Part shown: in pieces, positions 1 to 7,517 of the stretch | Layout: every line of letters begins with the position of its first letter | How positions within the stretch are numbered: position 1 is the stretch's first letter | From: a virus | Taxonomy: Duplodnaviria; Heunggongvirae; Uroviricota; Caudoviricetes | Virus record (IMG/VR): IMGVR_UViG_2778261058_000011 | Coordinates: 1 to 7,517 of that record | Length of the DNA stretch: 7,517 nt | Reading direction: 5' to 3' (one strand) | Translations under genes and position numbers: made by a program | Notes under the pieces: model-generated | Databases searched by the model: none | What the model saw: only the letters and a program-made list of their open reading frames with translations | What the model was told of the DNA's origin: nothing

Positions 1-5
1 AGTAT

Positions 6-281
6 TTAGCGGGCATGAAAATGGCAAATAACGGTCAAACATCGTGGCGTTGACAGTGAAACCGCTTCCCTGTTCTCGTACAGGAAAGCGATGTACATCA
101 GGCAACCAACACGTATTGCCGGGGTAAATTCCAGCCCGTCTTCAAAACGTTTCCCGATATGCTTCTGGCAGGCTTCCAGCGCCGCATCGGTATACATTTT
201 CAGAAGTTCGCCTTCTCCGGAAAAGTCATCAAGGCGAAGATGTGCCCTGACTTCATCAGGTGTAATTTTGTCTTCACTCAT
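6..281 (-). CDS. head-tail connector protein (gp6-like)
   Basis: ORF-track ORF 6..368 trimmed to the ATG at 279-281 (MSEDKITPDEVRAHLRLDD...), 91 aa. An AGGTGA-like RBS sits about 6 nt upstream and the start overlaps the portal stop by 8 nt. Size, the ITPDEVRAHLRLDD / DAALEACQKHIGKRF pattern and the position right after portal fit gp6-type connector proteins of HK97-like heads. Family call is from memory. Confidence 0.65.
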   Translation of the reverse strand: MSEDKITPDEVRAHLRLDDFSGEGELLKMYTDAALEACQKHIGKRFEDGLEFTPAIRVGCLMYIAFLYENREAVSLSTPRCLTVICHFHAR

Positions 282-1488
282 CTTTTTCACCTTTAATTTC
301 CACAGTCTGCTTCCATGCCTGGCTGAACTCGTCGCCACCTTCACGCGGCGGCATTCCCTCACGCTCACGGGCTTCGTTCGGATTCATGATCCCGTTCTTA
401 ATCCCTTTCTCATACGTGGCGTAACGTTCGGTAGGGGTGGCGCGCAGTAAATCGGCTGAATCAAACTCAACCAGATAACGGGTACCAGGTACGGGAGAAG
501 CCACCAGCAAAGCGGCCTTGATTTGCTGTTCGAAGTTCGCCAGCCACGGACGCATTGTCATAGTCAGAAACGCGCGGCTTGCCTCACTGAAATTGCTGTA
601 GGTGCTGTTGCTGTATTCCTGAAGAAAAATCGGCGACACGTTGAACATACGGGCAATGTCTTCAATGGAGAAGCGACGGGAGGCCAGCCATTCAGCATCC
701 TGGTTACTCATTCCCAGTTGCTTGTAATCCATGCCCCCTTCAAGGATTGGCGTTTTTCCGGCATTTTTCGCCCCCTTGTAGCGTTCCAGTGCGTCTAATG
801 CCTGTTTACCTTTCACGCCGTCCAGCCATTCGCCTGACGTGATAATCCCTGCCGCCATCATGCCATCTTTCATAATGCTGGCTCCGTGGCGCTGTTGAGC
901 AAGGCCAAGCCCCAGCGCCTCACGGCAAATCGTGACAGGGGAGCGCCCCAGAAAGCCATCATCCGAGGCATAGCGGAGATGCAGAACTTCTTCCTGTAAA
1001 TACGTGCGCACCGTTCCTGTACAGGGTTCGGTGATGGTATAGCGGTATTTGTGTGCGCCTGTGCGTTCCGGTACAACACACCCCGGCGCATAAGGATGAA
1101 GTGATTTTGGCTGCCCGTCCTGCCCCCACTCAATAACCGCATAGGCGTTACCGTTCAGCAGACAGTGACGCATCATTGTGCGTTTAAACTGGTAAGGTGT
1201 CTGGCACGAATTAGGCTGCTCATTCAGCAGAATATCTACCGGATGACTGTCCAGCCATTCCCGCGCCTCCCTGCCCTTGTCATTACGTACCAGATACAGA
1301 TAACACGGCATCGTGGCCACCGCCTCAGCGATGACAGAAACCGCGTTCATCACAGCAGGCAATGATTCAGCCGTCCCGGCAGAAACATATTCTCCGGATC
1401 CGGTATTCGGTACGCCGGACAGCGCCAGAAAATCATCAATGGACAGGTTACGCAGATCGCTTTTTTTACGACTAAAAGGCCACCACAT
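274..1488 (-). CDS. phage portal protein (HK97 family)
   Basis: 404 aa from the ATG at 1486-1488 (MWWPFSRKKSDL...), 1 nt after the protease stop. The longer track frame to 1578 would overlap the protease by 90 nt and reads like out-of-frame sequence. Size and overall composition fit HK97-type portals, with an RMFNVSPIFLQ segment that resembles a conserved portal motif. Confidence 0.8.
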   Translation of the reverse strand: MWWPFSRKKSDLRNLSIDDFLALSGVPNTGSGEYVSAGTAESLPAVMNAVSVIAEAVATMPCYLYLVRNDKGREAREWLDSHPVDILLNEQPNSCQTPYQFKRTMMRHCLLNGNAYAVIEWGQDGQPKSLHPYAPGCVVPERTGAHKYRYTITEPCTGTVRTYLQEEVLHLRYASDDGFLGRSPVTICREALGLGLAQQRHGASIMKDGMMAAGIITSGEWLDGVKGKQALDALERYKGAKNAGKTPILEGGMDYKQLGMSNQDAEWLASRRFSIEDIARMFNVSPIFLQEYSNSTYSNFSEASRAFLTMTMRPWLANFEQQIKAALLVASPVPGTRYLVEFDSADLLRATPTERYATYEKGIKNGIMNPNEAREREGMPPREGGDEFSQAWKQTVEIKGEKDE

Positions 1489-1489
1489 A

Positions 1490-2050
1490 TCACAACCCCG
1501 CCAGTTCAGCCCAGCGATGACGATTATTTCCTGCCGGGCGTAATTCAGGGTGCTGTGCAAACAACGAGCGGTGGGCAATCTCCACGCCGGATTCGGGATA
1601 AGCAGGCATTGACGTTATCGTGATTTCACGGAGTTCTGCGGCGGTAACAGTGCGCAGATACGGTTTTTGCGCGATATTCCATTCTTCGCATAATGCGCGA
1701 AAGCCAAAGCTCATTCCTGTAATGTCGCCACGCTCCACCAGCGTAAGCACATCTTTTCCAAGCTGGGTATCAGGCGGTGTCAGTTCAAAACGTAGCCCGG
1801 TGTTGTCCTCACTCAGTACCAGTGTTCCGGATTTGGTGCGCCCCAGCAGTCGGGTATAGTCATGCTCATACAGGCAGCGCACATCATTACCCGCCGCCAG
1901 ATAGTCAGCAAAAGCCCCCGGCGTGAACTGTTCGCGGAATTCGTCCCAGATAATTTCTGAAAGGCTGTTCCAGCGAACGGCATAACCCACCAGTTTTTTA
2001 TCGCTGGCGGTCAGTTCAGATGTACGGATTTCAAAATCGGTATTTTTCAT
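1490..2050 (-). CDS. prohead maturation protease (HK97 family, peptidase S78-like)
   Basis: 186 aa from the ATG at 2048-2050 (MKNTDFEIRTSEL...), with GGAG 7 nt upstream. The track start at 2266 would overlap the capsid gene by 167 nt and is unlikely. The N-terminal GYAVRWN region and the size are typical of HK97 prohead proteases. Confidence 0.8.
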   Translation of the reverse strand: MKNTDFEIRTSELTASDKKLVGYAVRWNSLSEIIWDEFREQFTPGAFADYLAAGNDVRCLYEHDYTRLLGRTKSGTLVLSEDNTGLRFELTPPDTQLGKDVLTLVERGDITGMSFGFRALCEEWNIAQKPYLRTVTAAELREITITSMPAYPESGVEIAHRSLFAQHPELRPAGNNRHRWAELAGL

Positions 2051-2070
2051 CGGTGTACTCCATAAAGCTG

Positions 2071-2092
2071 AAAAAGGAGGCCGAAGCCCCCT
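2071..2092 (-). terminator. candidate intrinsic terminator between capsid and protease genes
   Basis: On the minus-strand RNA, 8 nt after the capsid stop: GGGGGC-UUCG-GCCUCC followed by UUUUU. This is a 6-bp stem with one G-U pair and a UUCG tetraloop. The plus-strand version has an A-C mismatch and no U tract. Confidence 0.45.
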
Positions 2093-2099
2093 TTGCTCA

Positions 2100-3245
2100 T
2101 TACTTGCCAGCCTGAATTTCCAGAATCTTGATGGCGTTCGAATCCACCACACCACCGCCCAGATATTTCTGGGTATAGATGTTAATGAATCCGGGTTCGC
2201 TGAAATCCGGACGGGTACGCGTACCGGTTTCATGGTCAACGATGAAATAACCGCGCTTAAAGTCACCTACTGCAATCACACCGTCCGGCATAAATTCCAG
2301 ATATTCAACCGGAAGCCCCAGCAGAGAATCAGGATCACCAGCCTGTAAACGATCGCGCCAGATGTAATCACCAGTGGCATTTTTCAGTTTTTGTGCGGAG
2401 GCGGCTGTATTTGAGTTCATCACCCATACAGCTTTTTTGCGGTACTTATTGCGTAACGTAAATTTCAGGTCAATCAGCATGTCGGCGCTGAGACTGCCAG
2501 TCACTTTTTTCGCCTGGAGCGTACCGAAAGGACGGGTTTTGTCATTGTCCGCAGTGCGCGGGAAAGCCAGGAAACCTTTAGCTTTTTTCTCGCCGTCACC
2601 GGAAACCAGATCCGTTTCTTCGGTATCAACGAAAGTGTCGCCAATTTCAGAAGATAACCAGCTCATAATATCGACTTCGGAAAAATCGATAATTTCCTGA
2701 GTGGTTTTCGGGTAAGCGTAGATCGGATACAGGCGGATACTGACTTCATTCAGTTTTGGTGTTGCCGTCTGGTTACGTGCCGCACCTTCTTCGCCGTGTT
2801 CAACGACCGCCCCCCCGGCAGAAACCAGTTGCTTAAATTCATTGCTGTGAATGGTTTTAACGGTACAGATTTTACGCATCACCGATTCATCAGAAAGCTG
2901 ACGCATAATTTCTCTGTTCAGTTCCGGGATAACCGTATAACCACCATCAGCCGGGACACTGCCGGACAGGTTGCGGGTTTCCCCGGTCAGAATGTAAGAG
3001 CGCAGTTCATCTTTGGTGATTTTCTCTTCGACGGAAACACCTGGCTGGTTACGCTCTTCATCCGCAACAGCTTCAAGACGGGAGATTTCTGTGTCGAGGG
3101 AATCGGCTTTTGCACGCAGTTCATCAAACTGTTTGCCCTCGTCATCGGTCAGACTGCGGTTTTCACTGTCGGCTTTTTCCAGCAGGGATCGCATCTGGTT
3201 TTTCAGGGCGGTTTTTTGCTGGCGGAGTTCGATTAATTTCTTCAT
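2100..3245 (-). CDS. major capsid protein (HK97 fold) with N-terminal scaffold-like coiled-coil domain
   Basis: 381 aa from the ATG at 3243-3245. The first ~100 residues are charged and heptad-like (MKKLIELRQQKTALKNQMRSLLEKADSE...), as in the delta domain of HK97-type capsid proteins. The remainder is a ~280-aa body of typical size, and protease, portal and connector genes follow directly. Confidence 0.88.
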   Translation of the reverse strand: MKKLIELRQQKTALKNQMRSLLEKADSENRSLTDDEGKQFDELRAKADSLDTEISRLEAVADEERNQPGVSVEEKITKDELRSYILTGETRNLSGSVPADGGYTVIPELNREIMRQLSDESVMRKICTVKTIHSNEFKQLVSAGGAVVEHGEEGAARNQTATPKLNEVSIRLYPIYAYPKTTQEIIDFSEVDIMSWLSSEIGDTFVDTEETDLVSGDGEKKAKGFLAFPRTADNDKTRPFGTLQAKKVTGSLSADMLIDLKFTLRNKYRKKAVWVMNSNTAASAQKLKNATGDYIWRDRLQAGDPDSLLGLPVEYLEFMPDGVIAVGDFKRGYFIVDHETGTRTRPDFSEPGFINIYTQKYLGGGVVDSNAIKILEIQAGK

Positions 3246-3313
3246 GAAGGTTTTCTCGTATTGGTTAAGATTCAGGACGTGAAACCAACACGGAGGGAGC
3301 GCCGCCCGACACT

Positions 3314-3342
3314 CCCGGCATCTCGCAGATCAACCCGGCATC
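3314..3342. repeat. direct repeat pair (2 x CCCGGCATC) in the capsid-operon leader
   Basis: CCCGGCATC occurs at 3314-3322 and 3334-3342 (plus-strand notation), 20 bp start-to-start, inside the GC-rich untranslated region between the predicted promoter and the capsid ATG. Confidence 0.4.
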
Positions 3343-3394
3343 GCGCAGGGGGTCAGGCGGCATTGTGGCGGCTCACGTCTGAGTGCCACACGCC

Positions 3395-3422
3395 AACATA
3401 TACATAAAAATCAGTATGTAAA
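3395..3422 (-). promoter_or_regulatory. candidate sigma70-type promoter for the head operon
   Basis: On the minus strand: TTTACA (3422-3417), a 16-nt spacer, then TATGTT (3400-3395). This sits in the AT-rich part of the intergenic region, just downstream of the upstream unit's terminator. A TACATA-N8-TATGTA inverted repeat (3401-3420) lies within the spacer. Hexamers are predicted by eye only. Confidence 0.3.
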
Positions 3423-3439
3423 CATCAGCCAGAATCACC

Positions 3440-3466
3440 GAACAACCTGGAACAACCACGAACAAA
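3440..3466 (-). promoter_or_regulatory. three helically phased direct repeats upstream of the candidate head promoter
   Basis: Plus-strand GAACAAC (3440-3446), GAACAAC (3450-3456) and GAACAAA (3460-3466), at exactly 10-bp spacing. On the minus strand they read TTTGTTC / GTTGTTC / GTTGTTC and end 18 bp upstream of the proposed -35. Confidence 0.3.
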
Positions 3467-3481
3467 TAATTTACAAAACCT

Positions 3482-3510
3482 GAAAAAAAGACCTGGAAAA
3501 AATCCAGGCC
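3482..3510 (-). terminator. intrinsic terminator ending the replication/accessory unit
   Basis: On the minus-strand RNA, about 10 nt after the 82-aa ORF stop: GGCCUGGA-UUUUU-UCCAGGUC (8-bp stem, one G-U pair) followed by UUUUUUU. Confidence 0.6.
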
Positions 3511-3519
3511 TTTATCGCT

Positions 3520-3768
3520 TTATTGTTTCACTGGATCCCGCATTCTGCGTCTTATTTTCCACAGATATTCGATCATCGCTTCCACCTGCTCACGGTTGGT
3601 TGCGAAAATTTCCCCGGTCAGTGAGCTGCGCAGAAAATCATGATGATCCACAACAAACAACGCATCGGAAGAAAGCAGACGGCGATATTTTTTTGCTGTC
3701 GTGGTTTCCAGATCATCAAAACCATGAAACTTTTTATGTTGCTGAACTTCTTCAAATGTCACTGGCAT
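3520..3768 (-). CDS. hypothetical protein (82 aa), last gene before the terminator
   Basis: ATG at 3766-3768 with a strong AAGGGGGA RBS 4-10 nt upstream. The start overlaps the stop of the upstream 89-aa ORF by 8 nt. No recognisable motif; basic C-terminus (WKIRRRMRDPVKQ). Confidence 0.55.
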   Translation of the reverse strand: MPVTFEEVQQHKKFHGFDDLETTTAKKYRRLLSSDALFVVDHHDFLRSSLTGEIFATNREQVEAMIEYLWKIRRRMRDPVKQ

Positions 3769-4028
3769 GTATCCCCCTTTGCTGCCCGGCGCTGGCGCTT
3801 GTGCTTCTCATTCAGCGCCATCAGCCGCGTTTCAGCCTCCTGCCGCTCCTGTGGTGTCACTTCCCCACATGGCTGGCCTTTCAGGTCGTAACGTGCACCA
3901 CCAGCCATCAGGGCGCGGTAATAGCGCGGAGACTGCGCATAAGATGCCAGCGTCGCACGTAATGCCCCTGGCCCGAATGCCAGCCCCCTGACGGCGATAT
4001 CCTGCATCAGGTCGTCGAATATCCCCAC
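3759..4028 (-). CDS. hypothetical protein (89 aa, or 82 aa if the ATG at 4005-4007 is used)
   Basis: The track ORF begins at a GTG (4026-4028); the first ATG is at 4005-4007. RBS context is weak for both. It is in register with the flanking genes and coupled to the 82-aa ORF. No recognisable motif. Confidence 0.4.
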   Translation of the reverse strand: MGIFDDLMQDIAVRGLAFGPGALRATLASYAQSPRYYRALMAGGARYDLKGQPCGEVTPQERQEAETRLMALNEKHKRQRRAAKGDTCQ

Positions 4029-4062
4029 CTTCAGCGGCTTCGGTGCTTCCCGGCTGAATAAG

Positions 4063-4293
4063 TCAGTCAGGCCACAACTCAGTAAGGCGGTTAACGCGCC
4101 TGCGGTTTTTTCGCTGCCGTTTGGTCATATGCCGCCACGGTGTCGCCCCTGTGGGCTTCTGCTGTGCGTTCTGATTGCCGGGTATCACTTTATGCGCCGA
4201 TGTGGTTTTATCCTGCTGCTGTGCCGCCTGCGTCGTTTCTGACTGCGTGCCGTAAATGCCTTTCGGTTTTCGGTTAATGGTCAGCTTTGTCAT
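4063..4293 (-). CDS. hypothetical small protein (76 aa), Gln/Thr-rich with basic C-terminal tail
   Basis: ATG at 4291-4293 with a GGGGAAGG RBS 1-8 nt upstream. Low-complexity middle (TQAAQQQDKTTSAHK...NAQQKPTG) and an arginine-rich tail (KRQRKNRRRVNR). Could be a disordered nucleic-acid-binding protein; function unknown. Confidence 0.45.
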   Translation of the reverse strand: MTKLTINRKPKGIYGTQSETTQAAQQQDKTTSAHKVIPGNQNAQQKPTGATPWRHMTKRQRKNRRRVNRLTELWPD

Positions 4294-4329
4294 GCCTTCC
4301 CCTGTAATTACTCTGTTCGCTGTTGTGAA

Positions 4330-4755
4330 TTAAAACGGTATCCCGTCCCCGTACGGGTCATCGTGCTGGCCTGTCTGTTGTTTTGCCCTGTTCAGTGCGT
4401 CAGTGGCCTGGCCCTGCTGGCCTTTTTTGCCGCCCGGTCGCGCCGTTCTGGCACTGATTACACTGTCTGCGATAACCTGCCAGCCCTGCCGCGTTTCGCC
4501 GTTCTGGCCTGTCCACTGGCTTACCTGCATGTTACCCGCCACGCTCACCAGTTCGCCTTTCTGGTGCCTGGCCAGTGCATCGGCCTGTCTGCCAAACGCC
4601 AGGACGGATAACCACATCGTCGCCGTTCCGTCATCTGCCTGGCTGCACGGCAGGGGAACCGCCATACTCGCCATCGCCATTTGTGTCCCTTTGCTGGTGG
4701 TCTTTAACTGCGGGTCAGCCACCAGCCGCCCGTAAGCTGCTATCTGTGCTGTCAT
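4330..4755 (-). CDS. ssb: single-stranded DNA-binding protein (short SSB)
   Basis: 141 aa. The N-terminal OB-fold region aligns by eye with E. coli SSB (AYGRLVADPQL... and TMWLSVLAFGRQADALARHQKGELVSVAGNMQVSQWTGQNGE). A Gly/Gln-rich linker follows, and the C-terminal DDPYGDGIPF matches the acidic DDDIPF-type SSB tail. The start overlaps the stop of the upstream ORF (ATGA). Confidence 0.8.
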   Translation of the reverse strand: MTAQIAAYGRLVADPQLKTTSKGTQMAMASMAVPLPCSQADDGTATMWLSVLAFGRQADALARHQKGELVSVAGNMQVSQWTGQNGETRQGWQVIADSVISARTARPGGKKGQQGQATDALNRAKQQTGQHDDPYGDGIPF

Positions 4756-5525
4756 GCTGTATGCTCTCCGTTTTTTACTGGCCCTGTCATCAGTGCGCGC
4801 TTAAGCTGCTTGTGTGAGATATTAAACAGGCAGTTCATTCTTCCCGTTCGCTTCACCCGATAACCCGATGCGACCATTGCGGCGATTAATGCGCCGTTTG
4901 TGATGTATGTCGGCTCTGTTGGTTGCCCGTCGCCCTTAGCTCTTCTCTGATTCACACGCTCAACACAATGTTTCAGGCCGTAGGATGTCGGATTTTTTCC
5001 AGGGAATGATGCAATCTTACAGTCGGTTAGGTTGTTCTCCCTTATCCAGCGTAAACAGCTCATCGCCTCCGCCATGAAGGGCGCATAATCAAGCGGGTGC
5101 TCCCATGCCTTATCACGGCTGTACAGTTCAAGTCCGTCGCGGTTAAAAAAAGGGTAAGCGGCAAGAATTACCGTTACTGCGTGTTTAATTTCCACCTCAT
5201 CATTCTGTCGCTCTTTTTCCGTTCCGTGCGGGTAATAATCAGAACCGCCCGGATTGATGCACCGTTTACCGCTGAAAGGCCATTGCTTCGCCATTTCGGG
5301 TGTTGAGTGATTACCGTCGCTCCGTTCTCGTTGTGCCTCTGTCCACTGGCTGGCGTATTCCGTAAAACTCACCGCCTTGCTCTGTCGCATCCAGTGCGCA
5401 ATCATGACCAGCGTTCTGGTAAGGCTCTGTATATCTCCGTGCTTCTCACACTGTCCCGCAAAGGCCTTGAGCGCTTCGCGTTCTTTGTAGTTCATACCCT
5501 GACAGGTCATATTTTCTTTATCCAT
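4752..5525 (-). CDS. hypothetical protein (~257 aa), possibly replication-associated
   Basis: Long ORF (track 4752..5555 from a GTG). I prefer the ATG at 5523-5525, which has GGGGAG 9 nt upstream; ATGs at 5508-5510 and 5493-5495 are also possible. The stop overlaps the ssb start, and the 5' end lies inside the iteron array. No motif I can assign. Function is inferred only from position between ori and ssb. Confidence 0.55.
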   Translation of the reverse strand: MDKENMTCQGMNYKEREALKAFAGQCEKHGDIQSLTRTLVMIAHWMRQSKAVSFTEYASQWTEAQRERSDGNHSTPEMAKQWPFSGKRCINPGGSDYYPHGTEKERQNDEVEIKHAVTVILAAYPFFNRDGLELYSRDKAWEHPLDYAPFMAEAMSCLRWIRENNLTDCKIASFPGKNPTSYGLKHCVERVNQRRAKGDGQPTEPTYITNGALIAAMVASGYRVKRTGRMNCLFNISHKQLKRALMTGPVKNGEHTA

Positions 5526-5728
5526 TCCCCACCACTCCCCACTTTTGCTCCCCACTTTTTAAATTCCCCACTTGCTCCCCATCTCGTTTTTTGGGTGAAT
5601 CTAATGCTTTGTTTTTCATTGTGTTTTTTACTCCCCACTTTTTTGGATGTATACAGGTCGAAAAGTGGGGAATAGTGTTTCAATTTTGTTAAATTCCCCA
5701 TACTCCCCACTTTTACTCCCCACTTTTT
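5525..5728. repeat. iteron array flanking an AT-rich spacer; candidate replication origin
   Basis: Copies of (C/T)TCCCCA(C/T)TTTT at 5535-5546, 5548-5559, 5564-5573, 5575-5582, 5631-5644, 5694-5701, 5703-5714 and 5716-5728, a degenerate copy at 5525-5533, and one inverted copy at 5661-5671 (AAAAGTGGGGA). The two clusters flank an AT-rich stretch (5585-5630). The array begins at the rep stop codon. Confidence 0.6.

Positions 5729-7517: not shown

What the first reader, a model, noticed from the sequence alone, without database searches (positions are those of the whole stretch)
3395..3466. Head-operon promoter preceded by three 10-bp-phased GAACAA(C) repeats
Three near-identical heptamers at exact 10-bp periodicity sit on one face of the helix, ending 18 bp upstream of a plausible -35/-10 pair. 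That is the geometry expected for an activator-dependent promoter, for example a helper-induced or element-encoded late activator. An inverted repeat TACATA-N8-TATGTA in the promoter spacer could be an operator. This would be the switch that turns on capsid production.
Basis: seen in the sequence. Interest (0 to 1): 0.5.

Follow-up and report, generated by a model that had tools for sequence, protein, structure and literature searches.

The report
Capsid-operon promoter of a phage satellite
This is the promoter in front of the capsid genes of an E. coli phage satellite that builds its own capsids, and it carries an upstream control block that is conserved across many related satellites; what binds that block is still unknown.

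Summary
On the minus strand, three exact TTGTTC hexamers sit 10 bp apart (3465..3440). They lie 17 bp upstream of a sigma-70-like promoter: TTTACA, a 16-bp spacer, then TATGTT (3422..3395). An exact triple like this arose in 0 of 1000 simulated windows.

The window belongs to a capsid-forming PICI (cf-PICI). The promoter lies between a terminator hairpin and the HK97-type capsid gene.

Across 38 distinct related promoters, a TGTAAAT box stays 89-90 bp from the start of the 5'UTR in 34 of them. The -10 (TATnTT) is also invariant, while the flanking sequence is unrelated. The box-plus-TGTYC pattern is almost confined to this position: 35 hits here against 1 elsewhere in 1.37 Mb.

In some E. coli relatives the same TTGTTC arrays also flank the attachment-site core and lie between int and alpA. 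This points to an excisionase-type protein (AlpA) that binds repeats head to tail.

The promoter repeats nevertheless persist with very different AlpA and integrase types, so a factor common to all these islands is about equally likely.

The proposed TACATA-N8-TATGTA operator is at chance level and is not conserved. A helper-phage activator is not required, because published work shows capsids forming without a helper.

Verdict: a conserved, probably regulated promoter of a known kind, with the regulator unresolved.

The parts
3520..3768 (-). Last gene before the packaging module: 82-aa protein of unknown function (phrog_1957)
   Evidence: ORF list. PHROG hit at 1.6e-36. The gene in this position differs between related islands: this family is seen in 19 of about 80 loci.
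3481..3515 (-). Terminator-like hairpin (GGCCUGGA-U5-UCCAGGUC) followed by U7, closing the upstream operon
   Evidence: Inverted repeat I1. RNA fold of -16.8 kcal/mol followed by a U-run. The EcCIEDL933 type has an equivalent hairpin at the same place. The simple terminator scan did not flag the one in the window.
3469..3476 (-). TTGTAAAT box: the most conserved upstream element of the head promoter, also a degenerate fourth repeat 11 bp upstream of the first TTGTTC
   Evidence: The TGTAA core is identical in 38 of 38 distinct related promoters. The box lies 89-90 bp from the UTR anchor in 34 of 38. The box-plus-TGTYC pattern is found 35 times upstream of capsid genes and once elsewhere in 1.37 Mb.
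3440..3465 (-). Three exact TTGTTC repeats at 10-bp spacing (3465..3460, 3455..3450, 3445..3440), centred near -74.5, -64.5 and -54.5 from the predicted start
   Evidence: The 39-bp block including the spacers matches the EcCIEDL933-type island at 38 of 39 positions although both flanks diverge.
3417..3422 (-). -35 hexamer TTTACA (5 of 6 matches to TTGACA)
   Evidence: Promoter scan. Its TTT is invariant across 38 related promoters. About half of those lineages have TTTAC here; the others have the T-run of a GC hairpin.
3395..3400 (-). -10 hexamer TATGTT (family consensus TATnTT)
   Evidence: Promoter scan. T, A, T, T and T are 97-100% conserved in 38 distinct promoters at a fixed distance from the UTR anchor.
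3401..3420 (.). Inverted repeat TACATA-N8-TATGTA in the promoter spacer. Judged not to be a functional operator.
   Evidence: Present (I11), at chance level, and not conserved in other lineages. Its right arm is simply part of the conserved ATGTATAT sequence around the -10.
3386..3390 (-). Predicted transcription start (about 3388), inferred only from the -10 position
   Evidence: Inference. Similarity between lineages with different promoters resumes exactly here, at GTGGCAC.
3364..3390 (-). 5'-terminal RNA hairpin of the leader (GUGGC-A-CUCA-GACG-UGAG-CC-GCCAC)
   Evidence: Folding. RNAalifold consensus, with three inner-stem pairs changed on both sides between the window type and the EcCIEDL933 type, and the GACG loop invariant.
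3246..3363 (-). Rest of the structured 5'UTR: long hairpin 2 (about 3361..3301), hairpin 3 (about 3294..3254), then the ribosome-binding region
   Evidence: MFE -60.5 kcal/mol, z = -3.46. The EcCIEDL933 type has the same three-hairpin layout, z = -4.69. No Rfam family matched.
2100..3245 (-). Major capsid protein gene (HK97 type), first gene of the packaging operon
   Evidence: Pfam Phage_capsid at 1.1e-60, phrog_10 at 4e-86. Followed by the prohead protease and portal genes.

Best explanation
The region is the sigma-70-type promoter of the capsid/packaging operon of a capsid-forming phage-inducible chromosomal island (cf-PICI).

Shown:
- A terminator hairpin ends the upstream accessory/replication genes.
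- Next comes a conserved 40-bp control block: a TTGTAAAT box plus three TTGTTC units one helical turn apart, centred about -85 to -54.
- Then come a TTTACA -35, a TATGTT -10 and a roughly 140-nt leader that folds into three hairpins before the capsid start codon.

Inferred:
- The block is the docking site for several copies of one DNA-binding protein, lined up head to tail on one face of the helix.
- That protein bends the DNA and helps, or gates, RNA polymerase at the adjacent promoter.
- The best single candidate is the island's AlpA-family winged-helix protein, which acts as both excisionase and transcription regulator. In related E. coli islands the same TTGTTC arrays flank the attachment-site core next to presumed integrase arm sites and fill the int-alpA gap. 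That is the pattern known for excisionases that also regulate transcription (P2 Cox, 186 Apl, P4 Vis).

My probabilities: about 0.75 that this is a promoter with a functional upstream protein-binding module; about 0.35 that the protein is AlpA.
For: Gene context: capsid, protease and portal lie downstream; RepA helicase, SSB and a ProQ/FinO gene lie upstream. Relatives are complete cf-PICIs with int and alpA.

Promoter: it is the only consensus match in the region. The -10 TATnTT and the TTT of the -35 are invariant in 38 distinct related promoters.

Repeats:
- They exceed chance.
- The block alone is what megablast matches between the window type and the EcCIEDL933 type.
- The box sits at a fixed 89-90 bp from the UTR anchor in 34 of 38 promoters even though the intervening sequence is unrelated.
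- The box pattern is specific to this position, 35 hits against 1.

Link to the recombination module:
- In L003, which is 98.6% identical to the window over this region, TTGTTC arrays occur at both att arms, in the int-alpA gap and at the head promoter (14 matches against 2.6 expected, 0 of 100 shuffles).
- EcCIEDL933-type islands show the same pattern.
- The gap array changes with the AlpA recognition helix: TTGTTC with LSRSCRY, AATATC with VCRTTRY.
- The paired 12-mers in the arms change with the integrase clade (PMC10111431 section 19).

Protein family: AlpA is PF05930 and PHROG 'excisionase and transcriptional regulator'.

Literature:
- Excisionase-type proteins bind head to tail to direct repeats one turn apart, and often also regulate promoters (PMC7498355).
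- AlpA activates PICI genes and is required for EcCIEDL933 induction (PMC6092414; bioRxiv 10.1101/2022.09.08.507074).
Against: - No binding or transcript data exist for this promoter. The start site is only predicted.
- The head-promoter repeats do not covary with AlpA. They are unchanged in islands with a type-1 AlpA, a type-2 AlpA (57-59% identical, with AATATC gap arrays) or the 92/94-aa AlpA class.
- The TGTAAAT box persists even in an island whose regulator is a distant HTH_17-type protein.
- In L136, the window's closest full-length relative, the head promoter holds the only TTGTTC array in the island.
- Type-2 islands keep TTGTTC arrays in their att arms.
- Outside E. coli-type lineages only the first two units are conserved.
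- The -35 here matches consensus at 5 of 6 positions, and capsids are reported without helper induction. The promoter may therefore not need an activator.
Confidence: 0.55

Rival explanations
1. The block is a real upstream regulatory site, but its protein is one common to all these islands rather than the variable AlpA. It could be a host DNA-binding protein, for example a response regulator of the OmpR/PhoB/ArcA kind that binds direct repeats 10-11 bp apart, or a nucleoid protein. It could also be an uncharacterised product of the conserved packaging module itself.
For: - The TGTAA core is invariant and fixed in position across 38 promoters, while AlpA recognition helices, integrases, replication genes and the upstream gene all vary.
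- The block begins exactly at the boundary of the conserved packaging module.
- The box pattern is not found near alpA or the att sites in the diverse set.
- Tail-less capsids form without a helper phage (10.1101/2025.02.11.637232).
- The packaging module encodes small proteins of unknown function, phrog_3173 and phrog_1561.
Against: - No known E. coli regulator consensus that I could recall fits well. ArcA, PhoP, CpxR, TorR and OmpR gave only partial matches, compared from memory and not with matrices.
- In type-1 islands the identical TTGTTC unit fills the int-alpA gap and the att arms, which points to an element-encoded recombination or regulatory protein.
Confidence: 0.3
2. The repeats have no regulatory role. 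They are a relic or a recombination junction at the edge of the packaging module, carried along with a constitutive promoter.
For: - The block sits exactly at a module boundary where flanks are swapped.
- The spacer bases between hexamers are also identical between the two E. coli lineages. That could reflect recent exchange rather than selection.
- The -35 and -10 are good enough for basal transcription.
Against: - The box is invariant and held at a fixed distance from the -10 in lineages whose capsids are only 63-78% identical and whose intervening sequence is unrelated.
- Natural variants keep the 10-bp register (L014, L005, L013).
Confidence: 0.1
3. The repeats are the target of a late-gene activator encoded by the helper phage, so that capsid genes switch on only during helper infection.
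For: Helper phages do induce alpA expression (PMC6092414).
Against: - cf-PICI capsids are reported at high level in a strain with no prophage (10.1101/2025.02.11.637232 section 8).
- The block is constant across islands from many hosts that must use different helpers.
- There is no TGT-N12-ACA site of the P2 Ogr / P4 Delta type (read directly).
- No similar sequence was found upstream of head genes in 50,697 phage records, apart from entries that look like satellites.
Confidence: 0.05
4. The repeats serve DNA transactions rather than transcription: either integrase arm-type sites, or a terminase small-subunit recognition site (cosB-like) at the start of the packaging module.
For: - TTGTTC arrays lie in both att arms of related islands.
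- Terminase small subunits also bind phased repeats (general knowledge).
- cf-PICIs package from cos sites (10.1101/2025.02.11.637232 section 6).
Against: - The head-promoter repeats persist with integrases only 39% identical, whose att arms lack such arrays.
- The arms hold about ten units, too many for an integrase tetramer, and separate paired 12-mers covary with the integrase clade (PMC10111431).
- In HK97-type systems cos lies next to terS, which is 4-5 kb away here (general knowledge).
- The strict spacing to the -10 argues for a link to the promoter.
Confidence: 0.05

Closest known systems
Operators of dual-function excisionases (P2 Cox at P4 PLL and attP; 186 Apl at pR-pL and attP; P4 Vis; lambda Xis X1-X1.5-X2)
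   Same: - Three or four direct repeats one helical turn apart.
- In related islands the same unit occurs at the attachment site, next to presumed integrase arm sites, and at promoters.
- An AlpA/Vis-family winged-helix protein is encoded by the element.
- Cox activating the satellite P4 late promoter from upstream boxes is a direct precedent (PMC7498355 and its references).
   Different: - No binding has been shown here.
- The promoter repeats do not covary with the AlpA type.
- In the window's nearest relative there are no matching arrays at att.
- Here the target is a capsid operon on a satellite that builds its own capsids.
Pseudomonas aeruginosa AlpA antitermination at PalpB/PPA0807
   Same: A regulator of the AlpA family. 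The promoter is followed by a structured leader. In the EcCIEDL933-type relative a hairpin plus U8 sits directly before the capsid start codon.
   Different: - There the binding element (GGGACG-N5-GGTA) lies between -35 and -10 (PMC7969949). Here the repeats lie upstream of the -35 and the spacer is not conserved.
- The window-type leader has no U-run terminator.
Promoters controlled by OmpR/PhoB-family response regulators (ompF/ompC, pho boxes, torC boxes)
   Same: Contiguous direct repeats with a 10-11 bp period, spanning about -90 to -45 upstream of a sigma-70 promoter.
   Different: The sequence matches to known boxes are only partial, and I judged them from memory. The same units occur at att sites of related islands, which is not expected for a host response regulator.
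Doubled attP motif of helper-embedded PICIs (tgTGTATTGCantgTGTATTGCa; Tommasini et al. 2023)
   Same: Found in the same group of islands. I see the equivalent doubled 12-mers (GGTGTAGTTAAT x2, GGTGTATCAC x2) in both att arms of relatives, next to the TTGTTC arrays.
   Different: It is a different motif that covaries with the integrase clade, and it is absent from the head promoter.

Membership tests
Sigma-70 promoter | -35 and -10 hexamers with 16-18 bp spacing, placed upstream of the operon | tested here: met
   TTTACA, 16 nt, TATGTT; 9 of 12 matches; the only hit in 700 bp. The elements are conserved in register in 38 related promoters.
Sigma-70 promoter | Transcription start mapped at the predicted position | not testable with these tools
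   No transcript data are available. The start near 3388 is inferred from the -10.
Excisionase (RDF)-type operator array | [quoted passage not shown] | tested here: met
   Three exact TTGTTC at 10 bp, plus TTGTAA 11 bp upstream.
Excisionase (RDF)-type operator array | The same repeat unit at the element's attachment site | tested here: inconclusive
   Met in L003, L007, L008 and L135. Not met in L136, the window's closest full-length relative, nor in L014. The window itself contains no att site.
Excisionase (RDF)-type operator array | The repeat sequence covaries with the cognate AlpA protein | tested here: not met
   The int-alpA gap arrays do covary (TTGTTC against AATATC). The head-promoter repeats stay TTGTTC with AlpA types 1, 2 and 92/94-aa, and the box persists with an HTH_17-type regulator.
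Excisionase (RDF)-type operator array | Demonstrated cooperative binding and bending by the protein | not testable with these tools
   Needs gel shift or footprinting.
Activator-dependent (class I) promoter | Weak core promoter that needs an upstream-bound activator | tested here: inconclusive
   In the window the -35 matches at 5 of 6 positions. In about half of the related lineages the -35 position is a T-run (TTTTCT) after a GC hairpin. The repeat centres (-54.5, -64.5, -74.5) rest on a predicted start.
P. aeruginosa AlpA-type antitermination | AlpA binding element between -35 and -10 | tested here: not met
   The spacer differs completely between lineages and contains no GGGACG-N5-GGTA (PMC7969949).
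P. aeruginosa AlpA-type antitermination | Intrinsic terminator between the promoter and the first gene | tested here: inconclusive
   The EcCIEDL933-type leader ends in GUCCUGG-N16-CCAGGAC plus U8. The window-type leader has hairpins but no U-run, and the scan found no terminator.
P2 Ogr / P4 Delta-dependent late promoter | TGT-N12-ACA dyad centred near -55 | tested here: not met
   None of the TGT triplets in 3440-3476 is followed by ACA after 12 nt (read directly).
Capsid-forming PICI (context of the finding) | Island with int and alpA plus its own capsid, protease, portal, connector, HNH, terS and terL genes, and no tail or lysis genes | tested here: met
   The window holds replication genes plus capsid, protease and portal. 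Near-identical complete islands show the full set. The EcCIEDL933-type prototype has the same layout (bioRxiv 10.1101/2022.09.08.507074).
Known RNA family for the leader | Match to an Rfam covariance model | tested here: not met
   No match at E <= 1 over the whole window.

The most novel reading that the evidence does not exclude
The capsid operon of capsid-forming satellites may be switched by the same protein-DNA code that assembles the excision complex. In this reading an AlpA-type excisionase forms a filament on TTGTTC repeats at the att arms, at its own promoter and at the capsid promoter, so that leaving the chromosome and building capsids are mechanically coupled. The conserved 5'-terminal leader hairpin would add a second, RNA-level checkpoint (antitermination, stability, or binding by a ProQ/FinO-type protein). 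Swapping this promoter block between islands would then explain how packaging modules move among islands with different integrases.
Probability: 0.25. Interest if true: 0.6.

Novelty: new member of a known kind. Interest (0 to 1): 0.45.

Why it matters
Capsid-forming PICIs spread between species by releasing tail-less capsids. The papers I could read describe their proteins and structures but say nothing about how the packaging operon is transcribed: two of them contain no occurrence of the word 'promoter'.

This work gives a defined, conserved 40-bp control block, a predicted start site and a conserved leader hairpin. Together these make the question of what turns on satellite capsid production directly testable.

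The block would also serve as a compact sequence signature for the start of the packaging module when annotating such islands. The element itself is a conventional type of bacterial promoter architecture, so the interest is moderate.

Tried and rejected
- Rfam scan of the whole window: no match.
- Scan of one genome per species with a two-sequence capsid alignment: only 5 loci, because the peptide patterns were too narrow.
- Spacer inverted repeat as an operator: rejected, at chance level and not conserved.
- Integrase arm sites as the meaning of the promoter repeats: rejected, because the repeats persist with integrases only 39% identical whose arms lack them.
- A ribbon-helix-helix YlcI/YnfO-like protein as the binder: rejected, because EcCIEDL933-type islands lack that gene yet have every array.
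- The 82-aa upstream protein or PerC as a universal activator: rejected, because the upstream gene varies.
- Replication iterons: rejected, because the repeats are the same with three different replication proteins.
- Ogr/Delta-type site: absent.
- Phage origin of the promoter: no informative match in the phage collection.
- PDB: one AlpA-family structure (8c3t), with no paper found that describes its DNA site.
- An early idea that alpA overexpression alone yields capsids: withdrawn, because that published protocol also induces a prophage with mitomycin C.
- Comparisons with ArcA, PhoP, CpxR, TorR, OmpR, CRP, FNR, IHF, TyrR and H-NS consensus sites: done from memory only, none convincing.

Full report
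**What the window is.** All credible genes run on the minus strand. In order they are:
- a DUF4222 protein;
- a RepA-type helicase;
- a hypothetical protein;
- SSB;
- a ProQ/FinO-domain gene;
- an 82-aa protein (phrog_1957);
- a 274-bp gap;
- an HK97-type major capsid protein, a prohead protease and a portal protein.

Near-identical E. coli loci show the whole element. It runs from integrase and a 62-94-aa AlpA-family regulator, through replication genes, to capsid, protease, portal, head closure, connector, HNH, terS and terL, with no tail or lysis genes. This is the published layout of capsid-forming PICIs, whose prototype is EcCIEDL933 (bioRxiv 10.1101/2022.09.08.507074). The finding lies in the gap just upstream of the capsid gene.

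**Checking the observation.**
- GAACAA occurs at 3440, 3450 and 3460 on the + strand. In the direction of transcription these are three TTGTTC units one helical turn apart.
- The hexamer is not over-represented in the window. An exact phased triple arose in 0 of 1000 simulated windows, and an unbiased finder of phased repeats returned only this array.
- The consensus scan gives a single promoter-like site: TTTACA 3422..3417, a 16-nt spacer, TATGTT 3400..3395. The gap from the last repeat to the -35 is 17 bp rather than 18.
- The TACATA-N8-TATGTA inverted repeat exists. About a third of random sequences of this composition contain an equivalent one.

**Anatomy.**
- Upstream of the block, the 82-aa gene is followed by a hairpin of -16.8 kcal/mol and a U7 run. 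The packaging operon is therefore insulated and needs its own promoter.
- Taking the start at about 3388, the repeats are centred near -54.5, -64.5 and -74.5. A degenerate fourth unit, TTGTAA, is centred near -85.5.
- The leader of about 140 nt folds into three hairpins (z = -3.46).

**Comparison within E. coli.**
- A megablast of 800 bp around the site matched 514 of 5,426 complete genomes.
- Among the hits sampled, many, including O157:H7, matched only window positions 3440-3497. That is the repeats and their immediate upstream neighbour.
- In those EcCIEDL933-type islands the 39-bp block TTTTGTAAATTATTTGTTCGTGGTTGTTCCA(C/G)GTTGTTC is identical at 38 of 39 positions. The sequence on both sides differs, and the capsids are only about 64-69% identical.
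- A -35 (TTTACC) and a -10 (TATTCT) are still present with 16-nt spacing, shifted 2 bp relative to the block.
- Other variants keep the promoter and leader but have a degenerate middle repeat (L014) or a partly diverged array (L013).

**Comparison across 80 more distant islands.**
- These came from viral contigs and have capsids 69-78% identical to the Symbiopectobacterium capsid used as the search query.
- They yield 38 distinct promoter sequences that share the leader anchor G(G/A)CACTC.
- The TGTAA core of the box is identical in all 38. The box lies 89-90 bp from the anchor in 34 of them.
- The -10 is TATnTT with 97-100% conservation, and the TTT of the -35 is invariant.
- The sequence between box and -10 falls into two classes: a TTTAC-type -35 as in the window, or a GC-rich hairpin whose T-run occupies the -35 position.
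- The pattern TGTAA(A/G)T-N2-4-TGT(T/C/G)C was found 35 times upstream of capsid genes and once elsewhere in 1.37 Mb.
- Outside the E. coli lineages only the first two units are conserved. Units three and four are of a CATGYTT type.
- A strictly positioned, location-specific, conserved element next to a conserved core promoter is what a cis-regulatory site looks like.

**The same repeats elsewhere in related islands.**
- In L003 (98.6% identical to the window here), TTGTTC arrays at 10-bp phase occur in four clusters. Two are in the attachment-site arms, one is an inverted six-unit array between int and alpA, and one is at the head promoter. The count is 14 matches against 2.6 expected, reached by 0 of 100 shuffles.
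- EcCIEDL933-type islands show the same pattern.
- Each att arm also carries a doubled 12-mer, GGTGTAGTTAAT. In islands with a different integrase clade (39-47% identical) this changes to TGTGTATTGCA or GGTGTATCAC. The TGTGTATTGCA form is the doubled motif already described for helper-embedded PICIs (PMC10111431, section 19). I read the doubled 12-mers as integrase arm sites.
- About ten phased TTGTTC units per attachment site, placed next to those 12-mers, fit the general picture of excisionase-type proteins. These bind head to tail to repeats one turn apart, bend DNA, recognise sequence loosely and often also regulate promoters (PMC7498355).
- The islands' only protein of that kind is AlpA (PF05930; PHROG 'excisionase and transcriptional regulator'). 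AlpA is known to activate PICI genes and to be required for EcCIEDL933 induction (PMC6092414; 10.1101/2022.09.08.507074).

**Why the regulator is still unresolved.** Covariation gives mixed signals.
- The int-alpA gap array follows the AlpA type. It is TTGTTC with recognition helix LSRSCRY in 11 loci and AATATC with VCRTTRY in 4 loci. Other motifs appear in more distant islands. This suggests that the gap arrays are AlpA sites and that AlpA specificity varies.
- Type-2 islands nevertheless keep TTGTTC arrays in their att arms.
- The head-promoter repeats are unchanged in islands with type-1, type-2 or 92/94-aa AlpA proteins.
- The TGTAAAT box persists in an island whose regulator is a distant HTH_17-type protein.
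- In L136, the window's closest full-length relative (97% identity), the head promoter holds the only TTGTTC array in the island.
- So either AlpA-family proteins share a loose preference for TTGT-type units, which is plausible for this class, or the head-promoter block is read by a factor common to all these islands. That factor could come from the host or from the packaging module.
- The gene immediately upstream is variable, so it cannot be a universal activator.

**Helper dependence.** Published experiments report tail-less cf-PICI capsids produced at high level in a strain with no prophage (10.1101/2025.02.11.637232, section 8). A helper-encoded late activator is therefore not required. 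Together with the 5-of-6 match at the -35, this also leaves open that the promoter has substantial basal activity and that the block modulates it rather than switches it.

**The leader.**
- The window type and the EcCIEDL933 type share the three-hairpin layout.
- The first hairpin starts within a few bases of the predicted 5' end. It keeps its GACG loop while three inner-stem pairs differ on both sides: CUCA/UGAG against CCAG/CUGG. There are only two lineages, so this amounts to few independent events.
- In the EcCIEDL933 type the third hairpin is followed by U8 directly before the start codon and contains the AGGA of the ribosome-binding site.
- No Rfam family matches.
- This hints at a second layer of control at the RNA level, which I did not pursue.

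**Comparison with known systems.**
- The architecture works like the operators of dual-function excisionases. P2 Cox activating the satellite P4 late promoter is the closest precedent.
- It also resembles promoters controlled by response regulators that bind tandem repeats.
- It does not meet the defining features of Pseudomonas AlpA antitermination, since there is no element in the spacer, or of Ogr/Delta-dependent late promoters, since there is no TGT-N12-ACA.
- I found no description of this promoter in the cf-PICI papers available to me.
- I therefore file it as a new member of a known kind: a conserved, probably regulated sigma-70 promoter with helically phased upstream repeats, whose regulator remains to be identified.

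Noticed in passing
window 3246-3390 (minus strand); L007 15198-15368: The capsid leader folds into three hairpins in both E. coli lineages (z = -3.5 and -4.7). The 5'-terminal hairpin keeps a GACG loop while three stem pairs differ on both sides between lineages. No Rfam match.
   Followed up: partly
L007 15320-15365 (EcCIEDL933-type island): A hairpin, GUCCUGG-N16-CCAGGAC, followed by U8 sits directly before the capsid AUG and contains the AGGA of the ribosome-binding site. It looks like a terminator or translational trap. The window-type leader has a hairpin here but no U-run.
   Followed up: partly
window 3759-4293 (minus strand): The ProQ/FinO-domain gene appears frameshifted in the window. 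Only the C-terminal 89 aa are in frame (97% identical to residues 92-180 of the 180-aa protein in L136). The N-terminal half reads in another frame with stops.
   Followed up: partly
L003 4840-4905 and 19395-19560; L007 7420-7545 and 22700-22775; L135 15740-15880 and 26020-26075: Reconstructed attachment sites of related PICIs carry, on both arms, a TTGTTC array of 3-4 units followed by a doubled 12-mer, GGTGTAGTTAAT. The 12-mer changes with the integrase clade (TGTGTATTGCA in L014, GGTGTATCAC in L136).
   Followed up: yes
L100 1291-1318; L135 17192-17219; L072 863-890; L102 12679-12705: Islands with a type-2 AlpA (recognition helix VCRTTRY) have three AATATC units at 10-bp spacing between int and alpA, where type-1 islands have six TTGTTC units. 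Their att arms still carry TTGTTC arrays. No explanation so far accounts for both facts.
   Followed up: partly
L007 21990-22420; L135 25150-25500; L136 4840-5900 (reverse strand): The region between the last island gene and attR holds several dispersed copies of a roughly 30-bp repeat (GGCGCGGTAACTGGTTGATATTTTCG...), some followed by short palindromes. Function unknown.
   Followed up: no
L015, L017, L019, L026, L028, L034, L040, L043 and at least 10 more viral contigs: An unrelated, widespread family of viral contigs carries four or five GTTGTTCC units at 10-bp spacing followed by one inverted copy (GGAACAAC), just after the end of a gene. No close AlpA homologue was found on these contigs.
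   Followed up: no
L145, L147, L148, L153, L164 and others, 40-60 bp upstream of the -10: In about half of the distant cf-PICI lineages a GC-rich hairpin with a T-run lies between the conserved box and the -10, with its T-run at the -35 position. In these the terminator-like element sits downstream of the box, not upstream as in the window.
   Followed up: partly
L014 and L032 (island inside a prophage terL gene): These helper-embedded islands carry two AlpA-family genes: a 73-aa one overlapping the end of int, and a 92-aa one whose recognition helix (LSRSRRW) resembles type-1 AlpA. This suggests separate excision and activation paralogues.
   Followed up: no

What the first reader, a model, noticed from the sequence alone, without database searches (positions are those of the whole stretch)
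3520..4293. Three small overlapping ORFs of unknown function at the end of the replication unit
ORFs of 76, 89 and 82 aa follow ssb and precede a strong terminator. Two have good RBSs and the last two overlap by 8 nt. None shows a motif I recognise: no HTH signature, no Cys clusters. In phage satellites this position often carries small helper-manipulating or host-manipulating proteins, but that is by analogy only. The 76-aa protein is Gln-rich with an Arg-rich tail, which suggests a disordered nucleic-acid binder.
Basis: inference. Interest (0 to 1): 0.5.

Follow-up and report, generated by a model that had tools for sequence, protein, structure and literature searches.

The report
Broken FinO gene plus small satellite gene
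The "three small ORFs" are really two genes of a capsid-forming phage satellite: a ProQ/FinO-family RNA-chaperone gene split in two by a 4-base duplication, and a conserved 82-aa satellite-specific protein of unknown fold and function.

Summary
The three ORFs and the terminator exist as described, but the trio is not three genes.

- **ORF1 + ORF2 (76 and 89 aa)** are two halves of one ProQ/FinO-family gene.
  - A 4-nt tandem duplication (CTGA|CTGA, window 4063-4070) shifts the frame and creates the TGA that ends "ORF1".
  - Removing it restores a 176-aa protein. Its Pfam ProQ/FinO match then spans the break (86 bits, profile 5-108/109), and ProQ's essential R58/Y70/R80 are conserved.
  - No other copy examined carries the lesion. 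RefSeq annotates relatives as one intact "ProQ/FINO family protein".
  - The gene is optional cargo of E. coli capsid-forming PICIs (7 of 120 related viral contigs).
- **ORF3 (82 aa)** is a separate, real gene.
  - It is under purifying selection (dN/dS 0.14-0.27).
  - It was not found in GenBank phage genomes.
  - It lies upstream of the capsid operon in 65 of 92 related satellites across several genera.
  - It folds confidently (pLDDT 93) but matches no solved or viral structure. Its function is unknown.

Verdict: mostly ordinary, a pseudogenised known-family gene plus one orphan. A covarying structured leader RNA just downstream, at the capsid operon, looks more novel.

The parts
3759..4293 (-). 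ProQ/FinO-family gene (176 aa when repaired), disrupted here and so effectively a pseudogene. It comprises 'ORF1' (4293-4063) and 'ORF2' (mechanical start 4028; the homologous reading frame continues from 4062 to 3759).
   Evidence: Alignment to the intact 531/543-nt genes in L001 and L002. The repaired translation gives Pfam PF04352 at residues 64-168, profile 5-108/109, E 2.2e-24, 86 bits. PDB sequence hits: ProQ NTD 5nb9 2e-12, FinO 1dvo 2.7e-11, RocC 7rgt. dN/dS 0.23-0.33.
4063..4070 (-). 4-nt tandem duplication CTGA|CTGA (+ strand TCAGTCAG). It causes a +1 frame change and the in-frame premature stop TGA at 4065-4063.
   Evidence: The insertion is absent from the E. coli genomes matching 4016-4115: no record exceeds 95% identity and all 30 listed rows span 96 nt. 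It is also absent from 8 other full-length copies. The exact 76-aa product is on record only on this contig.
4063..4293 (-). 'ORF1': the N-terminal fragment. It holds the disordered Gln/Lys-rich extension, conserved in the clade, plus most of basic helix H1 (KRQRKNRRRVNRLTELWPD).
   Evidence: Clade alignment A6 shows conserved M..LTINRKPKGIYG and RQRKNRRRxNRLxELWP(D/E)LF. In the AF2 model of the 93%-identical intact homologue, residues 1-55 have pLDDT below 50 and H1 is residues 62-77.
3759..4028 (-). 'ORF2': the FinO-domain core without H1. It has no usable RBS before its GTG. It carries the RNA-pocket residues R111, Y123 and R133 (repaired numbering).
   Evidence: Pfam ProQ profile 30-108, 59 bits. 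RBS context. Residue mapping from the 5nb9 alignment onto ProQ R58/Y70/R80 (PMC10168233).
3520..3768 (-). ORF3: an 82-aa conserved satellite protein (phrog_1957; RefSeq WP_001145404.1 'hypothetical protein'). Its start overlaps the FinO stop.
   Evidence: phrog_1957 E 1.6e-36. 49 cluster representatives among 1.84 billion. AF2 pLDDT 93 with alpha-alpha-beta-beta-beta-alpha topology. No structural match. dN/dS 0.14-0.27. Positional conservation upstream of the capsid operon.
3480..3513 (-). Intrinsic terminator ending the early (replication) transcription unit: an 11-bp stem with an A-rich 5' flank and a U-tract.
   Evidence: RNA fold dG -20.4 kcal/mol, z -4.66, 0 of 200 shuffles as stable. Conserved in L001-L003.

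Best explanation
The region holds two genes at the 3' end of the early (replication) operon of an Escherichia capsid-forming PICI. They sit between ssb and the terminator that precedes the capsid operon.

Gene 1 is a ProQ/FinO-family RNA-binding protein. It has a roughly 55-residue disordered basic N-terminal extension, a FinO domain and a short basic tail. It lacks ProQ's Tudor domain. In this contig a 4-nt tandem duplication at the end of helix H1 has split it into a 76-aa N-terminal fragment and an untranslatable domain core, so it is most likely non-functional here.

In intact relatives the protein is expected (inferred from the family) to clamp the base and 3' U-tail of intrinsic-terminator hairpins in its Arg/Tyr/Arg pocket. 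That would stabilise RNAs or speed antisense pairing. Its RNA targets are unknown. The simplest candidate is the terminator of its own operon. The gene is optional single-gene cargo: many sister satellites lack it.

Gene 2 (ORF3) is an independent, translationally coupled 82-aa protein of an orphan fold. It is confined to this satellite lineage and is always the last early gene before the cargo slot and the capsid-operon promoter and leader. I favour an early-expressed, non-enzymatic binder that modulates the late stage of the helper-satellite cycle. It would act either on the helper or host (about 0.35) or on the satellite's own capsid-operon control region (about 0.25). This part is inference only.
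For: One gene, not two:
- RefSeq relatives annotate a single 176/180-aa 'ProQ/FINO family protein' followed by a hypothetical protein.
- The DNA alignment shows the window-specific CTGA duplication.
- Deleting it gives a 531-nt ORF.
- The Pfam match then grows from profile 30-108 at 59 bits to 5-108 at 86 bits, spanning the break.
- PDB sequence homologues are ProQ, FinO, NMB1681 and RocC.
- R58/Y70/R80 equivalents are conserved (with PMC10168233).
- The AF2 model places the break at the end of H1.
- Both halves show dN/dS of 0.17-0.43.
- ORF2 lacks an RBS.

Lesion is private:
- No matching E. coli genome carries the insertion.
- All 8 other copies are intact.
- The exact 76-aa product occurs on this contig only.

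FinO is optional:
- L003-L005 have ssb followed directly by ORF3.
- Only 7 of 120 related IMG/VR contigs carry it, always intact and overlapping the ORF3 start.

ORF3 is real and satellite-specific.

Terminator.
Against: - No direct evidence of expression or RNA binding exists for any member of this island clade. No RNA partner was found: Rfam gave no hit in the window, and the antisense terminator-like hairpin inside the gene is not significant (z -1.14).
- The duplication could be an assembly or sequencing error, since this is a single draft contig. In that case the gene is intact in the organism.
- Low-level reinitiation at the GTG (4028) cannot be excluded.
- For ORF3, 27 of 92 sister satellites lack it. 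It is therefore not essential for the capsid operon, and nothing ties it to a specific partner.
Confidence: 0.85

Rival explanations
1. The 4-nt insertion is an assembly or sequencing artefact of this draft contig. In the living strain the FinO-family gene is intact and functional.
For: The allele is a singleton: the exact 76-aa product is on record only on contig NLNZ01000097.1. No matching E. coli genome shows the insertion. A second local oddity lies nearby: codons 17-19 read QSE instead of PQK through what looks like a compensated -1/+1 indel pair around an A-run. That could indicate indel noise. There are no further lesions in the gene.
Against: A clean tandem duplication of a 4-mer is a classic replication-slippage mutation and not a typical short-read error. 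Independent disrupted alleles of the same gene exist elsewhere: a frameshifted pseudogene in L007, and P0064 on 26 contigs and P0065. The gene is dispensable in sister satellites, so loss is plausible.
Confidence: 0.25
2. One reading: three independent small proteins (76, 89 and 82 aa) of unknown function, each a separate helper- or host-manipulating factor.
For: Three mechanical ORFs exist. The database gene caller called the 76-aa ORF.
Against: ORF1 and ORF2 are colinear with one intact gene in every relative examined. The Pfam domain spans the junction. ORF2 has no RBS and a GTG start. The exact 89-aa product is not in a 15-billion-protein collection, and the 76-aa product is a singleton.
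Confidence: 0.03
3. The frame break is bypassed, by programmed +1 frameshifting at GAC-UGA-C or by reinitiation, so a functional FinO-domain protein is still made.
For: UGA-C is a weak stop context. A +1 shift at GAC UGA C would read ...LWPD-DLFSRE..., adding only one Asp. The ORF2 frame is open right after the stop.
Against: P-site tRNA-Asp cannot re-pair in the +1 frame (ACU). No stimulatory SD lies upstream. The site is not conserved, as all relatives have the uninterrupted sequence. Reinitiation at GTG 4028 would delete H1, which is strongly conserved in the clade.
Confidence: 0.04
4. ORF3 is a replication accessory factor of the satellite (for example an ori- or ssDNA-binding helper of the replicase or SSB), not a late-stage modulator.
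Against: It occurs with at least three unrelated replicase types (RepA helicase, DNA primase family, DUF927) and with or without SSB. Its linkage is to the capsid-operon lineage. The structural hits are not significant.
Confidence: 0.1

Closest known systems
FinO (F-like plasmid fertility inhibition protein) and FopA (pCol1B9)
   Same: Encoded on a mobile element. The architecture is a basic or disordered N-terminal extension followed by a FinO domain, with no Tudor domain. The Tyr/Arg pocket residues are conserved. The size is about 170-190 aa (PMC7491321).
   Different: Identity to plasmid FinO is only about 35%, and over the domain alone. The NCBIfam FinO score is 66 against a cutoff of 136. 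The gene sits in a chromosomal phage satellite between ssb and ORF3, not in a tra or rep-control locus. No cognate antisense RNA such as FinP or Inc was identified. This copy is frameshifted.
ProQ (chromosomal global RNA chaperone, E. coli/Salmonella)
   Same: The FinO domain is homologous (5nb9, E 2e-12). R58, Y70 and R80 equivalents are present (PMC10168233). The expected ligand type is an intrinsic-terminator hairpin with a U-tail.
   Different: There is no linker or C-terminal Tudor domain. The NCBIfam ProQ equivalog score is 58.5 against a cutoff of 127. It is accessory island cargo, present in up to 9 places per E. coli genome, rather than a core gene.
Capsid-forming PICIs (prototype EcCIEDL933)
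   Same: [quoted passage not shown]
   Different: The two cf-PICI papers held in the library, searched by keyword, mutate only the packaging module. I found no discussion of the genes downstream of ssb or of the operon's promoter and leader.
phrog_1957 (PHROG family of unknown function)
   Same: ORF3 matches it end to end (E 1.6e-36).
   Different: The family has no annotation. ORF3 has no Pfam, NCBIfam, PADLOC or PDB match and no hit in 50,697 GenBank phage genomes.

Membership tests
ProQ/FinO family (Pfam PF04352) | Domain match above Pfam's gathering score over the whole domain | tested here: met
   Repaired protein: 86 bits against a cutoff of 27, profile 5-108/109. ORF2 alone: 59.1 bits, profile 30-108.
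ProQ/FinO family (Pfam PF04352) | Conserved concave-face RNA-binding residues (ProQ R58, Y70, R80) | tested here: met
   R111, Y123 and R133 align with R58, Y70 and R80 in the 5nb9 alignment. Their essentiality comes from PMC10168233. The clade alignment A6 supports conservation of these positions: Y and R are invariant, and R58's equivalent is nearly so.
ProQ/FinO family (Pfam PF04352) | FinO-domain fold (helical bundle with a beta-hairpin) | tested here: inconclusive
   The AF2 model of the 93%-identical intact homologue gives H62-77, H94-105, H111-122, H125-133, two short strands and H150-175, with pLDDT about 90. There is sequence homology to solved FinO-domain structures.
ProQ/FinO family (Pfam PF04352) | Intact open reading frame encoding the whole domain | tested here: not met
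   The 4-nt duplication at 4063-4070 splits the gene in this window. Relatives are intact.
ProQ/FinO family (Pfam PF04352) | Binds structured RNA or terminator hairpins | not testable with these tools
   Needs EMSA or RIP/CLIP-seq.
FinO proper (NCBIfam NF010317) | Score above the curated cutoff, and location in a conjugative-plasmid tra region with FinP/traJ | tested here: not met
   66 bits against a cutoff of 136. About 35% identity to plasmid FinO. All E. coli matches are chromosomal.
ProQ proper (NCBIfam NF003434 equivalog) | Score above the cutoff, and a C-terminal Tudor domain | tested here: not met
   58.5 bits against a cutoff of 127. The protein ends about 8 residues after the domain's last helix.
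FopA-like FinO-domain proteins | Distinct N-terminal region with two basic stretches plus a C-terminal FinO domain, in the FopA clade | not tested
   The architecture is similar on paper (PMC7491321). No FopA sequence was compared.
Capsid-forming PICI (cf-PICI) | Satellite-sized island with int, a regulator, a replication module, a complete HK97-type capsid and packaging module, and no tail genes | tested here: met
   The window carries DUF4222, RepA-type helicase, SSB, capsid, S78 protease and portal. The close relative L001 shows the full island from int to TerL, inserted in yifB, with no tail genes.
phrog_1957 | Full-length profile match | tested here: met
   ORF3 residues 1-81 against profile 1-81/82, E 1.6e-36.

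The most novel reading that the evidence does not exclude
ORF3 founds a new, satellite-restricted protein fold. It acts as the early-to-late switch of capsid-forming PICIs by binding the conserved promoter box or the covarying three-hairpin leader RNA of the capsid operon just downstream. The FinO-domain protein, inserted immediately upstream and translationally coupled to ORF3, is an RNA chaperone recruited to tune that same RNA, or helper-phage RNAs. This would be the first RNA-chaperone-based control layer described in a phage satellite.
Probability: 0.1. Interest if true: 0.65.

Novelty: new member of a known kind. Interest (0 to 1): 0.3.

Why it matters
As found, it matters little. The report corrects a mis-parse: two of the three ORFs are fragments of a routinely annotated ProQ/FinO-family gene that is broken in this contig.

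Some wider points may be useful:
- FinO-domain RNA chaperones are recurrent cargo of E. coli satellites and islands. Related DNA occurs in 1189 of 5426 complete genomes. I found no functional study of them in satellites, and their RNA targets there are unknown.
- ORF3 defines a small, satellite-restricted protein family with a confident but unmatched predicted fold, at a fixed position before the capsid operon. That makes it a tractable knockout target in the cf-PICI model system.
- The adjacent capsid-operon leader RNA shows strong covariation and has no Rfam family. It offers a concrete handle on how these satellites time capsid production.

Tried and rejected
- **Rfam:** a scan of the whole window at E<=1 gave no hit.
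- **Antisense RNA inside the FinO gene:** the + strand terminator-like hairpin at 4085-4110 folds no better than shuffles (z -1.14). Rejected.
- **ORF3 sequence searches:** no match in Pfam, NCBIfam, PADLOC, PDB sequences or GenBank phages.
- **DUF7002:** hits in 3 of 38 ORF3-family members at E>=0.002 were judged spurious.
- **The search for related loci with the broad ORF3 alignment** failed for lack of a conserved stretch. It was repeated with a narrower alignment.
- **Programmed +1 frameshift or reinitiation:** considered and rejected on sequence context and lack of conservation.
- **Phase-variable repeat:** rejected, since there are only two copies of a 4-mer and one copy in all relatives.
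- **ORF3 as the obligatory regulator of the capsid leader:** weakened, because 27 of 92 leader-bearing satellites lack ORF3.

Full report
**1. Context**

All long ORFs of the 7,517-nt window lie on the minus strand. In transcription order they are:
- a DUF4222 protein (7429-7130)
- a RepA-type AAA_25 helicase (7133-5727)
- an unassigned ORF of about 260 aa (5555-4752)
- SSB (4755-4330)
- the three ORFs of the finding
- an HK97-type major capsid protein (3245-2100), an S78 prohead protease and a portal

The window is the whole contig NLNZ01000097.1 of NCBI assembly GCA_002229985.1.

Its closest complete relative is E. coli O177:H21. There the same block sits in an island of about 15 kb inserted in yifB. 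The island runs integrase, HTH regulator, Icd-like, DUF4222, RepA, SSB, ProQ/FINO, hypothetical, capsid, protease, portal, head closure, connector, HNH, TerS, TerL, and it has no tail genes. That is the architecture of a capsid-forming PICI (bioRxiv 10.1101/2022.09.08.507074).

**2. Checking the observation**

The three mechanical ORFs are at the stated coordinates.
- ORF1 and ORF3 are preceded by AGGGG/AGGGGG Shine-Dalgarno sequences 4-5 nt from their ATGs.
- ORF2 starts at a GTG with no usable SD.
- ORF2 and ORF3 overlap by ATGCCAGTGA, which is 10 nt including the stop rather than 8.
- The terminator after ORF3 is real: an 11-bp stem plus U-tract, dG -20.4 kcal/mol, z -4.66, with 0 of 200 shuffles as stable. 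The consensus scanner missed it.

**3. ORF1 and ORF2 are one gene**

ORF2 alone matches Pfam ProQ/FinO (PF04352, E 4.9e-16), but only from profile position 30. RefSeq annotates just two genes between ssb and the capsid gene in relatives: a 176- or 180-aa "ProQ/FINO family protein" and an 82-aa hypothetical protein.

A DNA alignment shows that the window differs by a 4-nt tandem duplication, GGCCTGACTGACTTATTC against GGCCTGACTTATTC. It lies at + strand 4063-4070. It shifts the frame and creates the TGA that ends ORF1.

Deleting the four bases gives a 531-nt ORF of 176 aa. Several results support this repaired protein as the real gene product:
- Its Pfam match rises from 59 to 86 bits and covers profile 5-108/109 (residues 64-168), straight across the break.
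- PDB sequence searches find the ProQ N-terminal domain (5nb9, 2e-12), FinO (1dvo, 2.7e-11), NMB1681 and RocC.
- In the ProQ alignment, R58, Y70 and R80 correspond to R111, Y123 and R133. Those three residues were shown to be essential for binding all RNAs tested (PMC10168233).
- A clade alignment shows that the N-terminal part (the "ORF1" part) is itself conserved. The motifs are M..LTINRKPKGIYG and RQRKNRRRxNRLxELWP(D/E)LF, and the second spans the break.
- An AlphaFold model of the 93%-identical intact homologue has a disordered N-terminus (residues 1-55, pLDDT below 50) and a confident FinO domain. The break falls at the C-terminal end of helix H1.
- Against eight intact copies, the repaired gene has dN/dS of 0.23-0.33. 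Both halves are below 0.45.

**4. How private is the lesion?**

- In the E. coli complete genomes matching window 4016-4115 (130 genomes), no record exceeds 95% identity. The 4-nt gap alone costs 4%, and every listed row spans 96 nt.
- Two RefSeq copies and six IMG/VR copies are intact.
- The exact 76-aa product is recorded only on this contig. The 89-aa product is not in the 15-billion-protein collection.

So this is either a recent slippage mutation or an assembly error, and I cannot tell which. A nearby compensated frame anomaly (QSE in place of PQK at about 4245-4237) keeps the artefact option alive.

Other disrupted alleles of the same gene also exist: a frameshifted pseudogene in L007, and P0064 on 26 contigs and P0065. 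Programmed +1 frameshifting or reinitiation is unlikely, given the context and the lack of conservation.

**5. What kind of FinO protein is it?**

- It is neither FinO nor ProQ proper. Its NCBIfam scores are 66 against a cutoff of 136 and 58.5 against 127.
- Plasmid FinO is about 35% identical, and only over the domain.
- It has no Tudor domain.
- All 298 homologues at E<=1e-5 carry PF04352. Where a source names them, they are called ProQ/FINO family or ProP effector.
- Related DNA occurs in 1189 of 5426 complete E. coli genomes, in up to nine places per genome and always on chromosomes, including non-satellite islands.

Within satellites the gene is optional. In L003-L005, ORF3 follows ssb directly. 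Only 7 of 120 related IMG/VR contigs carry the gene, always intact and always with its stop overlapping the ORF3 start.

The literature I could search mentions ProQ/FinO-like genes in PICIs and in satellite-plasmids only as annotations (PMC13612085, PMC13230959). I found no functional study.

The mechanism is therefore inferred from the family. FinO domains bind the base and U-tail of intrinsic-terminator hairpins, and they stabilise RNAs or accelerate antisense pairing (PMC10168233, PMC12001967, PMC9977716, PMC7491321). No partner RNA was identified. Rfam found nothing, and an antisense hairpin inside the gene is not significant. The operon's own terminator, with an A-rich 5' flank, an 11-bp stem and a U-tract, is the simplest candidate ligand.

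**6. ORF3**

The 82-aa ORF is a genuine gene.
- It matches phrog_1957 end to end (E 1.6e-36).
- The exact sequence is seen on about 1,000 contigs.
- dN/dS is 0.14-0.27.
- An exhaustive HMMER scan of 1.84 billion cluster representatives finds only 49 relatives. They share the motif Y-R...(V/I)DHH.F(L/I)RS...GE..AT..EQ.D.LIE.L.

It has no Pfam, NCBIfam, PADLOC or PDB-sequence match. It has no tblastn hit in 50,697 GenBank phage genomes.

Its position is what is conserved.
- In Serratia, Pectobacterium, Leclercia, Enterobacter and Kosakonia islands, homologues of 47-51% identity lie after the primase/helicase gene and upstream of capsid-protease-portal. One Erwinia locus, at 43% identity, shows the start of a capsid gene downstream. 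None of these loci has a detectable FinO gene.
- Among 92 IMG/VR satellite contigs with enough upstream sequence, a profile HMM finds ORF3 on the same strand upstream of the capsid leader in 65. The gap is 150 nt or less in 29 of them. In the others, 0.15 to about 2 kb of variable cargo is inserted.
- The remaining 27 contigs carry unrelated or no small ORFs at that position.

ORF3 occurs with three unrelated replicase types and with or without SSB.

Taken together, ORF3 is a frequent but non-essential component of this capsid-forming lineage that was not found in phage genomes. I favour an early-expressed binder that modulates the late helper-satellite stage. This is inference, and replication-accessory and capsid-operon-regulator roles remain open.

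**7. Side observation: the capsid-operon leader**

Immediately downstream of the ORF3 terminator lies a non-coding block conserved across genera. On the minus strand it contains:
- a TTTGTAAAT box
- a promoter-like TTTACA-N16-TATGTT
- a leader at window 3391-3243 that folds unusually well (z -3.74)

I scanned IMG/VR with the first hairpin, leaving four pairing positions free. The scan returned at least 120 contigs. In all of them those positions were either G-C plus A-U (112 contigs) or A-U plus C-G (8 contigs), and never mismatched.

On 69 distinct leaders:
- 97.5% of cells are paired, against 37-45% for slid controls.
- All 10 pairs of helix 2 show compensatory changes.
- 0 of 500 shuffles reach the observed values.
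- An invariant GGUUUCACGUC box can pair with the region containing the likely ribosome-binding site (helix 3). It can also pair with GACGUGA in hairpin 1, which is 100% paired with one compensatory change. That suggests a conformational switch.

No Rfam family matches. Keyword searches of the cf-PICI papers held found no mention of it. It occurs in satellites with and without FinO or ORF3.

**8. Verdict**

Two of the three ORFs are fragments of a known-family gene that is inactivated here. The third is an orphan satellite protein. Interest is modest (0.3). The adjacent leader RNA is the more novel feature.

Noticed in passing
window 3243-3474 (minus strand), between the ORF3 terminator and the capsid ATG: A conserved control region of the capsid operon. 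It holds an invariant TTTGTAAAT box, a promoter-like TTTACA-N16-TATGTT (3422-3395), and a structured leader of about 145 nt (3391-3243) with two hairpins and a third helix that includes the likely RBS. On 69 distinct leaders, 97.5% of cells pair against 37-45% in slid controls, and all 10 pairs of helix 2 show compensatory changes. A possible alternative pairing links GACGUGA with UCACGUC. There is no Rfam match, and keyword searches of the cf-PICI papers held found no mention of it.
   Followed up: partly
window 5516-5728: About nine copies, in both orientations, of an iteron-like 13-mer ACTCCCCACTTTT / AAAAGTGGGGAAT lie immediately 3' of the RepA-helicase gene. This is probably the satellite's replication origin. 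It overlaps the N-terminus of the mechanical 267-aa ORF, so that ORF's true start is probably further downstream (gene calls).
   Followed up: no
window 4752-5555 (minus strand): An ORF of 257-267 aa between the origin and ssb has no Pfam, NCBIfam or PADLOC family; it gave only a weak, partial PHROG match of unknown function (phrog_9576, residues 188-257). In close relatives this slot holds an unrelated 83-aa hypothetical protein, so it is a second variable cargo position.
   Followed up: no
L004 4455-4961, L005 4445-4951, L012 6373-7861, L009 6251-6610 (relatives); equivalent to window ~3475-3519: The gap between the ORF3 terminator and the capsid-operon promoter box is a cargo insertion hotspot. 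Relatives carry a 168-aa opposite-strand gene, a 376-aa plus 122-aa gene pair, or a 119-aa membrane-like ORF there. The window has none.
   Followed up: partly
window ~4237-4245 (codons 17-19 of the FinO gene): The window reads QSE where all relatives read PQK. At DNA level this looks like a compensated -1/+1 indel pair around an A-run. It could be a real double mutation, or a hint of indel noise in this draft contig.
   Followed up: no
L007 4973-5481; proteins P0064, P0065: Independent disruptions of homologous FinO-family genes occur elsewhere: a frameshifted pseudogene beside YfjI/YagK genes, a 131-aa truncated variant on 26 contigs, and a 75-aa truncated variant. FinO-like DNA occurs in up to 9 places per E. 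coli genome. This suggests frequent gain and loss of these genes.
   Followed up: no
L001 4481-4599 (relative; outside the window): A 119-nt gap lies between a small hypothetical gene downstream of HNH and terS in the packaging module. By analogy with HK97 this is a likely position for the cos site. It was not examined.
   Followed up: no

What the first reader, a model, noticed from the sequence alone, without database searches (positions are those of the whole stretch)
4752..5525. Unassignable ~257-aa protein wedged between ori and ssb, with its start inside the iterons
This is the largest protein in the window that I cannot place in any family. It is translationally coupled to ssb (overlapping ATGA), and its 5' end overlaps the iteron cluster, so Rep binding at ori could affect its expression. 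Position suggests a replication accessory role such as a loader, primase-like or annealing protein. A satellite-specific function such as helper interference or derepression is equally possible.
Basis: inference. Interest (0 to 1): 0.5.

Follow-up and report, generated by a model that had tools for sequence, protein, structure and literature searches.

The report
Two-module orphan protein beside satellite origin
The 257-residue gene right after the replication origin of this E. coli phage satellite is a real, conserved gene that fuses two widespread protein modules nobody has characterised; it probably binds nucleic acid, and its function is still unproven.

Summary
A 257-aa ORF (5525-4752, minus strand) starts on the last origin iteron and overlaps ssb by ATGA. 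It matches no Pfam, NCBIfam, PADLOC or PDB family. The window is an E. coli capsid-forming PICI-type satellite.

In enterobacterial satellites the gene always follows the origin, whichever of three initiator families and four iteron types is present, so it is not iteron-specific. C-module genes in viral contigs cluster with DNA polymerase, helicase, primase and exonuclease genes. Fusion partners are an alpha-CTD-like helix-hairpin-helix domain and GIY-YIG-type nuclease domains.

The best reading is an iteron-independent, nucleic-acid-binding accessory of the replication module (confidence about 0.4). A cargo or interference gene, or a transcription factor, cannot be excluded. The slot also holds unrelated genes, and rep plus ori alone replicate in a related PICI. 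Interest is moderate.

The parts
4752..5525 (-). Target CDS, 257 aa plus stop. The start is ATG 5525; GTG 5555 is rejected.
   Evidence: dN/dS is 0.09-0.16. Homologues align from M1. RefSeq annotates a 774-nt gene in the 96% identical locus.
5214..5525 (-). N-module (residues 1-104). It has three or four helices, then a conserved low-confidence motif WPFSGKRCIxxGGSDYYP. Other motifs are MxYxERExLK, MIAHWMRQ and FxEYAxQW.
   Evidence: It exists free-standing as proteins of about 90-120 aa. Ten of 30 family members match phrog_4935. No Pfam match. AF2 pLDDT is 73-84 for the helices and about 40 for residues 81-103.
4755..5213 (-). C-module (residues 105-257). It is basic (pI 9.25) and has a winged-helix-like alpha/beta fold. 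Motifs are SYxLKHxxE, YIxNGxFIxA, GY/F and NxxFNIS.
5525..5726 (.). Replication origin. Ten RTGGGGAR iterons lie in two sets (5525-5582 and 5694-5723), plus single copies at 5631-5638 and 5665-5672 (the latter inverted), around an AT-rich core at about 5583-5630.
   Evidence: The layout matches the published PICI ori organisation, with iteron sets flanking an AT-rich region immediately 3' of rep (PMC6092414).
5535..5538 (-). GGAG, a Shine-Dalgarno-like sequence inside an iteron, 9 nt upstream of ATG 5525.
   Evidence: Read directly from the sequence. That it acts as a ribosome-binding site is inferred.
4752..4755 (-). ATGA overlap of the target stop codon with the ssb start codon.
   Evidence: The same 4-nt overlap is seen in L201, L203, L215-217, L011, L024 and L025. 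An unrelated gene in L002 has it too.
4330..4755 (-). ssb, 141 aa, ending in DGIPF.
   Evidence: Pfam SSB, E = 8e-16.
5727..7133 (-). RepA-type initiator helicase (AAA_25). Its stop codon lies 4 nt before the first iteron.
   Evidence: Pfam AAA_25, E = 3e-43. phrog_2850. RefSeq calls it 'helicase RepA family protein'.

Best explanation
The gene encodes a two-module accessory protein of the satellite's early (replication) module.

Shown:
- It is a real gene under purifying selection.
- Two separate scans (one strand-aware, one spanning the intergenic region) found neither a sigma-70-like promoter nor a minus-strand terminator between repA and its start.
- It overlaps ssb by ATGA.
- It fuses an acidic-to-neutral helical N-module with a basic C-module whose confident AF2 model has helix-helix-helix-hairpin topology.
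- Homologues keep the position immediately after ori with three unrelated initiator families and at least four unrelated iteron sequences.

Inferred:
- It is transcribed by read-through from repA across ori.
- The C-module binds nucleic acid in a way that does not depend on the iteron sequence. Candidates are duplex backbone, unwound or forked DNA, or SSB-coated DNA.
- The N-module, with its conserved but disordered WPxxGxRxIxxGxSDY tail, contacts a partner common to all these elements, such as a host replisome component or SSB.
- The protein thereby assists or tunes fork establishment on satellite DNA after the initiator has opened the origin.

It is probably auxiliary rather than essential.
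For: Synteny. The order is initiator, then a 170-400 nt iteron-bearing gap, then this gene. This holds next to three initiator types: RepA/AAA_25 (window, L001, L197-L203); Zn-ribbon-Toprim-DUF5906/D5_N primase-helicases (L003, L005, L011, L205-L217, L227); and DUF927 (L006).

Iterons. They differ completely between these groups: GTGGGGAG, GGCGGATA, ACCTGTACCA and AGGTAGACG. The protein stays 56-76% identical, and its hairpin residues stay similar.

Wider context. Free-standing C-module genes lie beside or near MGE helicase or primase genes in L010 and L014. In viral contigs, 28 of 43 distinct groups have a polymerase, helicase or primase gene within 4 kb. The recurrent neighbours are DNA polymerase A, a PD-(D/E)XK exonuclease, an SNF2 helicase and a DnaG-type primase.

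Fusions point to nucleic acid. These are N-module plus an RNA polymerase alpha-CTD-like helix-hairpin-helix domain (P0097, 43 bits against a cut-off of 23.8), and GIY-YIG-type MUG113/T5orf172 plus C-module (P0196, P0212).

C-module properties. Median pI is 8.95, and the window copy has a net charge of +6. Its model is confident. The best structural neighbours are all winged-helix DNA binders, including the P4 alpha origin-binding domain.

Module linkage. N and C modules are found together only as fusions, including distant ones in a Motiliproteus MAG and in P0128.

Selection. Both modules are under purifying selection.
Against: - No biochemical function is demonstrated, and no characterised homologue exists.
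- hhalign finds no relationship to the P4 alpha origin-binding domain (probability 0.4%).
- The helix that would be the recognition helix (NGALIAAMVA) is hydrophobic.
- rep plus ori alone drive plasmid replication in the related PICI EcCICFT073 (PMC6092414).
- The slot is variable. An unrelated 83-aa gene occupies it in another PICI and is coupled to ssb in the same way.
- About half of the homologue groups have no adjacent ssb.
- Only 148 of 5426 complete E. coli genomes carry a homologue, against 1679 with the flanking module.
- One phage copy of the C-module sits next to regulator and antirepressor genes, not replication genes.
- Only 7 of 65 bacterial-genome groups showed a replication gene nearby. 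This is a lower bound, because it came from a small BLAST reference set.
- Lying in a phage replication module may mean no more than 'early gene'.
Confidence: 0.4

Rival explanations
1. It is accessory cargo in a variable slot of the island. It would act on the helper phage or on competing phages or other mobile elements (interference, exclusion or counter-defence), for example by binding their DNA or replisome, and would not serve the satellite's own replication.
For: - The slot between ori and ssb holds unrelated genes in related PICIs.
- The gene is rare compared with the flanking module: 148 against 1679 of 5426 genomes.
- In E. coli MDR_56 it is the last gene of a small satellite, a typical cargo position.
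- Published work shows that rep plus ori are sufficient for replication, and that PICI genes downstream of ori include interference functions (PMC6092414).
- GIY-YIG nuclease fusions of the C-module exist.
- The C-module copy in an Acinetobacter phage lies in a region with XRE-regulator, antirepressor and repressor genes and several hypothetical genes.
Against: - PADLOC gives no significant hit (E = 0.022, zero matched stretches).
- The position directly after ori is kept across three initiator families, while other modules are shuffled.
- dN/dS is low and uniform, with no sign of arms-race diversification.
- C-module genes in viral contigs sit inside core replication gene clusters.
Confidence: 0.25
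2. It is a transcription factor. The winged-helix-like C-module would bind a promoter or operator, in the satellite's own downstream operon or in the helper, and the N-module would contact RNA polymerase or a regulator.
For: - All the nearest structural neighbours are winged-helix proteins: RFX, GntR, MarR and ArsR among them.
- One N-module protein is fused to an alpha-CTD-like domain.
- The gene lies upstream of ProQ/FinO and PerC-type regulators in related islands.
Against: - The would-be recognition helix is hydrophobic and highly conserved across phyla. That is unlike sequence-specific regulators.
- Structural scores are below the usual significance level.
- The N-only forms have no DNA-binding module, yet they keep the same slot.
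- No helix-turn-helix family matches.
Confidence: 0.15
3. It is an origin-specific co-initiator. It would bind the iterons together with RepA, rather as the P4 alpha origin-binding domain binds its type-1 repeats.
For: - The gene abuts the iterons.
Against: - Homologues 56-76% identical, with similar hairpin residues, sit next to four unrelated iteron sequences.
- hhalign against the P4-alpha C-terminal family gives probability 0.4%.
- The window RepA carries C-terminal sequence of its own that reads like a winged helix (inspection only).
Confidence: 0.07

Closest known systems
PHROG families phrog_9576 and phrog_17839 (C-module) and phrog_4935 (N-module), all annotated 'unknown function'
   Same: Direct sequence-family membership. 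The window C-module hits phrog_9576 at E = 2e-7. Of 52 relatives, 40 hit phrog_9576 and 32 hit phrog_17839. Ten of 30 N-module relatives hit phrog_4935.
   Different: These families have no known function. The window protein is a fusion of the two. That fusion is rare: 27 clusters among 5.8 billion proteins, and about 9 full-length representatives.
Winged-helix DNA-binding domains of the RFX type, including the origin-binding domain of phage P4 alpha protein (PDB 1KA8)
   Same: The confident AF2 model has the same helix-helix-helix-beta-hairpin topology. The domain is basic. It belongs to the replication module of an E. coli phage satellite.
PICI rep-ori replication module (EcCICFT073 and the SaPIs; PMC6092414)
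   Same: The origin lies immediately 3' of the initiator gene, with two iteron sets flanking an AT-rich region, and transcription runs in one direction. The window follows this layout, and the target is the first gene after ori.
   Different: The published minimal replicon is rep plus ori. No role has been described for the gene after ori, and that slot is variable between islands.
P4 Cnr (ORF106, DUF5375), a small copy-number regulator encoded next to the alpha gene
   Same: A possible functional analogy only: a small protein in a satellite's replication operon that tunes the initiator. This comes from my own knowledge of P4 biology and was not tested here.
   Different: There is no sequence relationship (hhalign probability 0.08%). 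Cnr lies upstream of alpha, not after the origin.
GIY-YIG-type nuclease (T5orf172/MUG113) proteins with C-terminal DNA-binding modules
   Same: The C-module takes the position of the DNA-binding module in P0196 and P0212.
   Different: The window protein has no nuclease domain.

Membership tests
phrog_9576 / phrog_17839 (C-module, unknown function) | Significant profile HMM match | tested here: met
   The window C-module matches phrog_9576 at E = 2.3e-7. Of 52 relatives, 40 match phrog_9576 and 32 match phrog_17839.
phrog_4935 (N-module, unknown function) | Significant profile HMM match | tested here: inconclusive
   The window N-module itself gives no hit at E <= 1e-3. Ten of 30 aligned relatives do, with a best E of 1.2e-8.
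Winged-helix DNA-binding domain (RFX / P4 alpha origin-binding type) | Three-helix core followed by a beta-hairpin wing, with significant structural superposition | tested here: inconclusive
Winged-helix DNA-binding domain (RFX / P4 alpha origin-binding type) | Sequence-profile relationship to the P4 alpha C-terminal domain | tested here: not met
   hhalign of A4 against A11 gives probability 0.4%.
Winged-helix DNA-binding domain (RFX / P4 alpha origin-binding type) | Demonstrated DNA binding | not testable with these tools
   Only indirect support is available: basic pI and nuclease or helix-hairpin-helix fusion partners.
PICI replication module (rep-ori) | Iteron sets flanking an AT-rich region immediately 3' of the initiator gene | tested here: met
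   Ten RTGGGGAR copies lie in 5525-5723 against 1.2 expected for the whole window. The layout is as described in PMC6092414.
PICI replication module (rep-ori) | The gene is required for, or contributes to, autonomous replication | not testable with these tools
   The literature shows that rep plus ori suffice in EcCICFT073. I did not establish whether that island carries a homologue.
Helicase loaders, primases, and single-strand annealing proteins (DnaC, lambda P, Toprim, AEP, RecT, Erf, Sak) | Profile match to any such family | tested here: not met
   No such hit appeared in Pfam, PHROGs or NCBIfam, either for the protein or for 48, 40 and 47 relatives.
Known anti-phage defence proteins (PADLOC-DB) | Profile match | tested here: not met
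   The only result is a phospholipase effector at E = 0.022 with zero matched stretches.
SSB-interacting proteins (binding the SSB C-terminal tip) | Physical interaction with the SSB tail (here ...DGIPF) | not testable with these tools
   Translational coupling is present, but an unrelated gene in the same slot shares it. No complex prediction was available.

The most novel reading that the evidence does not exclude
The N-module and C-module together define a previously unrecognised, widespread class of phage and satellite replisome factors. This would be a DNA- or fork-binding adaptor that works with any initiator. It might recruit or divert host replisome components or SSB-coated DNA to the element's origin. 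That activity could double as the satellite's way of out-competing its helper for replication.
Probability: 0.15. Interest if true: 0.7.

Novelty: new variant of a known kind. Interest (0 to 1): 0.4.

Why it matters
Phage satellites of the PICI, cf-PICI and P4 types are major vehicles of gene transfer in Enterobacteriaceae. Their replication modules are described only as initiator plus origin. This work shows that the first gene after the origin is, in many of them, a conserved protein built from two modules. Together these modules have at least 876 representatives at 50% identity across bacteria and viral contigs, and no assigned function. The C-module often sits in the core replication gene clusters of uncultured phages.

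If the protein proves to be a general, initiator-independent replication accessory, or a replisome-hijacking factor, two things follow. It would add a component to the satellite replicon model, and it would give a function to two sizeable 'unknown' families. If it is only cargo, the result still marks the ori-ssb junction as a variable slot.

Tried and rejected
Sequence and structure searches that gave nothing useful
- Pfam, NCBIfam and PADLOC gave nothing for the protein.
- Pfam gave nothing for 48 C-module relatives, 40 N-module relatives or 47 long forms, apart from rare fusion partners.
- PDB sequence and profile searches were empty.
- tblastn against 50,697 phage genomes gave no hit for the full protein or for an N-module representative. 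One hypothetical protein matched a C-module representative.
- Rfam found no RNA family in the window at E <= 1.
- No sigma-70-like promoter was found in or around ori, and the only terminator-like sites in 4200-5900 are on the plus strand, opposite to the genes.
- The literature search found no paper naming the RefSeq proteins.

Specific homology ideas, rejected
- P4 alpha origin-binding domain: hhalign probability 0.4%.
- P4 Cnr/ORF106 and P4p05.
- The C-terminus of RepA itself, despite a superficial 'GYEMKHFRRW' resemblance: probability 0.65%.
- The 83-aa protein in the same slot of another PICI: no similarity.

Readings rejected on other grounds
- GTG 5555 as the start. The 10 extra residues are translated iterons and are absent from homologues.
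- Iteron-specific binding. Four unrelated iteron types accompany homologues.
- A split-gene (adjacent N and C genes) arrangement. It was never seen.

Technical refusals
Tighter sub-alignments were used instead.

Full report
**Setting**

All genes in the window run on the minus strand. In order they are:
- a DUF4222 gene (7429-7130);
- a RepA/AAA_25 helicase (7133-5727);
- a 200-nt iteron region;
- the target (5525-4752);
- ssb (4755-4330);
- a ProQ/FinO-like gene;
- an 82-aa gene;
- HK97-type major capsid, prohead protease, portal and head-tail connector genes.

A 96-97% identical region sits in the chromosome of E. coli Br_190_kylling between hpt and gcd. It is flanked by an integrase, an HTH regulator and an Icd-like gene on one side, and by HNH and small and large terminase genes on the other. 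This is the gene set of a capsid-forming PICI (cf-PICI), as described for EcCIEDL933 (the term is from the papers found).

**The observation**

The ORF, its coordinates and the ATGA overlap with ssb are exactly as stated.

The iterons are real. RTGGGGAR occurs 13 times in the window against 1.2 expected, and ten copies lie in 5525-5723. They form two sets around an AT-rich core. They start 4 nt after the repA stop and end on the A of the target's ATG. This is the published PICI origin layout (PMC6092414).

The iteron core contains GGAG. The copy at 5535-5542 therefore provides a Shine-Dalgarno-like sequence 9 nt before the ATG.

The longer GTG-5555 reading only adds translated iterons, so I reject it.

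In 4200-5900 there is no sigma-70-like promoter, and all five terminator-like sites are on the plus strand, opposite to the genes. The gene is therefore most likely read through from repA. This is an inference.

**It is a real gene**

Against homologues at dS 0.06 to more than 2, dN/dS is 0.09-0.16, and it is similar in both halves.

**What the protein is**

Whole-protein searches find only 27 clusters among 5.8 billion proteins. All are 'hypothetical' and come from Escherichia, Raoultella, Enterobacter and Xenorhabdus.

An exhaustive profile search of 1.84 billion representatives finds 876 proteins at E <= 1e-3. Only about nine are full-length. The rest match either profile positions 1-105 or positions 108-244, and most are free-standing proteins of 90-140 aa. 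The protein is therefore a fusion of two autonomous modules.

*N-module (residues 1-104)*
- It carries the motifs MxYxERExLK, MIAHWMRQ and FxEYAxQW.
- It also has a conserved but low-confidence tail, WPFSGKRCIxxGGSDYYP.
- It has no Pfam family. Ten of 30 relatives match phrog_4935, of unknown function.

*C-module (residues 105-257)*
- It carries SYxLKHxxE, YIxNGxFIxA, GF/Y and NxxFNIS.
- It has no Pfam family. It matches phrog_9576 and phrog_17839, both of unknown function.
- It is basic: the window copy has pI 9.25, and the family median is 8.95.

The N-module's median pI is 6.3.

The two modules never occur as neighbouring separate genes in the 227 loci held. They occur together only as fusions. 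These include distant ones in a Motiliproteus MAG (L032) and in P0128.

**Structure**

The full-length AF2 model is moderate (pLDDT 76.5). The C-module alone, with a 66-sequence alignment, is confident (pLDDT 91.2, pTM 0.87). Its elements are helices 2-19, 46-59, 77-95 and 106-115, a hairpin at 120-130, and a helix at 134-142.

- RFX5;
- GntR;
- RFX1;
- SNF8;
- Cdt1;
- Cdc6.

The noise-level Foldseek list for the full model is also enriched in ROQ, ArsR and MarR domains. I read this as winged-helix-like topology, not as membership. hhalign against the P4-alpha C-terminal family gives 0.4% probability, and the third helix is hydrophobic.

**Context**

In enterobacterial satellites the arrangement is invariant. 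The initiator comes first, then a gap of 170-400 nt, then this gene. The gene is either N-only (about 100 aa) or N+C (245-260 aa). After it comes ssb with a 4-nt overlap, or ProQ/PerC, or the end of the island.

The initiator may be RepA/AAA_25, a P4-alpha-like Zn-ribbon-Toprim-DUF5906/D5_N primase-helicase, or a DUF927 protein. Each gap carries its own iterons: GTGGGGAG, ACCTGTACCA/TGGTATAGGT, AGGTAGACG or GGCGGATA. The proteins meanwhile remain 56-76% identical, with similar hairpin residues. This argues strongly against iteron-specific binding. It favours a function common to all these replicons.

Free-standing C-module genes were collected from 156 genome and viral loci (149 usable), forming 107 distinct groups.
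- In viral contigs, 28 of 43 groups have a polymerase, helicase or primase gene within 4 kb.
- The recurrent neighbours are DNA polymerase A, a PD-(D/E)XK exonuclease (often adjacent), an SNF2 helicase, an HNH protein and DnaG-type or pol/primase genes.
- Two of three individually inspected genomic copies lie next to or near MGE helicase or primase genes. The third does not.
- In bacterial genomes the association is weak with my limited reference set: 7 of 65 groups, which is a lower bound.
- One cultured Acinetobacter phage carries the module beside regulator and antirepressor genes.

**Fusions**

One N-module protein ends in an RNA polymerase alpha-CTD-like helix-hairpin-helix domain (P0097; Pfam 43 bits against a cut-off of 23.8). 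Another ends in what looks by eye like a canonical winged helix (P0037), but Pfam does not confirm it. C-modules are fused behind GIY-YIG-type MUG113/T5orf172 domains (P0196, P0212). These partners point to nucleic acid as the substrate or platform.

**Counter-evidence**

- The slot is not reserved for this family. A classical PICI with closely related ssb (about 93% DNA identity) and a more diverged repA (about 77%) carries an unrelated 83-aa gene there. That gene also overlaps ssb by 4 nt. The ATGA coupling therefore cannot be used as evidence of a specific partnership with SSB.
- Roughly half of the homologue groups lack an adjacent ssb.
- Only 148 of 5426 complete E. coli genomes have a detectable homologue, against 1679 with the flanking module.
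- Published work shows that rep plus ori suffice for plasmid replication in EcCICFT073.
- In one common E. coli satellite the gene is the terminal gene of the island.

**Verdict**

The new findings are:
- the two-module anatomy;
- the size and spread of the two module families;
- the winged-helix-like, basic nature of the C-module;
- independence from initiator and iteron type;
- enrichment of the C-module in phage replication clusters.

I commit, at about 0.4, to an iteron-independent, nucleic-acid-binding accessory of the replication module. The rivals are cargo or interference (0.25), transcription factor (0.15) and co-initiator (0.07). The remaining probability is unassigned.

The protein is not shown to be a new kind of system. 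It is a new fusion variant of uncharacterised phage and satellite modules, and a reasonable, not exceptional, target for experiment.

Noticed in passing
window 3759-4293 (minus strand): The ProQ/FinO-like gene is split into two ORFs (4293-4063 and 4028-3759). Compared with the intact 180-aa gene in NZ_CP182387, the window has a 4-nt TGAC duplication that shifts the frame, and a 12-nt in-frame deletion. Either this copy is a pseudogene or the change is a sequencing or assembly error.
   Followed up: partly
window 5525-5723: The iteron core GTGGGGAG contains GGAG. The origin repeats therefore double as Shine-Dalgarno-like sequences on the mRNA. One lies 9 nt before the target ATG.
   Followed up: partly
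L002 6453-6704 (E. coli SA53-3 PICI): An unrelated 83-aa hypothetical gene fills the same ori-ssb slot and also overlaps ssb by 4 nt. The ori-ssb junction therefore looks like a variable slot with a conserved coupling architecture.
   Followed up: partly
L006 9163-9574; L005 9606-10000; L227 9713-9888; L011 7680-8000: Each initiator family has its own iteron set in the gap before the target homologue: GGCGGATA for DUF927, ACCTGTACCA/TGGTATAGGT for DUF5906-type, and AGGTAGACG for the D5_N type. These are candidate origins for those satellites.
   Followed up: partly
L227 (E. coli MDR_56, NZ_CP019903 2209970-2228341): A small satellite (int, HTH, antA, DUF4222, ash, Icd, DUF5906 primase-helicase, 245-aa homologue) ends directly against P22-like DNA-ejection genes. 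This resembles the helper-embedded PICI configuration of PMC10111431.
   Followed up: no
L007-L009 (Klebsiella plasmid and chromosome loci), gene at 8001-8342: A 113-aa C-module-only remnant (P0189), followed by ssb and perC, is embedded among IS elements on large Klebsiella replicons. It looks like a decayed satellite fragment.
   Followed up: no
P0001 compared with the window and L197: The commonest close relative (P0001, 92% identical overall) has an L197-type N-terminus (MKTERYIPQGMTY...) and a window-type C-terminus. This suggests recombination within the gene, near the module boundary.
   Followed up: no
window 5730-5870 (RepA C-terminus): The last 50 or so residues of RepA (…TIALLRDDMKKLGYEMKHFRRWLYKLENDGVIVIDG…) read like a winged helix and are the likely iteron-binding domain. 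The local resemblance to the C-module motif SYGLKHxVERW is not significant (hhalign 0.65%).
   Followed up: partly
window 3520-3768 (minus strand): An 82-aa gene (phrog_1957, unknown function) overlaps the end of the ProQ-like gene. It is conserved in the related cf-PICI (WP_001145404.1). Its function is unknown.
   Followed up: no
L226 (phage P4) 4096-4431: In P4, the crr repeats immediately 3' of the alpha gene overlap a GeneMark-predicted ORF (P4p05). This is the same 'ORF starting in the iterons after the initiator' geometry, but the product is unrelated to the N-module (hhalign 0.15%).
   Followed up: partly

What the first reader, a model, noticed from the sequence alone, without database searches (positions are those of the whole stretch)
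5525..5728. Iteron-type origin immediately 3' of rep
About nine direct copies and one inverted copy of an ~11-bp motif (consensus CTCCCCACTTTT) form two clusters around a ~45-bp AT-rich spacer, starting at the rep stop codon. This matches the layout of rep-adjacent iteron origins in island and plasmid replicons: initiator-binding repeats flanking an unwinding region. The rep stop codon lies inside the last iteron, and the likely start of the next gene lies inside the first cluster.
Basis: partly seen in the sequence, partly recalled or inferred. Interest (0 to 1): 0.6.

Follow-up and report, generated by a model that had tools for sequence, protein, structure and literature searches.

The report
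Satellite island replication origin repeats
The repeats are real and are almost certainly the replication origin of an E. coli phage-satellite island, where the island's own helicase binds to start DNA copying; this kind of origin is already described, so the finding is sound but ordinary.

Summary
Ten copies of the core TCCCCA(C/T), nine direct and one inverted, lie in 5524-5728. This is exactly the non-coding gap between the stop codon of a RepA-family helicase gene (minus strand, 7133..5727) and the ATG of the next gene (5525). Shuffled sequence gives 0.4 copies on average.

The window is part of a capsid-forming phage-inducible chromosomal island (cf-PICI). PICIs are already described as having an origin immediately 3' of rep, with two iteron sets flanking an AT-rich region (Fillol-Salom 2018), but the origin tested there belongs to a different rep allele.

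New support comes from comparison:
- 88 RepA-type elements in E. coli and other Enterobacterales were compared; most keep the same layout at the same place.
- The repeat sequence changes in concert at all copies.
- It tracks residues at the start of the recognition helix of Rep's C-terminal winged-helix domain: K-H-F goes with GTGGG and K-N-F with GTGAG.
- Syntenic islands with other rep types carry other repeats at the same spot.
- There are no DnaA boxes, promoter or terminator.

Verdict: a Rep-bound iteron origin, a new member of a known kind. Rep binding and replication remain untested.

The parts
5727..7133 (-). rep: a 468-aa RepA-family helicase with three parts. These are an N-terminal alpha/beta domain, a RecA-fold AAA_25 core and a C-terminal winged helix. 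It is the putative initiator-helicase.
   Evidence: Pfam AAA_25 scores 3.3e-43 over residues 146-317. The RSF1010 RepA structure 1g8y matches at E 3.9e-5. Foldseek hits are to RadA, Rad51, T7 gp4 and Twinkle cores. RefSeq names the homologues 'helicase RepA family protein'.
5730..5948 (-). Coding region for Rep residues 396-468, the C-terminal winged-helix DNA-binding domain.
   Evidence: The AlphaFold2 model of the domain alone has pLDDT 88.6 and pTM 0.76, with topology H-H-H-beta-beta. The best PDB matches are all winged-helix DNA-binding domains (DtxR/IdeR, LexA, HrcA, Fur, MarR, PadR, MCM4 WH), with probability 0.95-0.99 and TM 0.6-0.7.
5772..5801 (-). Codons for the predicted recognition helix, K445-L454 (KHFRRWLYKL). 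It includes H446, which co-varies with the repeat sequence.
   Evidence: Helix 445-454 appears in both models. Elements with K-H-F/L have GTGGG repeats and those with K-N-F/M have GTGAG repeats; this holds in the 88 elements compared wherever such an array is present.
5693..5728 (+). Rep-proximal iteron cluster of three direct copies: ATTCCCCAT (degenerate), ACTCCCCACTTTT and ACTCCCCACTTTTT. The last copy overlaps the rep stop codon by 1-2 nt.
   Evidence: The stop codon also overlaps or abuts the first repeat in relatives from other genera.
5674..5692 (.). Short A+T-rich spacer (79% A+T).
5661..5673 (-). The single inverted iteron (AAAAGTGGGGAAT on the + strand). It is one arm of the head-to-head pair.
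   Evidence: (I1-I6). An inverted copy sits at the same offset from the stop codon (about +45 to +60 on the rep strand) in most relatives.
5645..5660 (.). Centre of the head-to-head pair, GGATGTATACAGGTCG. It contains the palindrome TGTATACA (5648-5655). This is a candidate site for helicase assembly or first melting (inferred).
   Evidence: The 14-17 bp centre with a (T)GTATAYA or ATATATA motif is kept in E. coli, Xenorhabdus, Pantoea, Kluyvera, Kosakonia, Serratia, Pectobacterium and Rosenbergiella elements whose repeats differ.
5630..5644 (+). Direct iteron (ACTCCCCACTTTTTT). It is the other arm of the head-to-head pair.
5585..5629 (.). 45-bp A+T-rich spacer (71% A+T). This is the putative DNA-unwinding element.
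   Evidence: On the rep strand, the 20-nt windows at offsets 100-120 are 75-80% A+T. The spacer's position and length are conserved in 14 E. coli elements, while its sequence is only partly conserved.
5524..5584 (+). Rep-distal iteron cluster of five direct copies, with cores at 5526, 5536, 5549, 5565 and 5576. Start-to-start spacing is 10, 13, 16 and 11 bp.
   Evidence: A cluster of several direct copies (typically 2-5) sits at the same offset in relatives.
4752..5525 (-). Next gene, a 257-aa protein of unknown function. Its ATG abuts the outermost repeat, and its Shine-Dalgarno-like GGAG lies inside a repeat. It marks the boundary of the rep-ori module.
   Evidence: The annotated start in L001 is at the same base. 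The gene is unrelated to the 83-aa gene found at this position in most relatives, yet the ATG position is the same.
4330..4755 (-). Island-encoded single-strand DNA-binding protein. It is part of the replication module (inferred).
   Evidence: Pfam SSB scores 8.1e-16. An SSB gene is present downstream of the repeats in nearly all relatives.
7130..7429 (-). DUF4222 gene that overlaps the rep start codon. It may be a replication accessory gene; its function is unknown.
   Evidence: Pfam DUF4222 scores 1.6e-24. It lies directly upstream of rep in every island examined, whatever the rep type.

Best explanation
Region 5524-5728 is the replication origin (ori) of a capsid-forming phage-inducible chromosomal island.

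**Shown by the sequence and by comparison**
- The region is a non-coding array of ten ~12-bp repeats. On the rep strand they read AAAAGTGGGGAG.
- The array lies between the stop codon of the island's RepA-type helicase gene and the next gene.
- Its architecture is conserved across Enterobacterales. Reading from rep, it is:
  - 2-3 direct repeats;
  - a short A+T-rich gap;
  - a head-to-head repeat pair around a TGTATAYA centre;
  - a ~45-bp A+T-rich stretch;
  - 4-5 direct repeats.
- The repeat sequence changes at all copies together. It changes in step with residues at the start of the recognition helix of Rep's C-terminal winged-helix domain.

**Inferred mechanism**
1. After induction and excision of the island, Rep monomers or hexamers bind the repeats through the winged-helix domain. 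His446 probably reads the G that becomes A in elements with Asn at this position.
2. Binding on both sides bends or strains the DNA. The A+T-rich stretch, the TATA-like centre, or both then melt.
3. The RecA-fold helicase part of the same protein loads itself onto the single strands. No DnaA is needed, since there are no DnaA boxes, and no separate loader is needed. This is the way SaPI Rep and P4 alpha work.
4. The island's SSB coats the strands.
5. A host primase and DNA polymerase III then replicate the island for packaging.
For: **1. The repeats are real and far beyond chance**.

**2. The context is a PICI.**
- The window encodes DUF4222, a RepA helicase, SSB, ProQ/FinO, an HK97-type capsid protein, a protease and a portal protein.
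- The 97%-identical island in L001 adds an integrase, an HTH regulator, an Icd-like protein, a head-tail connector, HNH, TerS and TerL. It has no tail genes and lies between hpt and gcd. This is the cf-PICI gene set (10.1101/2022.09.08.507074).

**3. Published rule.** PICI origins lie immediately 3' of rep and have two iteron sets flanking an A+T-rich region. The EcCICFT073 pri-rep-ori segment drives plasmid replication, and deleting the ori abolishes it (PMC6092414). SaPI Rep binds such iterons through a C-terminal winged helix (PMC9371898).

**4. Conservation.**
- 661 of 5426 complete E. coli genomes match the segment.
- Thirteen fetched E. coli relatives all keep a gap of about 200 bp with the same repeat slots.
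- Most of the 76 RepA-type loci analysed from the genome-contig scan (species of Enterobacterales other than E. coli) do so too.

**5. Concerted change and co-variation with Rep**.

| Helix motif | Repeat core | Found in |
|---|---|---|
| K-H-F/L | GTGGG, 7-11 copies (0-1 GTGAG) in those with a clear array | 14 of 16 elements with this motif |
| K-N-F/M | GTGAG, 2-11 copies (0-1 GTGGG) | 26 of 28 elements with this motif |
| xKKF | GTGGGGG | |
| VRKSF | TGCGGC | |

The H/N switch recurs in at least three sequence backgrounds: E. coli EMK[H/N]FRR, E. coli D[T/V]K[H/N], and Pantoea NTKH versus Xenorhabdus NVKN.

**6. The co-varying residues sit where a base-reading residue should.** H446 is the second residue of helix 3 of a confidently modelled winged helix.

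**7. The winged helix and the repeats move as one unit, apart from the helicase body**.
- L009 Rep is 91% identical to the window's Rep overall but has another helix motif and other repeats.
- L002 Rep is 65% identical overall but has the same helix motif and the same repeats.

**8. Other rep types bring other repeats to the same spot.**
- Islands with the same capsid module but a DUF927-type or primase-type rep carry TTTTGCGGGTTAT or TGTTCACC at the same place.
- EcCICFT073 carries CTGTCTACC there.
- The TGTTCACC units are the annotated type-1 ori repeats of P4.

**9. No competing features.**
- No sigma-70 promoter or terminator lies in the array.
- There are no DnaA boxes, GATC sites or conserved IHF sites.
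- There is no Rfam family or tRNA.
- Indels of 1 nt among relatives exclude coding.
- There is no second repeat cluster elsewhere in the island.
Against: - Nothing here is experimental. Rep binding, melting and Rep-dependent replication have not been shown for the RepA-type allele. The published functional test used EcCICFT073, whose Pri-Rep is a primase-type protein with unrelated repeats.
- The winged-helix codons and the repeats lie within 100 bp of each other, so part of their co-segregation is plain linkage.
- SaPI origins are described as having at least two iterons on each side of the A+T region pointing in opposite directions (PMC9371898). Here 9 of 10 copies point the same way.
- The full-length Rep model is poor in the ATPase region (mean pLDDT 61.5).
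- No primase was identified in the window, so the priming step is assumed.
- Which A+T-rich element melts first is unknown.
Confidence: 0.85

Rival explanations
1. The array binds Rep but is a regulatory operator rather than the origin. Rep bound here would act as a roadblock or translational repressor for the downstream genes (the 257-aa protein, SSB and the packaging genes). Replication would start elsewhere.
For: The array lies inside a unidirectional operon. The next gene's ATG abuts the outermost repeat, and its GGAG Shine-Dalgarno-like sequence lies inside a repeat. The head-to-head pair resembles a dimer operator.
Against: No promoter-like site lies in the region. The gene downstream differs between relatives while the array stays the same. 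In the one PICI tested, the equivalent segment is required in cis for replication (PMC6092414). A+T-rich stretches between repeat sets are an origin feature, not an operator feature. No other repeat cluster exists in the island that could serve as the origin. A dual role is not excluded.
Confidence: 0.07
2. The repeats are binding sites for a protein other than Rep. Candidates are the small terminase (a packaging site), a partition or segregation protein, or a host factor.
For: Arrays of short direct repeats also occur in pac sites and centromere-like sites. The island encodes its own TerS and TerL.
Against: The repeats follow the rep type and Rep's recognition-helix residues, not the packaging module. 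The same capsid/terminase module occurs with three different repeat families. The same repeats occur with different capsid modules. The array is about 7 kb from terS in L001.
Confidence: 0.03
3. The repeats are non-functional: a chance cluster, slippage products, or a remnant of a decayed origin in a defective island.
For: Some relatives have frameshifted rep genes (L007, L010). The window itself carries a frameshifted ProQ/FinO-family gene, so parts of this island may be decaying.
Against: The count is far beyond shuffles. The slot-by-slot layout is kept across many genera, with concerted sequence changes, which requires selection. The window's rep ORF is intact and 100% identical to a protein seen on 19 contigs.
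Confidence: 0.02

Closest known systems
Origins of Gram-negative PICIs (Fillol-Salom et al. 2018, ISME J, PMC6092414). EcCICFT073 pri-rep-ori is the tested example.
   Same: - Same island family and the same gene order: int, alpA-like HTH, DUF4222, rep, ori, small gene, SSB.
- The origin lies immediately 3' of rep and has two sets of short iterons flanking an A+T-rich region.
- RepA-type islands appear to be in that paper's catalogue already. EcCIDI14 is listed at the position that corresponds to L003.
   Different: The island tested there, EcCICFT073, has a primase-type Pri-Rep of 584 aa and CTGTCTACC/GGTAGAYA repeats in a 288-bp gap. The window has a RecA-fold RepA helicase of 468 aa and CTCCCCACTTTT repeats in a 201-bp gap. 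This allele's origin has not been tested. The window's island is of the capsid-forming (cf-PICI) type.
SaPI origins and SaPI Rep self-loading helicases (PMC9371898 and the work cited there).
   Same: - Six to twelve short iterons lie immediately downstream of the rep ORF.
- There is a central A+T-rich region.
- Rep carries a C-terminal winged-helix domain that sets origin specificity.
- No separate loader is known.
   Different: SaPI Rep is an AAA+/SF3-type helicase. The protein here has a RecA-fold (AAA_25, RSF1010 RepA-like) core. SaPI iterons are 5-6 nt and point in opposite directions on the two sides. Here the conserved unit is about 10-12 nt and 9 of 10 copies are co-directional, with a single head-to-head pair.
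Satellite phage P4: alpha protein with ori and crr.
   Same: The initiator is a multidomain helicase with a C-terminal origin-binding domain. P4's crr repeat block lies just 3' of the alpha gene, which is the position of the array here. Some islands syntenic with the window carry the P4 type-1 repeat TGTTCACC and a rep C-terminus similar to that of alpha.
   Different: The window's repeats and Rep are unrelated to those of P4. P4 needs two separated cis sites (ori and crr), whereas only one cluster exists in this island. P4 alpha includes a primase domain.
IncQ plasmid RSF1010: oriV with RepA, RepB and RepC.
   Same: The window's Rep core is homologous to the RSF1010 RepA hexameric helicase (1g8y, E 3.9e-5). 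This origin also combines iterons with an A+T-rich region (from general knowledge).
   Different: In RSF1010 a separate protein, RepC, binds the iterons, and RepB' primes (from general knowledge). Here the iteron-reading winged helix is fused to the helicase, and no RepC or RepB homologue was seen in the window.
Classical iteron plasmids (pPS10, RK2, F, R6K) with Rep_3-type initiators.
   Same: Direct repeats bound by a winged-helix initiator lie next to an A+T-rich unwinding element, close to the rep gene.
   Different: Rep here gave no Pfam match other than AAA_25, so no Rep_3. The repeats are about 12 bp rather than 17-22 bp. There are no DnaA boxes. The initiator is itself the helicase. 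The element is an integrated satellite that replicates in bursts, not a copy-controlled plasmid.

Membership tests
PICI/SaPI-type rep-adjacent iteron origin | The origin lies immediately 3' of the replication initiator gene. | tested here: met
   The array starts at the rep stop codon (5727-5729) and fills the gap up to the next ATG. The same holds in most of the 88 relatives.
PICI/SaPI-type rep-adjacent iteron origin | Two sets of short iterons flank an A+T-rich region. | tested here: met
   Five copies lie at 5524-5584. Beyond the 45-bp, 71% A+T stretch at 5585-5629 lie five more: the head-to-head pair and the three rep-proximal copies.
PICI/SaPI-type rep-adjacent iteron origin | At least two iterons on each side of the A+T region point in opposite directions, as stated for SaPIs in PMC9371898. 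| tested here: not met
   Nine of the ten copies are co-directional. Only one copy (5661-5673) is inverted, and it forms a single head-to-head pair with 5630-5644.
PICI/SaPI-type rep-adjacent iteron origin | The initiator carries a C-terminal winged-helix domain that determines iteron specificity. | tested here: met
   A winged-helix fold is modelled with pLDDT 88.6 and matches DtxR, LexA, MarR and MCM winged-helix domains. The recognition-helix motif tracks the repeat sequence in the 88 elements. This is in-silico evidence only.
PICI/SaPI-type rep-adjacent iteron origin | The rep-ori segment drives autonomous replication, and the ori is required in cis. | not testable with these tools
   This is shown only for EcCICFT073, a different rep allele (PMC6092414).
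Capsid-forming PICI (cf-PICI) | An island of about 15 kb that carries an integrase, an alpA-like regulator and rep, plus its own capsid, protease, portal, connector, HNH, TerS and TerL genes but no tail genes. | tested here: met
   The window has capsid, protease, portal and connector genes. The 97%-identical island in L001 has the full set, lies between hpt and gcd, and has no tail genes. The gene set is as described in 10.1101/2022.09.08.507074.
Capsid-forming PICI (cf-PICI) | Induction by a helper phage and transfer in particles that use helper tails. | not testable with these tools
   No experimental data exist for this element.
Classical iteron-plasmid origin (Rep_3 initiators) | A Rep_3-family initiator with two winged-helix domains. 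| tested here: not met
   AAA_25 is the only Pfam hit for Rep. A single winged helix is modelled.
Classical iteron-plasmid origin (Rep_3 initiators) | DnaA box(es) within the origin. | tested here: not met
   No TTWTNCACA match with up to 1 mismatch occurs in 5500-5750. None of the 88 relatives has a perfect box.
P4 ori/crr | TGTTCACC type-1 repeats bound by the alpha protein, with two separated cis sites. | tested here: not met
   The window's repeats are CTCCCCACTTTT. There is only one cluster in the island. P4-type repeats occur only in relatives with a primase-type rep.
IncQ (RSF1010) replication system | A RepA hexameric helicase together with a separate iteron-binding RepC and a RepB primase. 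| tested here: inconclusive
   Homology of the helicase core is met. No RepC or RepB family hit was found for any window protein, but only the window's ORFs were scanned.

The most novel reading that the evidence does not exclude
The RepA protein is a RecA-fold (SF4-like) replicative helicase that acts as its own origin-recognition protein and loader, through a fused winged helix. This would be a bacterial-satellite counterpart of the SF3 initiator-helicases (SaPI Rep, P4 alpha, SV40 large T antigen), built on a different motor.

On this reading the conserved head-to-head repeat pair around TGTATAYA is where two hexamers assemble. Origin specificity among co-resident satellites would be set by a near one-residue, one-base code, His446 for G and Asn for A. 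That code could be re-programmed by a single mutation.
Probability: 0.4. Interest if true: 0.5.

Novelty: new member of a known kind. Interest (0 to 1): 0.25.

Why it matters
The segment marks the cis-acting replication origin of a cf-PICI, a family of phage satellites that moves virulence and defence genes between enterobacteria. Knowing the origin, and which Rep residues match which repeats, has three uses:
- rep-ori modules can be typed in genome surveys;
- one can predict which satellites can cross-replicate or are incompatible in one cell;
- there is a simple engineered test, H446N against GTGAGG repeats.

It does not change the current picture. PICI origins of this design are already described, so the value is confirmatory, with a modest gain in mechanistic detail for the RepA-type allele.

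Tried and rejected
- **Coding potential.** ORFs cross the array (5507..5755 on the - strand; 5307..5675 and 5647..5910 on the + strand). They were rejected because relatives differ by 1-nt indels in the array.
- **Promoter and terminator scan.** Nothing was found in the array. The two terminator-like hits lie on the non-coding strand inside the next gene.
- **RNA genes.** The Rfam and tRNA scans of the whole window found nothing.
- **Host-factor sites.** There are no DnaA boxes and no GATC sites, and only one weak, non-conserved IHF-like match.
- **Phage and plasmid collections.**
  - In the phage collection only the capsid module matches, at about 75% identity.
  - The repeat segment has just 3 plasmid hits, one of them on a 1.4-Mb record. 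It is therefore not a plasmid origin.
- **Full-length Rep model.** It was mediocre (pLDDT 61.5), and its fold search returned only RecA-core hits. The winged helix was therefore modelled separately.
- **Locating EcCICFT073.** The first guess at CFT073 coordinates landed in a lambdoid prophage. The island was found on the second try.
- **E. coli ED1a.** The record is not in the collection.
- **Literature search for TGTTCACC.** It returned only primer sequences. The annotated P4 record was used instead.
- **NCBIfam and PHROGs.** They gave no function for the 257-aa, 82-aa or 76-aa proteins.
- **The Fig. 2a question.** Figure 2a of PMC6092414 is not held, so I could not check whether this exact repeat sequence is drawn there.
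Full report
**1. What is in the sequence**

All genes in the window are on the minus strand. A 468-aa ORF (7133..5727) ends with TAA at 5729-5727. The next ORF starts with ATG at 5525. The 201 bases between them hold the repeats.

The core TCCCCA occurs ten times in 5526-5722, nine times on the + strand and once on the - strand (5666-5671). Only four more copies occur in the rest of the window.
- Five copies match CTCCCCACTTTT exactly.
- The inverted copy has one mismatch.
- Four copies are degenerate.

Shuffling shows this is not chance:
- Dinucleotide shuffles of the 204-bp region gave a mean of 0.44 copies and a maximum of 4 in 5000 trials.
- No 6-mer reached more than 5 copies in shuffles, against 10 observed.

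The layout is richer than 'two clusters around one spacer'. Reading the + strand:
- five direct copies (5524-5584);
- a 45-bp, 71% A+T stretch (5585-5629);
- one direct copy (5630-5644);
- a 16-bp centre containing the palindrome TGTATACA (5645-5660);
- the inverted copy (5661-5673);
- a 19-bp, 79% A+T stretch (5674-5692);
- three direct copies (5693-5728).

**2. Context**

Pfam assigns the window's proteins as follows, in transcription order: DUF4222, AAA_25 (the 468-aa protein), no family, SSB, ProQ/FinO, no family, phage capsid, prohead protease S78 and portal.

The best E. coli match (L001, 97% identity over 98% of the window) is an island between hpt and gcd.
- It adds a tyrosine integrase, an HTH regulator and an Icd-like protein upstream.
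- It adds a head-tail connector, HNH, TerS and TerL downstream.
- It has no tail genes.

That is the gene set of capsid-forming PICIs (10.1101/2022.09.08.507074).

The 468-aa protein is annotated 'helicase RepA family protein'. It matches the RSF1010 RepA helicase structure 1g8y, and its core folds like RadA and T7 gp4.

**3. What is known about such islands**

Fillol-Salom et al. 2018 (PMC6092414) state three things:
- The region immediately 3' of rep in Gram-negative PICIs is the origin.
- The EcCICFT073 pri-rep-ori segment maintains a ts plasmid only when both rep and ori are intact.

For SaPIs, Rep is a self-loading helicase whose C-terminal winged helix recognises iterons placed just after the rep ORF (PMC9371898).

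I located EcCICFT073 in CFT073. Its Pri-Rep is a 584-aa 'DNA primase family protein', and its origin repeats are CTGTCTACC/GGTAGAYA. The published functional test therefore concerns another rep allele.

RepA-type islands do seem to be in that paper's catalogue. EcCIDI14 is listed at CP002212 249047-259688. This matches the position of L003 in the sister strain clone D i2.

**4. Comparative tests**

*(a) Conservation.*
- The segment has matches in 661 of 5426 complete E. coli genomes, nearly all chromosomal.
- Thirteen fetched relatives all have a gap of about 200 bp between the RepA stop and the next ATG, with repeats in the same slots.
- A scan of one genome per species returned 80 loci from Citrobacter, Xenorhabdus, Pantoea, Kosakonia, Kluyvera, Pectobacterium, Serratia, Morganella, Erwinia and others.
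- In most of them the same architecture follows the rep stop codon:
  - 2-3 direct copies;
  - an inverted copy at about +45 to +60;
  - a direct copy at about +75 to +90;
  - an A+T-rich stretch;
  - 3-5 direct copies.
- The 14-17 bp between the head-to-head pair keeps a (T)GTATAYA or ATATATA motif even where the repeats differ.

*(b) Concerted change.* Within an element all copies share one sequence, but between elements the sequence differs:

| Repeat, rep strand | Elements |
|---|---|
| GTGGGGAG | window, L001-L003 |
| GTGGGC/T | L006, L007, L009, L011 |
| GTGAGG | L005, L010, L013, Xenorhabdus |
| GTGAGTA | L008, L012 |
| GTGGGGG | Pectobacterium, Serratia, Morganella |
| TGCGGCA | Kosakonia cowanii, Phytobacter, Enterobacter soli, Rosenbergiella |

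*(c) Co-variation with Rep.* The last ~30 residues of Rep vary in step with the repeats.
- Among elements with K-H-F/L before RW, 14 of 16 have 7-11 GTGGG cores and 0-1 GTGAG. The other two lack a clear array.
- Among elements with K-N-F/M, 26 of 28 have 2-11 GTGAG cores and 0-1 GTGGG. The other two lack a clear array.
- xKKF goes with GTGGGGG, and VRKSF with TGCGGC.
- The H/N switch appears in at least three backgrounds: EMK[H/N]FRR and D[T/V]K[H/N] in E. coli, and NTKH in Pantoea versus NVKN in Xenorhabdus.
- His pairing with G and Asn pairing with A fits the usual side-chain and base preferences. That last point rests on general knowledge, not on a test here.

*(d) Where these residues sit.* AlphaFold2 models residues 400-468 confidently.
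- In the full-length model pLDDT is 77-92 for this part.
- The domain modelled alone has pLDDT 88.6 and pTM 0.76.
- The topology is helix, helix, helix (445-454), then a beta hairpin.
- The best PDB matches are winged-helix DNA-binding domains (DtxR/IdeR, LexA, HrcA, Fur, MarR, PadR, MCM4 WH), with TM 0.6-0.7 and probability 0.95-0.99.
- H446 is the second residue of the third helix, which is the recognition helix.

*(e) Modularity.*
- L009 Rep is 91% identical to the window's Rep but differs in the helix motif and in the repeats. L002 Rep is 65% identical overall but shares both. The winged helix and the repeats therefore travel together, apart from the helicase body.
- Islands with the window's capsid module but another rep type carry another repeat family at the same place:
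  - TTTTGCGGGTTAT/ATAACCCGC after a DUF927-type rep (L014);
  - about a dozen TGTTCACC after a primase-type rep (L015).
- The latter are the annotated 'ori type 1 repeats' of P4. P4's crr block also lies just 3' of alpha.
- The gene after the array is unrelated between the window and most relatives, yet its ATG is at the same base. The rep-ori unit therefore ends exactly there.

**5. Rival readings**

- **Operator for downstream genes.** This is not excluded as a second role, because the next gene's ATG and GGAG abut or lie in the repeats. But there is no promoter, the downstream gene is variable, and A+T-rich spacers are an origin feature.
- **Packaging or partition site.** This is unlikely, because the repeats follow rep and not the terminase or capsid module.
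- **Coding, RNA or host-factor sites.** These are excluded or unsupported.
- **Second cis site.** None exists in the island.
- **Linkage.** Linkage between the winged-helix codons and the repeats could explain co-segregation. It cannot explain why up to ten or so dispersed copies change together.

**6. Mechanism**

Steps shown by sequence and comparison:
- a conserved non-coding array sits at the rep stop codon;
- the repeat sequence changes in concert;
- the changes correlate with winged-helix recognition residues;
- DnaA boxes are absent.

Steps inferred:
1. Rep binds the repeats through its winged helix.
2. The A+T-rich stretch, the TATA-like centre, or both melt.
3. The RecA-fold helicase loads itself.
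4. The island's SSB stabilises the single strands.
5. A host primase and polymerase complete replication.

Which element melts first, and how priming occurs, are unknown.

**7. Comparison and verdict**

The region works like SaPI/PICI origins and sits in a PICI. It meets the positional, architectural and winged-helix criteria for that kind of origin.

It differs in three ways:
- the motor type is a RecA-fold RepA rather than an SF3 or primase-type protein;
- the repeats are longer;
- the repeats are almost uniformly oriented, so the SaPI rule of opposed iterons on both sides is not met.

It is not a Rep_3 plasmid origin, a P4 origin or an IncQ oriV.

The finding is a new member of a known kind, and it may already be drawn in a figure I could not see. 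Interest is low to moderate at 0.25. The most useful by-product is the one-residue, one-base correlation, which gives a direct experimental handle.

Noticed in passing
window 3759-4293 (- strand), around 4060-4066: The ProQ/FinO-family gene is split into two ORFs (4293..4063 and 4028..3759). The cause is a 4-bp CTGA duplication relative to the intact 180-aa gene in L001. The window also lacks a 12-bp stretch in the N-terminal part. This is probably a pseudogene or a sequencing error.
   Followed up: partly
window 7130-7429 (- strand): A DUF4222 gene overlaps the rep start (ATGA). It lies directly upstream of rep in every island seen, whether rep is of the RepA, DUF927 or primase type. This suggests a conserved but unknown role in replication or its control.
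   Followed up: partly
window 4752-5525 (- strand): The 257-aa gene after the repeats has no family assignment apart from a weak C-terminal PHROG hit. It is unrelated to the 83-aa gene at this position in most relatives. Even so, both start at the same base next to the outermost repeat, which gives a sharp recombination boundary.
   Followed up: partly
window 5645-5660; also L018, L036, L040, L042, L050, L056, L058 and L077 at about +55 to +75 after the rep stop: A (T)GTATAYA or ATATATA motif lies between the head-to-head repeat pair. It is conserved across genera even though the repeats themselves differ. Its role is unknown; it may be a first-melting or helicase-assembly site.
   Followed up: partly
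L015 5980-6225; L098 (phage P4) 4291-4590: Islands with the window's capsid module but a primase-type rep carry about a dozen TGTTCACC units, which are the annotated type-1 ori repeats of P4. Their rep C-terminus is about 71% identical in DNA to P4 alpha. P4's crr lies just 3' of alpha, the same position as PICI origins.
   Followed up: yes
window 5730-7133 (- strand), Rep residues 17-124: The N-terminal ~110 residues of Rep are modelled as a compact alpha/beta domain (pLDDT 60-90) with no family hit. It comes in two clearly different sequence types among E. coli relatives, and these assort independently of the C-terminal domain.
   Followed up: no
L019, L029, L034, L087 (Xenorhabdus and an Enterobacteriaceae MAG), first 200 nt after the rep stop: These elements keep the NVKNFSRW helix but have AAATGAGGA repeats instead of AAGTGAGGA. 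Their Rep differs in the wing region (…LENDGLITRN…QRNDD), which hints at a second specificity contact outside the recognition helix.
   Followed up: no
window 1-55: The first 55 bases are 100% identical to a stretch of Enterobacteria phage fiAA91-ss, where no feature is annotated.
   Followed up: no
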